The notes under the pieces: model-generated
The model's input: the letters and a program-made list of their open reading frames with translations, nothing else
Databases searched by the model: none
What the model was told of the DNA's origin: nothing
Source of the DNA: Methanobacteriota archaeon
GTDB taxonomy: Archaea > Methanobacteriota > Methanobacteria > Methanobacteriales > Methanobacteriaceae
DNA: 64,000 bases
Assembly (NCBI GenBank): GCA_963787255.1
Contig: CAWBCJ010000029.1
Span: forward strand, 416,001-480,000
Direction of reading: 5' to 3'
In this document: positions 1 through 64,000 of the stretch, piece after piece
Layout of the letters: each line of letters starts with the position of its first letter
Position numbering within the stretch: position 1 is the stretch's first letter
Position numbers and translations under genes: made by a program

Positions 1-125
1 GCTTCTGTTTCTACAATTCTACCTTTAATTGTCCCTTCTGAAGTTATATGGGCCAAAACACATCCTAAGAGTTCTCTGGCCACAGTTAATGTGTCTCTCT
101 CATAAAATGATCTTTCAAGTTTCAT
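1..125 (-). CDS. mpg: DNA-3-methyladenine glycosylase (Mpg/AAG family), N-terminal part, runs off the window edge
   Basis: Manual translation from ATG at 125: [42 protein letters not shown], matching the AAG motifs FY.R....VA..LLG and GRIVETEA. Confidence 0.9.
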
Positions 126-303
126 GAAGGTACTATCTCTAGATTATTCATCAAATTAATTATCTCTTGATTTAATTCATCAAATTTGAAATTAGATATA
201 ATATTATTCAGTTTTATTCAATTTAGAATTTTCTAAATAAATTGAAAAGAACTATGAAAAAAAATGATAAATGCAATGTTTTAAATAAATACAAAATGGT
301 TTT

Positions 304-459
304 ATGCAGAATAAATGGAAATTTAGATTTGGAATTATATCAGGTACAATAGGTTTAATTATACTGTTGACCAGCTTATTATTTGGGAGATTCATACCTG
401 GTGGATTTGCTTTATTAGCGATAGGAATTATCTTAATATCAGAATCAAGGAAAAAATAA
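304..459 (+). CDS. Small membrane protein (51 aa, two predicted TM helices)
   Basis: Manual translation MQNKWKFRFGIISGTIGLIILLTSLLFGRFIPGGFALLAIGIILISESRKK; more protein-like than the overlapping minus-strand ORF 252..470. Confidence 0.55.
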   Translation: MQNKWKFRFGIISGTIGLIILLTSLLFGRFIPGGFALLAIGIILISESRKK

Positions 460-520
460 TAATTTTTCATCTTATTAAACTATTCTATCTTATCTAACAT
501 TTGGAGAGTTAATTTCCTAT

Positions 521-1105
521 TCAACTCGTGTTTTTAATCTCATTTTCGATTAAGGAGTGTCTGAAACAATCCACAACATGGTCATTAACCATACCTACAG
601 CCTGCATGAACGCATAACAAATAGTAGGCCCCACAAACTTGAAACCTCTCTTTTTCAAATCCTTGCTCATCATTTCCGATTCTGCTGTAATTGAAGGCAC
701 ATCTTCCATGCTTTTCCATTTATTTTGAACTGGCTTGCTGTCTACAAATTCCCAGATGTAAGAATCAAACGAACTAAACTCCTTTTGAATCTCTAAAACA
801 GCCTGCGCATTAGCTACTGTTGCTAAAATCTTACGGCGGTTCCTAATAATGCCTTCGTTATTAACCAGCTCTTCAATTTTCTTTTGGCCATAATTTGCTA
901 TTTTAACTGGATCGAAATTATCAAAGGCTTCACGATAATTTCCACGTTTTCTAAGCACTGTAATCCAGCTTAAACCTGCCTGAGCGCTTTCCAATATCAA
1001 AAACTCAAAAAGAAGCCTATCATCGTGAACAGGAACTCCCCATTCCATATCGTGATATTCCATCATCATCGGGTCTTCCATAGCCCATGGGCAGCGTATT
1101 TTCAT
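521..1105 (-). CDS. tag: DNA-3-methyladenine glycosylase I
   Basis: RCPWA, YHDMEWG, LESAQAGLSW, FVGPTICYAFMQAVGMVNDH..DC motifs; ATG at 1105 follows a GGTGG RBS. Confidence 0.95.
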   Translation of the reverse strand: MKIRCPWAMEDPMMMEYHDMEWGVPVHDDRLLFEFLILESAQAGLSWITVLRKRGNYREAFDNFDPVKIANYGQKKIEELVNNEGIIRNRRKILATVANAQAVLEIQKEFSSFDSYIWEFVDSKPVQNKWKSMEDVPSITAESEMMSKDLKKRGFKFVGPTICYAFMQAVGMVNDHVVDCFRHSLIENEIKNTS

Positions 1106-1144
1106 AATATCCACCTAATCATTATTCTCACAGGATTAAACACT

Positions 1145-1831
1145 TTAAACCATTCCCAGCCTACCGATCCCATTATATATTACGTATAAACCTATACCAA
1201 CACAGAAAAGACCAGTTACAATATTACCATGGCTGCTTATCCATTCATTCACAGGTTTAGTAGCTTTTTTAGCCTTTACAGGTAATATAATAAAAAATAA
1301 CAATGGAACTTCAATTAAAAGAAGAGCTATGATTGTTAGAGTTAGAATAGCTCCTGCATCAGGTATTAAACCAGCATTTGTAACTCCTATTGCCCTTCCA
1401 GCAGCTAAAACAAATATAGCTGTACTGAAATTGGTCAAAAATGCAATAAAACCAATACTGAAGAAACGCTTGAAAATTGAAAATGCACTGTCTTTCTTGT
1501 CAATGGTAAGGCTTTTAAAAAGACTGCTCTCTTTTTTGCTTGTGAAGTTGCGGAAGCCTAGTAGAATCAACACAGCACCTAGAAACATGTCAATGGCCAC
1601 TATAGTTGTTGGATGTCCGACTCCTCCTGTAAGCTTGTGGCCGAGGAATATACCTATAAAAACTGTTACCAGAAGAACCACAATGGCTCCCAAATAGAAT
1701 GACAATCCGGATAGCCGAGGATTGTCTGATAAAGACATTATAACCAGAAAAACTGATAAAATTACCGGACTAACTGCTGCAGCCGCTGAAAGCGGTAATA
1801 TTGTTATAATGAGACTTGATACATCTGTCAT
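1145..1831 (-). CDS. GAP/Sap-family membrane protein (LysE-like translocator superfamily)
   Basis: About six hydrophobic segments; AAAVSP near the N-terminus and W...H...V near the C-terminus typical of the GAP family. Confidence 0.7.
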   Translation of the reverse strand: MTDVSSLIITILPLSAAAAVSPVILSVFLVIMSLSDNPRLSGLSFYLGAIVVLLVTVFIGIFLGHKLTGGVGHPTTIVAIDMFLGAVLILLGFRNFTSKKESSLFKSLTIDKKDSAFSIFKRFFSIGFIAFLTNFSTAIFVLAAGRAIGVTNAGLIPDAGAILTLTIIALLLIEVPLLFFIILPVKAKKATKPVNEWISSHGNIVTGLFCVGIGLYVIYNGIGRLGMV

Positions 1832-2228
1832 TATTTAACCCTTAATTTATTATGTATTAAGTTATAATTCTGGGTTTAAAATGGTTTGTTTTCAAAACAA
1901 AAAAAATTAATTTATAAATTATGAATAAAATAACACATTTTTACTAGATTAAAGAATTAGCCCATATTTAATCTTTTTTATTTTCTAAAATATAGATAAT
2001 AAAGATTGGATAGAAATAAGCTAAATACTAATTTAAAGGAGAAACAAATGCGCGTTCCACATAGAAATAAATTTAAAATAGACAATATTAGGCGCGTAAT
2101 TAAAATGTATTAAATCAATCAGACGAAGGCCTAGCCCTATTATTGTAATTGGAGTAAATACAAAAATTAGAGTAAAATAAAATGAGTCGATATTTTTGCT
2201 ATCACTATATAGAGCTACTTATCAGATT

Positions 2229-2741
2229 TCATGATTTCAGGTAAAAATCAAGCTTTTTACTAATATGGCTATAAATTTCCTTTGTTATCCCAACATTCCT
2301 AACAAAATCGTTAGAATATTTTATATCTCCTCTTCGGGGGTTATCTTGCCTCATCACGTACATACAGATGGCTGTTATTATCATCAGGGGCTCGGTTTTT
2401 CTACCTTTTCCTCCACGGTAGAGCTTCCTGAAATCAACTTTGGATATTATTTCTCTAGCCCGGTCTTTTTGGCCCCCACCAACAGGTAAAAGAACTTCAT
2501 CCCCTTCTTCTCGTTTCGTTAAAACCAGTGTGGGGCTGTGGCCCGTCATCATGAAGTTACTTGCCACTATGCTCAGCTGAGCCAGTTTTTCATTTAAACG
2601 AAAGTCTTCTTCGGCAGTTTTTTGATCATAAGGCTTATATTTATCATATTTTTTTATTTTATTCTCCATTCTCTCGATTTTTGCCTTATCATCAAGAAAA
2701 ACATATTTTCGTTTTTTCAATTCTAGCTGCATGATACTCAC
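2229..2741 (-). CDS. Hypothetical protein with a possible single TFIIB/cyclin-like repeat
   Basis: 170-aa ORF starting 4 nt after the hisF stop; segment QKDRAREII...[20 protein letters not shown] resembles a TFB cyclin box. Confidence 0.55.
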
Positions 2742-2745
2742 TTTT

Positions 2746-3570
2746 TCAATATCTTACGGGAATTCCTTTCTCCTTCAAATATTCTTTAACAGTGCCTACA
2801 GGATACTCTTTATAATGGAAAATACTTGCTGCAAGAGCTGCATCAGCTTTCCCAACTACAAATGCATCATATATATGTTCTGGAGTTCCGCACCCGCCTG
2901 ATGCAATTACCGGGATATTCACGGCTTTACTTATAGTTCTGTTAAGATAATTATCATAACCATCTTTGGTTCCGTCGCGGTCCATTGATGTAAGCAAGAT
3001 TTCGCCTGCACCGCGCTCTTCGCATTCTATGGCCCATGAAATGGCATCAATTCCAGTGAATTCACGTCCACCGTAGATGCTGCAGTCAAACCAGCAGTAA
3101 CCTTTATCAGTTTCGATTATAATTTTGTCATCACTTTCTTTGGGGTTTTCAACGTATCTGCGCTTTGCATCAATTCCAATGACGCATGCTTGGGAACCTA
3201 CAACTTTTGAAGCTTCATTTATAAGGTCAGGGTTGTGTATTGCCGCTGTATTTGTGGAACATTTATCAGCACCAGCCTTTAACATGTTTACATAATCTTC
3301 AGGTTTTCTTATTCCACCGCCAACGCAGATGGGGACAAATACATTTTCTGTTGTGGCTTCAATAACGTCTTTCATTGTTTCCCTGCGTTCATGTGAAGCT
3401 GTGATGTCTAAAAATATGATCTCGTCTGCACCTTCTTCATAGTATCGTGTTGCAAGGTCGACAGGCTCTCCAGCGTATCGAATTTGTTTAAACTCGACTC
3501 CTTTAACGACTCGGCCGTGAGGCACGTTTAAATCACAGTCCAGACATGGTATGATTCTCTTTGCAAGCAT
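2746..3570 (-). CDS. hisF: Imidazole glycerol phosphate synthase cyclase subunit
   Basis: [43 protein letters not shown]. Confidence 0.98.
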
Positions 3571-3764
3571 TTAAATTCTCCTTACTTTTAATATATATTA
3601 ATATACGTTTAAAACTTTAAAAAAATTATTTGTAAGCATTTGATTCCATTTCGATTTTCTGATTTTAACAGAATATGTTTTTTATAATATCATGTTATCC
3701 AACTATATAATAAATAGTGTTAGCTTAACAAACTGAAAATAAAAAATTATAGGAATTAAAAAAA

Positions 3765-3911
3765 ATGGATGTTAATGATATATTCAAGGATGTTTTTAAA
3801 CTTCCAGTATCTAATTGGAAGTATTTAATTATATTTGGACTAATTACCTTATCTTACGCCCTTTTTTTAGGTTTAATACCTATAATTGGACTTATTATCA
3901 TGGGTTTTTAA
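3765..3911 (+). pseudogene. Truncated DUF4013-like membrane protein fragment
   Basis: MDVNDIFKDVFKLPVSNWKYLIIFGLI... resembles the DUF4013 N-terminus (D...YP..NWK..LI.G) but stops after 48 aa. Confidence 0.45.
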
Positions 3912-4122
3912 TTGAACCATAATTTGCGTTAATTAGGACTATGTATATTGGTTTGATTTACAAAGAAGTGCTTTAATATCTATTTCTTTTTATTTGATTT
4001 TTTTAAAGTTGTCATTAGATTTTTTAATTAATAAAGATATATAAGCTATTAAAAACAAGTTTTTGATCACCTTTAAGAAATGGATTTAATTTTAACTAAA
4101 AGTTTTCTTAAGGTTTCATTTA

Positions 4123-4197
<75 letters not shown>

Positions 4198-4332
4198 CTT
4201 ATCCATCATACTTTTTCTTATTTTATAATATAAATTATATAATATCTTTTAATTGAATTTTTATACTTTATTGAATCCTTAAATGCATAAAATCATTTAA
4301 TTTATTAATATTAATAAACATAGTAATACAAT

Positions 4333-5496
4333 ATGGTGGAAAAAAGCAATAAAGAAAAAACAATTGCTGCAAGCGTAGAACCTTTCCAAATCAAAATCCC
4401 CCAAAAAACTCTAGATGATTTAAAAAACCGCTTAGCAAGAACACGCTGGACCGATGAAGTCGAAGGTGCGGACTGGAATTATGGCACGAATTTAGATTAT
4501 ATGAAAGAGCTAACAGATTACTGGCAGCATCAATATGATTGGCGTAAGCATGAAGCTGAGCTTAATAAATTTAAACAATTTAAGATTGAAATCGACGGTG
4601 TTAACATTCATTTTATTTACGAACGAGGCAAAGGAACTAATCCAACACCAATTATCCTGACCCATGGCTGGCCAGACTCATTTTACCGTTTTCACAAGAT
4701 CATTCCAATGCTTACAGACCCTGAAAATCACGGTGCAAATCCAGATGATTCATTTGATGTTATTATACCTTCTATTCCCGGATTTGGTTTTTCAGACCAC
4801 AAGGCCATGTCAGAAGAGGCCGTTGCAGATCTCTGGATAAAACTCATGAAAGATATACTCGGATACAAGCAGTTTACAGCAGCAGGTGGAGATATTGGAA
4901 GCATTGTCACCAAATATCTGGCCTTTAAGTACCCTGAAGCTGTAACGGCTATTCATCTAACCGATGTCGGCTATCCAACTGGACAGGAAGACTTTTCTAC
5001 GATGTCTAAAGCTGAACAACAATTCGCAGGCTTTATCCAGCAATGGTGGTTCGAAGAAGGTGCCTATAATATGATACAGTCAACCAAGCCGCAATCACTC
5101 GCATATGGATTGAACGACTCACCTGTCGGATGGGCAGCATGGGTTATGAGCTTCATTTGCATCGGAACGACTGGAAAAGAGATAGAGAAGCGCTTTAGCA
5201 GGGATGAGTTACTCACCAATATCATGATTTACTGGGTAACTGAAACAATTGGTTCATCGGTTCGCAGCTACTATGAAAGCACTCATGCAGAACCACCAAT
5301 GAAACCAGATGATCGGGTTGAAGTTCCAACTGCCGTTTTACATCCTGTTTTAGATGCTCCACTACCTCGTGAATGGGCAGAGCGTAATGTGAATCTGAAA
5401 CACTATACAGAATTGCCCGGTGGCCACTTCGCTGCATGGGAAGAGCCTGAAGCATTTGCAAATGACATTCGGATATTTTTCAATTCTTTAAAATAA
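4333..5496 (+). CDS. Epoxide hydrolase (EHN N-terminal domain, alpha/beta hydrolase)
   Basis: W...YDWR..E..LN, HGWP, GGDIG nucleophile, GGHFAAWE. Confidence 0.92.
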   Translation: MVEKSNKEKTIAASVEPFQIKIPQKTLDDLKNRLARTRWTDEVEGADWNYGTNLDYMKELTDYWQHQYDWRKHEAELNKFKQFKIEIDGVNIHFIYERGKGTNPTPIILTHGWPDSFYRFHKIIPMLTDPENHGANPDDSFDVIIPSIPGFGFSDHKAMSEEAVADLWIKLMKDILGYKQFTAAGGDIGSIVTKYLAFKYPEAVTAIHLTDVGYPTGQEDFSTMSKAEQQFAGFIQQWWFEEGAYNMIQSTKPQSLAYGLNDSPVGWAAWVMSFICIGTTGKEIEKRFSRDELLTNIMIYWVTETIGSSVRSYYESTHAEPPMKPDDRVEVPTAVLHPVLDAPLPREWAERNVNLKHYTELPGGHFAAWEEPEAFANDIRIFFNSLK

Positions 5497-5578
5497 TAGT
5501 ACGACATTTAAAGTCATTACAAGTAGGGACATGGCAATTTTTAAAGAATTTTATCTTGTAATTTGGGGAGAGAAAATA

Positions 5579-6346
5579 ATGAAAGAAAGCAATAAAGAAA
5601 AAGCAATCGCTGTTTTAGAAAGCCTTGGGAAAGAGGATAAAAAAGCCATCAAAGAATGGGTTAGCCCTGAAAAATATATTCAGCATAATCTTAATTTTCC
5701 AGATGGTAGAAATGCAACTTTAGATGCTTTAGACCAAATGAAAGAAGCAGAAATAAAGATAAATATTAAAAGAGCAATATCAGACGGTGATTTTGTTGTA
5801 TTACATAGTGATTTAAACTTTTTCGGGCCAAAGGTGGCTTTTGACATTTTCAGGTTTGAAAACGGAAAGATAGTAGAACATTGGGATAACATACAGAAGA
5901 AAGTAGAAAAAACTGCAAGCGGCCATAGCATGACAGATGGACCCACTGAAATAACAGATAGGGACAAAACTGAATTAAACAAGGCACAGCTTAAAGAATT
6001 GGTTGGAGATGTGTTTATAGGCGGCGATAATGATAAAATGTCCAGCTTCTTCGATGATGATAAATACATTCAACATAATCCCCGTTTTGCTGATGGACTT
6101 TCTGGACTGCTTAAGGGGCTGGAAGAACTTGCTAAACAGGGTATTCCAATGGAATTTACTAAAAACCACATGATCCTAGGCGAAGGGAATTTTGTATTGT
6201 CAGTAAGCGAAGGAAAATGGAGCGGTGAATACGTTTCTTTTTACGATCTGTTTAAAGTGGAAAATGGTAAGTTTGTCGAGCACTGGGATGTTATTGAGCC
6301 AATTCCACCTCAAGAAGAATGGAAAAATCAAAATGGTAAATTTTAG
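5579..6346 (+). CDS. Tandem SnoaL/NTF2-like domain protein
   Basis: Two repeats of YIQHN...DG and D.F..ENGK.VEHWD; ATG at 5579 follows a GGGGAG RBS. Confidence 0.88.
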   Translation: MKESNKEKAIAVLESLGKEDKKAIKEWVSPEKYIQHNLNFPDGRNATLDALDQMKEAEIKINIKRAISDGDFVVLHSDLNFFGPKVAFDIFRFENGKIVEHWDNIQKKVEKTASGHSMTDGPTEITDRDKTELNKAQLKELVGDVFIGGDNDKMSSFFDDDKYIQHNPRFADGLSGLLKGLEELAKQGIPMEFTKNHMILGEGNFVLSVSEGKWSGEYVSFYDLFKVENGKFVEHWDVIEPIPPQEEWKNQNGKF

Positions 6347-6442
6347 AATTTCAAGCTTCTAAAGGTTAATCAATGGTAAAGTAATAATTTGGAAACTATA
6401 TTATTATTAAATGCAAGTTTATACAACAATAGGGGGTTTATA

Positions 6443-6796
6443 ATGTCTAAAATGAAAAAAAATCAATCAACAGAAACTATTAGGCCACAAGATGCATTTA
6501 AAATGATTGAAGAACATAAAGATGACTCTAATCTAGTTATCCTTGACGTCAGGCCTCAAAATGAATTTGAATTGGAACACGTTCCCGGTGCCATTAATTT
6601 GGATTATGAGGGACATGAATTCAAAAAGAAGGTTGAAAATATAGATAAAGAAAAGAATTACGTCATATATTGTAGAAGTGGGGTAAGAGGTGAATATTTT
6701 ATGGGCATAATGAAAGAACTAGGTTTCCCTCATGTTTATAACATTTTAGGCGGTTTTACAGGTTGGAAAGTTAGTAAACTACCTCTTACAAAATAA
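6443..6796 (+). CDS. Rhodanese-like domain protein
   Basis: ILDVR, HVPGAIN, active-site loop YCRSGVR, GGFTGW. Confidence 0.9.
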   Translation: MSKMKKNQSTETIRPQDAFKMIEEHKDDSNLVILDVRPQNEFELEHVPGAINLDYEGHEFKKKVENIDKEKNYVIYCRSGVRGEYFMGIMKELGFPHVYNILGGFTGWKVSKLPLTK

Positions 6797-6838
6797 GTTT
6801 TTATTTCAAGAAGCGAAATTTAATTACATGGCAAATAA

Positions 6839-7393
6839 ATGGATCAATTTGAACGTTATCAAGCTAAAGATCGCAAAGAGTGGCGAAAATGGCTTCAAAA
6901 GAACCATTTAACTTCTCCAGGTATCTGGCTCATTTACTATAAAAAAGATAGTGGAAAGTCCACCATTTCATACGAAGAAGCTGTAGAAGAAGCTTTAAGC
7001 TTCGGATGGATTGACAGCAAGGTAAATGCCATTGATAAGGAGCGTTACATGCAGATCTTCACCCCAAGAAAGATGGGGAGCATCTGGTCAAAATCAAACA
7101 AGCAGCGCGCTAAAAAAATTATAGAACAGGGATTAATGACGCCTGCAGGTCTTGAAAAAATTGAAGCAGCTAAAAAGGATGGATCATGGAATTTTCTTGA
7201 TGATATTGAAAATTTAGTCATTCCTCTGGATTTAAAAGAAGCTTTAGCTTCTAATGTGACTGCTGAAAATAATTTTGATGCATTCAGTGATTCAATTAAA
7301 AAACAGATTCTTTACTGGATTAAAAGCGCTAAACTTAAGGTTACAAGAAAAAATAGAATTGAAAAAATAGTAGATGCTTGCTGCAGAAAATAA
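6839..7393 (+). CDS. YdeI/OmpD-associated family protein
   Basis: WRKWL, EALSFGWIDS, FTPRK..S.WS..NK; the true C-terminus (LAAENKKPF, stop at 7406) is probably shifted by a 1-nt insertion near 7372. Confidence 0.88.
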   Translation: MDQFERYQAKDRKEWRKWLQKNHLTSPGIWLIYYKKDSGKSTISYEEAVEEALSFGWIDSKVNAIDKERYMQIFTPRKMGSIWSKSNKQRAKKIIEQGLMTPAGLEKIEAAKKDGSWNFLDDIENLVIPLDLKEALASNVTAENNFDAFSDSIKKQILYWIKSAKLKVTRKNRIEKIVDACCRK

Positions 7394-7417
7394 AAAGCCA
7401 TTTTAATTGGTTAAAGT

Positions 7418-9202
7418 TTAATTTTTAGATTCAATCTTGTCTTCAATTAACCAGTCTTCTTCAATGGCTATGGCTTCTTTAAATCCACGAGGCAAAAGTG
7501 CCTTATAAAGTGGGTTATTAAAGAGCATGTTCACATTCCCATCAAGAATGTAAGTGGCACAGAAATCGTCTTCAGCACGCATTCCACGGCCATAAGCTTG
7601 AATAAGTGTCATGATGGTTTTATAGGCATACCATTTAGGATCAATGTGTTTTCTTTTGTTTATCTGCTTGTCTCCAAGATAAGGGAAGGGTATTTTATAA
7701 ATCACCTGGAATTGACACTTTTCGTAGGGTAAATCTACTCCTTCACTCATTGATGGGCTTACAAGGACCATGGGCTTGTTTGTTTTTTCAAACTGCATTA
7801 GTTTCATTTCCCTGTTTATTGGAGTATGGCCCATGAGGCGTGGATTATTCAAATGATCCATTATGTATTTCTGGCACTTGTAATTGTGGGTGTGAATCAA
7901 TCCTTTTTCTCTTTTGTGATGTTCTATTATTTTTTTAAGGATTGGAATTGTTTTCGGCGCAGTATACTTTATGGAACGTTGGGACATGTTCCCAACAGGC
8001 TTTATATAAACTGGCCTTCTCGATGCTGGAAAGTGGCTTTTTACTTTGATGGAATATGCTTCATTATAATCAATTCCCAGCCATTTACAGAATAAGCGGT
8101 GGTCCAGAATTGTTGCACTCATTAAAAGGCAAGTTTTAGCGTGTTTAAAAAGCATTTCTTTAGCATAGGTATCAATTTTTAATGGTTTAAAAGAAACTCC
8201 GCCGAGGGTTGGATCAACCACCCAGTTCTCTGCATTATCTTCTAAATTAGTTAAAAGCTCACCTAATCTGAAACGAGTGCTTAATATCCTATCTGCCCTG
8301 TTTTTAGGCAGATTTTTGGTGTTTATGTCTTTGTAGGCATTGTAGAGTATTTCAATGAATATTATCCACTCTTCAGGGTCTTCGTAATTTAACATCTGAG
8401 GCGGTATGGTCTTTTTAATGTCGTTTTCCAGCCGTTGGTTAAGCAGATTTACTTCCATCCGGTTCATCAGCTTATTTTCGATGTTATGCGCCTCATCAAG
8501 CACCATGAAGTTCCTTTTTGCAAAATGCCTCACATAGTTAAGCTCTAAAAGTGCGTAGTCGTAATTCATAAGGGTTATATCGCTGTTTACTGCGTCTGAT
8601 TTCTGTTCCCAGTAATTACATTTATCTGGAGATTTGAAAAAGTAGGGTAACCCTCCTCCATCTTCAAAAGCAAAAAAAGTCTGATCTGCCTCTTTTTTGG
8701 TTACTCCAAATTCACAGGAGAATTTCTGGGACTGTGTAGTTGTTTGACAAACTCCAGTATCACAGCTGGCCTCTAAATCTGCAGATTTGCACGAAAAATT
8801 ACCTCTGCCTTTGACCAGGGGATATGAGAATTCATTTGCGTATTGTGACTGCAGCTGTTTGGTCATGGTCAGAATGTAGGCAGGCTCGTAAATTTTGGAG
8901 AGTGTTGTTGCTATTGCTGATTTACCTGTACCTGTACCTGCTTCCAGGACTATGTATTTGAAACCATCGTCTATTGCATCCTTAATTTTTGATATTATTT
9001 CCAGCTGCCCTTCTCGGGGTTTTTCAAAGGGAAAATTTTCAAGTATAGAACCATCAATGCGTGGATTTTCCTTTTTAAGCTTCTGTTTATAATCTGTGGA
9101 AATCCCTGCTGCTTTGTTGTTCTTTGCCTTGTTTGAAGAGCATATGCATCTTTGTTTTATCATGTTACATTCGTTGCAAAAAAAGCCGTTATCCATAATC
9201 AT
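7418..9202 (-). CDS. XPD/Rad3/DinG-family SF2 DNA helicase
   Basis: Q motif PREGQ, Walker [27 protein letters not shown]; Cys cluster after KGRGNF. Confidence 0.92.
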
Positions 9203-9327
9203 TTATATTTTGATAATGCTATAAATAGATAAACATTGAAAATAATTTATTTGATTAGGTTGTTATTACTAAATCACTAAGATATAAAAGCTTATAATTC
9301 TAATTTAAGATTATTGAGGTCATATTT

Positions 9328-10035
9328 ATGAAAAAAGGCAAATTTATAGGCATTGGTGTTGGGCCGGGAGAACCCGATCTTTTAACAGTAAAAGCTGTTA
9401 AGGCATTAAATAATGTTGATGTAATATGCGCACCAAAATCAAAGGAATCAAAGCCTAGTTTGGCATTATCAATTGTACAAAGCATACTGGACGATCGAAA
9501 AAGTGATTATGAAATATTAGAACCGCTTTTTCCAATGATAGAGGATAAAATAGCGCTTCAACAATATTGGGATGATGCAGCAAGGCTCATAGCGGAAAAA
9601 TTAGACACTGGAATGGATGTCGCGTTTATAACTTTGGGAGACCCCACAGTTTATAGTACTTTTGCTTATGTTTTCAAGCGGATTAAAGTATTGGATTATG
9701 AAACATTGATAATTCCGGGAATAACGTCTTTTACAGGCTGTGCTGCAAGTGCTAAGATTCCTTTAGCAGAAAAAGACGAAATTATTGTGATTGTTCCAAA
9801 AGTAGATGATAGATTATCCCAGATTTTAGAACATGGAGACACTTTTGTTATAATGAAGACTTCCAGGCATTCTAATTTACTTGAAGAAATTATTAATAAT
9901 GATAAGAGGGATACGGAAGTAATATCAGTACAAAACTGTAGCATGAAGGATGAAAAGGTATTTAACGGATTTTCAAATAATAAAAAGTATCTCTCTACTA
10001 CTATTGTTAAATTCAAAGATAAGAAATCAAAATGA
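9328..10035 (+). CDS. cbiL: Cobalt-precorrin-2/factor II C20-methyltransferase
   Basis: GIGVGPGEPDLLTVKA, FITLGDPTVYSTF, IPGITSF. Confidence 0.92.
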   Translation: MKKGKFIGIGVGPGEPDLLTVKAVKALNNVDVICAPKSKESKPSLALSIVQSILDDRKSDYEILEPLFPMIEDKIALQQYWDDAARLIAEKLDTGMDVAFITLGDPTVYSTFAYVFKRIKVLDYETLIIPGITSFTGCAASAKIPLAEKDEIIVIVPKVDDRLSQILEHGDTFVIMKTSRHSNLLEEIINNDKRDTEVISVQNCSMKDEKVFNGFSNNKKYLSTTIVKFKDKKSK

Positions 10036-10180
10036 CATTTAAATAAGTTATTAAGTTTATCATAACCTTAAAATTATTATTTTTTAGTTTTCTTCCATAT
10101 GATTTGTTTTAAAAATTAATTTTTGATTTTGATGCGTAATTTTATATATTTTATGGATTATGATATATTTAGGGCCTGAT

Positions 10181-10925
10181 ATGAAATATATAAATTCTAA
10201 AAAGAAATTAATCGGAATAATAGTTTTAGCAGTATTGCTAATAGGAATAGCTGGCTTTGTAATTTATGTTTCTGACTATTATCATGCAGATAATACTGCT
10301 TTAGCTGCACTTAATTCAACAAGTTCTTATAATGTAATAAATACTGATGATTATATTACCTTTACTCCCACTGGGAAAAAGAGTACCACAGGAATAATAT
10401 TCTATCCTGGAGGTAAAGTTCAAGCCGAATCTTATTCAGTTATTGCTTCCAAGCTTGCTGCAAATGGTTATACAACAATTATCGTGAAAATGCCATTTAA
10501 TTTAGCGTTTTTCGGCGCTAATAAAGCTGATGACGTAATAGCCAACCATACAGAAATAAATTCATGGGTAATGATGGGCCATTCGCTGGGCGGCGTTTTC
10601 GCATCTGATTATGCTTTAAAACATCAGGATAAAATTGATGGAGTTATATATTTGGCTGCTTATCCTTCAGCAGATGCTTCAAATGCCACATTTAAAGCTT
10701 TGTCCATCAGAGGCTCTCTTGATGCACTTACAACAGCTGAGGATATTGAAGCAAATAAAAACAAATTTCCTAGCTAATACTACTTTTGTTACTATTGAAG
10801 GGGGCAATCATTATAACAATGGTAATTATGGTGTGCAGGCTGGAGATAATAACAGCACAATTACAAGAGAAGAGCAGCAGAACCAAACCATCAACGCTAT
10901 ACTGGAATTTCTTAAAAATATCTAA
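10181..10925 (+). CDS. Membrane-anchored alpha/beta hydrolase, split by a 1-nt insertion near 10771
   Basis: N-terminal TM, FYPGGKV, GHSLGG; the catalytic His region IEGGNH..GNYG.Q.GD continues in the +1 frame (ORF ending 10925). Confidence 0.85.
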
Positions 10926-10954
10926 AATTTATTATTTAATTCAGTAGATATCTT

Positions 10955-11722
10955 TTATTTTTGCTTAATAACGAAACTGCAGTATTCGTCTCCTTTAGCA
11001 TAGCATTTAACTTCGTCAACACATACTTCATGGCCGAAATATTCTGTAAATATTGTTTTTAAAATACCAGAATCGAATGCACATGCAGATCTACCAATTT
11101 TAGGCAGATCTTCACACTCAAAACAGTCGTAAGCGTTTATTACTAATGGATCAACACTTTTAACTTCAATTCTTCCCAATTTATTGTTTTCCCAAAATTC
11201 AGCAATATTTTCAACAAATTTATCCAATTTTTCAGCTTTAAGATCAGTATACAATGTTTTTCCAATACTTATACCTGCATCATGCAGCAATGGATCAATA
11301 TTAATCCCTTCTTTAAGCAAAGCTACTCTTATTGTTCTAAATAACAGGCGGTAAAATTCAAAGGGGTTTTTATAATCCGAAAGTGTAAATGATAAGTCGA
11401 TTTTTTTTTCATCCAGTTCTTTTTGAGTTGAAACGCCGCCTAAATATCTTGATTTTATATAAAATATTTTTCTCCTGCGGTCTTTTGGATCTGGCTTTTC
11501 ACCAATTATTCCTTCATCAACAAGAGCTTGTAGATGCTCTGAAACGGTTGATTTTGATTTACCAGTATGTTGTACAATTTTATCAAAATTCATCTCATTA
11601 TCTTTTAGCAGAGAAACAATTTTGGCCTTCATAGGACTTTTTATTATATTTATACCGTTATCTGTAGAGAAAAATTCAACATTGGTTTTTTGTTCTCCTT
11701 TTTCTACTTTTTTTGGCACCAC
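10955..11722 (-). CDS. msvR: MsvR redox-sensing regulator (ArsR-type HTH + V4R domain)
   Basis: HTH KSKSTVSEHL; V4R cysteines CFEC, CAFD, KC....D.YC; divergent from fprA as in the characterised Methanothermobacter locus. Confidence 0.88.
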   Translation of the reverse strand: MVPKKVEKGEQKTNVEFFSTDNGINIIKSPMKAKIVSLLKDNEMNFDKIVQHTGKSKSTVSEHLQALVDEGIIGEKPDPKDRRRKIFYIKSRYLGGVSTQKELDEKKIDLSFTLSDYKNPFEFYRLLFRTIRVALLKEGINIDPLLHDAGISIGKTLYTDLKAEKLDKFVENIAEFWENNKLGRIEVKSVDPLVINAYDCFECEDLPKIGRSACAFDSGILKTIFTEYFGHEVCVDEVKCYAKGDEYCSFVIKQK

Positions 11723-11765
11723 TTTTTTAACCTCGTACTAATATTGAACATCATTCGATATAATT

Positions 11766-11801
11766 GTTCGGAAATATAGGTACATTCGGGTAAATCCGAA
11801 C
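11766..11801. promoter_or_regulatory. MsvR operator module 1
   Basis: GTTCG-N8-GGTA-CATTCG-N8-CGAAC; contains a perfect TTCG-N8-CGAA at 11785-11800. Confidence 0.8.
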
Positions 11802-11822
11802 AGAAAAATATATATACAATTA

Positions 11823-11858
11823 GTTCGGATATAACCATACATTCGCAAGAAACCAAAC
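11823..11858. promoter_or_regulatory. MsvR operator module 2, downstream of the fprA TATA box
   Basis: GTTCG-N8-CATA-CATTCG-N8-CAAAC, a direct repeat of module 1; TATA-like ATATATAT at ~11808-11815. Confidence 0.72.
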
Positions 11859-11879
11859 AGATAATTGGAGGATTAAGTT

Positions 11880-13100
11880 ATGAAAGCAGAGTCAATAAAA
11901 ATTGGAGAAGGAACTTATTGGGTAGGTGTTTTGGACTGGGACATTAGAACATATCACGGTTACACACTTAACGGGACAAGTTATAACGCTTATATGGTAT
12001 TTGGAGAAGATAAAGTAGCTTTAATAGATAACTCATATCCTGGAACCTTTCCTGAAATGATGGCACGAATAGAAGATGCCCTAAAAAAAGAGGGAAGATC
12101 AAAAATTGACGTAATTGTGCAAAACCACGTTGAAAAGGATCACAGTGGGCTTTTACCAGAATTACATAAAAAATATCCAGAAGCACCAGTATACTGTACT
12201 AAAATTGCTGTAGAAGGGCTAAAAAAGCACTTTCCGGCAGTTTCAGATGTTAATTTCATTACAGTAGGTACCGGTGAGACATTAGATTTAGGAGGAAAGA
12301 CTCTTGCATTCTTAGAAGCATTTTTACTGCACTGGCCGGACAGTATGTTTACTTTACTTGCTGAAGAAGGCATATTATTCCCTAACGACGCATTTGGTCA
12401 GCATTTATGCTTTGCACAACGTTATGACCATGAAATACCAGAATACGTGCTCATGGAAGGTGCAAAAAAGTTTTATGCTAACCTGATAACTCCATTATCT
12501 AAACTAGTACTTAAAAAATTCCAGGAAGTCCAGGATTTAGGTCTTTTAGAGCAAATTAAGATGATTGCACCATCTCATGGGCAAATATGGACAGATCCAA
12601 TGAAAGTCATAGGCGCCTACAGCGACTGGGCAACAGGAAACTGCAAAGATAAAGTAACAATTATTTACGATACCATGCACGGTTCAACTCAGAAATTGGC
12701 CCATGCATTTGCAGAAGGTGTTATTAGTGAAGGAGTAGACGTAAAAATGTATTATCTCCACGAGGATGAAAGAAGCGAAATCGTGAAGGACATTTTAGAT
12801 AGTAAAGCTATCGCTCTTGGAGCACCTACAATTTATGATGAACCATTCCCAAGTGTAGGAGACATAATTTACTACCTTAGGGGACTTAAATTCAATAGAA
12901 CAGGTATAGAACGCCTTGCAGTGACATTTGGATCCATGGGCGGCCAAGGTGGAGCTCCAAAAACTCTTGCCGAAGATTTAAAAACATGTGGATTCAATGT
13001 GAAAGACCAGTATGAAGTTTACTATGTCCCTAATGCAGATGAACTGGAACAGTGCTTCCAAACAGGTAAAAAACTAGCTCAAGAGATTAAAAAACTCTAA
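11880..13100 (+). CDS. fprA: Flavodiiron protein FprA (F420H2 oxidase type)
   Basis: HVEKDH di-iron motif, LHWPD, NDAFGQH, PSHG, flavodoxin domain YDTMHGST. Confidence 0.95.
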
Positions 13101-13147
13101 AAATTAGTCTAATCAAAAAAAATAAAAGTATTTAGGAGGAATTAATT

Positions 13148-13564
13148 ATGGAAATAATAAACGAACATCAGATTGGAATTTGTAAAGGAACAGATTTAGA
13201 AAAAGCAGTACAGGCCAACTTCAATGGTGAATGCCAGGAAGTAGGAATGTATCTGGCAATGGCAAGACTAGCACAAAGAGAAGGAATGCCAGAAGTAGCA
13301 GAAGTGCTTAAAACAATTGCCTGGGAAGAAGCAGAGCACGCATCCCATTTTGCTGAAATGAACGGCGTAATTAAACCTTCACTTAAAGAAAACCTGGAAA
13401 TGATGATTGAAGGCGAAACAATGGCCAATAATGAGAAAAAAGCAGCAGCTAAACTGGCCAAAGAGTGTGATATTGACCCTGCACATGATTTCTTTGATGA
13501 AAGTTCCAGGGACGAAGGTAGACACGCTAAAATGTTACAAGGGATTTTGGAGAGATACTTTTAA
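13148..13564 (+). CDS. Rubrerythrin-like ferritin-fold protein (no rubredoxin domain)
   Basis: [24 protein letters not shown] and DEGRH di-iron motifs. Confidence 0.88.
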
Positions 13565-13679
13565 GTTTTGTCGTTGCTTACTACCCCTCCACCTCTCCTT
13601 TCCCTTTTTTAATTCTTTAAGGTGGATTTACATCGCGTTTTGCTCATTAATTGCGTTAAAAATAAACTATTTAAATCAA

Positions 13680-14453
13680 TTATTCACTTTTTTCTATAAC
13701 AAAACAGCAGTATTTATCGCCCATGGCGTAACATTTTGTTTCGTCAACCTTTCTTTTATCCTTAAAATAAGCCGAAAATAGTGCTTTTAAAATACCAGAA
13801 TCGAATGCACAGGCCGGTTTTCCAAGATAAGGCAAATGTCTGCATTCGTAACATTCAGAAACATTAATTACCAATGGATCAAGGCTCTGCACTTCTACAT
13901 CACCCAGATAATGTGTTTCCCAGAACCCTGCGATATTTTGCAGGAATTTAGTTATATCGGGATCATATACTCTTTCATAAAGTGCTTTGCCCACATTTAT
14001 ACCTGCTTCGTGAAGTATGGGGTCAATATTTACTCCCTGACTAATTAAACCAACCCTTATGGTTTTAAACATTAATCTGAAAAATTCAAATGGGTCTCCA
14101 TCACTCATAACGTAACTAGATACGTAATCTTCGATATCATCACCTAATTTTTTCTCCCTGGATAAATCGCCTAAATATTCAGAGCTTATGAAAAATATTT
14201 TCTTTCGTGCGTCTTTAGGGTCTGGTTTGGAATCAATTATTCCTTCAGTTATCAGCTTTTTCAGGTGAACGGATACTGTAGATTTTGCTTTTCCAGATAA
14301 TTCCACTATCTGGTCAAAACTTAGCTCTCCTTCCCTGAGCATTGATAATATTTTAGTTTTTACAGGGCTATCTATGGCTCGAACACCTTTTGATGTTGCA
14401 AAAAGTTCTATTTGCGTGTTTTCGTAATCTTTTTTTTCATTCATATCATTCAT
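13680..14453 (-). CDS. Second MsvR-like regulator (ArsR HTH + V4R)
   Basis: Paralog of 10955..11722: [33 protein letters not shown]. Confidence 0.88.
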
Positions 14454-14598
14454 TAGAATATTTCTCTCACATTTTTGGTTTTGAACGATTTATAATCATT
14501 ATTCAGCTTGGAGGTCATTTCTATCCATTTTTTTTATTTAATTATTCTTGTGATCTGGCTGGTTAAAACTATGATCACAGTAACTTATATATACTACT

Positions 14599-14634
14599 GT
14601 TCGTATACAATAAAACATTCGTAATTGGACGAAC
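14599..14634. promoter_or_regulatory. MsvR-type operator module in the hcp promoter
   Basis: GTTCG-N8-AAAA-CATTCG-N8-CGAAC immediately downstream of TATA box CTTATATA (14584-14591). Confidence 0.75.
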
Positions 14635-14656
14635 GTTAAAATATTGGAGGAATGTT

Positions 14657-16020
14657 ATGAAACTATTTAGAAGGAATAATTCGCAATCAGAAGGATGCGG
14701 GAATTCAATGCCCGTTGAAGAAAAATTGGACATGTTCTGTTATCAATGCTCCCAAACAGCAAAAGGAACCGGCTGTACAGTAAGAGGAGTATGTGGAAAA
14801 GAGCCAACAGTCGCAAGACTCCAAGATAATCTTTTATTTGCAATTAAAGGGATATCAGCTTACCTTTACCACGCAAGAGAATTAGGTTACACAGATCCAG
14901 AAGTTGATGGATTTTTAGAAAGGGGATTTTACTGCTACACTAACCAATGTAAATCAGGATGCAGGTGAATTCGTTAAACTGGCTCTTGAAGCTGGTGAAA
15001 TGAACATAAAAACAATGCAGCTTCTAAAGAAAGCACATATAGAGACTTATGGCGAACCAGAACCAACAGAGGTAAGCACAGGAACCAAAAAAGGCCATGC
15101 AATTGTTGCAACTGGACACAGCCTAAAAGCACTATATGAACTATTAAAACAAACTGAAGGAACTGGAATTAATGTTTACACTCATTCAGAGCTTCTACCC
15201 GCACATGGATACCCTGAATTTAAAAAATTCGACCATCTTGTTGGCCAGCTTGGAGGTCCATGGTTCGATCAAAGAACAACATTTTCCAAATATCCTGTTG
15301 CAATTCTTAGGAACATCAAACTGTGTATTAACACCTAAAGATGATTACAAAGAAAGAATGTTCACATCAGGAGTAGCACAATTACCTGGAGTACAACACA
15401 TTGAAAACTATGATTTCACACCTTTAATTGAAAAGGCAAAATCATTACCAGAACTAGAAGAAGAAGCAGGAGAAAAAGTATTCACAACTGGATTTGGAGC
15501 TTCAACAGTACTTTCACTCGCACCAAAAATAAAAGAACTGGTAGAAGCTGGAAAAATCAGAAGATTCTTTGTTGTTGGCGGATGCGACTCACCATTACCT
15601 AAAACACAGTATTACCGGGAATTTGTACAGAACTTACCAGAAGACACAGTCGTATTAACCCTAGCATGTGGTAAATACAGATTCAATGACCTTGTACTTG
15701 GAGATATCGAAGGAATTCCAAGATTAATAGATTTAGGGCAGTGTAACGACGCAATAGTTGGAATTGACATTGTAGCAGCTTTATCTGAACTCTTCGGCCT
15801 TGAAATAAACGATCTTCCTCTGACATTTGTTTTAAGCTGGATGGAACAAAAAGCAGCAGCAATACTGTGGAGCCTACTAGCACTGGGAATTAAAGGAATT
15901 TACCTTGGCCCAATTGTCCCTGCATGGATAAACGAGGATATTTTAAACGTTCTTGTTGAAAACTACGATATCAAGACACTTGGAGATCCGCAAGAGGATA
16001 TTAAGGCAATCTTAGGATAA
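14657..16020 (+). CDS. hcp: Hybrid cluster protein (hydroxylamine reductase), short class III-type; two 1-nt insertions (~14933, ~15308)
   Basis: [12 protein letters not shown]...[50 protein letters not shown] spread over three frames. Confidence 0.93.
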
Positions 16021-16083
16021 TTTCCTTTCTTATTTTTTAATTTAAGGAAATTATTTTTCTATAAGTAATTTAAAAAGGGATGA

Positions 16084-16105
16084 TGGTGAAAATTCATCTT
16101 CACCA
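16084..16105. terminator. Hairpin between convergent hcp and NADH oxidase genes
   Basis: TGGTGAA-N8-TTCACCA inverted repeat with flanking T/A runs. Confidence 0.4.
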
Positions 16106-16109
16106 CTTT

Positions 16110-17465
16110 TTAATCCTCATTTATTTCTTTCAATTTATCGCAGGCATCTTCAGCAGCAAGAATTATGGGATCTATAACCATGGAAACGGGTGGAGCATAT
16201 GAAAATTCCATTGCTGCCAACTCTGAGCATGTAATGTCCTTTGCTATTGCTAGAGACATTGTATCTATCCTTTCAGCTACTCTCTCTTCTGCAATTATCT
16301 GGCAGCCGATAATCCTGCCTTTAAGATCGCATATTATTTTTACATCGATCCTTTTTGCTCCAGGGTAATAACGTGCTTTAGTAAGCGCTTTACTCTTTCC
16401 AGAAATCACTTCTATACCGTTTTGAAGTGCAAAAGTCCTTGTAACTCCCACTGCACCAAATTCAAGGTTTCCAATCTTTGAAACCATTGAATTTAACACC
16501 GGTTTGAATTCGGCTTTTATACCTGCGATGTTTTTGGAAGCAATTTTACCCTGCCTTACAGCAGCTGTTCCGAGTGGAGATTGGGTATTATGGCCAGTTA
16601 TAGCGTCAATTACTTCTACACAGTCTCCAACAGCATATATGTTAGGTACGGAAGTTTGCATCCTTTCATTTACAATAATTGCCCATTTTCCAAGTTCGCA
16701 CCCTGCCATCTTTGCAAGTTTAGTTTGAGGCCTTACCCCTGTGGCCATTATCACCATATCTGCATCCAGAGTTTCATCTCCAATAATAATACCTTCGACA
16801 TGTTCTTTCCCAACTATTTTTTCAAGTGGCTTTCCAAGTAGAACGTTAATACTCTCTTTTTCCATATAATTTTGAACAATTTCTGCCATGCTTGGATCTA
16901 ATGATCTCGGAACGATCTGGGGCACCATTTCGATTACAGTAACTTCAAGACCTATTTTCATAAGCCCATAAGCAGTTTCAAGACCTATTAAACCTGCTCC
17001 AATAACAACTACTTTTTTACTTTTTTCGGCATATTCTTTGATTTTAAACCCATCTTCTATGGTTCTAATCTTGAAAACACCTTCTAAATCATTTCCTTTG
17101 ACTGGGGGGATGAAAGAAGTTGCACCGGTTGCTATTACCAGATAATCGTAGGTTAATTCTTTCTCATCTGGGTTATCTTCACTTATTAATCTGTATTTTA
17201 TCTTATTTTTTTCACTATCAACTTTAAAGACTTCTGCACGAGTTATAATATTGATGTCCCTTTCAAGGTAATCTTCAGGTTGATGCATTATGATATCATC
17301 GAAACATTCAACTTCCCCACATAAAACATAGGGTATTGCACATGGGGAGTATGCAATGTGTTTATCCATTGTTATCACGGTTATTTCCGCGTTTTTATCG
17401 TATTTTCTCATGTTTGAAGCAGCGGTTAGCCCTCCAGCTCCGCCCCCTATTATGACGATATTCAT
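16110..17465 (-). CDS. NADH oxidase / CoA-disulfide reductase family flavoprotein
   Basis: IIGGGAGG, redox Cys YSPCAIPY, GAGLIGLE, YAVGDC, C-terminal YAPP. Confidence 0.9.
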   Translation of the reverse strand: MNIVIIGGGAGGLTAASNMRKYDKNAEITVITMDKHIAYSPCAIPYVLCGEVECFDDIIMHQPEDYLERDINIITRAEVFKVDSEKNKIKYRLISEDNPDEKELTYDYLVIATGATSFIPPVKGNDLEGVFKIRTIEDGFKIKEYAEKSKKVVVIGAGLIGLETAYGLMKIGLEVTVIEMVPQIVPRSLDPSMAEIVQNYMEKESINVLLGKPLEKIVGKEHVEGIIIGDETLDADMVIMATGVRPQTKLAKMAGCELGKWAIIVNERMQTSVPNIYAVGDCVEVIDAITGHNTQSPLGTAAVRQGKIASKNIAGIKAEFKPVLNSMVSKIGNLEFGAVGVTRTFALQNGIEVISGKSKALTKARYYPGAKRIDVKIICDLKGRIIGCQIIAEERVAERIDTMSLAIAKDITCSELAAMEFSYAPPVSMVIDPIILAAEDACDKLKEINED

Positions 17466-17616
17466 TTATTTTTTTCTCCTTTTGGAATTAAATTCCATGA
17501 TTTTTTGTAATTTCTGTAGAGTTAATATAATTTTGTATGAAATTATTGATTTGATCATACTTTTAATTTTTTTTGTTTGATTTTAGAAGAATTTATATGC
17601 TACTTCAGACATTTTT

Positions 17617-17640
17617 AATATATCGATATATTTGGATATA
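17617..17640. promoter_or_regulatory. Putative ArsR operator upstream of arsM
   Basis: Perfect 16-bp palindrome AATATATCGATATATT (17617-17632) overlapping ATATCGA-N6-TGGATAT, downstream of TATA TTTATATG (~17592). Confidence 0.5.
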
Positions 17641-17672
17641 TAGAATTAATTAAATTTCAAAAGGTGCCTATA

Positions 17673-18434
17673 ATGAAGGAAAAAGAAATTAAAGAATTTG
17701 TAAAGGAAAGATACTCAAAAATAGCATCTAAAGAAGAACAATCTTGTTGCTCATCATGTTCCTGTGGGTCTGATTTAGTGATTGAACAAGCTAAATCTGC
17801 AGGTTATACTATGGAAGACCTCAAAAGCATACCTGAAGACGCTATTTTCGGACTCGGATGTGGAAACCCTACAGCACTTGCAGAATTAAAAGAAGGTGAA
17901 ACAGTTTTAGACCTTGGATCCGGTGGAGGAATAGACGTTTTTCTTGCAGCAAACAAAGTAGGCGAAACTGGAAAGGTCATCGGAGTTGATATAACTGAAG
18001 AAATGGTGAAAAATGCCAATGAAAATGCTCGTGAAGGTAATTATCAAAATGTTGAGTTTAAACTAGGTGAAATAGAAAATTTACCCATTGATGATAATTC
18101 AATCGATGTTATAATAAGTAATTGCGTCATTAACCTTACACTTGATAAATTAGCTGCTTATAAAGAATCTTTCAGGGTTTTAAAGCCAAAAGGACGTATT
18201 TTAGTTTCAGACATTGTAACTGAGGGAGAACTTCCCGAAGATATAAGAAAAAGTTTCAAAGCATGGTCTGAATGTATTGCAGGTGCTATGGAAAAACAGC
18301 CATATCTTGATACAATAAAAAAAGCAGGATTCACTGATATTGAAATTGTTGAGCAGCACTATTTTACAGAGCCCGGTATGGATGAGCGATTAATAAGCAA
18401 AATAACAAGCATTCAAGTTAAAGCTAGTAAATAG
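17673..18434 (+). CDS. arsM: Arsenite S-adenosylmethionine methyltransferase
   Basis: VKERYSKIA, SCC, GLGCGNP, LDLGSGGGID, ISNCVINL, WSECIAGA. Confidence 0.95.
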   Translation: MKEKEIKEFVKERYSKIASKEEQSCCSSCSCGSDLVIEQAKSAGYTMEDLKSIPEDAIFGLGCGNPTALAELKEGETVLDLGSGGGIDVFLAANKVGETGKVIGVDITEEMVKNANENAREGNYQNVEFKLGEIENLPIDDNSIDVIISNCVINLTLDKLAAYKESFRVLKPKGRILVSDIVTEGELPEDIRKSFKAWSECIAGAMEKQPYLDTIKKAGFTDIEIVEQHYFTEPGMDERLISKITSIQVKASK

Positions 18435-18681
18435 GAGAGATGTAAAGGAATTTTTTTTTCCAGCTAAAAAATTCTCATACATGATGTACAAGTATATGGA
18501 AGATAATAAATGCGGGTGTAGATGTGAAGATGAATAATATGTGAATGAATTATCTAAAAATAATCAGGATGAACCAGAAGAAGCTACAGAATACGTGGCC
18601 TCATAATAACTCATGAATTAGGTCCAATACAAAAAATTTCAGCTATATTCGTCAGTATAGTAAATTTATCAAGGTGATTTT

Positions 18682-19038
18682 GTGAAAACATGTGAAATTA
18701 CAGGCCAAGGAGAACCCTGTAATGACCAGATTAAAAAATTGAAAAAAAATTTAGATAAAATACCAGATTATGAAGGATTAGAAAATATATCAGAACGATT
18801 TAAAGCAATTTCTGATCCAACAAGACTTAAAATATTGTATCTACTTCAAAATGGAGAATTATGCGTTTGTGAAATAAATACTGCTCTTGAAAAGCCCCAA
18901 TCCACCATTTCCCATCATTTAAATGTGCTTAAAAATGCGGGTTTTATCAAAGGACGAAAAGACGGGCTCTGGATACACTATAAATTATCAAATTCTTCAA
19001 TAATTGAATTAATAGAAAAAATACTGGAAATAATTTAA
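18682..19038 (+). CDS. arsR: ArsR/SmtB metalloregulator
   Basis: DPTRLKIL, ELCVCEI, QSTISHHL. Confidence 0.9.
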   Translation: MKTCEITGQGEPCNDQIKKLKKNLDKIPDYEGLENISERFKAISDPTRLKILYLLQNGELCVCEINTALEKPQSTISHHLNVLKNAGFIKGRKDGLWIHYKLSNSSIIELIEKILEII

Positions 19039-19064
19039 ACATAATTAAAAAGGAGACTTTTATT

Positions 19065-19439
19065 GTGGATTTTGAAAAAATTTCAATTTGTCCATGTAAT
19101 GGGATGAGCCCCTACGGACTGATTGCCCGTGCAGCATGTTCAGATATAGTAGAAGAGTCATCAAACTTAATTTCCATATGCATTACCGCCACTTCTGCTG
19201 ATAAAGAGGGTTTTAAAGATATAATTAAAAAGTACCCCATAGTCGCAGTTAATGGCTGCGAACACCAGTGTGTGGATAAAATAATGGAAAATAAAGGAGT
19301 TAAAATGGCCAAGAGTATGAATGTCATGGGTCCTCTCCAGGAAAAGAACCTTCAACCAGGAGAAGTCGCTCGACTGGGCGAATCCGGCGAAGAATGCGTG
19401 GTAGAAATTAAAAAGAAGATTAAGGAATTAATAGAATAA
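19065..19439 (+). CDS. DGC-domain putative zinc-binding protein
   Basis: CPCNG.S..G, SIC, AVNGC...C motif pattern. Confidence 0.8.
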   Translation: MDFEKISICPCNGMSPYGLIARAACSDIVEESSNLISICITATSADKEGFKDIIKKYPIVAVNGCEHQCVDKIMENKGVKMAKSMNVMGPLQEKNLQPGEVARLGESGEECVVEIKKKIKELIE

Positions 19440-19461
19440 TTTAATAGTTCATGATGATGCC

Positions 19462-19872
19462 ATGTCCAAGAAAAAAGTCCTATTTATCTGCAAAAATAAC
19501 TCTGGCCGATCTCAAATAGCCGAAGGTCTCTTAAAACACATTCATGGAGATAAATATGACGTATACAGTGCAGGAATTGACCCTAGAGAGATTAACCCCA
19601 TAACCATTGAAGTAATGGCCGAAATTGGAATTAATATCTCTAATCATTCATCCCAGCATCTTAAAGAATTCCAGGGGCAAGAATTTGGCTATGTGGTAAC
19701 TCTCTGCGGGAATGATGATGAATCATGCCCGGTATTTTTAGGTGGCGAAAAATATATTCATCAAGGATTTAAGGATCCTGTCACCTACATTGATGCTAAT
19801 ATGGAAAAAATAGACGTTTTTAGAATTATTAGAGATGAAATTAAGGAATGGATTGAAAAGAATTTTAAGTAA
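19462..19872 (+). CDS. arsC: Arsenate reductase, LMW-PTP (thioredoxin-type) family
   Basis: CKNNSGRSQ P-loop, VTLC......CP, F.DP, FR.IRDEI. Confidence 0.92.
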   Translation: MSKKKVLFICKNNSGRSQIAEGLLKHIHGDKYDVYSAGIDPREINPITIEVMAEIGINISNHSSQHLKEFQGQEFGYVVTLCGNDDESCPVFLGGEKYIHQGFKDPVTYIDANMEKIDVFRIIRDEIKEWIEKNFK

Positions 19873-19904
19873 TTAGATTATTAAAAACCAAGGAAGTATA
19901 AATC

Positions 19905-20561
19905 ATGTTGAAAATAGCTATTGTAACTGACGGGCCATATGGAGAAAGAGCTTATGAGCATATAAGTAAAGAATTTGATACTGAGTTCATAGAGCTTGAA
20001 CAACCAACTTCAATGTTTGCAGATGATATTGAAATTCCAGAAGACAATATAAAAAAAATTCAGGCTGCTGATATATTGATAACTTATACTTTACATCCTG
20101 ATCTAACTCTTGATCTTGTTGAAATGCTCCATGATAAAGTAGAATGGGTAATAGTGGCTGCATGGAGGGGAGAAGGCTTTAAAAACCAGATTGAAAGGTT
20201 GGGAAATGTTACATGCCCTGAAAACATGTGTGATCTAGAGGAGAATGGTAATCCTATATTTGATGAATTTGTATCCAAGTTTGGAAGGCCTATTGTTCGA
20301 ATTAACTGCCAGGGAGACAAAATAGTTGATATAGAAGTTCTGCGTAGTTCTCCATGTGGATCCACATTTTTTGTTGCAGAAGAGATGATTGGACAGGATT
20401 TAGAGGATTTACCAATTAAAGCAGGTCTTAAGCTGCAGCATTATCCCTGCAGAGCTCCAAAGATGAGATTATTTGCTGATGATGAATGTAAAAAGGAAAT
20501 GGCGGCTAATTTTCATAAAGAAGCCTTTGAAGAAGCAATAGAAAAGAAGAAAGAGAAGTAG
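19905..20561 (+). CDS. DUF166 family protein
   Basis: [33 protein letters not shown]. Confidence 0.8.
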
Positions 20562-20580
20562 CTTTCCATTAAAAATATCA

Positions 20581-20754
20581 TTTACAGCTGCAAGTAACAA
20601 TTTTGAGCTTGCAATCGCTGTTCAAATTGCAGTTTTTGGAAGAGGATTGGGTACAGCATTTGCAACGGTAATTAGCCATCTAATTGAAGTTCCAGTTTTA
20701 ATAGGCCTTGGAAATGTGGCGTTACATATTCCCGAGACATTATATTTACAATAG
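20581..20754 (+). pseudogene. acr3: C-terminal relic of the Acr3 arsenite exporter
   Basis: Manual translation [48 protein letters not shown] matches the Acr3 signature SNNFELA.AVA...FG...GPL.EVPV; no start codon or N-terminal part. Confidence 0.88.
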
Positions 20755-20883
20755 TAACCAATTCCCAATTAAAAAACATTTAGCATTTTTTTTTAAATTA
20801 TTTTAGTTTTGATATGATTTTTCAATATTTTTCATTATTATTCATGGACAATTATTTATTCTAAAAAAGTGTATACTAAAACC

Positions 20884-21255
20884 ATGGAAAAGTCAACTCC
20901 TAAAACATTGACTTTAATATTAACTGAGGGCCCATATCGCTCTCAACATGCAGATATAGCACATGAAATTGCTAATAGTGCTCTAAAGAACAAATATAAT
21001 GTAAACATATTTTTATACATGGATGCAACTCACATTCCACGGAAAGGACAGAATCCGCACTCCTTTCCCAATGTGTTAGAAAAATACAGGAGCCTTATAG
21101 ACCAGGGTGCAAATATAAGGGCATGTGTAAGGTGTGCCACTGCAAGAGGATACGCATGCGACGCTAAATTTCCTTATATTAAAGGGATAACTATAACCAG
21201 CGTTTATGACATCCCAGAATGGATTAAAGAGAGTGATAAGGTCATAAGCTTGTAA
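20884..21255 (+). CDS. DsrE/TusD-like sulfur relay subunit
   Basis: GPY, IFLYMDA, ACVRCATARG with the conserved Cys, ESDKVISL; alternative GTG start at 20869. Confidence 0.85.
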   Translation: MEKSTPKTLTLILTEGPYRSQHADIAHEIANSALKNKYNVNIFLYMDATHIPRKGQNPHSFPNVLEKYRSLIDQGANIRACVRCATARGYACDAKFPYIKGITITSVYDIPEWIKESDKVISL

Positions 21256-21312
21256 TTAAATGTTTAAAATTAATTAGATTTTTATTTCAAAAAAAAGAAG
21301 AAGCTATGAAAA

Positions 21313-21663
21313 ATGAAGTCAGTTTTGATAATAATTGACAGGGCGCCTTACGGCTGGGAAGATGCATTCAGCGGGTTTTTCGTGGAGATAGCTTGCTTAA
21401 ACAGACAACTTGAATGCGACGTTATTTTAATTGAAGATGGCATTTACGCAGCTTTAGATAACCAGGGCTCTGAAGGAATTAAATTTCCAGGTGTTGGAGA
21501 ATTAACATACCTTATTTTTCCTGAAGGAAACATATTTGTTCATAAAGGCTCACTTAAAGAAAGGGGAGTTAATGAATCTGATTTAATGGAAACAGTTGAT
21601 ATTATTAATGATGAGGAGATTTATGGAATTATTAAATCTAAAGAGGCAGTAATAAGGATTTAA
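21313..21663 (+). CDS. DsrF/TusC-like subunit
   Basis: IIDRAPYG, LIEDGIYAA...Q, SLKERGV. Confidence 0.82.
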   Translation: MKSVLIIIDRAPYGWEDAFSGFFVEIACLNRQLECDVILIEDGIYAALDNQGSEGIKFPGVGELTYLIFPEGNIFVHKGSLKERGVNESDLMETVDIINDEEIYGIIKSKEAVIRI

Positions 21664-21681
21664 TAAATTCGAGGAATTTAA

Positions 21682-22296
21682 ATGGAAATGGAAGAACTGG
21701 AATTTGAGCTTTTTGAAGACGGAGCACTGATAAAAAAGGTGATTATAAAAAATATTAAGCCATGTGTAATAGCTGAAGGCCAGATAAGCGTCTTAATGCA
21801 GCTTGATAGCGAGCTCCACCATGTTTTACCACTCATGGTTTTAAAATTTCCTCCAGGAAATGTTAATTACATCAAAAGAAAGAATATTTTAACACTTTCC
21901 ATATACGGCCGATTGATAACTATTTATCCCTCTGGAAAGGTCAGCATGAACAAGACCAACAGTAAAGAAGAATCCATTGAAGTAATTAAAGACATTGCAG
22001 GTTCTATAAATGAAGCTCATTTAGAATCTATAACTGGGAAAAATTTGGATTATGGGGCGATTAAAGAAAAATTGTCTAAAATTGGGCCTCTATCAATCTA
22101 TAATTGCCTTCCCCAGACTGACTGTGAAGAGTGTGGCGAAACTACCTGCATGGCATTCGCCATGAAATTACTCTCTGGAGAATCTAAACTTAACGAATGC
22201 ATGCTTTTACATGAAATGGGATATCTAAACAATGTTAAATGTCTTAAATCAACATTAGGAATCCAGATTATGGAAATTCTTGGCTGGAAAGGTTAA
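21682..22296 (+). CDS. (Fe-S)-binding protein with C-terminal 4Fe-4S domain
   Basis: LPQTDCEECGETTCMAFA...EC (CxxCxxxxC-x16-C, RnfB/CFeSP-type FeS domain); N-terminal IKPC and LITIYPSGKV. Confidence 0.82.
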   Translation: MEMEELEFELFEDGALIKKVIIKNIKPCVIAEGQISVLMQLDSELHHVLPLMVLKFPPGNVNYIKRKNILTLSIYGRLITIYPSGKVSMNKTNSKEESIEVIKDIAGSINEAHLESITGKNLDYGAIKEKLSKIGPLSIYNCLPQTDCEECGETTCMAFAMKLLSGESKLNECMLLHEMGYLNNVKCLKSTLGIQIMEILGWKG

Positions 22297-22346
22297 TATA
22301 TGTTCAGTTGTTAGTTAAGGCTCTGAAATTATTATAAGTGATAACG

Positions 22347-22670
22347 ATGCAAGTAGGAATTATTTTAACAAAGACCCCCTCTGAAGAAGGATTCAATACT
22401 TTTTTAAGATTTGCATCACTATATTCAGGTAAAGAAGAGCTTTCAATTTATTTCATAGGTAACGGAGTCTTTAGTGCAAGGAAGGGACATTTAAAAGAAA
22501 ATGAAATTAAAAAATTAATAAAAAATTCCAGCATATTTGCATATTCAGATGATTTAAAGGCGAGAGGAATTGCTGAAGAAGATTTGATAGAAGGAATAAA
22601 ACCATTTCACAGTTATGATGATCTAGTAATTGATATAATGGAAAATAAGAATCAAATTTTAAGCTTTTAG
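22347..22670 (+). CDS. DsrH/TusB-like subunit
   Basis: TKTP, GNGVF, DDLKARGI, YDDLV. Confidence 0.82.
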   Translation: MQVGIILTKTPSEEGFNTFLRFASLYSGKEELSIYFIGNGVFSARKGHLKENEIKKLIKNSSIFAYSDDLKARGIAEEDLIEGIKPFHSYDDLVIDIMENKNQILSF

Positions 22671-22833
22671 GAGCTTAAATGGCAAAAAGGAAAAAAGAAA
22701 AGAATCAAAGTATAGGATGCTAGTGTCAGGACAGGGCATTTGATCAGACAGACAATATGTAAAAAAATTGTGAAGAGATAAAAAAAATAATCCTGATCAA
22801 GATTATTCACTACTCTAATCACTTAAATTTGAC

Positions 22834-24012
22834 TTAAAATATGGCTGATACGAGACTATAGCTTATACTGGACACTACAAGAGTTAATGAAATAATTGAA
22901 ACAACAATTGTAAGTTTATTTGCTAAATCACTTGTAGTAATGTAATTTAATAGCTCTTCCAGCATCAAACCGCCATCAAGAGGTTTTAGAGGCAGTAAAT
23001 TGAAGGTGCCTATCCCAAAGTTCAGGATAAATATCCATATCAATAATGTGTTAAAGCTGAATAATATCCAGGGCAATATATCTCCATAAGTACTGGAAAT
23101 ATCTTTATTAACTACTAAATTTTCCTGAGTAACTACTCCCACATAAGAAGCCGTTGAATTATTGGGATTAGACGCAGTTTTTATTGTAAACGTCCCTTGA
23201 TTAGTTGTAATGGTTAAAACATCACCAGGTTTAGTTGTATTTAGTGTACTTGTAAAACTTGTTTTATTTGTTATTTCTTTGCCGTTAATATTGGTTATTA
23301 TCATTCCTTCTTTTAAAACCCCCTCAGCAGGGCTATCAGGCATTATACTTGTAATCTGCATTCCTTCAGCATGGAATGAAGGCCCAATAAAAAACATAGA
23401 TAATAATAAAGTTCCTATAAATGCAAGGGTAGCAAAACCTATGTTAAATATGGATCCTGCAGCATAAATCCGAAGCTTTGAAAGCCGTTTTGCTTTTTTA
23501 ACCTGTTCCTCGTCAGGTTCTACAAATGCACCTGGTAAAATAGCAAGTAGAAGTAATCCTATGGATTTAATACCAATACCTTCAGCTCTCGCAAGAATAC
23601 CGTGGGCAAATTCATGAACAACAATAACTGTTACAAGTGCAACTAATCCATACCCTAATGGGATGCTGATAGGAGATCCAGGAATGTTAAATCCTGGAAT
23701 TGCAATACTAACAGCAGAAGCCTGTGCTGAAGCAGCAGGGGCTGTTAATACTGAAATTAATGAGTTTAAAAGCAGATAAACTATCAGCCCCATGAAAAAG
23801 ACTGCAACAGGAATTCCCACATTCATAGTGTATTTCCAGAATTTAGGACTCTTTTGAGCAATAGAATCGATAAAATCCCTAAGTCGTGTAGTTCTTCTCA
23901 TTAAGAGAGGGCCATTTATGTCAATTTTTAACTTATCTTTAAATAATATGGCTAAAACCCATATAACAACAAATGCAGTAGCATAAAACGCTAAAACGGA
24001 GTAATTGTCCAA
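22834..24012 (-). CDS. Site-2 protease (M50) with PDZ domain
   Basis: HEFAH, GAFVEPD, NLLPLKPLDGG, PDZ-like segment DSPAEG. Confidence 0.93.
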   Translation of the reverse strand: MDNYSVLAFYATAFVVIWVLAILFKDKLKIDINGPLLMRRTTRLRDFIDSIAQKSPKFWKYTMNVGIPVAVFFMGLIVYLLLNSLISVLTAPAASAQASAVSIAIPGFNIPGSPISIPLGYGLVALVTVIVVHEFAHGILARAEGIGIKSIGLLLLAILPGAFVEPDEEQVKKAKRLSKLRIYAAGSIFNIGFATLAFIGTLLLSMFFIGPSFHAEGMQITSIMPDSPAEGVLKEGMIITNINGKEITNKTSFTSTLNTTKPGDVLTITTNQGTFTIKTASNPNNSTASYVGVVTQENLVVNKDISSTYGDILPWILFSFNTLLIWIFILNFGIGTFNLLPLKPLDGGLMLEELLNYITTSDLANKLTIVVSIISLTLVVSSISYSLVSAIF

Positions 24013-24089
24013 TTAATCACCTTTCTATATTATGGAATATAATTTATTTTTATAATCTTCACTAAAATTTTAATTATAAACTTAATTGC

Positions 24090-25305
24090 TTATACCTTTA
24101 ATGAATCGTAAAGTAAAACATCACATTCTTCCCCTTCACCAATTCCTTCACGATTTTCTTCAATTATTATATAGGAATCAGATTCTACCATCGACCTTAT
24201 TATCCCTGATCCTTTAATTTTAAGCGGATAAACATGGTTTCCATCAGTCTTTGCCCTGATATAATCTGTTCTTCCAAGGGTAGAGGCTATTTTTCGTGAT
24301 GTAATTTTTTTAATAATAGGAAAATCTCTATAAATATTCTGCATTTTGAGTAAATAATCCCGGACAAAAACGTCGAACTGCACCATTGCGGCTACAGGAT
24401 ATCCTGAAAGCATGAATATGGGCTTTTCATCGATTACTCCAAACCCAAAGGGTTTACCTGGTCTTAAAGAAACTCCATGGATTAAAACTTCTCCAATTTC
24501 ATCAACTACATCTACAACAACGTCTCCTTTACTTATTGCTGTACCACCCGTGGTTATTATGGCATCACATGATTTTAAAAATTCTTTTATCTGTTTTTTT
24601 ACATTCTCTGCATCATCAATGCAGTGGGTGGCTTTTGGAATTGCCAGTGTGCTTTCTACAAGTGCTTTTAAAGTAAAATAATTTGAATTTACTATTTCTG
24701 CGTCTTTAATTTCTTTTCCCGGCATTACAAGTTCGTTTCCAGTGGTAATAATGCCTATACGGGGTTTTTTAAATACTTTTATTTTGTCATGGCCTGCAGA
24801 TGTAATTATACCAACATCTTGAGGTCTTAAGTGTTTTGGAGATTTTAATATCAAATCGCCTTTTTTAAAGTCTTCAGCCGCAGGAGAAACATTTTCATCA
24901 GGAGTAATGCTTGTTAAAATCTCTAAATTGTCGCCTTGTTCATGTGTATACTCTTCCATTACAACACCATTGGCGCCTTTGGGAATAGGAGCTCCAGTAG
25001 CGATTTTAACAGCTTCTCCATTTTTTAGAGTCACTTCTGATTTTTTTCCAGCACCTATTCTGTCAACAATCTTTAAATGTGCGGGATTTGAATCTGAAAA
25101 TCCAAAGGTATCTTCAGCCTTTATTGCATAGCCGTCCATTGCAGATCTGTCAAATGACGGGGAATCAAAAAGTGCCTTAATTTCTTCTGCAAGCACTCTG
25201 TTATATGCATCATCAGGATCGATTATTTCAGTTCCTCTTCTCTAAATTAACGCTTTTTATAACCTTTAAAGCATCTTCAACGGGCATTAGTTCAAATAAA
25301 AACAT
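24090..25305 (-). CDS. moeA: Molybdopterin molybdotransferase; 1-nt insertion near 25238
   Basis: FDRSAMDGYA, IATGAPIP, TGNEL, TTGG, RPGKP; N-terminus MFLFELMPVEDAL starts at 25305 in another frame. Confidence 0.93.
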
Positions 25306-25747
25306 TTTAGTCTACTTCCATTTTATGATATAAACAGGATATTCAATGATGATATTTGTATTAGATTTCATTTAAATAAAATTATTTTACTTAATGTAAG
25401 TGTTTATATTTTTTTTATATGTATTAAATTGTAATTTTAATTAATTTAACAGTTCTTTTGCTTAAAAAAATTTAATAGTAGTAATCATTATTAGTGATAA
25501 ATTTTGAAATTACATTCCAGTCACAGAAATTATTCTAAATTAAATAATTGGAGTTTAAATTTTATTATTGGATTAAAGGTGGAAATGAGCTGTAATCAGC
25601 TCCTTATTTCCTCTTTTTAAATAAGTAATCATTATTATTAATTTTTGTTTTATTTTGAATTTCTGCTTTTTCGCAAAAAATAAAGTAATCCCTGATCTAA
25701 TAATAAATAATTGAATATATAATTTTATATATTTGGGGGGTTAATTA

Positions 25748-26140
25748 TTGTTTGAATCAGAATCTATGATTTATAAAATATTTATAAGCCATATTGGTGA
25801 GGATGAAGAGGAATATTCAACATTTATTCAGAAATTATCTTCTGCCCACGATTTTGAATATGAAAATTGTGGAATATTGGAAGATATGTCTGATAAAGGG
25901 CTTGAAGGACAGATAAAACCCGTTGGAGTAGTTATAATTCTTTCAGGATTATATAATAAATATAAATCTATTATTAAAAAGCAGTTAGATATTTCAAGAG
26001 ATTTAGATAAATCAGTTATTGTTATAAGGCCTTATGGTATGGAAGATGTACCTTCAGAGCTTGAAGAGATTGCTGAGGATATTGTGGGCTGGAATGCGGC
26101 ATGTATTGTGGATTCAATTGAAGAGACTTATCCGGAATGA
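25748..26140 (+). CDS. MTH538-like TIR-fold protein (DUF1863/ThsB-like family)
   Basis: IFISH, VVIILSGLY, RPYG.E.VP.ELE..A..IVGWN..CI. Confidence 0.82.
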   Translation: MFESESMIYKIFISHIGEDEEEYSTFIQKLSSAHDFEYENCGILEDMSDKGLEGQIKPVGVVIILSGLYNKYKSIIKKQLDISRDLDKSVIVIRPYGMEDVPSELEEIAEDIVGWNAACIVDSIEETYPE

Positions 26141-26165
26141 TCAAATTAATTAGTTTTTAGAATTC

Positions 26166-26340
26166 GTTATACACTTGAAATTTATGTCTTTAAATCATTA
26201 TTTTTAATACTATTTCATAGGGCAGATAATAATGATAGTTTAAATTTACGGATAATCCAATAAATAGTGCTATTAAAAAAAGTTATACACTTGCAAATTA
26301 TGTTAAAAATCTTAAATTTGTATTACTAATTAATGGGGGT
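26166..26340 (+). repeat. Degenerate ~55-60 bp direct repeat, two copies 116 bp apart
   Basis: GTTATACACTTGAAATTTATGT (26166) vs GTTATACACTTGCAAATTATGT (26282), 20/22 identical, with weaker similarity continuing to TACTA.TT.AT.GGG. Confidence 0.7.
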
Positions 26341-26379
26341 AACATCCCTGTAGTGTGGAGGCACAGAGAGCAGGGATGC
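26335..26379 (-). ncRNA. Candidate sRNA, copy B of the GCAUCCC hairpin family
   Basis: GCAUCCCUG/CAGGGAUGU stem enclosing a UGUG-CCUC-CACA hairpin; AATAGAAAA 41 nt upstream and TTATTAAT at -30..-23; 3' end uncertain. Confidence 0.5.
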
Positions 26380-26526
26380 AAGTAATATTATATCTAATAT
26401 AATTAATAATATTTTCTATTTTGAATCCTTTAGCAGCGTTAAAAATAAAGTGATTCTATATAACTAGAATTAATAGCTTCATTTTTTGATTATTGGATGA
26501 AACTAATGAAATGTTCTTTTGGCTGC

Positions 26527-27021
26527 TTAAAATCTGCAGCTGCTTTGCCCTCTTTTGTTAAGATACTGCTGATGGTAATCTTCAGCCATGTAGAACTTAA
26601 AATCCGATGCAGGGACTATTTCAGTAACAACATCTCGCCCATAAACTCCTGATTTCCCTAATTTTTCCTTTGAAGCCCTGGCAGCTTTTCCCTGTTCTTC
26701 ATCGTAATAGAAAATAATGGACCTATACTGCTCTCCTATATCAGGCCCTTGACGGTTTAGAGTAGTTGGATCGTGAACATTCCAGAAAACATTAAGCAGT
26801 TCATCATAAGAAACTACTGAAGGGTCATAAGTCACTTCAACTGTTTCAGCATGACCTGTTTGTCCAGAACAAACATCATGATACGTAGGATTGTCTGTAT
26901 GACCACCCATATATCCTACTGCAGTTGATACTACTCCTTTTAGGTTTCTAAATGTTTCTTCAACTCCCCAGAAGCATCCAGCACCAAAAGCAGCTTTTTT
27001 ATATTTATTTTCATCTGCCAT
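26527..27021 (-). CDS. msrA: Peptide methionine sulfoxide reductase A
   Basis: [32 protein letters not shown]. Confidence 0.97.
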
Positions 27022-27254
27022 TTTTTATCACATCATTTATATTAATTTTGAGATAAATCACAATAATTTCCTTTTTTTCATTAATAAATTAGTTTTAGTT
27101 TCCTATTATTAGTAATTTTTGTATTACCCAGAAAAATAAATATAATGCATATTTTCCCAATTTTCTGGCTTAATTCACTATTACAATACATAATAATCAA
27201 TTAACGGCTAGAATGTCATAAAATTTTATATGTTTTAAAATCAATCATATATGG

Positions 27255-28151
27255 ATGATAAATATAAGCTCTTTAACCAAACATTTCGGTAAAATACACG
27301 CTTTAGATAACATAAACCTTGAAATAGAAAAAGGAGAGCTTTTAGGATTAATAGGACAAAATGGGGCCGGAAAAACCACTGCAATAAGAATTATATGCGG
27401 TATACTAAAACCGGACCAAGGCGACGTGGTTGTAGACGGCTATAGTGTCTTAAAAGATCCCATTCAAGTTAAATCAATGATAGGTTATCTTCCAGAAGAA
27501 CCAAACCTCTACGAGAGATTTAAAGCACGTGATCTACTTCGGTACTTTGGAGAACTTTACGGCGTTCCCAAAGAAAGGATTGATGACAGGATTAACGAAC
27601 TTCTTGAGCTTGTGGGAATGGAAGACCGCGCTGAACATAGAATAAACACATTTTCAAAAGGATTGCGCCAGAGAATTGGAATTGCAAGAGCTTTAATTCA
27701 TGATCCTGAAATTATTATTTTTGACGAGCCAACAATGGGACTTGACCCTGCAACTTCCCTTTCAATTAGAAGCTTTATTGAAGGTCTTAAAGGAGAAAAG
27801 ACCATAATTTTATGCACCCATTACATGAATGAAGCTGATGCACTTTGCGATCGTGTTGCAATACTAAATGGGGGCAAAATAAAGGATATAGGCACTCCAG
27901 AATATCTTAAAGAAAAAATACACGGTCAGACCATACTTCAAATAAAAATTAAGAGTTTTGATGCGAATATTGAAAAAATTAGTTATTTTAATTCTGTGGA
28001 AAATTTTAATTTAAAAGGAAATGAGCTCTTAATTTCTTTAAATTCTAAAGACGAAATTTCAGATATAATCAACATTATTGGACACAATATGGTATCTGTA
28101 AATACGAAAGAACCTACTTTAGAGGATGTATTTATTTACACTGTAAAATAA
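27255..28151 (+). CDS. ABC-2 exporter ATP-binding subunit (NatA-like)
   Basis: GQNGAGKTT, FSKGLRQR, IFDEPT, THYM. Confidence 0.95.
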   Translation: MINISSLTKHFGKIHALDNINLEIEKGELLGLIGQNGAGKTTAIRIICGILKPDQGDVVVDGYSVLKDPIQVKSMIGYLPEEPNLYERFKARDLLRYFGELYGVPKERIDDRINELLELVGMEDRAEHRINTFSKGLRQRIGIARALIHDPEIIIFDEPTMGLDPATSLSIRSFIEGLKGEKTIILCTHYMNEADALCDRVAILNGGKIKDIGTPEYLKEKIHGQTILQIKIKSFDANIEKISYFNSVENFNLKGNELLISLNSKDEISDIINIIGHNMVSVNTKEPTLEDVFIYTVK

Positions 28152-28181
28152 AACGTTTTAAATGATATTCAGGTCTTTATC

Positions 28182-29363
28182 ATGAGATTTTTCACTATAG
28201 CAAAATGGGAATTTAAAAGCTCCATCAAAAGCAGGAAGTTTTTAGCTCTGTTTTTCATGCAGATTTCTGTTCTAATTTTAATGGTAATTTTCTTTAACTT
28301 TTTCACCGCAAACATTGAATCTGATGGCTTTACACTTTCCCCTTCACTTACAGGGTTTGCTTCAGTAGATGTTTCAGATAAAAGCGGTATTTTTTCAAAT
28401 CAACTGAACAAAGAAGTCTTAAAAATAAATAATTTGAGTTACAACGAGTCACTTAACCGTGTAAATGAAGGCAGAACCACTGCAGTGCTTATTGTTCCTG
28501 AAAACTTCATCCGAAATATAGACGAGTTAAAAACGAATAACCTAAATCTTTTTGTTAACATGGAAGATCCAAAACAAAGTGTAGCCACAGAAGAGATTAA
28601 TTCCACTTTAGAGGCTATTTCAGCTTCTATTTCTAATCAATGGATAAATACATTGGCCCCTGAAAATAAAGTAGTTGAACCAGAAGTTAAAGAGGAAAAA
28701 ACAGGAGAATCTCTCCCTTTAAAACTCATCAATAAAATGATGATTGCTGTACTGCTTTTCCTACCTCTTTTCCTCTTTGGAAATATGGTAGTTGACAGTA
28801 TTGTAGGAGAAAAGGAGAGAAAAACAGGAGAAATATTAGTTGCAATGCCTATTAGTCATGCGGATGTTATAATCGGAAAAAACATGGCCGTTATTTTAAC
28901 TATAGCGCTGCAGGTTGCAATCTGGATAATAATTCTTTTAGTAGCAGGATTTGAAATTAATAACTCAATTATGGTCTATCTGGTGATTATATTAACTGCA
29001 ATTCCTATTGTGGGCATAACCAGTGTTATTGCAGCGTATTCCAAAAACTACAAGGAAGCAGGAATTGGATTGAGCTTTATCTACATTGCCATTGTAGGAT
29101 TTCTCATAGTCCCTGCACTTGCCTACATATCCGGGCAGTTACCTGGTTCTAATATATCACCAATGACCCTTGTAATGCGCCTTTTTTCAGGGGAAAGCAT
29201 ATCAACAACTGAATTAACCCTGCCACTTGTTACAATAGCCTTAATTAGTGTTATAACATTCTGGCTGACTATCAAACTCTTTAAAAGGGATGATATAATG
29301 TTTGGCCCTCGACCAGGAGTTATAAGACTCACTCTTAACCTAATTGGTCTCAAGAAAATATGA
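28182..29363 (+). CDS. ABC-2 permease (NatB-like)
   Basis: DSIVGEKERKTGEIL motif; one TM, a soluble domain, then multiple TMs. Confidence 0.9.
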   Translation: MRFFTIAKWEFKSSIKSRKFLALFFMQISVLILMVIFFNFFTANIESDGFTLSPSLTGFASVDVSDKSGIFSNQLNKEVLKINNLSYNESLNRVNEGRTTAVLIVPENFIRNIDELKTNNLNLFVNMEDPKQSVATEEINSTLEAISASISNQWINTLAPENKVVEPEVKEEKTGESLPLKLINKMMIAVLLFLPLFLFGNMVVDSIVGEKERKTGEILVAMPISHADVIIGKNMAVILTIALQVAIWIIILLVAGFEINNSIMVYLVIILTAIPIVGITSVIAAYSKNYKEAGIGLSFIYIAIVGFLIVPALAYISGQLPGSNISPMTLVMRLFSGESISTTELTLPLVTIALISVITFWLTIKLFKRDDIMFGPRPGVIRLTLNLIGLKKI

Positions 29364-29505
29364 TGAAAATTAATTAAGTCTAGCATTATACTAAGAAAGA
29401 AATATAAAAAAAATAAACATGATAATTCATGCTTTAACCATTTACTAAATTAATATAAACATAAATAAGCATAAATTTAATCCATCCTCATTTAAAGGAG
29501 ATAGA

Positions 29506-30645
29506 ATGAAGATAATTACTCTTGCAAAAAAAGAAGCCCAAGACATATTAACCAATCGAATTTACCTTATGGTTGTATTTGTACAAATATTCATCATTCT
29601 TGGAGCCTTCGGACTGGGACTTGCAAGCTCTGTAATGACTGATCCCACGCTTCTTGATAAGTTTGGTGCCACATCATCACTTAAGATTGGAATTTCAGAA
29701 GATTTAGAAAATTCAAGTATTGCTAATGACTTGAAAGCCCAAAATCTGAACCTCATTTATTTTAAAGATATGAATAAAGCCAATTCACTCTTAGGCTCAG
29801 AGCTAGTTGCTGTGATTAATGTTTCACCCCCTCCAAAAGAGGATATAACATATGAATCTGATACATCAAATGTATTTTATCCTATAGTATCAGAAAAGAT
29901 AAAAAACGCTGTTAATAATTTTAAACTAGAAAAAAAACTTAAATCGGCAGGAATAGATGAATCCAAGATTGATACAATAAAGAACCCAGTAGTTTTAAAC
30001 GAAATAAAAGTAAATGAAGATAATGCTGTAAAAATAGCACTTAATAATTCCTATTTTGTAGAAATAATGTACGGCTTTATTGTTCCATTTGTTCTACTAC
30101 TTCCATTTTTCCTGGCAAGCAATATAGTAACAGATAGTATTGTGGGGGAAAGAGAAAGAAAAACATTTGAAATGCTTCTCATGACACCTATTTCAAGTTC
30201 AATGGTTATAATGGGTAAAATTTTACCAATACTCTCCTTTTCAATGATTCAAAGCATTGCATGGATTATTCTACTTGATCTTTTAGGATTACCAATTTAT
30301 AATACATTTATTCTGATTTTTATACTCTTATTTATCGGTATAGGCTTTATAGGTGTTGGAATATTAATATCAATGCTTGTTGATAGTACTAAAGAAGCTA
30401 ATTCGGCCATAACTTTGGTATTGATGTTTGTAACATTTCTTTTATTCATGCCCCTTTTTATAAAAATTCCTTATTTAGTAGGTTTTCTGGACTTTATTCC
30501 AACAGTTTTAATGGTTAAAATGTCTTCAACACCTAATTTACCTTATGAAATGCTGATATTTTTGATCCCAACAATTTTGGTGTCAACATTATTTTTCATA
30601 CTTGCTGTAAGGTATTTCAGGCACGAAAGAGCAATCCGACTCTAA
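29506..30645 (+). CDS. ABC-2 permease (NatB-like), second subunit
   Basis: DSIVGERERKTFEMLL motif, same topology. Confidence 0.9.
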   Translation: MKIITLAKKEAQDILTNRIYLMVVFVQIFIILGAFGLGLASSVMTDPTLLDKFGATSSLKIGISEDLENSSIANDLKAQNLNLIYFKDMNKANSLLGSELVAVINVSPPPKEDITYESDTSNVFYPIVSEKIKNAVNNFKLEKKLKSAGIDESKIDTIKNPVVLNEIKVNEDNAVKIALNNSYFVEIMYGFIVPFVLLLPFFLASNIVTDSIVGERERKTFEMLLMTPISSSMVIMGKILPILSFSMIQSIAWIILLDLLGLPIYNTFILIFILLFIGIGFIGVGILISMLVDSTKEANSAITLVLMFVTFLLFMPLFIKIPYLVGFLDFIPTVLMVKMSSTPNLPYEMLIFLIPTILVSTLFFILAVRYFRHERAIRL

Positions 30646-30739
30646 AATGACAGTACACCAAAGCAGTTATAAATAAGCCATACTCATTTAAAACCTATTG
30701 CAACTAAAGAAAACAAAATAAACTGTTTTTATAGGATTG

Positions 30740-31753
30740 TCATGCCCAAGAATAAATATTCCACGAAAGGAAAAATCCGCTGGACTTACCCTTCAAATCA
30801 TCTATCAATTTAAGTAAAAGCACTTTATCATTTGTATTTCCTGGTACCTTCACAATCATTTTATTTCCTTCCTTTTTAACACTTAAAACATTATATCCAC
30901 TAAGATCTATGTTTTCTGAAGGATCAATAATGGTTATTTCGTGGAATTCAGTATTTGTTCCTATTAAACCTATTGAAACCCGGATAATAATAAGTAAAAT
31001 CACAATTAACATTGGTTTTGCAAGATATTTAGGTGAAAAAGGTTTTTTCACGAAATAAACTGATAAAAGGATCAGTAGGCCAAAGAGGGCAGGTGTTGAA
31101 AATAATCCTCCGTCAAGCATCCCAATTAAAGAGATAGTAAGACCGAACGCAAGAATAATCTTGTAAATATCTTCCCTACGGCTTAAAGAGGCTAATCCGG
31201 TTAAATAAACCAGTGGAAATGCAACAAAAATAGCAAATGCTACTGGAGAAAAGTACTGAGCAAGTGAAACTCCAGTATTTATCTGGGCTGGAACATGAAT
31301 TCCTAAAAATTCTATAAAAGAACCTAAAACAGATTTAAGTATGTGACTGTGGGTTATGCTGGTGGAACTTGCCCCTTCGCTAAATGATACAAACATTGTA
31401 AAGATGGAAACCCCAAATTTAGCTCTTATCCATATTTCAAGGAACATTCCAAATAAATAGGTAACCATTATGATTATAATAGTGATTTTAAGATATTTTT
31501 GACCTTCAAAACTTAATTCAGGAATAATTTTTGATATTTTGTTTGCAATAATCCCATCCTGCCGGAATAATGGATAAAAAAGCAGCATACTTCCCATAAC
31601 TCCAAAAAGAATTACAGATTTACCTTCAGATGAACCTTCTAAAAAAGGATATGTAATACTTAAAATGACATGATCAAGTAAATTTGTAGCATATATGAAA
31701 ATTGCAAAGAGAATCATACAGATTCCAATTATATTAAGTTTGTTCAAGCGCAA
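30740..31753 (-). CDS. Multi-pass membrane protein of unknown function
   Basis: 337-aa hydrophobic ORF with THSH.LK and DGGLFSTP motifs. Confidence 0.75.
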   Translation of the reverse strand: MRLNKLNIIGICMILFAIFIYATNLLDHVILSITYPFLEGSSEGKSVILFGVMGSMLLFYPLFRQDGIIANKISKIIPELSFEGQKYLKITIIIIMVTYLFGMFLEIWIRAKFGVSIFTMFVSFSEGASSTSITHSHILKSVLGSFIEFLGIHVPAQINTGVSLAQYFSPVAFAIFVAFPLVYLTGLASLSRREDIYKIILAFGLTISLIGMLDGGLFSTPALFGLLILLSVYFVKKPFSPKYLAKPMLIVILLIIIRVSIGLIGTNTEFHEITIIDPSENIDLSGYNVLSVKKEGNKMIVKVPGNTNDKVLLLKLIDDLKGKSSGFFLSWNIYSWA

Positions 31754-31819
31754 TTAATTTCACCGTCTTAATTTAATAATCTTAACATTTGTTTAATTAA
31801 CTTACTTTCAACCTTCTTC

Positions 31820-32380
31820 TTATATAAAGTAAATTACCAGACTCATTGCAAAGGCAGAAATCAGAGGAATAGGAACATTATCGTCTATAGGGCTGTAAGC
31901 TTCGGTTAATGCGCCGAATAATGCCCCAAAAAATGCTGGAATTATTGGAACCTGAGTCCATGCGCCAATAAGCGCCACCACAAAAAAAGCCAGCGTTCCA
32001 ACAATCGTTTTCTCTTTATTGAAAGGCAAAGGTTTTTTGCCGTACTTTTTCCCGAATATGGTGGATACAGAGTCTCCAAAAAGGAGAATAATTATGGCAG
32101 CATTGGCAACAGCCATGTTGAACTGGAAGAAATAGATGGTTATTATAATTCCAAGGAAAAAGTACACAAATCCTTTTTCGTCATCTTTTCTTTTACATCT
32201 ACTTAAAAAAGCTGAAATAAAGAAAATATTACGATATCTATCTATTCTAAAAAGTATTTCAACAAATATAACGATGGCTATGCAAATAATAATTAAAAGA
32301 GTTGGACTAAAGAACCAGCTTAGAAAAACAATAAAAATGCCTGATGCATGAATTAACTGTCTTAAATATTCTCCTTTCAT
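31820..32380 (-). CDS. Dolichol/phytol kinase (SEC59-like, CTP-dependent) family protein
   Basis: RQLIH, FGDSVSTIFGKKYG, KT.VG, DDN..IP. Confidence 0.87.
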   Translation of the reverse strand: MKGEYLRQLIHASGIFIVFLSWFFSPTLLIIICIAIVIFVEILFRIDRYRNIFFISAFLSRCKRKDDEKGFVYFFLGIIITIYFFQFNMAVANAAIIILLFGDSVSTIFGKKYGKKPLPFNKEKTIVGTLAFFVVALIGAWTQVPIIPAFFGALFGALTEAYSPIDDNVPIPLISAFAMSLVIYFI

Positions 32381-32422
32381 ATCATCCGGCCATAGTTTGA
32401 TTATAAATCATTTCTAAAATTA

Positions 32423-34603
32423 TCATGCCATGAATTTATCTATTACTCCATAATATGATTCTTTAAGTTCATCAATGCTTAAATCCACAATTTCATCATC
32501 AATGATTAGATTTTTGCCTCTAACTTCCCCAATAATTGCTGCAGGTGCATTTATTTTCTCCAAAAATTCTTCTGCAACTTCACTTTTAACTGTAATAACA
32601 AATCGTGCATTGGACTCTGAAAACAATATTTCAGAAACACTCATTCCATCATTTTCTTTAAGTACCTTCGAAGTATTTAAAACAGCCCCAATCCTGCCGG
32701 AAATGGTCATTTCAGCGACTGCAATGCATAAACCTCCTGATGAACAATCATGCACTGCTGTAACTGCTCCATCTGCATCATTGCGGATTAATTCTAAAAC
32801 TGCACTTGCAGATTCGAATTCAACATTCATATTCACTTTTGGAGGTTTACCCTGGACAACGCCGTGAATTGCCTTGTGATATTCAGAGCCGTCTAACTCC
32901 GCGCCAGTTTTTCCAATAAGAATTATTTTATCTCCTTCATTTTTGAAATCCATTGTTCTTATATCATTTATGTCCATTAATCCAGCAACACCCACAACAG
33001 GTGAAGGATTAACAGTCACTCCTTCAGTTTCATTGTAAAAACTCACGTTTCCACTTATTACAGGAGTATTAAAGCGTGTTGCAATGTCTGACATTCCCTT
33101 TATACATTCTTTAAACTGCCAGAAAACGTAGGGCTTTTCAGGATTTCCAAAATTAAGACAGTCAACTATGCAAATTGGTTCAGCTCCCATGGAAATAACA
33201 TTCCTGAAGGCCTCAGCAACGGCTCCAGCACCGCCGTGATATGGATCTAGTTTAGTATGTATGCTGTTACAGTCTGATGTGAGTGCAATTGCCTTTTCAT
33301 TATCAATACGCAGTACTGCTGCATCATCACCAGGTTTAACTGCAGTCCTTACCTGTACCTCGTGATCGTACTGCCTGTAAACCCATTTTTTACTGGCAAT
33401 ATTTGGAGATGAGAGTAATTTAAGAACAGCTTCTTGAGGATCAATATCTTCTAATTCATGATATTCAACATTTTCAGATGGCCCGCAACCTTCATTATGT
33501 GGATTACATGAATCTCTTTCAATTAATGGAGGGTCTGCAAGAAGGCAGGTTCGGACTTCTGCTATGACTTCTCCTTCCTGTTTAATGACCAGATTTTGTT
33601 TATCAGTTACTTTCCCAATTGCAGCATGAGGAAGCTCATATTTTTCAAATATCGCCATTAGCAGGTCAACATCTTCGGATTTTACCACGAAAACCATTCT
33701 TTCCTGGGATTCAGAAAGCATTATCTCGTAAGGTGTCATTCCTTCTTCCCTGAGTGGAATATTAGTAAGTTCCACTTCTGCTCCGTTACCTCCTTTAGCA
33801 GCCATTTCTGATACACAACAGGTTAAACCGCCACCACCAAGGTCTTTAAGCCCTACAACGTTAACTTTATCCAGAGCTTCGAGTGTAGCTTCTAAAACCA
33901 TTTTCTTTGTAAAAGGATCGCCTACCTGGACAGCAGGTCTGTCTTCAAGCTCAGATTCAGTTGTAAGTTCTTCCGAAGCAAAAGTAACTCCATGAATACC
34001 ATCTCTACCGGTTCTTCCACCCATTAAGACAAAAATATCCCCCACATTCGGCGCAATACCCCTTACAATGTCTTCTTTTTTAACAAGACCTGCACAGACT
34101 ACATTTACAAGAGGATTAAATGTGAAATTTTCATCAAATTCTACTTCTCCACCTACTGTAGGAATTCCTACCCTGTTTCCATAGTCAGAAATTCCTTTTA
34201 CAACATATTCAAATATGTAGCGTGATCTTTGGTCTTCAAGAGGTCCGAATCTTAATGAATCCAGGAGCGCAATGGGCATAGCTCCCATAGAAATAATATC
34301 GCGTATTATTCCTCCAATACCCGTACCAGCACCACCATAAGGTTCAATTGCTGAGGGATGGTTGTGACTTTCCATCCCAATAACCAGTGCAAGTTCATCA
34401 GTAAGTTCAACAATACCTGCATCGTCTCCAGGGCCTAATATTACTTTCTCACCTTCTGTAGGAAATAATCTTAATATTGGACGACTACTTTTATAGGAAC
34501 AGTGCTCTGAAAACATTATATCCAACATACCGTATTCTAATGAGTTGGGTTCTCTTCCAAGTTCTTTTTTTACATATTCACATTCTGAGTCAGTCAGGGT
34601 CAT
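32423..34603 (-). CDS. purL: Phosphoribosylformylglycinamidine synthase subunit PurL
   Basis: [39 protein letters not shown]. Confidence 0.98.
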
Positions 34604-34643
34604 TTTATCACGCCGCACTTTAAATTAATCTTTAATAATTTCT

Positions 34644-37600
34644 TTATGTTATTTGGACGGTTTCATCCAGTTTTTTAATAGCTATTTTGAGGTTTTCATC
34701 TTCAATTTTCCAATCTTTAGTGTAATCTCCTTCCTGGAAACCAAATGACAACTCTTGAGCCCTTACTTCATGGGAAATAAAGCCCATAAATGGTTCAATT
34801 AAATTCTTGAACTCCTCATCACATTCAATAAATACTAATATATTGGCTTCCACGTCAAGATCTAAATCCTTACGCATGTCCTGGATTCTCCTTATAAGTT
34901 CTCTAGACATTGCTTCTGATAATATTTCGTTTGTAAGTTCTGTATTTAAAAATACATTTCCTAAATTGAAATCAGCACTTACGAGATTTTCTGGAAGTTC
35001 TGTTTCAAATAATATATCATTTTCCTCGAGTTCTATGGTTTTATCTTCCAGTTCAACTTTGTAAATCCCTTCATCATCCAAATTCAATTTTATTTCAGCC
35101 CCGTCTGCTTCAGCAAGTTTCCGTATTACTTTAGGAGCGTCACCTCTTAGTTTAGGTCCCAAGTTTTTCATGTTTGGTTTTGCAAGGATTTTGAGGTTTT
35201 CAAATTCATCAGTGACTTCTATTTTCTTTGTATTGGCCTGTTCCATTATAACGGCTTTAAGAGATTCAACAGCACTTAAAACATTCTTATCTTCTGAAAC
35301 CACTATGATTTCTTTTACAGGCCATCTAAGCTTGTATCTTGCAACATCTCTTCCCCTTGCGCACGCTTCTATGATATTTCTGACAATGTCCATGTTTTCT
35401 TCTAAATCTTTGTCAATAAGGTCTTCATTGAATTCCCAATTTTCCATATGCACGCTCTCGGGGGCATCTTCATCCACACCTTTAACAAGATTTTGGTAAA
35501 TTTCTTCTGTTATGTGGGGAGTTATAGGTGCCATTACTTTAATTAGAAGCTTCATAACGTTATACAGAGTATAATAAGCCCCTAATTTGTCAGGATCTTC
35601 TTTTTCAATCCATGTACGTCCTCTGATTAATCTTACGTACCATCTGCTTAAATCTTCTAATATGAAGTTATTTATAGCTCTTGTGGCTTTATGGAGATAT
35701 AATGAATCAAGAGCTTCTGTAACATCTTTTGCAAGTGAATTAGCTCTTGAAGTTATCCATTTATCTTCATCTCGAAGTTTAAGATCGTTTTCAGTGTATA
35801 ATGTTGGGTTGAAGTTGTCTATGGCCATGTAGGTTGTTGAAAATACGTAGACATTCCATAGGATGTTAAACATTTTAGCAACATTTTTCAGTTCATCCCA
35901 TGTAAATTTAAGGTCTTCCCAGGGTTTATTTCCCCAGAGAAGATAAAATCTAAGTATATCAGCTCCATACTGAGCTATCACTTCGTCAGGTTCAACAACA
36001 TTTCCAAGTGATTTGCTCATCTTTCTACCCTCTTCGTCAAGGGTGAAACCATGCATTAAGACTCTCTTATAAGGTGTTTGGTCGAAAGATATTACACCAC
36101 ATCCTAATTGTGAATAGAACCATCCTCGGGTCTGATCGTGTCCTTCTGTAATAAAATCGTAGGGGAACCATTCTTCAAACATTTCCTTTTCCTGTGGATA
36201 GTGTAACGCTGCCCATCCAGCGACTCCTGAGTCTATCCAGACATCTAAAACATCCAGAACACGTTTCATGTCGCCCCCACACGGACATTCAACTGTAATC
36301 TCGTCAACGTAAGGCCTGTGTATAAAGTCTCCTTCCAGCTTTCCTTTAACAGCACGCTCTTTTAATTCGTCAATTGAGCCTATAACAGTTATTTCTTCAC
36401 AAGATTCACATTTCCATATTGGAATCGGAATTCCCCAGTATCTCTGCCTCGAAATAGTCCAATCACGCGCATTTTCAATCCAGTTACGGAAACGGCTTTC
36501 TCCAGCCCATTCAGGAACCCATTCAACCTTATCTAACTCGCTGAGCATCTTATCTTTAATTTCTGTGATTTTAAGGAACCACTGCTGTGTTGCCAGGTAA
36601 ATGATAGGAGTTTTACACCTCCAACAGAACCCATACCTGTGGCGTATTACGTCTTCTTTTAATAAAAGCCCATGAACATCCAGATCGGCTATTATGTAAG
36701 GATCAGCATCTTTTACAAATTCTCCCTTGTATTTCCCTGCTTCTTCATTAAATAATCCTGCTTCATCAACCGGGCAGAATATTGGTAATCCATATTGTTT
36801 ACCTATTTCAAAGTCGTCAGGACCGTGTCCAGGAGCGGTATGAACACAGCCAGTACCTTCTGTTAGTGTTACATGTTCTCCAGGTAATATTTTATGTTCA
36901 AATCCTTTTTGAAAAGGTATTTCATCTAATAGTGGATGCTGATATTCCAAATCCTCAAGATCAGCTCCTTTGACCACTTTAACTATTTCGTAATCCTGAT
37001 CTTCAAATAAAGAATCAACCAGCGCTTCAGCCATTATGTAAATTTCATCATTAACTTTAACATAAGCGTAATCAAAATTAGGGTGTACACAAACTGCCAT
37101 GTTTGCAGGAAGCGTCCATGGTGTCGTTGTCCAGACAAGAACGTATTCATTATTCTCTGAATTCTTTAAAGGGAATTTAACGTAGATGGAAGGATCTTCT
37201 TTTTCTTCATAGTCAATCTCAGCAAGAGCTAGTGCAGTTTCGCATCGGGGACACCAAGTTATCACTCGAAGGTCATTTATAAGAAGATCTTTTTCATGAG
37301 CCTTTTTTAGGGTCCACCAGCATGATTCCATGTATTTGGTCTCAAAAGTAACGTAAGGGTTATCCCAGTCCATCCAGATTCCCAGCATTTTAAACTGTTC
37401 GGTCATAACAGCCTTATTTTCAATTGCAAATTCTTTACATCTTTCCACAAAGTTTGCAATCCCTATTTCGGTTTCAATTTGTTTTTTGCTTTTTAATCCA
37501 AGCAGTTCTTCGACTTTATGCTCGATTGGAAGCCCGTGAGTATCCCACCCAGCCTGCCTGCGAAGGTTAAATCCACTCATACTTTTAAAACGTAAAAATG

Positions 37601-37802
37601 TATCCTTTATTGTCTTATTCCATGCAGTTCCCAGATGTATTCTTCCACTACAGTAAGGGGGGCCGTCTAAAAATGAAAATTTAGGGCTATTTTCCCTTAA
37701 CTTGTTTGTTTTATTGTATATATCCTTATCTTCCCAGAATTTCTGGATACTTTCCTCTGTTATCTTTGTATCATATGATCGTGGGGCCTCTTTTATCGGC
37801 AT
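34644..37802 (-). CDS. ileS: Isoleucyl-tRNA synthetase
   Basis: [39 protein letters not shown]. Confidence 0.98.
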
Positions 37803-38015
37803 TTCAATTCTCCCTATTATTTTGATAATTAAGTAAAATGTAAGAATAAGCTGTTTAATAGAATTATTTGTATTTTCTTATATTTTTCATTTATTCTTGA
37901 ACTATATCTGATTTGCAGATATTTAAAAGTTAATGCATAAAAAAAATAATAACGATAATATTACCCCTTTGCACAATAGAAAAGAATATAAATACCTTTA
38001 ATACAATTATTTATT

Positions 38016-38093
38016 GCATCCCCTATAACAACGATACTTGTTTATTTTACTGATAGTATCGCCTCCGGGGGGATGCTACACCTACTGATTTTT
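38016..38093 (+). ncRNA. Candidate sRNA, copy A of the GCAUCCC hairpin family
   Basis: GCAUCCCC/GGGGAUGC lower stem, CGAUACU/AGUAUCG upper stem, CCUCC in the internal loop; AATAGAAAA 41 nt upstream, TATA at 37986-37994, T-run at 38089-38093. Confidence 0.55.
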
Positions 38094-38497
38094 CAAAATA
38101 AATTTAATCTATTAATTAAATACAAATTTACAGTATCTACTTAGTCCCTCTCTTGTTTGAACTCTAATATGAGAGATGTCACAATTAACTAATTGAAAAT
38201 CCTGATTTTTGATAGTTCTGAAGTTTTTATCCATATTTTTGAAAAAAAGAGCTTATTAATAAGATAAAAAAAAGGATGAATTGCCCTTATTATATAGGAA
38301 GATTAAGAGAGGACTATTGAATAAGTAATTTGCCAATGTCTTTTGGAACATGGGTAATTAAAACTAGAAAATCTTTTTTTAAAGCTAAATTTAAACCCTA
38401 AAATTAATTAACTTATCATCCACACTAGAATTATAGATTTAATTAATGATATAATACTAACTAAACATTAAAAATAGAATTAAAGGACATTATTGAA

Positions 38498-39733
38498 TTA
38501 AAATGTCCTGAGTTTTCCTTTAACTAGCATATCAGTTATACTTGTAATGTCATCGAGCCATAAATCAATTACTTGTTCTACTTGTTGGTTGACTGATTCT
38601 ATTTTGTATCCATCTTCAAGAATCACCTGGGCACTTGCAGCTTTCGGATTATCTATTGGTTTTCCTATCTGACTTAAAAGCATAATTTGTACTTCTTTAA
38701 CCCCTTCAACATTTTCACTTATATCATTAGCTATTTTAGTTGATATTAGATTATATATTTTACCAACGTGGTTAATTGGATTCTTTCCAGATGTAGCTTC
38801 CATTGACATTGGCCGGTTTGGTGTTATCAGGCCGTTAGCACGGTTTCCACGTCCTACAGATCCATCATCTCCCATTTCTGCTGATGTACCAGTTACTGTG
38901 AGGTAATATCCTTCTTCAGTCTTGCAAGTGTGGTTATCTGCGGTGTTAATAAATACTTCAATGTTTCTTTCGGTTTTTTCTCCTGCTAATTTGGTTATTA
39001 TTTCATTAAGTTCTTCTTTTAGATTTATATAAGTATCGCGGTCGTCAATGTATTTAGATACCATTGCAGTGGCTACAGTAAGGGTGATACTATTATCATC
39101 TCTAAGTCCCATAACCTTTATATCTTCTCCAACTGCAGGATATTTCTTTTTAAAGTCTCTTGAGTTTAGCAAGTTCTCTGCAGCAAGTACTATATTTTCG
39201 GTTTCTGAAAATGGAGCAAAACCTACTCCAAATGATGTATCGTTAGAGGATGGTGCCCCTCCTTTTCTTCTAAATACATCTGTTAAATCACCGGAACCAT
39301 GTCCAATCTTACATTCTACAACTGTAGCAGTTTCAACGTCGAGATTTATAATATTTTCTTTTAAATATTCTTTGGCAGCGCTAATTGCTATCCGGTCCAA
39401 TCCCATTTTCTTGATTTCAAGTTTCCCGTCTTTTTCTTCATGAACTTCGGAAATTCCTCTACCGGTCAGGAGGATATCCATGGGCTTCATTATTTCCCCC
39501 CCGCCAAACACAGGATTTGATTCTCCGGCTGTAATTTGAACTTCATCGGTGTTATGGTGCATTATTTCCCCGAATCTTTCCAAATAAGAGTTGCATAAAG
39601 CTCTGCTTACAGATTCTGCTATTCCATCACTTATACTGTCTGGATGGCCTATTCCTTTTCTTTCTACTACTTCTACTTCTTTTTCTTCAATTGGTTTTTG
39701 AATGAGCTTTTCAACAAAAATATTCTTTCTCAT
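38498..39733 (-). CDS. mat: Archaeal S-adenosylmethionine synthetase
   Basis: [52 protein letters not shown]. Confidence 0.96.
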
Positions 39734-39939
39734 AAATAGCCTCCAAATTTTGAATATCCCCATAAGTCATAAAACGTAAATTAATCAAAATATTGATCCA
39801 TTTTTTGTTATTTTTCAAGTTATTTAAATGTATTTGCATATTAATATGGGATAGAGTACAATAAAATTAAGAAAACAAATGAAGAAAGTACTTTTTTATA
39901 AATTAAAAGTTATATCACATAATCTTGTGGGGAGCAATC

Positions 39940-40308
39940 ATGAATGTAATGGTAATAAATATTTCTAAAGGAACAGAAATTGGCGAAAGCGAAATTGCAG
40001 ATACATTTTTTTCCAGATTGAGAGGTACAATGTTTAAAAGCAAGCTAGAAAGAGGCCTTATTTTAAAACTCCCAAATACAAGGAGCAGGAGCGGTTCAGC
40101 TATTCATATGTTCTTTGTAAAATTTCCATTGGACATTATATTTGCAGGTTCAGACAAAAAAGTGGTTGACACAGTTTCCATCAATCCCTGGAAGACATAT
40201 ACTCCTAAAAAACCTGCAATGTATGTTATTGAAATGGAAAAGGGAACAATTCTAGCATCAAAAACCGAAATTGGTGATAATCTGGACTTTACATGTAAAA
40301 AAGCTTAA
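39940..40308 (+). CDS. DUF192 family protein
   Basis: [29 protein letters not shown]. Confidence 0.88.
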
Positions 40309-40361
40309 AATAAGGTTAAAAATGTAAATATGAAGATATAGTTAGATATTAAGTTTGGTAA

Positions 40362-40757
40362 TTACTGTCGTTCCTTTATTGAGTTTAAAGCCATTTGAGC
40401 AACCTTTCTTACAACCTGATTTTCATCCTTTGATGCTTCTTCTAGTGGGTTTATCGCTCGTTTATCTCCTACTCCTGAAAGACCTATTGCTGCAGCATAT
40501 CTAACGCTTGCCCTATCATCTTTCAGTAATTCAATTAATGGTTCAACAGATTTAGGATCTTCGTAAACAGCTAGTGAAAGAGCAGCAGCTTCTCTAACGT
40601 GACAATCATCATCTTTTAATGCATTAATTAAAGGATCTACAGCTCTTGGATCTGCTAATTCTGCAAGAAGTTCAGCAGCATCTTCTCTTCTATTCCATTC
40701 CCCATTTTCAAGTTCTTTTATTAAATTATCCAAATCTCTTCTTTCTGACTCGACCAT
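40362..40757 (-). CDS. HEAT/PBS-lyase repeat protein
   Basis: Repeats of (V)R..AA..L......AV.PLI..LKD. Confidence 0.9.
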
Positions 40758-40815
40758 ATACTTCCTCCTTGCTATTCTATTTTGTTGTCCAAACTTTAAA
40801 TAACTTATTCATTTT

Positions 40816-41412
40816 TCAGTCATTTTTCATACCCATGACTTTCTCGATGGTGCGCCCGCTTAGTACTGATTCCGGCCTATCAACTAAAATATCATGTTCA
40901 GAATCAGCTTCACTATCTTTTTTCTTTAAAAGTAGCCAGAATTTTCTTTCACCTTTTCCCGTATGTATGAGCGCATATCCGCCCTTAAGTTTTTTTCCTT
41001 CAAGCTGTATATCCACGTGACCATCTTCAATTGTTCTTTCCATAGAAACTATTTCTCCATCTTTAGTTTTAACGTTTTTATAGGTACCTATATCCCAGAC
41101 AATCACAGTACCTGCCCCGTAGTTCCCTTCAGGAATAATTCCTTCAAAATCAATATAATCAATAGGATGGTCTTCTGTTGGGACAGCAAGACGTTTTTGA
41201 CCAGGATCTGTTGATGGACCTTTAGGTATTGCCCATGACTTTAAAACACCATTTACTTCCAGTCTGAAATCATAGTGGAGTCTGCTGGCATCATGTTTTT
41301 GAATCACAAATCTTGGAGCTTTAGGGAAGGCCTTTTTACTTGAAATAGGTTCGAGAGTCTTTTCAAAATCTCTTTTTTCTTTATATTCTTTAAGAGGATC
41401 TTTACCTTGCAT
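40816..41412 (-). CDS. Stand-alone LigD 3'-phosphoesterase domain protein
   Basis: Y..KRDF..T.EP, FVIQKHDASRLHYDFRLE, SWAIPKGPS, TEDHP..Y..FEG.I..G.YGAG.V..WD.G. Confidence 0.93.
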   Translation of the reverse strand: MQGKDPLKEYKEKRDFEKTLEPISSKKAFPKAPRFVIQKHDASRLHYDFRLEVNGVLKSWAIPKGPSTDPGQKRLAVPTEDHPIDYIDFEGIIPEGNYGAGTVIVWDIGTYKNVKTKDGEIVSMERTIEDGHVDIQLEGKKLKGGYALIHTGKGERKFWLLLKKKDSEADSEHDILVDRPESVLSGRTIEKVMGMKND

Positions 41413-41460
41413 TTATTCACCTCTATTATTTAATAAGATCAAATAAGTATTAGAGGTGTT

Positions 41461-42150
41461 TTAAAAATCCTTAAATCCATTTGGATGCCCTAATACTTCC
41501 ACGCCCTCAAATTCATGGAGTTTTTTGGTATTTTTAATGTCAATTTCCCTCATGTGGATGGTAATTATTTTTCCAGCCGAAATTGCAGAAAAAGAGCACA
41601 TTTCAGCACATGCACCGCATCCAACACATTTAAGAAGGTCTATTTCTACTCCCGGAGTTATTGCATCTTCGGGACATGCTGCTGCCGAATCACATATCTC
41701 ACACTTATTACACAAGTCTAATTCAAGCTTTGAAGGTAATACAGTTTCTAAATCCCCTGATTCCAAGTCAACAGGGATTATAATAGTTTTCACATGTCCT
41801 TTACCAGATTGAGCAACTGCATTTGTAATTAGGGTGTCTGCAATGCCACTAACGATTTTCCCAATTGTATTGGATGTTGCAGGAGAAACAATCAGTAAAT
41901 CGTATTTTCCAAGTGAAAAACGTCCGGTTATAGGGTAACTGAATTTTTGATCCTTTTCTTGAACTAATTCATTATAATATCCGCCGGTTATTTTTTCAAC
42001 TCTCTCAAAAAGCCCGTACATTTTAAGAACTTCTTCACCGGCAGCTGAAAGTAAAACAGTTACATCATGCTCAGTCATTAATTTTTCAAGTAGTTCAACG
42101 CTTTCTAAAAGTAAATGGCCCGCTCCTGTAATTCCAAAACCTATTTTCAT
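41461..42150 (-). CDS. dmrX: Dihydromethanopterin reductase (archaeal iron-sulfur flavoprotein, AfpA/DmrX-like)
   Basis: [31 protein letters not shown], two 4Fe-4S Cys motifs. Confidence 0.78.
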
Positions 42151-42277
42151 TTTATCGCTCCTTAAAGAATAAGAATAATGCAGTAATTAGAAAATATTTA
42201 GGATATTATATGAAACAACTGGTATTTAAAATTAGATTAGCTGAAAAAAAGGAATGAATATAAAAAAAAGAAATGAA

Positions 42278-43546
42278 TTAGAATTCAATGTATTTGTAAG
42301 CTTCATCCTCTTCAAATGCGTAATGAACCTTTGTGTATTGACCCATGAACTCAGCAACGGCTTCTTTAACATTTTTGCCATCCATAGCAACGCTTTTGAT
42401 GAATTCAGCAACTTCCACCATTTGAGCTTCTTTTAATCCTCTTCTGGTGATTTCTTGACTACCTACTCTTATTCCTGATGGATCATCTGTTCGTTTACGG
42501 TCATCCCATGGGAGAAGATTCTTATTTAAAATGATATTGTTTCTTTCCATGTCCTTGGCCATTTTAGCGGCGCTTCCTATTTTTTTAACATCAATTGCCA
42601 CCTGATGGGATTCTGTAAAATCCTGATCTTCGCATAGAACATCAAAACCTAGCTCATAAAGGCTTTGAGCAAGTGCTTTGGCATTTTTAATTATTTGATC
42701 AGCATAATCTGCTCCAAATTCAAGCATTTCTGCTAATGTGATACCTAAACCTGCAACGTGATGGAGGTGATGGTTACTCACAACTCCTGGAAATACTGCT
42801 TCATCAATTGTATCCTTTAATTCTTCAGTACATAGCATTATACCGCCTTGAGGGCCAGGAAAAGTCTTGTGTGTACTTCCAACAAGTAAGTCAGCACCTT
42901 CTTTAAGTGGATCCTGGAATTTACCTCCAGCTATAAGGCCAAGAACATGAGCTCCGTCGTACATGACTTTTGCACCCACTTCATCAGCTGCTTCTCTTGC
43001 TTCTTTCACTGGATGGGGGAATAAAAATAAACTTCCACCAAGGAGAACCACTTTCGGCTTATTTTTTATTATTTCCTTTTTCATTGCATCAGCGTCAATG
43101 TTCATCTTTTCATTATCAAAAGGATGTGATAGAATCCTTAATCCTCTTATTCCAGCCGCACTAACTTCAGCATGGCTTATGTGGCCTCCAACAGGTACAT
43201 TTAAAGCCATTAAAAGATCGTTTGGTTTTGTAAGGGCGAAAAACGATGCTAAATTTGCAACTACTCCTGAGTTTGGCTGTACATTTGCATGAGGGGCATT
43301 AAATAATCTTTTAGAAAGATCTATTGCTAGATTTTCAATGGTATCTATGTATTCACAGCCTTCATAGAGTCTTTCACAAGGAAGACCTTCTGCATACCTG
43401 TGGGATAGGTCAGATGCCAGCGCTTCTCTTACGGCAGTGCTTGTGATATTTTCACTTGCTATAAGATTTATACTGTCTTCCATCCATTTATGATGTTCTT
43501 TAGTCAGTTCTTTGATTTTCAAAGCGTATTTTTCATTTTCGAACAT
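42278..43546 (-). CDS. glyA: Serine hydroxymethyltransferase (archaeal type)
   Basis: [30 protein letters not shown]. Confidence 0.97.
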
Positions 43547-43723
43547 TAATTATCCTCCGAGTAAAAATAAGTTTAGTTAGATTGATGTAGATATGTATAA
43601 AATAAATGAGTATATAATACTTTCAAAAATGATGACTTATTATTATGATATTTTAAATAATCATCTGACTTATTTATATTTAATTGAAAAAAAATTATGA
43701 TATAGAATGAAAACTAAGAGAAT

Positions 43724-44407
43724 TTATTCTTCTTTAAAAAACATTTTAGTCTGCATTTCTTCTAAATTAGATACTATACGGGATAGTTCACTTGCAGGGA
43801 TGCTTATCATGACGTCTTCGGGATTAACATTCATATTTTGCCTTGCCCCTACGTCTCCAAATCCGTAGGTGACTTTTCCAGTTAGATAAGGAATTGCAGC
43901 CATTGAACTGCATATTGGCCCAGAATCAGCGCCTAATCCATGCGCACCTGAATCGTAGGCGTTTGCATGGAGTATTTCCATCCCTTGATTTGCCTTGCAG
44001 ACGATAAATATTACATCTGGCTCGAATTCTGCCTTTTTAAGGGGAGCAAATACCACTGCTTGAAATATTCCCGGTTCTACATTCAGATTCTGTTTCCAAG
44101 AACGCTGAACCGCAGGAATATTCTTGTAAACACCCATTGGAACCAAAAATGCACCACTTTGCATGTTTGCAGGGAATTCGCACTTATCTTTAAGTCCAGA
44201 ATATCTTGCACCGCCCATGCATTCTTCTTCCTCTGCTGTTGCATAAAATATTTCTCCATTCATAGCTTTTTCAAGTTTTGTGCAGAATCTTGATTTCCCT
44301 TTTTCTTTTTCAATATCTCTTGGTTCTTTTACAGACCATTTTATAGCTACAGGTTCATTTTCTAACTTTAAAAGTTCTTTTATTTTCTCCCCTAATTCAT
44401 TGTACAT
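43724..44407 (-). CDS. DUF169 family protein
   Basis: L.L..EPVAIK, RFC, ECMGG, EPDVI, ICS, GD.GAR. Confidence 0.85.
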   Translation of the reverse strand: MYNELGEKIKELLKLENEPVAIKWSVKEPRDIEKEKGKSRFCTKLEKAMNGEIFYATAEEEECMGGARYSGLKDKCEFPANMQSGAFLVPMGVYKNIPAVQRSWKQNLNVEPGIFQAVVFAPLKKAEFEPDVIFIVCKANQGMEILHANAYDSGAHGLGADSGPICSSMAAIPYLTGKVTYGFGDVGARQNMNVNPEDVMISIPASELSRIVSNLEEMQTKMFFKEE

Positions 44408-44862
44408 AAATTTCACCAGTTGAATTTTGTATTCAATGCAAAGAATTCCTTGTTAATATTTAGGTATAATTTAATATACAATTTCTCATATTGAATAATT
44501 TGATAAGGGAATATGCAGAGCTGCAGTAATATAGTATAATTACCGATATTTTTCATTATTAATTCTATTAATCAGGTTTATTCTGCAGTTTTGAGATGTG
44601 CTAAGAATAAGATAAACATTTTAAGACCATTAACGACTTTAATCTTTTTAATAGTGGTTATCATCGATGTTAGGTGCAATTTCATCAGTAAAATAAATCT
44701 TTAGACAAAATAAATTATTTTTACATTTTTTTAAAGCTTAAAGTCTAGATTTAAACAAAATTAGTTGATTATTAATTATTTAATTGATAAAAATAACGCC
44801 ATAAATAAGTAATATTTGAGCATGAAATTGTAAAAATAAAAAAAATAAAGGAGTATAATCCT

Positions 44863-46854
44863 TTATTTGGCCTGGCCTGTTCCGCCAAGTGCCGCTTCGA
44901 TTTGAGCCATGATTTGGGCTGTTTTGAAGTGACTCTGGTCCATTGCTCCAGATGGGCATGCTGCAACACATGTTCCGCATCCGTGACAGAGTGCAATGTT
45001 AACTGCTGCCTGTTCATCTTCTCTGGATAGAGCACCGTATGGACATAGTTCAATACAAACTGCACATCCACCACAGACATCTGTATCGGTAACTGCGACG
45101 ATTGGTTCAATTTCCACTTCACCTTTAACCATTGGGATAGCTGCTCTTGCTGCAGCACCTGATGCTTGTGCTACGGAGTCAGGAATATCTTTTGGTCCTT
45201 GAGCTACACCTGCAAGGTATACACCTTCAGTGAGTGTGTCTACAGGTCTGAGTTTTGGGTGAGCTTCCATTAAGAACCCATCTGCACTTTTGGAGAGTCC
45301 GATGGTCTGTCTTAGTTTCTCTGCACCTGCTGGTGGTACTAAACCGGCTGCAAGTACAACCATGTCGTAGTTGTATTCAGTTACTCTTCCAAGTAAGCTG
45401 TCTTCACTTCTGACGGTTAATGTTTCGTCAGGGTTTCCAAGAACTGCTGCTGGCCGTCCTCTTATGAATTTAATACCGTATTTTTCTTGTGAACGTTTGT
45501 AGAACTCTTCGAATCCTTTACCGAATGCTCTTATATCCATGTAGTAAATTGCAACTTCAGTATCAGGCATTTTGTCCTTTACGAGTTGAGCGTTCTTCAT
45601 AGAGTGCATACAGCAAACTCTTGAACAGTACTCGTTACCCACTTTTTCGTCCCTTGAACCGACACATAAGATGAATGCAACGCTTTTTGGTTTTTGACCG
45701 TCGGATGGTTTTAAGACTTTACCTTCGGTTGGTCCTGATGCGTTGATCTGTCTTTCAATTTCTAGACCGGTAATAACGTTAGCGTTATCAGCGTATCCAT
45801 ATTCGAGTTTTTCGTTAGCATCAAACTGGTCGTAACCTGTTGCAACTATGATTGTACCTACATCGAGTTCAACTTCTTCTGGTTCCTGGCCGTGCTGTAC
45901 TGCTCCTCTTTCACATATTTGATCACAGAGGTTACATTCGATACAGTAATCTTTGTCGATTGTAGCGAGGAGTGGTACCGCTTGTGGGAACGGGATGTAT
46001 GCTGCTTTTACCATTCCAATTCCTTCATCGAAGTAGTTTGGAATTTCTATTGGGCAGACATCTACGCATGATCCGCATCCTACACATAAATCTTCGTCTA
46101 TGTATCTTGGTTTTCTTTCTACGGTTACTTTGAAGTTTCCAATGTATCCTTCTACATCTTTAACTTCTGAGTAAGATAATAGTTCAATATTTTCGTGTTT
46201 TCCACAGTCCACCATTTTAGGTGCGAGAATACACATGGAACAATCGAGAGTTGGGAATGTCTTATCTAACTGGGCCATTCTTCCACCAATGGTAGGTTGT
46301 TTTTCTACCAGGTAGGTTTTGAATCCCATGTCAGCTAAATCGAGTGCGGATTGAATTCCTGCAACTCCACCACCAATAACTAAAGCTTTATTAGTTACAC
46401 TAACTGTTTCAGATACTAGAGGTTCTAATAATCTTGCTTTTGCAACTGCCATTCTTGTTAGGTCTTTTGCCTTTTCAGTTGCAGCTTCAGGTTCGTTCAT
46501 GTGTACCCATGAATCGTGTTCCCTTATGTTTGCAAATTCAAATAAAAATGGGTTTAATCCAGCTTCTCTAACACATCTTCTGAATGTTGGCTCGTGGAGC
46601 CTTGGTGAGCATGCTGCTACAACGACTCTGTTCAATCCTTTTTCTTTAATGTCCTTCTGGATCATTTCTTGACCTGGATCTGAACAGAAGTATTTGTATT
46701 CTTCACTTACAACAACGTTTGGGAGTGTTGCTGCATAATCTTTAATTGCATCAATGTCTACAACACCACCGATGTTGATTCCACAGTGACACACGTATAC
46801 TCCTATTTTAGGTTCTTCAGTAGTTTCTTGCATTTCTTTTTTTTCTTCTGCCAA
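44863..46854 (-). CDS. hdrA: Heterodisulfide reductase subunit A
   Basis: [43 protein letters not shown], ferredoxin motifs; Cys rather than Sec. Confidence 0.98.
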
Positions 46855-47139
46855 TTAGATCACCTTTTCACTTGTGTGATGAATGATTTTTATGTATATG
46901 ATGTAGGGTCTATCTATACAATATTTATAAAGTTTTCTATTTATTTTTTTATACAAAGTATATATGGGAGAACAGGGATTGGAGATGAAATTATCCAAAT
47001 TTATAAAAACTAAAAAATTCATCCATGTCTACTATTACTTCTATATTCCTCGAATATTATTTTTTTTATTTAATATTGCAAACTTATAGTATTATTAAAA
47101 AAAATTTTATTTTTTTCTTTAATTTTTGAAGTTGATCTT

Positions 47140-48045
47140 TCAACTTAAAATCAATAATATCAATGGAATTGTTGTCAAACTCAATATTGTACTTGCAAAT
47201 ATACAAGCAGAAGCGGTTTTAACGTCAAGATCATAAGTAATTGCCAGAACCAGGCTGAGCATTGCAGATGGCATTGCGGCCTCTATAATTGTTACCTGTC
47301 TTTCAAGGCCATCTATTCCTAATATTAATACAATTATTGATGCAATTACAGGAGCTATAATTAATTTAATGATAGAAACAGAAAATACAGCCTGAATATT
47401 TTCTTTTATTCCTCTAAATTCCAGTGATAATCCTAATGATATCATTATAAGTGGAATGGCAGCATTACCTAAATAATCAAGTGTATTAGTTACTACAAAT
47501 CCAATATCAAAATTTATAAAGTTTAGAATGAGGGCCAAAGCTACTGCCCATAATGGTGGAAAAATTAAGGCCCTCTTAAGGATTGTTGTATATTTTCCCC
47601 CGTAGATTAAAAGGAGCAAAACTCCAAAACTAATGAAGAGTATCATAGATCCGAGATCATAAAAAACAGCTCTTACAAGACCTTCCCCACCAAAAACTCC
47701 TAGGACGACAGGGTATCCAAGAAAGCCAGAATTAAACATCGCAGCAGTTAATACAATGCTCCAACGAGTCTTTTTAGGATACTTCTGAATTGTTGCAAAA
47801 ACATAAGCAATTAAACCGCTTAGAATTCCTACAAGTATGCAGATAAATGGTATAGGGGCTATAACTGGAAGAATGGATAGATCAATGTCGTAAATTGCCA
47901 GAAAGATCAATGAGGGGATTGCAATATTTATCACAATTTTATTTAATGCCATGGCATGATCTGCCTTTAAAATGCCTATTCTTTTAAAGGAATAGCCAAT
48001 TACTATCATTATTATAATGGGAATGATTGTTTCAATTGAATTCAT
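47140..48045 (-). CDS. AEC family (auxin efflux carrier-like) transporter
   Basis: IAIPSLIF, NSGFLGYP, FPPL.A, P.IMISLG, AAMPSA. Confidence 0.9.
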   Translation of the reverse strand: MNSIETIIPIIIMIVIGYSFKRIGILKADHAMALNKIVINIAIPSLIFLAIYDIDLSILPVIAPIPFICILVGILSGLIAYVFATIQKYPKKTRWSIVLTAAMFNSGFLGYPVVLGVFGGEGLVRAVFYDLGSMILFISFGVLLLLIYGGKYTTILKRALIFPPLWAVALALILNFINFDIGFVVTNTLDYLGNAAIPLIMISLGLSLEFRGIKENIQAVFSVSIIKLIIAPVIASIIVLILGIDGLERQVTIIEAAMPSAMLSLVLAITYDLDVKTASACIFASTILSLTTIPLILLILS

Positions 48046-48118
48046 TTTTAAACCTGAATTAGAAATTAATATATTTATTTTCAAAAGAGATTTTGCTATA
48101 TGATTTTAGCTTTTTAAA

Positions 48119-48290
48119 TTATAATATTTTTGCTAACTTGCCATTTTTGAAGATTCTTAATTCTCCCGGTTTAAAAGAATGCCATTTTTCATTAGTTAAT
48201 GGCATTGTTGCTATTAATATGTCCTTCTTTTTTGATGTTTCCTGTTTTTTAAGGTGAACTTCATAATGTTCGTCTGATATAAGGTGTATG
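48119..48290 (-). pseudogene. C-terminal relic of a class II glutamine amidotransferase (YafJ/EgtC-like)
   Basis: LIATMPLTNEKWHSFKPGELRIFKNGK resembles the family C-terminus (IAT.PLT.E.W....GEL..F..G); the upstream part is missing. Confidence 0.55.
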
Positions 48291-48388
48291 GCTGTAAGGT
48301 GCACTGCGGTGAAGATGAAAATAATATTAATTATAATTTCAAAACAGAACAAATATAAATTTAAAATAAATAGAAAAAACAAAAAATA

Positions 48389-48407
48389 GGCATGATTAAA
48401 TCATGCC
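48389..48407 (-). terminator. Hairpin plus T-tract downstream of rpa-radA
   Basis: GGCATGATT-A-AATCATGCC inverted repeat followed on the minus strand by TATTTTTTGTTTTTT. Confidence 0.6.
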
Positions 48408-48435
48408 GAGCTATTTTAAACCTTAAAAGTCTTTA

Positions 48436-49371
48436 TTAGTCAGTTACCCCTTCAGTAACTATCTTAAAGACTGCTTCACCCTCCGGTAAATGAGGACTGT
48501 CTACAAGTCTTGCAATTCTCTTTCCAGCAAGTCCCTTTTTAAGCCAGATTCTGTAGGTTGCAGCGTGTGCAAGTACGTGACCACCAATAGCTTTAGTTGG
48601 GCTTCCAAAGAAAGCATCAGGTCTTGCCTGCACCTGATTTGTGACAAATACGGCTACATTGTAGGTATTTGCAATGTTCTGTAGCGTGTGAAGGTGCTGG
48701 TTTAGTTTTTGCTGCCTTGTTGCGAGTGTTTCTCTCCCTACATATTCTGCCCTAAAGTGAGCGGTTAGAGAATCTACTATAACCAGTTTTATGTTTACTC
48801 CACTTTGAATTAATTCATTTATTTTGTCTGCCATTAGAATCTGGTGACTTGAATTGAAAGCCCTTGCAATATGTATTTTTTGTAGGACTTCTTCTGAATC
48901 AAGTTCAAATCCTGCAGCAATTTGCTTTATTCTTTCTGGTCTGAATGTGTTTTCTGTATCTAAAAAGATACATTCTCCATTAAGACCTCCTTTTTCTTCT
49001 GGAAGTTGAACTGTAACTGCAATTTCGTGAGATATTTGACTTTTACCTGAACCGAATTCACCAAAAACTTCGGTTATGGCTTGAGTTTCGAATCCACCAC
49101 CAATAAGTTCGTCAACAGCAGTGCTTCCACAGGTTATTCTCCCCACATCTTTCCTTCGTTCCATGACGTCAAATGCGGTTTCAAAGTCAATTGATTCGGC
49201 TTTTCTTGCAGCTTCAATGACTTTTTCAGCGACTCCTTCACCGATTTCAGCTTTTACACTGAGTTCTTTGGCTGTTGCTGTTGCAAGTCTCATCATGTCT
49301 GCAAAACCGGCATCTCTAAGTTTTTGAGCGGTTTTTTCCCCAACATTGGGTAAATCTTCTAATTCGACCAT
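48436..49371 (-). CDS. radA: DNA repair and recombination protein RadA
   Basis: N-terminal Hh[33 protein letters not shown]. Confidence 0.98.
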
Positions 49372-49453
49372 TTTGATTCTCCTTGATGTTTATAAAAATT
49401 ATTTCATGGAATTTAAGCTCTAAAAAAAAGCAAACGAATTTATGTTTAAGAAC

Positions 49454-51829
49454 TTATAATTCCTTACCCACTATCTTCTTGGCAATTAGCCTTATCTCCT
49501 CGTTGTATTCATCGAAGCTTGCATCCGCAATTACTGTAATGGTGCTACCTATCAGGTCTTCCACCTTTTCTGCGAGGGATCCTTCATCTGCAGTCTTCAT
49601 AATCACTTCATTTGCCTCATCTGTAGTCATTCCAATGAGCTCTTCAGCAAGTTTTCTGAAGAATGTTGTTCTGACAGTTCCAGTGTCGTCTTCTATTACA
49701 CATGGAAGTATCATTAGATAGTTTGGCTTCTGTATTTCTTCTCCGCAGAAATCACAAATAAATGCATCATCGACATATTCAACTCTTTTATTGCAATTTG
49801 GACACATTTCATAAAGTATCCTATCGCCATAAGCTTCAGCAATCTTTCCACTTACCTTAATATTTTTATCTTCCTCTTCAATTTCCTCAATTTTCCGTGT
49901 TTTGTAAATAGATTCCTCAATTTCTTCAAGTGACGGAATTGACTGCATATCCTCGTCTTTAGGCTTTATAACTATTGTTGCTCTTCCAACACTGAGTTCA
50001 ACGCTGTCATTACGGAATCTTGGACGTGCATTTTTAATCCAGATTGAATCTCCTCTGTTTAATCCCATTTCGGCCTTTTCATCCCAGAACGAAGCTCTTA
50101 CAGAACCAGTATCGTCAGCCAGTTCTACTGATCTTACCATTCCCATGGTCCCGTTTGATCTCTGGAATTCATTTACATCGTAAAGGTTAATCACACGCCC
50201 GATTACTCCCACCTCATCCTTTTCACTGTTAATATTCTCTAAATCCCCTATTTTAACGGGTTTATACATGATATCTTCGAGTTTATCAAGTGAAGGGAGA
50301 CTTTGACCATCATCATTCATTACTATTACTCTAACTGTTTTGCCAATGCTTAGCTCCACTTTGTCGTCTCTGAACCTTGTTTTTGCATTTTCTATCTTTA
50401 CAAGATTTCCTCTGTTTAATCTGAGCTCTGCTTTTTCGTCCCATAATGAAGCCCTCACAGTTCCAGTGTCATCAGCTATTTTAACTGATCTTACAAGCCC
50501 CACACTTCCATCAGCTCTCTGGAACTCGTTGGCATCGTAAAGCTCCATGATTCTTCCAATTATATCTACTTCTTCCCCTTCATCTTCAATTTTATGTAAA
50601 TCTTCAATTTTGATTGGTTCGAGTTCTTTTTTATGTTCCTCAAGAACATCTTTTAAACCAGCATCATCATCAGGGTTTATTGTTAGTTTACTGCTCCACC
50701 CAGTGTTTACCCTGTAATTTGTCTCTGAATACTCGTCAAATTCAATATTCCCGCCTGTAATCTTTAAAATATCGCCCTTGTTAATATTGAGATCTGCATC
50801 GTCATTCCAGAGGGTTACTTTTATTGAACCAGTTCCATCTGAAATTACAATAGACTTTACAGCTCCAGCAGTTCCATCGGAACGTTCAAAGGTTATTTTA
50901 TCCTGTATTTTACTTACAACACCCATTAAAGTAACATTTTTCATTTCATGGGCGTCACCTATTTTCATCACACTTTCTTCGTGTTCTGGAACGTCAAATT
51001 CACCTTTTACTATTCTCCCAATCCATGAATGGGCTAAATTTACTTCCCCGTTCCTCACACGGCTTTGCGCCCCTAATATTTTTACAGAATCTCCTTCTTT
51101 GAGTTCTATCTCGTCAAGGAGTTCAACATCTTTGTTCCATAGGGTAAAAGATATTGAACCTGTTTCATCTTTTAAATCAAGAGTAATAAACTTCCCTTCC
51201 CTGCCATTGCTGTTGTATGTCCGTATTCTTGATATTCGGACAACTCTGGCAATTATATTGACCTGCATTTCGCCTTTAATATCGGAAATTGATGTTATTT
51301 TCTCGTCATAAACAGGATATTTTCCTGCATCTTCACCACCAAGTTTTTCTATGGTTGATCTGCCCTGCATGTGAGCTTCTTGAGCTCTATATCCGTCCTT
51401 TATTTCTACATTGTTTATTTTTACAATATCTCCTTCTGAAATCTTTTTAAGGAGTTTAATGTTATCAGTCCATAAAACGACACGAATTTCACCGCTGGTA
51501 TCTGCAATCATGAGATTTGCTACTTTGCCTTCTTTTCCTTTTTTTGTTGTAAATGCCTTGACGTTAGAAATTCGCATTACCCTTCCAGTTATGCTTATAT
51601 CGTGTAAACCGGTTTCAAGTTCAGATATATCACGTGATTCGTTATCCTTGGCAACAGGAACGTTTTTTTCGTCTATATACTCTCCTACTATCATTCTTGC
51701 AATATCCAGCTCGTCCATGAAGCTTACGTCTTCATAGTCTTTTTTCATTTCTTCTATTTTCTTCAAGAATTCATCATAAGAAATTTTTTCGCTGATTCGC
51801 TGGTATTCACTTTTTATATCATTTTCCAT
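49454..51829 (-). CDS. rpa: Replication protein A (multi-OB-fold, C-terminal zinc finger)
   Basis: Repeated D.TG.....(L/F)W OB motifs; CPNC...CDFC zinc finger. Confidence 0.93.
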   Translation of the reverse strand: MENDIKSEYQRISEKISYDEFLKKIEEMKKDYEDVSFMDELDIARMIVGEYIDEKNVPVAKDNESRDISELETGLHDISITGRVMRISNVKAFTTKKGKEGKVANLMIADTSGEIRVVLWTDNIKLLKKISEGDIVKINNVEIKDGYRAQEAHMQGRSTIEKLGGEDAGKYPVYDEKITSISDIKGEMQVNIIARVVRISRIRTYNSNGREGKFITLDLKDETGSISFTLWNKDVELLDEIELKEGDSVKILGAQSRVRNGEVNLAHSWIGRIVKGEFDVPEHEESVMKIGDAHEMKNVTLMGVVSKIQDKITFERSDGTAGAVKSIVISDGTGSIKVTLWNDDADLNINKGDILKITGGNIEFDEYSETNYRVNTGWSSKLTINPDDDAGLKDVLEEHKKELEPIKIEDLHKIEDEGEEVDIIGRIMELYDANEFQRADGSVGLVRSVKIADDTGTVRASLWDEKAELRLNRGNLVKIENAKTRFRDDKVELSIGKTVRVIVMNDDGQSLPSLDKLEDIMYKPVKIGDLENINSEKDEVGVIGRVINLYDVNEFQRSNGTMGMVRSVELADDTGSVRASFWDEKAEMGLNRGDSIWIKNARPRFRNDSVELSVGRATIVIKPKDEDMQSIPSLEEIEESIYKTRKIEEIEEEDKNIKVSGKIAEAYGDRILYEMCPNCNKRVEYVDDAFICDFCGEEIQKPNYLMILPCVIEDDTGTVRTTFFRKLAEELIGMTTDEANEVIMKTADEGSLAEKVEDLIGSTITVIADASFDEYNEEIRLIAKKIVGKEL

Positions 51830-52046
51830 GTTGATGCCCTCACTTTGACCGACACATTTAAATTATTTGAAGAATTAACAAGTGTCATATATTATATGTA
51901 GTAGTATTTACACCACAATATATATGCTTAACTGCTAAAAAATGCAATTTTTTTCAGCCGTTTTAAGCCTATTTTTGCATTTAAACTAATTTAATTACAT
52001 TAATATACATTTGGATTTTAAATTAAAAGTATAAGGAGGATTATAG

Positions 52047-53307
52047 ATGTCAATGACAATGGCAGAGAAAATACTTGCAAAAGCCTCTGGTAAAACGGAA
52101 GTTGAGGCCGGTGAGATAGTTATGGCTAACATAGATGTCGCTATGACTCATGATCTAACTGGTCCACTGTCTGTAGAGTCTTTTGAGAAAATAGGGGTTC
52201 CAAAAGTCTGGGATCCAGAGAAAATTGTAATAGTTTTTGACCATCAGGTGCCTGCAGATTCTCTTGATGCGGCCGAAAATCACAGTATTATGCGTAAATT
52301 TGTTAAACAGCAGGGAATCAACAATTTTTATGATGTTAGAGAAGGAGTATGTCACCAAGTGCTTCCAGAAAAAGGACATATAGTACCCGGGGAAGTTGTA
52401 GTTGGAACAGACTCGCATACGTGCACTCACGGTGCATTAGGGGCATTTTCAACAGGTATAGGTTCAACAGATATGTCTATGGTATTTGCTACAGGAAAAC
52501 TGTGGTTTAAAGTACCTGAAACCATAAAATTCAATATTGAAGGTACACTTCAAGAAAATGTTTATGCAAAAGATGTTATTCTTGATATTATTGGTCAGGT
52601 AGGTGCTGACGGTGCAACATATAAGGCATGTCAATTTGATGGAGAAACTGTAGCGCAGATGTCAGTATCTGACAGAATGGTACTTTGTAACATGGCAATA
52701 GAGATGGGTGGTAAAACAGGACTTGTAGAACCTGACCAGAAAGCTCTTAATTACGTTAATGCAAGATCAAATAAATCATACGAAGTATTTAAAGGAGATA
52801 GCGATGCAGCTTCCCTTGAAATAATGGATATTGATGTAAGCGATCTTGAACCTCAAATTGCGTGTCCTCACAATGTGGACAACGTAAAGGGTATTTCAGA
52901 TGTTGCAGGAACACATATTGACCAGGTATTTCTTGGATCATGTACAAACGGCCGAATTGAAGACCTTAGAGATGCAGCAAAAATTCTTAAAGGAAATGAA
53001 GGTTTCAAACAGTATAAGAATGCTTGTAATACCCGCATCACGTGAAGTTTACACAGAAGCACTTAATGAAGGATTAATGAACATTTTTGTAGATGCAGGA
53101 GCTCTTGTTTGTAACCCATGTTGTGGGCCATGTCTGGGTGGCCATGTAGGTCTCTTAGGGCCTGGAGAAGTCAGTCTTTCAACCTCCAACAGGAACTTTA
53201 AAGGAAGACAGGGAAGTCCAGAAGCAGAAGTTTATTTAAGCTCGGCAGCAGTTGCAGCAGCATCTGCAATCACTGGAAAAATTGAGGATCCAAGAGAAGT
53301 TAAATAA
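52047..53307 (+). CDS. leuC: 3-isopropylmalate dehydratase large subunit (LeuC/HacA family); 1-nt insertion near 52996
   Basis: DSHTCT.G, GSCTNGR, then CGPC.G and [12 protein letters not shown] in the +1 frame. Confidence 0.85.
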
Positions 53308-53318
53308 ATGGTGATATC

Positions 53319-53819
53319 ATGAAAGGAAAAGCATGGAAATTCGGCGATGATATTGATACAGATCTGATAGTTCCTGGAAGATATCTTGTATTAAGGGATG
53401 AAAAAGACCTTGCAGCCTGTGCGATGGAAGGATGCGACCCTGAATTTGCAAAAAATGTAAAACCTGGCGATATAATGGTGGGTGGTAGGAATTTTGGCTG
53501 TGGATCATCAAGGGAACACGCCCCAATTGCAATTAAAGGTGCAGGTATTTCTGCAGTGGTTGCAGAGTCATTTGCAAGAATATTTTACAGAAACTCAATT
53601 AATATAGGTCTTCCACTTATAGAAGTTAAAGGAATATCTAGGCACGTCTCCCAGGGAGATGAACTTGAAATTGATATGGAAAATGGTATTTTAAAAAACA
53701 TAACTACTGGTGAAGAGTTTAAAATTAAAGGATTGCCTGAATTTATGGTTGAAATACTCGACGAAGGCGGATTAATTCCTTATTTAAAGAATCACATTGA
53801 CGAAATAAAACAAAAATAA
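53319..53819 (+). CDS. leuD: 3-isopropylmalate dehydratase small subunit
   Basis: DDIDTD.I.PG.YL, NFGCGSSREHA, SFARIFYRN; specificity loop YLVL. Confidence 0.85.
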   Translation: MKGKAWKFGDDIDTDLIVPGRYLVLRDEKDLAACAMEGCDPEFAKNVKPGDIMVGGRNFGCGSSREHAPIAIKGAGISAVVAESFARIFYRNSINIGLPLIEVKGISRHVSQGDELEIDMENGILKNITTGEEFKIKGLPEFMVEILDEGGLIPYLKNHIDEIKQK

Positions 53820-53887
53820 GAATAATTAATGTTAAATACTGAACAAAAATACAAATGTTCAAATTTTATTAAAAAATAGGTGTTTTT

Positions 53888-54877
53888 ATGTACAAAATAG
53901 CTGTAATACCGGGTGACGGTATTGGAAAAGAAGTAATGGAAGCAACATTACACATATTAGAAGCTTTAGACGTTGAATTTGATTACACATTCGCAGATGC
54001 TGGAGATGAATATCAGGAAGTTTCAGGCATTGCATTACCGCAAGAAACAATAGATATAGTAAAAAATTCTCAAGCATGTTTGTTTGGAGCTGCAGGTGAA
54101 TCCGCAGCAGATGTTATTGTTAAATTAAGACAGAAATTAGACCTTTACGTTAATTTACGTCCTGTTAAATCGTATCCGGGCACAAAAAGTCTCTTCGACG
54201 ATTTAGATTTTGTGATTGTAAGGGAAAATACCGAAGGGCTTTACATAGGTATCGAAGAAGAAACAGAAGATGGTGCAACAGCTTTAAGAGTTATTACAAG
54301 GAAAGCAAGCGAAAGAATCTGCAGATTTGCATTTGAATATGTTAAAAAGACAGGTAGAAGTAAAGTTACTGCAGTTCACAAAGCTAACGTTCTTAAAAAG
54401 ACAGATGGTTTATTTAAAGAAACTTTCTACAAAGTGGCTGAAGATTTCAGTGACATTGAAACTGACGACCGTTATGTGGACGCTACCGCAATGTTTTTCT
54501 TAACAAACCCGCACATGTTCGACGTTATTGTAACCACAAACTTATTTGGGGATATCCTCTCAGACGAAGGTGCAGGATTAGTTGGAGGATTAGGATTAAT
54601 ACCTTCTGCTAATATAGGAGAAAATCACGGTTTATTCGAACCGGTACACGGCTCAGCACCAAGACATGCAGGTAAAGGAACTGCAAATCCCTCTGCAATG
54701 ATACTATCTGCAGTATTAATGCTTGATTACCTTGAAGAGCATGATGCTGCACGCACTGTTGAAAATGCTTTAATAAAAGTATTAGCAGAAAGTAAAGTGG
54801 TAACACAGGACCTTGGCGGAAGTGCATCCACAATGGAAATGGCCAGAGAAGTTAGAAGTAAAATAGAAGGTAAATAA
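53888..54877 (+). CDS. leuB: 3-isopropylmalate dehydrogenase (isocitrate/isopropylmalate family)
   Basis: PGDGIGKEV, RENTEG, HKANV, NLFGDILSD, EPVHGSAP; directly follows leuCD. Confidence 0.8.
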   Translation: MYKIAVIPGDGIGKEVMEATLHILEALDVEFDYTFADAGDEYQEVSGIALPQETIDIVKNSQACLFGAAGESAADVIVKLRQKLDLYVNLRPVKSYPGTKSLFDDLDFVIVRENTEGLYIGIEEETEDGATALRVITRKASERICRFAFEYVKKTGRSKVTAVHKANVLKKTDGLFKETFYKVAEDFSDIETDDRYVDATAMFFLTNPHMFDVIVTTNLFGDILSDEGAGLVGGLGLIPSANIGENHGLFEPVHGSAPRHAGKGTANPSAMILSAVLMLDYLEEHDAARTVENALIKVLAESKVVTQDLGGSASTMEMAREVRSKIEGK

Positions 54878-54926
54878 TTATATTTTAAGCAGTATTCAGG
54901 TGCAAAAATATTTTGGAGTTTAATCC

Positions 54927-56132
54927 ATGGAAAATTCAAACATCAATATCAGGGCAGATATTCCATTACTTGAGGAACTGATTTATCTGGATGCTGCAAG
55001 CACCACTCCAACCCCTGAACCGGTAGTAAGAGCCATGTGTGATTACTATCACCACTTTAATGCCAACATTGGAAGGGGCGCCTACAAAACAGCAGTTAAA
55101 GCAACAACAAAATTTGAAAATGCCAGAGAAAAAATTGCAAAATTCATTAATTCGGCTAAAAATGAAGTGATATTTACAAAAAATACCACTGAAGCCATAA
55201 ATATTGTAGCAAACGGTCTGAACTTTAAAAATGGAGATTCTATAATTGTTCCCAATATAGAACATCACTCCAATTTCATCCCATGGCTTAACTTAAAGAA
55301 GAAAGGAATTAACTTAAAAGTCATAAAAGCCGATAAATATGGTATTATTGACGCTGCAGATGTTGAAAGGGCTGTTGATGAAACAACAAGGCTCATTACA
55401 ACCACTCATATCTCTAATTCTATTGGATCATGTCAGCCAATATATGAGATGGGTAGCATTGCAGAAGAAAACGATTTGCTATATCTAATTGACGCTGCTC
55501 AATCTGCAGGGCACATTAAGTTTGATGTAAAGGAAACCAAAGCTGATTTTGTTTCTTTTCCTGGCCATAAGGGACTTCTAGGCCCTGTGGGTACGGGATT
55601 TCTATACTGCAAAAATGAAGTTGCTGAAGAGATTAAACCAATGAACTTGGGTGGTGGAACCGTATCCGATGTATCAGAAGGAGACTTCACCCTTGAACCA
55701 CACCCTGCCAAATTTGAGGGAGGTACCCAAAATATAGCTGGTGTAATAGGTCTTGGAGCAGCTGTAACCTATGTGGATGATATAGGAATTGAAAATATTG
55801 AAAAACACAGCATTAAACTCACAAAGTACATGTACAATGAGATAAGCGATGTAGATAACATCATATGCTATGGTAATCCTGATAATATTCATGGGATTCT
55901 TGCTTTTAACGTGAAAGGAATGAATTCTCATGATGTTGCTAAAATACTGGATGAATTAAAGAATATATGTGTTAGGAGTGGTTATCACTGTGCTATTCCT
56001 TCAATAAAACATATAGGTGCAGATTTACTTGATGGAACGGTCAGAGCATCGGTTCATTATTACAATACCAAAGAAGAAATAGATATACTTGCAGAAACGG
56101 TGGAAGAAATATCAAAATTTGCGGGAGGCTAA
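54927..56132 (+). CDS. Cysteine desulfurase (SufS-type, class II)
   Basis: YLDAAST, EHHSN, DAAQS, GHK PLP lysine, RSGYHCA. Confidence 0.9.
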   Translation: MENSNINIRADIPLLEELIYLDAASTTPTPEPVVRAMCDYYHHFNANIGRGAYKTAVKATTKFENAREKIAKFINSAKNEVIFTKNTTEAINIVANGLNFKNGDSIIVPNIEHHSNFIPWLNLKKKGINLKVIKADKYGIIDAADVERAVDETTRLITTTHISNSIGSCQPIYEMGSIAEENDLLYLIDAAQSAGHIKFDVKETKADFVSFPGHKGLLGPVGTGFLYCKNEVAEEIKPMNLGGGTVSDVSEGDFTLEPHPAKFEGGTQNIAGVIGLGAAVTYVDDIGIENIEKHSIKLTKYMYNEISDVDNIICYGNPDNIHGILAFNVKGMNSHDVAKILDELKNICVRSGYHCAIPSIKHIGADLLDGTVRASVHYYNTKEEIDILAETVEEISKFAGG

Positions 56133-56135
56133 ATT

Positions 56136-56219
56136 ATGGAAAGACCACAACTTATAGCGCTGTTTTTAATCTTTATAATGATTTTTAGCGCTGTTGCAGC
56201 AGCTTTATTGTATTTATAA
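56136..56219 (+). CDS. 27-aa single-TM microprotein
   Basis: MERPQLIALFLIFIMIFSAVAAALLYL; ATG 3 nt after the desulfurase stop, GGAGG RBS at 56124-56128. Confidence 0.65.
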   Translation: MERPQLIALFLIFIMIFSAVAAALLYL

Positions 56220-56345
56220 AACAGCAGTAATTAAATACTATATTAATTAAAACCTAAAAGTGTAAATTCAATTTAATCTTTTGTGGAACCGGAATATTAT
56301 TCGCCCGGATTTTTAGAGGTTATTGTAAAGTTTGGAGGAAATAAA

Positions 56346-56756
56346 ATGGTAAAAGTTAGATTAGGTGCAGTAGTAGCTGAATTCAACTATGATATTACTC
56401 AAATGATGTTAGAATTAGCTAAAGAGCATGCTAAATTTTTAGATTCTGAAATAACAAAAGTAATCACCGTACCTGGCGTTTTTGACATGCCTCTTGCCAT
56501 TAAAAAACTACTGAAGGAAGAAGATATAGATGCAGTTATAACCCTTGGAGCTGTTATAGAAGGTGCAACATCCCACGATGAGATAGTTGTTCAACATGCT
56601 TCACGTAAAATAGCAGATTTAGCACTTGAATATGATAAACCAGTTGCTTTAGGAATATCTGGTCCCGGAATGACACGTTTAGAGGCCCATCAGCGTGTAG
56701 ATTATGGTAAACGTGCTGTTGAAGCTGCTGTGAAGATGTGTGATCGTTTAAAATAA
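56346..56756 (+). CDS. ribH: 6,7-dimethyl-8-ribityllumazine synthase
   Basis: [25 protein letters not shown]; GGAGG RBS before ATG 56346. Confidence 0.95.
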
Positions 56757-56857
56757 TTTTTATCCTTCTTTTTATTAATTTATAACTGCATAATTTTATT
56801 TTAGATAAAATTAAATCCGCACTAAGATTAATTTATTCAAATGAAATGGGTATAACT

Positions 56858-57790
56858 ATGGAAATACTAACTCCTGACGACCTTAAAGAGAAATTTAAAG
56901 ATCCTTGGATAGCACCGTATAAGAAAGTCATTACCATGGCACAAGATGATATGGTAGAAATTGTTGAATATCATCCATGTGTTGGAGGCTCTGAATGGGT
57001 AGTTTACCAGTACGAAAGATCAAGCGAACTGGTAGAAAAATCAAAAAGAGACGGAAACAAACACACATTCCTTGTAAAGATAGGAAAATCAGATTTCAAC
57101 CTTAAACCAAGCTTTTCTGCAGCAGGAATAGAAGAAGTAAGCGTTGAAGATGATGAAGTAAAAATAGTGCATGCTGGACTTGCAGGTGCAGGAGTAGGCG
57201 CAGCAATGTGCAGGGGAATGGCAGAAGGCGTCAAAAGAGTAGAACTTTACGATATAGGTGGGGGTTCAAAGGTCGGAAGAGCTGCAGTTGTAACACCCAA
57301 GCTCCAGAAGGTTGTAATTGGAATTGATGACACCGATACTAAGGAAAAAGGAGCTACATGGACCCTTGCAAACAATGTAGGTCTTGAACTCAGTAAGATG
57401 GGGTTTGAATATATAGATCATGTTATTGTGCAACTTTATCCTCATAATCCTAACAAAACACAGAACTGCGTTGCAATAGCACTTGTTTTCGCTGTAAAAC
57501 CTGGGGAAAGAGACAAACTTATAGAAGAAGCGCGTAAACTATTTAAAGAACATACATTATCTCAAAAAACTTCCATGGCAGTTTTAGATGGTCTTAAGAT
57601 TCCGGAAGATCTTAGAAAATACGCAGAAGCGGCAAAAAAATCCATGATAACATTGGAAGAGGCTGAAAAGACAGGAAAAGAGTTGGGAATCCAATTTGTA
57701 GAAGTCACAGGTCCTCAAGGTAAGATAGGTGCTCTTGCAGCTTTAGGTCTTTATGATGATCTAAAGGAAGCAGTAAAAGTTTATTATTAG
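56858..57790 (+). CDS. Methanogenesis marker protein 11
   Basis: GLAGAGVGA..CRG.A.GV, GIDDTD..E.GATW, KTQNC, G.IGALAA. Confidence 0.88.
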   Translation: MEILTPDDLKEKFKDPWIAPYKKVITMAQDDMVEIVEYHPCVGGSEWVVYQYERSSELVEKSKRDGNKHTFLVKIGKSDFNLKPSFSAAGIEEVSVEDDEVKIVHAGLAGAGVGAAMCRGMAEGVKRVELYDIGGGSKVGRAAVVTPKLQKVVIGIDDTDTKEKGATWTLANNVGLELSKMGFEYIDHVIVQLYPHNPNKTQNCVAIALVFAVKPGERDKLIEEARKLFKEHTLSQKTSMAVLDGLKIPEDLRKYAEAAKKSMITLEEAEKTGKELGIQFVEVTGPQGKIGALAALGLYDDLKEAVKVYY

Positions 57791-57794
57791 GTCT

Positions 57795-59549
57795 TTAATT
57801 GGTCTGTTTACTGCTTAAAAGAAGATTTAAGAATTTGCCTTTATCTGATGTTGCAAAATGCACATTTGAATCTGCAGGACCATCTATTTCTATTTTGATC
57901 ACACTGTTACCCCAGTAGACGTATGCGACTTTATTGGGGTCATTTTTATTAATATTAATTGTTTTGTACTTAACGTTGTTAACGTAGATACTATAAGTTC
58001 CACTTTCAATTATTCCTGGAGTGTTCATCACTTTTTGACCATCAACATATATATTAACCATTCTACCCTTTTCAGTGCTTGGATTTATAAGTACGCCTTC
58101 TTTTACTTCTAGATTATATAGATTGTTGAAATTAGGGTCTAAAGCCATGGATCTTTCAGCATACATGGTTTTAAATATATTCCTGAGATTTCCATCCAGT
58201 ATAACTGTTCCTATATTTAATCCCATCCTATTTCTTGCATCTAAGGGCATTCTAAGTATATTACTTTCTCCAAGCCGCGTTTCATTCAATATGTATTTTC
58301 TATTATTTATGTAAATAGAATCACCGTAGCTAAACTCCAAAGTGCTCATAGCTTCTGGAGGCATTCTTATTATAGTGTTTTCGTTTTCCAGCGCACTGTC
58401 TATAGTATATGGGCCTCTTATTTCCACTTTTGTAATATCCGGTGAAGTTCCAAGAGGAATTATCAGATTACCTGAAGCAGGCTGTATTGTGAGTTTGCCG
58501 CCGTCAATATGTACAGATCCTACGAGAGTGAAAATCATTGCCAGCAGTATCAATGCAGAGACAAGAATTGGAAAATGCATGTAAAGGAATGATTTAAGTG
58601 CAGGAGACTTTCGATCTGATTTTGAAAGAACTTTAAAGGACCTTCTTATAAGTTTGAAAGTATAGAAAAGTGCAATAATAAGTCCAATAACTAAAAGAAC
58701 GGCCCCAAACCATGCAGGAATTCTGTTAATGAAAAATATAGAAAAGATTCCTAAAGAAATAAGCGAAAGGCCTAAAATACTCATTCTTATGTATTTTCCA
58801 AGAGTATCCATCATTGAAACCCTTCCATATTCCATTGCCCTGTCTACAATGGTTCTTACGACTTCGTTAGCCATTTTATTCAGGCTTTTAATAGGTGAAT
58901 GCGTATGTTCAATTTGGCCAATGTCTACCTCTTTTATCCTCATGCCCCTTACGTCAGCATCCAAGACAATTCCAACATCAACGCCGTAGTCTTCTTCAAA
59001 TTGTATCTTGTTTAAAAAGGTTCTTACGGCTGCAAACTGCCCGCTTAAGGGTTGTTCATATTTTAATTCTGGGAAAAAAAAGTTCAAAAGAGGCTTTGCA
59101 GTTAATTCAGTTACTCTTCCTGCCTTTCTTTTAAATTTTGTCTTTGTAATATCTGCTTTCCCATCCAATATTGGTTTAATGATCTTTTCAACCTGATTAG
59201 GAGTTAAATTGCTAAGGTCAGCGTCAATAAAAGCTACTATATCTCCTTTAGAGTTTTCAAGACCTGTTTTTAAAGCTGCTCCCTTTCCAGAGTTAATTTT
59301 ATGACTTATGACTGTGGCCCCGGCATTTTCGGCTAGTTGGGCAGTTTTATCTGTTGATCCATCATTAACAACTATTATCTCGTCAACAATACTCAAGCGC
59401 TTTACAACTTTAATTACATTTCCAACAGTTGCTGATTCATTATAAGCTGGAATCACAATAGACACTGACATTTTTGTATTGGAACCTCTGTTTTTGATAG
59501 AAGCCACTAGTAAGATAAAAATTAGGATAATCCATGACAAAACGTACAC
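57795..59549 (-). CDS. Membrane-anchored GT2 glycosyltransferase (GpgS-like catalytic domain) with C-terminal extension
   Basis: VIPAYNE, NDGSTD, DAD, GRVTELTAKPLL, QPLSGQFA, YGVDVG; internal TMs and a soluble C-terminal domain. Confidence 0.88.
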   Translation of the reverse strand: MYVLSWIILIFILLVASIKNRGSNTKMSVSIVIPAYNESATVGNVIKVVKRLSIVDEIIVVNDGSTDKTAQLAENAGATVISHKINSGKGAALKTGLENSKGDIVAFIDADLSNLTPNQVEKIIKPILDGKADITKTKFKRKAGRVTELTAKPLLNFFFPELKYEQPLSGQFAAVRTFLNKIQFEEDYGVDVGIVLDADVRGMRIKEVDIGQIEHTHSPIKSLNKMANEVVRTIVDRAMEYGRVSMMDTLGKYIRMSILGLSLISLGIFSIFFINRIPAWFGAVLLVIGLIIALFYTFKLIRRSFKVLSKSDRKSPALKSFLYMHFPILVSALILLAMIFTLVGSVHIDGGKLTIQPASGNLIIPLGTSPDITKVEIRGPYTIDSALENENTIIRMPPEAMSTLEFSYGDSIYINNRKYILNETRLGESNILRMPLDARNRMGLNIGTVILDGNLRNIFKTMYAERSMALDPNFNNLYNLEVKEGVLINPSTEKGRMVNIYVDGQKVMNTPGIIESGTYSIYVNNVKYKTININKNDPNKVAYVYWGNSVIKIEIDGPADSNVHFATSDKGKFLNLLLSSKQTN

Positions 59550-59659
59550 CTCAAACTTCTGAAATTTTATAAATAATGCGAAATATATTTGAAAATATCT
59601 AACAAGATTATTTACTTTCTACATAATAAATTAATGTATTAAATAATTGAAGGTGTAAA

Positions 59660-60682
59660 ATGAAACCAAGAGTCATGATATTACTGGGAAGTGCTTCCGA
59701 TTTTGGGGTAGCAGAGAAAGCAATAGATATTTTAGAAACTTTAAAGATTCCATACGACGTCAAAGTGGCTTCAGCACATAGAACACACGAAAAAGTGAAA
59801 AAAATAGTAATGAAGGCTACTAATGAAGGTATAGAAGTTTTTATAGGTATTGCTGGGCTTTCAGCGCATTTACCAGGAATGATAGCTGCAAACACTCATA
59901 AACCAGTAGTTGGAGTGCCTGTAGAAGTTAAATTAGGAGGGCTAGATGCATTATATGCTTCGGTACAAATGCCTTTTGGAGCACCTGTGGCAACAGTGGG
60001 TATTGACCGTGGAGAAAACGCAGCATTACTTGCAGCACAGATAATTGGAATTCATGATGAAAATTGCAGAAAAAGAGTTTCATCAATGAGAGCTTCCTTC
60101 TTTGAAAAGGTGAAGGGTGACGAAAAAAATCTTCTTGAAATGATCAAGGGAGATTATTATTCTCCTCAGCTTAATATTCCAGAAAATGAATTAAAAAATG
60201 AAGATTTATCTAAAGAACACGTACCTGATGAAATAGAAGAATTAGACGTGGCTATAATTGCTGGAAGTTACTCTGATATTAAAGTTGCAAAAAAAGCAAC
60301 TAATTTCCTTGATAAAATGGATGTAAATTACGATTTTAGCGTCGTATCTCCATTAAGGTACCCAAAAAGGTTTGAAGAATATTTAAGGAAGGTTAAAAGT
60401 GCTAAACTTTTTATAGCTATAACTGGATTATCTGCCCACGTTACAGGTGCAATTGTGGCATATACAGAAAAACCGGTTATAGGAGTCCCATGCTCGATAC
60501 AACTTGATGGAATGGACGCACTGCTTTCAATGGTTAATATGCCTCCTGGAGTACCTGTTGGAACTTTAGGAATCGATAATGGTGGCAATGCAGCAATTCT
60601 CGCAGGAGAAATGCTCGGCATAACCAATAAAAACATAGAAAAAGATATCAGGAAATTTAAAGGGAATATTGAATGCAGCTAA
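59660..60682 (+). CDS. purE: N5-CAIR mutase with two tandem PurE domains
   Basis: GSASD, SAHRT, AHLPG in domain 1; GSYSD, SPLR, AHVTG in domain 2. Confidence 0.93.
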   Translation: MKPRVMILLGSASDFGVAEKAIDILETLKIPYDVKVASAHRTHEKVKKIVMKATNEGIEVFIGIAGLSAHLPGMIAANTHKPVVGVPVEVKLGGLDALYASVQMPFGAPVATVGIDRGENAALLAAQIIGIHDENCRKRVSSMRASFFEKVKGDEKNLLEMIKGDYYSPQLNIPENELKNEDLSKEHVPDEIEELDVAIIAGSYSDIKVAKKATNFLDKMDVNYDFSVVSPLRYPKRFEEYLRKVKSAKLFIAITGLSAHVTGAIVAYTEKPVIGVPCSIQLDGMDALLSMVNMPPGVPVGTLGIDNGGNAAILAGEMLGITNKNIEKDIRKFKGNIECS

Positions 60683-60703
60683 TAATTCAATTTTGAGGAA
60701 AAT

Positions 60704-60841
60704 ATGAAAAAAGAAGAAGAAAATCATTATAATAATAAAACATGCCAAACCGGGAGCTGCGGCTGCGCCGCAAATTATATATGGCTAGGGATCGCAGTTA
60801 TATTCTTTGTAATGGCCATTGCAATGATTTTCGGTAAATAA
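60704..60841 (+). CDS. 45-aa Cys-motif tail-anchored microprotein
   Basis: MKKEEENHYNNKTCQTGSCGCAANYIWLGIAVIFFVMAIAMIFGK; GAGG RBS; fills the purE-ubiD gap. Confidence 0.65.
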   Translation: MKKEEENHYNNKTCQTGSCGCAANYIWLGIAVIFFVMAIAMIFGK

Positions 60842-60858
60842 GTTAAGTAGGTGAAGGA

Positions 60859-62142
60859 ATGAGAGAATTTTTAGACGTTCTGGAGAATGAATTCAAGGTT
60901 ATAAAGATCGAAAAAGAAATATCCACAAAATATGAGGTTGCAAAGGTCTTAAGAGAACATCCAAAAGATGCAATTATCTTTGAAAACATTAAAGATAGTA
61001 AAATGAGGATTATTTCAGGTATATGTAACACCAGAGATAAAATAGCCAGAGGAATTGGAGTTAATGTACCTGAAATTACAAAAAAGATAATGGAAGCTAC
61101 TGGAAACCCAATCAAAGTTGAAAACATTGAAAGTGTTAAAACGAATTATATTACTCAAAAAGAGCCAAATTTAACCGAAATTCCAATACCTACTTATTAC
61201 CAAAAGGACGGCGGAGCTTACATCACAGCTGGAGTTATAATAGCAAAAGATCCTGAAACCGGAATAAGGAACGCATCAATTCACAGGATGCTTGTTTCAG
61301 GCAAAAATAGACTTGGAGTAAGAATTGTTCCAAGAAACCTTTACACATACTATAAAAAAGCAGAAGAAATGGATAAACCGCTTGAAATAGCAATCGCAAT
61401 AGGAATGCATCCCGCAACTCTTCTTGCAACCACCACATCAGTCCCAATAACAACTGATGAACTTGAAGTGGCTAATAATTTTCATAATGGCAATATGAAA
61501 CTTATAGAATGCGAAAATGTTGATCTCCAAGTGCCTAATGCAGAAATCATTATGGAAGGTAAACTTCTACCCCACATAAGAGAGCCTGAAGGCCCATTCG
61601 TTGACTTAACAGACACTTACGATGTTATAAGGAACGAACCAGTCATAGAAATTGATAAAATACATTACAAGGACAATCCATATTACCATGCAATCATGCC
61701 CGCAGGCTTTGAACACAGACTTCTCCAGGGACTTCCACAAGAACCCAGAATTTATAACGCTGTTTTAAATACCGTTCCAACAGTACAGAATGTTGTTTTA
61801 ACTGAAGGCGGATGCTGCTGGCTCCATGCTGCAGTTTCAATAAAAAAACAAACTCAAGGCGATGGAAAAAACGTTATAATGGCAGCTCTCGCTGCTCACC
61901 CATCATTAAAACATGCCATTGTTGTTGATGAGGATATTGACATATTTAATCCTGAAGACCTGGAATATGCCATTGCAACAAGAGTAAAAGGTGACGAAGA
62001 TATCATGATCGTTCCAGGAGCAAGAGGTTCTTCACTCGATCCATGTGCAACACCTGATGGTACAACTACAAAAGTTGGGGTCGACGCTACAAAACCTTTG
62101 GATAAAAAGGAGAAATTTGAGAGGGTTAGCTTTTCAGAATAG
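60859..62142 (+). CDS. UbiD-family decarboxylase (likely anhydromevalonate phosphate decarboxylase)
   Basis: [41 protein letters not shown]. Confidence 0.88.
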
Positions 62143-62189
62143 CTGAATAATTAAAAAATTTTAAAAAGTAAAAATGATGAGATTTATTC

Positions 62190-62786
62190 TCATTTTTTGC
62201 TGTAGAACCAGTATCCTGCACCTGCAATGATTATAATAGAGCTGCGGCTAATATAATGTCCGGTGTGTTAGTTGATGTTTGAGGAACTTGAGAGGTTGTG
62301 TTAGTTGTATTGGTTATTTGATTAGATGTTTCATTGTCTGAGATATGTGGATCGTTTAGAATTGCTTTTAGAACTTTACCAGTTTCAGCATCCACGTAGA
62401 TTCTTCCAACATTTTTTCCATTCTTATCATTGACCTGTACAATCCATGCATCATTATAACCTGAAATCTGGTTTGTATTTATTCATATATTCAGTTGAAG
62501 CATTATTTGGAGCATTGCCAAAATATTGGCTGAATTCAGAGACTGGCATCCATTTCACTTCGCCAGTTTTTGTATCTTTGACTTTTATTTTCAAAGCATC
62601 AATGTTTTCTGGAGTGTAACGGCTGTGAAAGGCAAATTATGGGAGTTTAGGTAGCTCTGAGCTACATGTTTTGGCCTGATTGGCACCGATTATTAGGTCC
62701 GGAGTCGGCATAAGACAAAGTTTAAGGATTGCCAACTACAAAAATCGTTATCAAAAATATTTTTAAAGATGTTTTTATTTCAACAT
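62190..62786 (-). pseudogene. Secreted PepSY-domain protein with C-terminal TM anchor; multiple frameshifts
   Basis: AGGAGG RBS and ATG at 62786; signal-like N-terminus, AWIVQVNDKNGKNVGRIYVDAETGKV PepSY motif, T/N-rich linker, TM ending GYWFYSKK; several apparent 1-nt insertions. Confidence 0.7.
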
Positions 62787-62987
62787 TTAATTGACCTCCT
62801 TTGAATTGTTGATTCTGTTTAAACCAACTATATTAATAAATTATTGCTCACGGTAATTAGACATTTTAAAAGCCTTGATTGGTAACATTAGCTTGATTTA
62901 TGGACTTTACACTTAAATGAAATATGAATAAAGGTAGCATGTATATGCATTTAATAGAAGCGTTCATTTAATCTGGTGAATAGGTTT

Positions 62988-64000
62988 TTAAAGCGTATAT
63001 AATACGGAAATTTTATCTATGTCTATCGTAACAAGGTTTAATACTGTGTACAGCTGCTTTTGAAGCCCTTTTTCGTTTCCGTTATTTTTAACCAAGATTT
63101 TCATAGTTGTCGATCCACGGTTAAGATAGCCCGGTATTTCGCTATCTTTGTGAACCATTGAATTAGTATCTGGATTTTTCATGCAGGTTAAAAATGTGGA
63201 AGAAATATTCGCATAGAGCAAATGGTAAATAGATATGACTGATGGGGGCATCTCTACCGCTAATAGATTATTGAAGGCCATGAAATCACTTTTTTCAGCA
63301 TTGAAACCATTAATTCGTGTATTTGAAACTAAAAAATCAACAAAACGATGGATTATTTTGAACAAAGGAATCCTGACTTACAAAACAGGGATCACCAATC
63401 CCAACTGCCTCCAAACTAATCACTGCAATGGTATTATCTATCGAATCTTGATTTTGAAGAACATAATGGCGTGCGTCCAGCTAAGATAAGGTATGTACAT
63501 TATTTTATCGTATTGGACTGCACTTAGGCTAGATTCGCTGCTTGAGGACGTGGAAAAGTGTATTCATCTTCACCTGCTCCAAATCCTATTAATTTTAGGG
63601 TATAATAAGGTTTGTCCTGCGCTGATAATGTTTTGCAAGCCCTATAAGTATTGCAAGACCGGTTGCATCATCATTAGCACCTTCAGTATAGTTGCTGCTT
63701 ATTTTATCTTTATAAGTGTCTAAATCGGCACATATGATGATCTGTTCTTTAGAAGTTCCATTAATGGTCCCTATAACATTTTGCGACTTTTTAATATCCT
63801 TTGAATCCAGTGAATAGTACTGAAATTCCTGTATTTGGGTTGAAACTCCATAATCATTAAATCTTGATTGAAGATATTCTGCAGTATTTTGTTCTTTTTG
63901 GGATCCGGCAGGTCTTGGTCCTATTTCTTTTGAAATATGCTTAACGTCATTTATTAATGATAAATCAGTGGATTCAACATTAGTTGAATAGCTTAACATT
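62988..64000 (-). CDS. M28-family peptidase, 5' partial and frameshifted
   Basis: IGPRPAGS..E, SQNVIG, GANDDATG; downstream fragments contain EE.GL.GS-like and SDF..F motifs in other frames. Confidence 0.75.

What the first reader, a model, noticed from the sequence alone, without database searches (positions are those of the whole stretch)
37975..38093. Copy A: independently promoted hairpin RNA displaying a 16S-like CCUCC (candidate new sRNA system)
Seen: in the ileS-mat gap, BRE-like AATAGAAAA (37975) and a TATA box (37986-37994) predict a start at about G38016, the first base of an 8-bp GCAUCCCC/GGGGAUGC stem. A 7-bp upper stem follows, the internal loop exposes CCUCC (context AUCGCCUCC), and a T-run ends the unit. 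Known: the 16S 3' end is AUCACCUCC, and RBS masking by trans sRNAs is established in Methanosarcina. Seen: fprA, rlp, hcp, mat, glyA, leuC and ribH here all use GGAGG. Inference: together with copy B, an undescribed multi-copy sRNA family that may occlude ribosome-binding sites. Alternatives: an H/ACA-like guide (ACA at 38078 lies 16 nt from the upper stem, but there is no K-turn and copy B has ACC), a miniature mobile element, or transcription from the opposite strand (G-U pairs do not settle orientation).
Basis: partly seen in the sequence, partly recalled or inferred. Interest (0 to 1): 0.8.

Follow-up and report, generated by a model that had tools for sequence, protein, structure and literature searches.

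The report
Genus-specific small RNA showing CCUCC
A Methanobacterium lineage carries a conserved gene for a roughly 70-base folded RNA that holds the ribosome's own CCUCC sequence unpaired, so it probably binds ribosome-binding sites on messenger RNAs, but no transcript or target has been shown.

Summary
At 38016-38085 (+), behind a BRE/TATA-like promoter and before a T-run, lies a two-helix hairpin with CCUCC unpaired in its internal loop.

It is a single-copy syntenic gene in 22 of 23 genomes of one Methanobacterium genus. It was not found in 141 genomes of 26 other genera of the order. All 237 base-pair cells are kept. The four variable pairs change only to G-U, which fixes the + strand.

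"Copy B" exists at 26379-26325 (-). It shares the promoter spacing, the GCAUCCC/GGGAUG closing stem, GCCUCC and a C-rich tail. Models of A and B find each other. B occurs in only 8 of 23 genomes, so this is a pair of paralogues, not a large family.

No Rfam family matches.

The H/ACA alternative fits in shape and ACA box. It fails on the K-turn, on the ACA spacing (15-17 nt) and on an rRNA or tRNA target.

Most likely this is an undescribed trans-acting RNA that mimics the 16S 3' end and pairs with GGAGG-type sites. Transcription and targets remain untested. Interest is moderate.

The parts
37976..37994 (+). BRE-like ATAGAAAA (37976-37983) and TATA-like ATATAAATA (37986-37994). The BRE-like motif starts 40 nt before the first stem base.
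   Evidence: This stretch is 0.84 identical among orthologues, against 0.43 further upstream. The same motif sits at the same 40-nt spacing before copy B. The motif type is common in this genome, with 46 loose-pattern hits, several of them just before genes.
38016..38023 (+). Helix 1, 5' strand GCAUCCCC. G38016 is the predicted first transcribed base.
   Evidence: All 8 pairs are kept in all 21 sequences. Three of them vary, and only to G-U.
38024..38031 (+). 5' strand of the internal loop, UAUAACAA.
   Evidence: A10, U11, A13 and A15 are invariant. Positions 9, 12, 14 and 16 vary.
38032..38037 (+). Helix 2, 5' strand CGAUAC. U38038-A38055 adds a 7th pair in this genome only.
   Evidence: One orthologue has A-U changed to G-U. 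L022 shows CGAUAU/AUAUCG, read by eye.
38038..38055 (+). Apical loop. The 5' half is U-rich and variable. ACUGAU (38049-38054) is conserved.
   Evidence: UGAU is invariant, and ACUGAU is present in 18 of 21 sequences. The role of this motif is unexplained.
38056..38061 (+). Helix 2, 3' strand GUAUCG.
38062..38068 (+). 3' strand of the internal loop, CCUCCGG. CCUCC (38062-38066) is unpaired. The context AUCGCCUCC matches the 16S 3' end AUCACCUCC in 8 of 9 positions.
   Evidence: CCUCC is present in 21 of 21 sequences. The 1-3 nt after CCUCCG vary in sequence and number.
38069..38076 (+). Helix 1, 3' strand GGGGAUGC.
38077..38085 (+). Conserved single-stranded 3' tail UACACCUAC. It holds ACA (38078-38080) and CACCU, which is also part of the 16S 3' end.
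   Evidence: ACA is present in 20 of 21 sequences and AUA in 1 of 21. ACACCUAC is present in 20 of 21.
38089..38093 (+). T5 run, the presumed archaeal oligo-T terminator.
   Evidence: A run of four or more T follows the tail in 16 of 21 orthologues. The bacterial-type terminator scan found none, as expected.
26325..26419 (-). Copy B, the paralogue. It consists of ATAGAAAA (26419-26412), stem GCAUCCCUG (26379-26371) pairing with CAGGGAUGU (26350-26342), a 20-nt loop with GCCUCC (CCUCC at 26361-26357), and the C-rich tail UACCCCCAUU.
   Evidence: The fold is -15.8 kcal/mol, z -2.99. The closing pair is G-C, G-U or A-U in different species.

Best explanation
Copy A is the gene of a small non-coding RNA of about 70-75 nt. 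It is confined to one Methanobacterium genus-level clade; the closest named relative is M. oryzae. It is transcribed on the + strand from its own BRE/TATA promoter, starts at or next to G38016, and ends at the T-run.

The RNA folds into two stacked helices. These hold three conserved single-stranded elements in place:
- GCCUCC in the internal loop.
- ACUGAU in the apical loop.
- The 3' tail UACACCUAC.

The loop motif (AUCGCCUCC) and the tail (CACCU) both copy parts of the 16S rRNA 3' end (GGAUCACCUCCU). Copy B is a shorter paralogue with the same closing stem, GCCUCC in its loop and a C-rich tail.

The most likely mode of action is that of an anti-Shine-Dalgarno mimic. The unpaired C-rich motifs would pair with GGAGG/AGGUG-type sequences in the translation-initiation regions of some mRNAs, compete with the 30S subunit, and lower translation.

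Shown here: the gene-like anatomy, the structure, the strand, the conservation, the paralogy, and the unpaired state of CCUCC in the predicted fold.

Inferred: transcription, the RNA ends, pairing with mRNAs, and the effect on translation.
For: Anatomy and fold.

Conservation as one syntenic copy:
- The DNA search finds the full element in the window's own genome plus 20 of 22 relatives of the genus.
- The covariance model adds G003.
- IleS starts nearby in 21 of 21 loci.
- The element lies downstream of mat in the 4 of 80 mat loci that carry it.

Selection on the RNA and its promoter rather than on the spacer: identity is 0.88 and 0.84, against 0.43 and 0.51 in the flanks.

Structure and strand: 237 of 237 cells are paired. 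Four pairs vary, and all change to G-U. On the other strand these would be A-C mismatches.

Paralogue:
- Only two loci in the genome share GCAUCC..GGAUGY plus the UAYNCC tail.
- Model R1, built from A, finds B at E 0.0047.
- Model R2, built only from B, finds the A locus in 19 of 23 genomes at E 0.002-0.19.
- The promoter-to-stem spacing is 40 nt in both.

The motif:
- CCUCC is invariant in 21 of 21 A and 8 of 8 B sequences, while neighbouring loop positions vary.
- The 16S rRNA ends in GGAUCACCUCCU.
- GGAGG lies within 20 nt before 378 of 2374 crude start sites.

Precedent: anti-RBS loops in M. mazei sRNA154 and RBS masking by sRNA41 (passages read in review PMC5867862).
Against: No transcript evidence. 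The one RNA run that held any of the stretch covered only part of mat.

No specific target:
- The best duplexes with 2374 crude start regions are no better than those of shuffled RNA segments. The 3'-loop segment scores -27.8 kcal/mol, against a shuffle mean best of -25.7 and a minimum of -28.2.
- The top hits are ABC-ATPase paralogues whose GGAGG lies in the conserved coding end of the upstream gene.

A 5-6 nt seed that matches hundreds of ribosome-binding sites cannot explain specificity.

The conserved ACUGAU and the strict helix sequences are not explained by this model and hint at a protein partner.

The hairpin-pocket-hairpin-ACA shape is what an H/ACA guide looks like.
Confidence: 0.4

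Rival explanations
1. It is an atypical single-hairpin H/ACA-type RNA without a K-turn. It would be bound by Cbf5-Nop10-Gar1. Its internal loop would be a pseudouridylation or RNA-capture pocket, and the 3' guide strand would be CCUCCG.
For: - The shape fits the published descriptor: helix 1 of at least 7 bp, loop strands of 5-11 nt, helix 2 of 5-6 bp, apical loop of 8-35 nt, and ACA beside helix 1 (PMC2377435, abstract and passages). Copy A has 8 bp, 8 and 7 nt, 6 bp, 16-20 nt, and ACA 1 nt after helix 1.
- ACA is kept in 20 of 21 sequences, and the accepted variant AUA occurs in 1 of 21.
- The best sub-threshold Rfam match is a single-hairpin trypanosomatid H/ACA snoRNA, at E 0.6.
- Nop10 and Gar1 are encoded in the genome.
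- My two K-loop-based scans found no convincing canonical H/ACA RNA in it.
- A descriptor without a K-turn but requiring TATA and a T-run returns copy A alone in the whole genome.
- The 3' guide is described as the more important strand. Here it is the invariant one.
Against: - There is no K-turn or K-loop, which is said to be present in every archaeal H/ACA hairpin 5-6 nt above the pocket (PMC2377435, PMC7991803). The apical loop has one conserved GA, not two. The strand opposite it varies. In four orthologues 2 extra nt separate GAUA from helix 2.
- The spacing from helix 2 to ACA is 16 nt in 12 sequences, 17 nt in 7 and 15 nt in 2. Active Pyrococcus guides use 14-15 nt, and 17 nt was inactive.
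- No bipartite target was found in 16S or 23S rRNA. The best site has 12 of 15 pairs and lies in a variable 16S region, which is about what chance gives.
- None was found in 33 tRNAs either. Only the 3' strand pairs, with the T-stem of two of them.
- CCUAC stays conserved after ACA, and the T-run begins 8 nt after ACA.
- Copy B has no pocket and no ACA.
Confidence: 0.2
2. It is a protein-binding RNA, acting as decoy, scaffold or cofactor. The conserved closing helix GCAUCCC/GGGAUGC with its ACC-containing tail, shared by A and B, would be a protein handle. The 16S-like motifs would titrate a factor that normally recognises the 16S 3' end, rather than pairing with mRNAs.
For: - The helix sequences are conserved far beyond what pairing alone needs: 10 of 14 pairs never vary.
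- The same closing helix and tail type are kept in both paralogues, although their interiors differ.
- ACUGAU is conserved without any pairing partner inside the RNA.
- No mRNA target stands out.
Against: - No candidate protein was identified.
- No conserved neighbour gene points to a partner. ileS, mat and msrA are housekeeping genes.
- The genus is shallow, so strong sequence conservation of the helices may only reflect short divergence time.
Confidence: 0.2
3. It is not an RNA gene. It would be a DNA-level element such as a miniature mobile element, a terminator or insulator of neighbouring genes, or a transcript of the opposite strand.
For: - The - strand also folds well: -26.7 kcal/mol, z -3.52.
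- The element lies between the ileS promoter region and the end of mat.
Against: - There is one copy per genome at one syntenic site, with no further copies by blastn and no flanking duplications.
- All four variable pairs are G-U on the + strand, which is A-C on the - strand.
- The promoter motif and the T-run are conserved in + orientation.
- The element lies about 400 nt beyond the mat stop and about 210 nt from the ileS start.
Confidence: 0.05

Closest known systems
Archaeal single-hairpin box H/ACA sRNAs (Pyrococcus Pab/Pf guides; PMC2377435, PMC7991803)
   Same: It has a lower helix, a two-stranded internal loop, a 6-bp upper helix, ACA directly after the lower helix, small size and its own gene.
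   Different: It has no K-turn or K-loop. The spacing is 15-17 nt rather than 14-15 nt. No rRNA or tRNA target was found. A conserved tail extends beyond ACA. The paralogue B lacks both pocket and ACA.
Methanosarcina mazei sRNA154 and sRNA41 (anti-RBS sRNAs; known to me from review passages in PMC5867862 only)
   Same: It is an intergenic archaeal methanogen sRNA with an unpaired sequence complementary to ribosome-binding sites. The proposed action is masking of those sites.
   Different: It is from a different order. Those RNAs have experimentally supported targets and expression; this one has none.
Bacterial sRNAs with C-rich or CCUCC loops (RoxS/RsaE, the alpha-proteobacterial 'cuckoo' CcsR/NfeR1, the betaproteobacterial tsRNA/S17). 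Names are recalled and are also given in earlier notes of this scan.
   Same: The design principle is the same: a short hairpin RNA with its own promoter and terminator, displaying C-rich anti-Shine-Dalgarno motifs, sometimes in two copies.
   Different: The host is an archaeon with an archaeal promoter and oligo-T termination. There is no Rfam match to any of these families. The motif sits in an internal loop rather than a hairpin loop in copy A.
Trypanosomatid single-hairpin H/ACA-like snoRNA TB10Cs1H1 (Rfam RF01522)
   Same: It is the best Rfam alignment: hairpin, pocket, hairpin, and CCCC/GGGG lower-helix letters (18.4 bits, E 0.6).
   Different: The score is far below the gathering score of 45 bits. 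The family is eukaryotic. The likeness is one of architecture only.

Membership tests
Archaeal box H/ACA sRNA | Hairpin with helix 1 of at least 7 bp, internal loop strands of 5-11 nt, helix 2 of 5-6 bp and an apical loop of 8-35 nt (descriptor of PMC2377435) | tested here: met
   Copy A has 8 bp, 8 and 7-8 nt, 6 bp conserved, and 16-20 nt (descriptor read).
Archaeal box H/ACA sRNA | ANA (mostly ACA) directly 3' of helix 1 | tested here: met
   ACA is 1 nt after helix 1 in 20 of 21 sequences. AUA occurs in 1 of 21.
Archaeal box H/ACA sRNA | K-turn or K-loop (two sheared G-A pairs) 5-6 bp above the pocket, which binds L7Ae | tested here: not met
   The loop has only one conserved GA (ACUGAU). 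The opposite strand has no conserved G-A. The gap between GA and helix 2 varies between 2 and 4 nt. The requirement was read.
Archaeal box H/ACA sRNA | 14-15 nt between pocket top (target U) and ANA | tested here: not met
   The spacing is 15 nt in 2, 16 nt in 12 and 17 nt in 7 of 21 orthologues. 17 nt was reported as inactive in Pyrococcus.
Archaeal box H/ACA sRNA | Both pocket strands complementary to a stable RNA on either side of an unpaired U-N | tested here: not met
   Scans of 16S and 23S rRNA, the whole genome, and 33 tRNAs plus the rRNA operon gave nothing above chance.
Archaeal box H/ACA sRNA | H/ACA proteins encoded by the host | tested here: met
   Nop10 (79.3 bits) and Gar1 (46.2 bits) are both over the cut-off. 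Cbf5 and L7Ae were not searched.
Trans-acting anti-RBS sRNA (M. mazei sRNA154/sRNA41 type; bacterial C-rich-loop sRNAs) | Independent intergenic transcription unit giving a small stable RNA | tested here: inconclusive
   The promoter motif, predicted start and T-run are conserved. No RNA data cover the element.
Trans-acting anti-RBS sRNA (M. mazei sRNA154/sRNA41 type; bacterial C-rich-loop sRNAs) | Unpaired motif complementary to the host's Shine-Dalgarno sequence | tested here: met
   CCUCC is unpaired in the MFE and consensus folds. The 16S rRNA ends in ...CACCUCCU. GGAGG lies before 378 of 2374 crude starts.
Trans-acting anti-RBS sRNA (M. mazei sRNA154/sRNA41 type; bacterial C-rich-loop sRNAs) | Specific mRNA targets with extended complementarity at the translation start | tested here: inconclusive
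   Duplex energies are not better than shuffles. The ileS start region does not co-vary with the RNA, and the GGAGGC of mat is not specific to carriers of the RNA. The gene starts used were crude and came from one genome only.
Trans-acting anti-RBS sRNA (M. mazei sRNA154/sRNA41 type; bacterial C-rich-loop sRNAs) | Sequence or structure homology to a described family | tested here: not met
   There is no Rfam family at gathering score in the window and none at E below 0.6 in the gap. The sRNA41 and sRNA154 sequences were not compared.
Miniature mobile element | Several dispersed copies, terminal inverted repeats with target-site duplications, variable location | tested here: not met
   There is one copy per genome by blastn at the same syntenic site in the genus, with no flanking duplication in the alignment.

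The most novel reading that the evidence does not exclude
Copy A is a K-turn-less, eukaryote-like H/ACA-shaped RNP RNA of a euryarchaeon, and its pocket strand is the anti-Shine-Dalgarno sequence itself. Cbf5 would be recruited to GGAGG-U sites. These could be ribosome-binding sites of mRNAs, or the GGGGG-U54 T-arm of some tRNAs. The RNP would either pseudouridylate them or simply clamp them. That would link the pseudouridylation machinery to control of translation initiation.
Probability: 0.07. Interest if true: 0.85.

Novelty: new member of a known kind. Interest (0 to 1): 0.45.

Why it matters
The three full-text searches I made found no paper describing regulatory small RNAs in Methanobacterium or its order. 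Two returned nothing. The third returned no relevant listing. Rfam holds no matching family either.

A conserved pair of promoter-linked RNAs that copy the 16S 3' end gives a concrete, easily tested candidate for post-transcriptional control in hydrogenotrophic methanogens.

Because copy A also has the outline of an H/ACA guide but lacks the archaeal K-turn, testing it would also show how far H/ACA-type RNAs can depart from the canonical archaeal form. The host encodes Nop10 and Gar1, yet my scans found no canonical guide.

If it is just another anti-ribosome-site RNA, the gain is a new family for annotation, not a new principle.

Tried and rejected
RNA evidence. Of 24 runs listed, one was RNA, with a share of 0.06. 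Its contigs lie only on 38629-38850, inside mat. This says nothing about the sRNA.

Second copies by sequence. blastn-short of the element against the window's own genome gave only short chance hits.

CCTCC-hairpin scan of the window. It found a terminator-like hairpin at 13549-13598 at the end of an ORF and the tRNA-Arg T-arm. Neither is related.

My first H/ACA descriptor on the window was far too permissive, with 366 hits, and was dropped.

K-loop-based H/ACA scans of the genome:
- The first gave 4 distinct hits, one apparently the 5S region after the 23S gene.
- The relaxed scan with an rRNA-target filter gave a top hit at C29:377239-377304 with 8+8 complementarity to 23S helix 69. It lies inside a conserved ORF that I read as Kae1/TsaD-like (name recalled). 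Its fold has z +0.38. It is a false positive.
- A GC-rich K-turn-like hairpin at the end of contig C5 has no rRNA target and lies in GC-rich, probably foreign, sequence.

Pattern search in 201 genomes of the family. The six genomes outside the genus with a match were all inspected. Each match lies in a frame with 0-1 stops and has no promoter. They are chance matches.

Region downstream of mat in other clades. R1 was run on 80 loci. A CCTCC-hairpin look at 50 of those 80 loci found the element only in the four closest.

Targets:
- The top TIR duplex hits are ABC-ATPase paralogues.
- The ileS start region shows no covariation.
- The GGAGGC of mat is also present in clades without the RNA.

Alternative folds, checked by eye and rejected against the alignment:
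- AACAA/UUGUU pairing.
- A C/D-like K-turn between CGAU and CUGA.

Small ORFs in the gap are 40 aa or shorter and were not pursued.

Earlier notes of this scan held nothing on this genome or sequence.

Full report
**1. What is there**

The gap between ileS (34644-37802, -) and the AdoMet synthetase gene mat (38498-39763, -) is confirmed by Pfam. In this gap the + strand reads:
- AATAGAAAA (37975).
- ATATAAATA (37986).
- 21 nt of A/T-rich spacer.
- GCAUCCCC-UAUAACAA-CGAUACU-[16-nt loop]-AGUAUCG-CCUCCGG-GGGGAUGC-UACACCUAC-UGA-UUUUU.

It is -24.8 kcal/mol with z -4.47, and 0 of 200 shuffles fold as well. The stem pattern occurs once in the window and never in 100 shuffles. The 16S rRNA of the genome ends in GGAUCACCUCCU. 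So AUCGCCUCC matches the 16S end in 8 of 9 positions. The tail contains CACCU, which also occurs in the 16S end.

**2. Is it a gene?**

The organism is a Methanobacterium. Its MAT protein is 92% identical to that of M. oryzae.

A DNA search of the 23 genomes of the genus found the full element once per genome in the window's own genome and in 20 of 22 relatives, at 82-96% identity. A covariance model (R1) added G003. G015, which is 84% complete, gave nothing.

In a sample of 151 genomes of the order, R1 matched the window's genome and all 9 relatives of this genus that were searched. It matched none of the 141 genomes of 26 other genera, at E <= 0.01 with Infernal's stricter filters.

Around 80 mat homologues, R1 found the element only in the four closest loci. 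The start of ileS lies next to it in 21 of 21 loci.

Mean pairwise identity by region:

| Region | Identity |
|---|---|
| RNA | 0.88 |
| BRE-TATA stretch | 0.84 |
| Between TATA and the start | 0.65 |
| Upstream | 0.43 |
| Downstream | 0.51 |

This is the pattern expected of a promoter followed by an RNA gene.

**3. Structure and strand**

RNAalifold returns the same 14 pairs on its own. Over 17 distinct sequences, all 237 cells form standard pairs. Four pairs vary, each on one side only and each to G-U. By eye, L022 also changes the top pair of helix 2 from C-G to U-A.

There is no fully compensated change in the aligned columns, so covariation proper is weak. The genus is shallow. However, G-U on the + strand is A-C on the - strand, so the + strand is the functional one. 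This agrees with the orientation of the promoter and the T-run.

**4. Copy B**

R1 with filters off finds, apart from A and its reverse strand, one further hit in the window. It lies at 26379-26325 (-), with 19.3 bits and E 0.0047.

It reads ATAGAAAA, then 40 nt to the first stem base, then GCAUCCCUG-[20-nt loop with GCCUCC]-CAGGGAUGU-UACCCCCAUU. It lies about 150 nt after msrA.

In the whole genome only these two loci combine GCAUCC..GGAUGY with the UAYNCC tail.

A model built from six B sequences alone (R2) finds B proper in 8 of 23 genomes at E <= 7e-11. Its next-best hit is the copy A locus in 19 of 23 genomes, at E 0.002-0.19.

In B the closing pair is G-C, G-U or A-U in different species. 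CCUCC is invariant in 8 of 8 sequences and GCCUCC in 7 of 8. The tails are C-rich: ACCCCC, ACCCCUCCUU, GACCAC.

So A and B are paralogues with a common handle and a common displayed motif. "Multi-copy family" overstates two loci, one of them confined to a sub-clade.

The promoter motif itself is a common type in this genome. A loose pattern gave 46 hits, several of them just before genes. It is therefore not a special regulatory site.

**5. Known families**

At gathering score the window holds only a tRNA-Arg. In the gap, the best sub-threshold match is a trypanosomatid single-hairpin H/ACA snoRNA at E 0.6.

I therefore tested the H/ACA reading against published criteria. I read the abstract and passages of PMC2377435 and passages of PMC7991803.

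Met:
- Helix and loop sizes.
- The ACA box.
- Nop10 and Gar1 are encoded in the genome.

Not met:
- K-turn or K-loop. The conserved ACUGAU looks like one strand of a K-turn, but the partner strand varies, and 2 extra nt intervene in four species.
- ACA spacing. It is 16, 17 or 15 nt in 12, 7 and 2 sequences.
- A bipartite target in rRNA, the rRNA operon or 33 tRNAs.

Two further observations cut the other way:
- My K-loop-based scans found no convincing canonical H/ACA RNA in this genome.
- A descriptor without a K-turn, but requiring a TATA motif and a T-run, returns copy A alone.

The same exercise produced a perfect-looking helix-69 "guide" inside a protein-coding gene. Target matches of this kind are therefore cheap. 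I keep H/ACA as a rival at 0.2.

**6. Mechanism**

The parts under the strictest constraint are the single-stranded GCCUCC, the C-rich tail and ACUGAU, together with the helix sequences.

Two motifs that copy the 16S 3' end, displayed unpaired in both paralogues, fit best with an RNA that pairs with GGAGG/AGGUG-type sequences. That makes it an anti-ribosome-binding-site RNA. This kind is described for M. mazei sRNA154 and sRNA41 (review passages) and for several bacterial families (recalled, and named in earlier notes of this scan).

I could not find a specific target:
- With 2374 crudely called start regions, duplex energies do not exceed shuffles.
- The top hits are explained by protein-coding conservation.
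- Neither neighbour gene shows covariation.

A protein-decoy role is equally unexcluded.

Public RNA data do not cover the element.

**7. Verdict**

This is a real, conserved, undescribed small RNA gene with one paralogue, confined to one Methanobacterium lineage.

- Novelty is that of a new family within a known kind.
- There is a low-probability but interesting alternative: a K-turn-less H/ACA-like RNP aimed at GGAGG-U sites.

No paper on such RNAs in Methanobacterium or its order turned up in three searches. Searches returned 0 papers. One search returned only irrelevant listings. Supplementary files were not consulted.

Noticed in passing
window 39731-39763 (-): The longest-ORF start of mat (39763) has no ribosome-binding site. 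ATG at 39733 has GGAGG 7 nt upstream, and relatives align from about that residue. The true start is therefore probably 39733.
   Followed up: partly
window 25748-26140 (+): A 130-aa ORF convergent with copy B has a weak Pfam match to the Thoeris ThsB TIR-like domain (E 8.5e-5, 23.3 bits, just over the cut-off).
   Followed up: no
window 26200-26320 (-), downstream of copy B: A block GACAUA..UUGCAAG about 60 nt after copy B is conserved in all six B-carrying loci aligned. It could be a terminator region of the convergent ORF or part of a longer B transcript.
   Followed up: no
L010, L012-L017, L019 and L020, about 25-30 nt after the T-run of copy A: In one sub-clade the sequence after copy A reads UAUGGCGCCCC, or a close variant, in 9 of 21 aligned loci. 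This may be the start of another GC-rich structured RNA or gene that is absent at this place in the window.
   Followed up: no
G000:C29:377239-377304 (outside the window): A stretch inside a conserved ORF, read by me as Kae1/TsaD-like, mimics an H/ACA guide with 8+8 nt complementary to 23S helix 69. The fold is not stable (z +0.38). It is a warning about false positives in guide searches.
   Followed up: yes
G000 contig C26 (132.5 kb): This contig has 39% G+C against 31-35% for the others. It holds the only Gar1 match and a second copy of an ABC-ATPase gene found on C29. It may be a foreign or mis-binned piece; the genome is rated 4.6% contaminated.
   Followed up: no
window 13549-13598 (+): A terminator-like hairpin GGAGAG..CCUCCACCUCUCC followed by a T-run overlaps the end of the ORF 13148-13564. 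It also shows CCUCC but is unrelated to copies A and B.
   Followed up: partly
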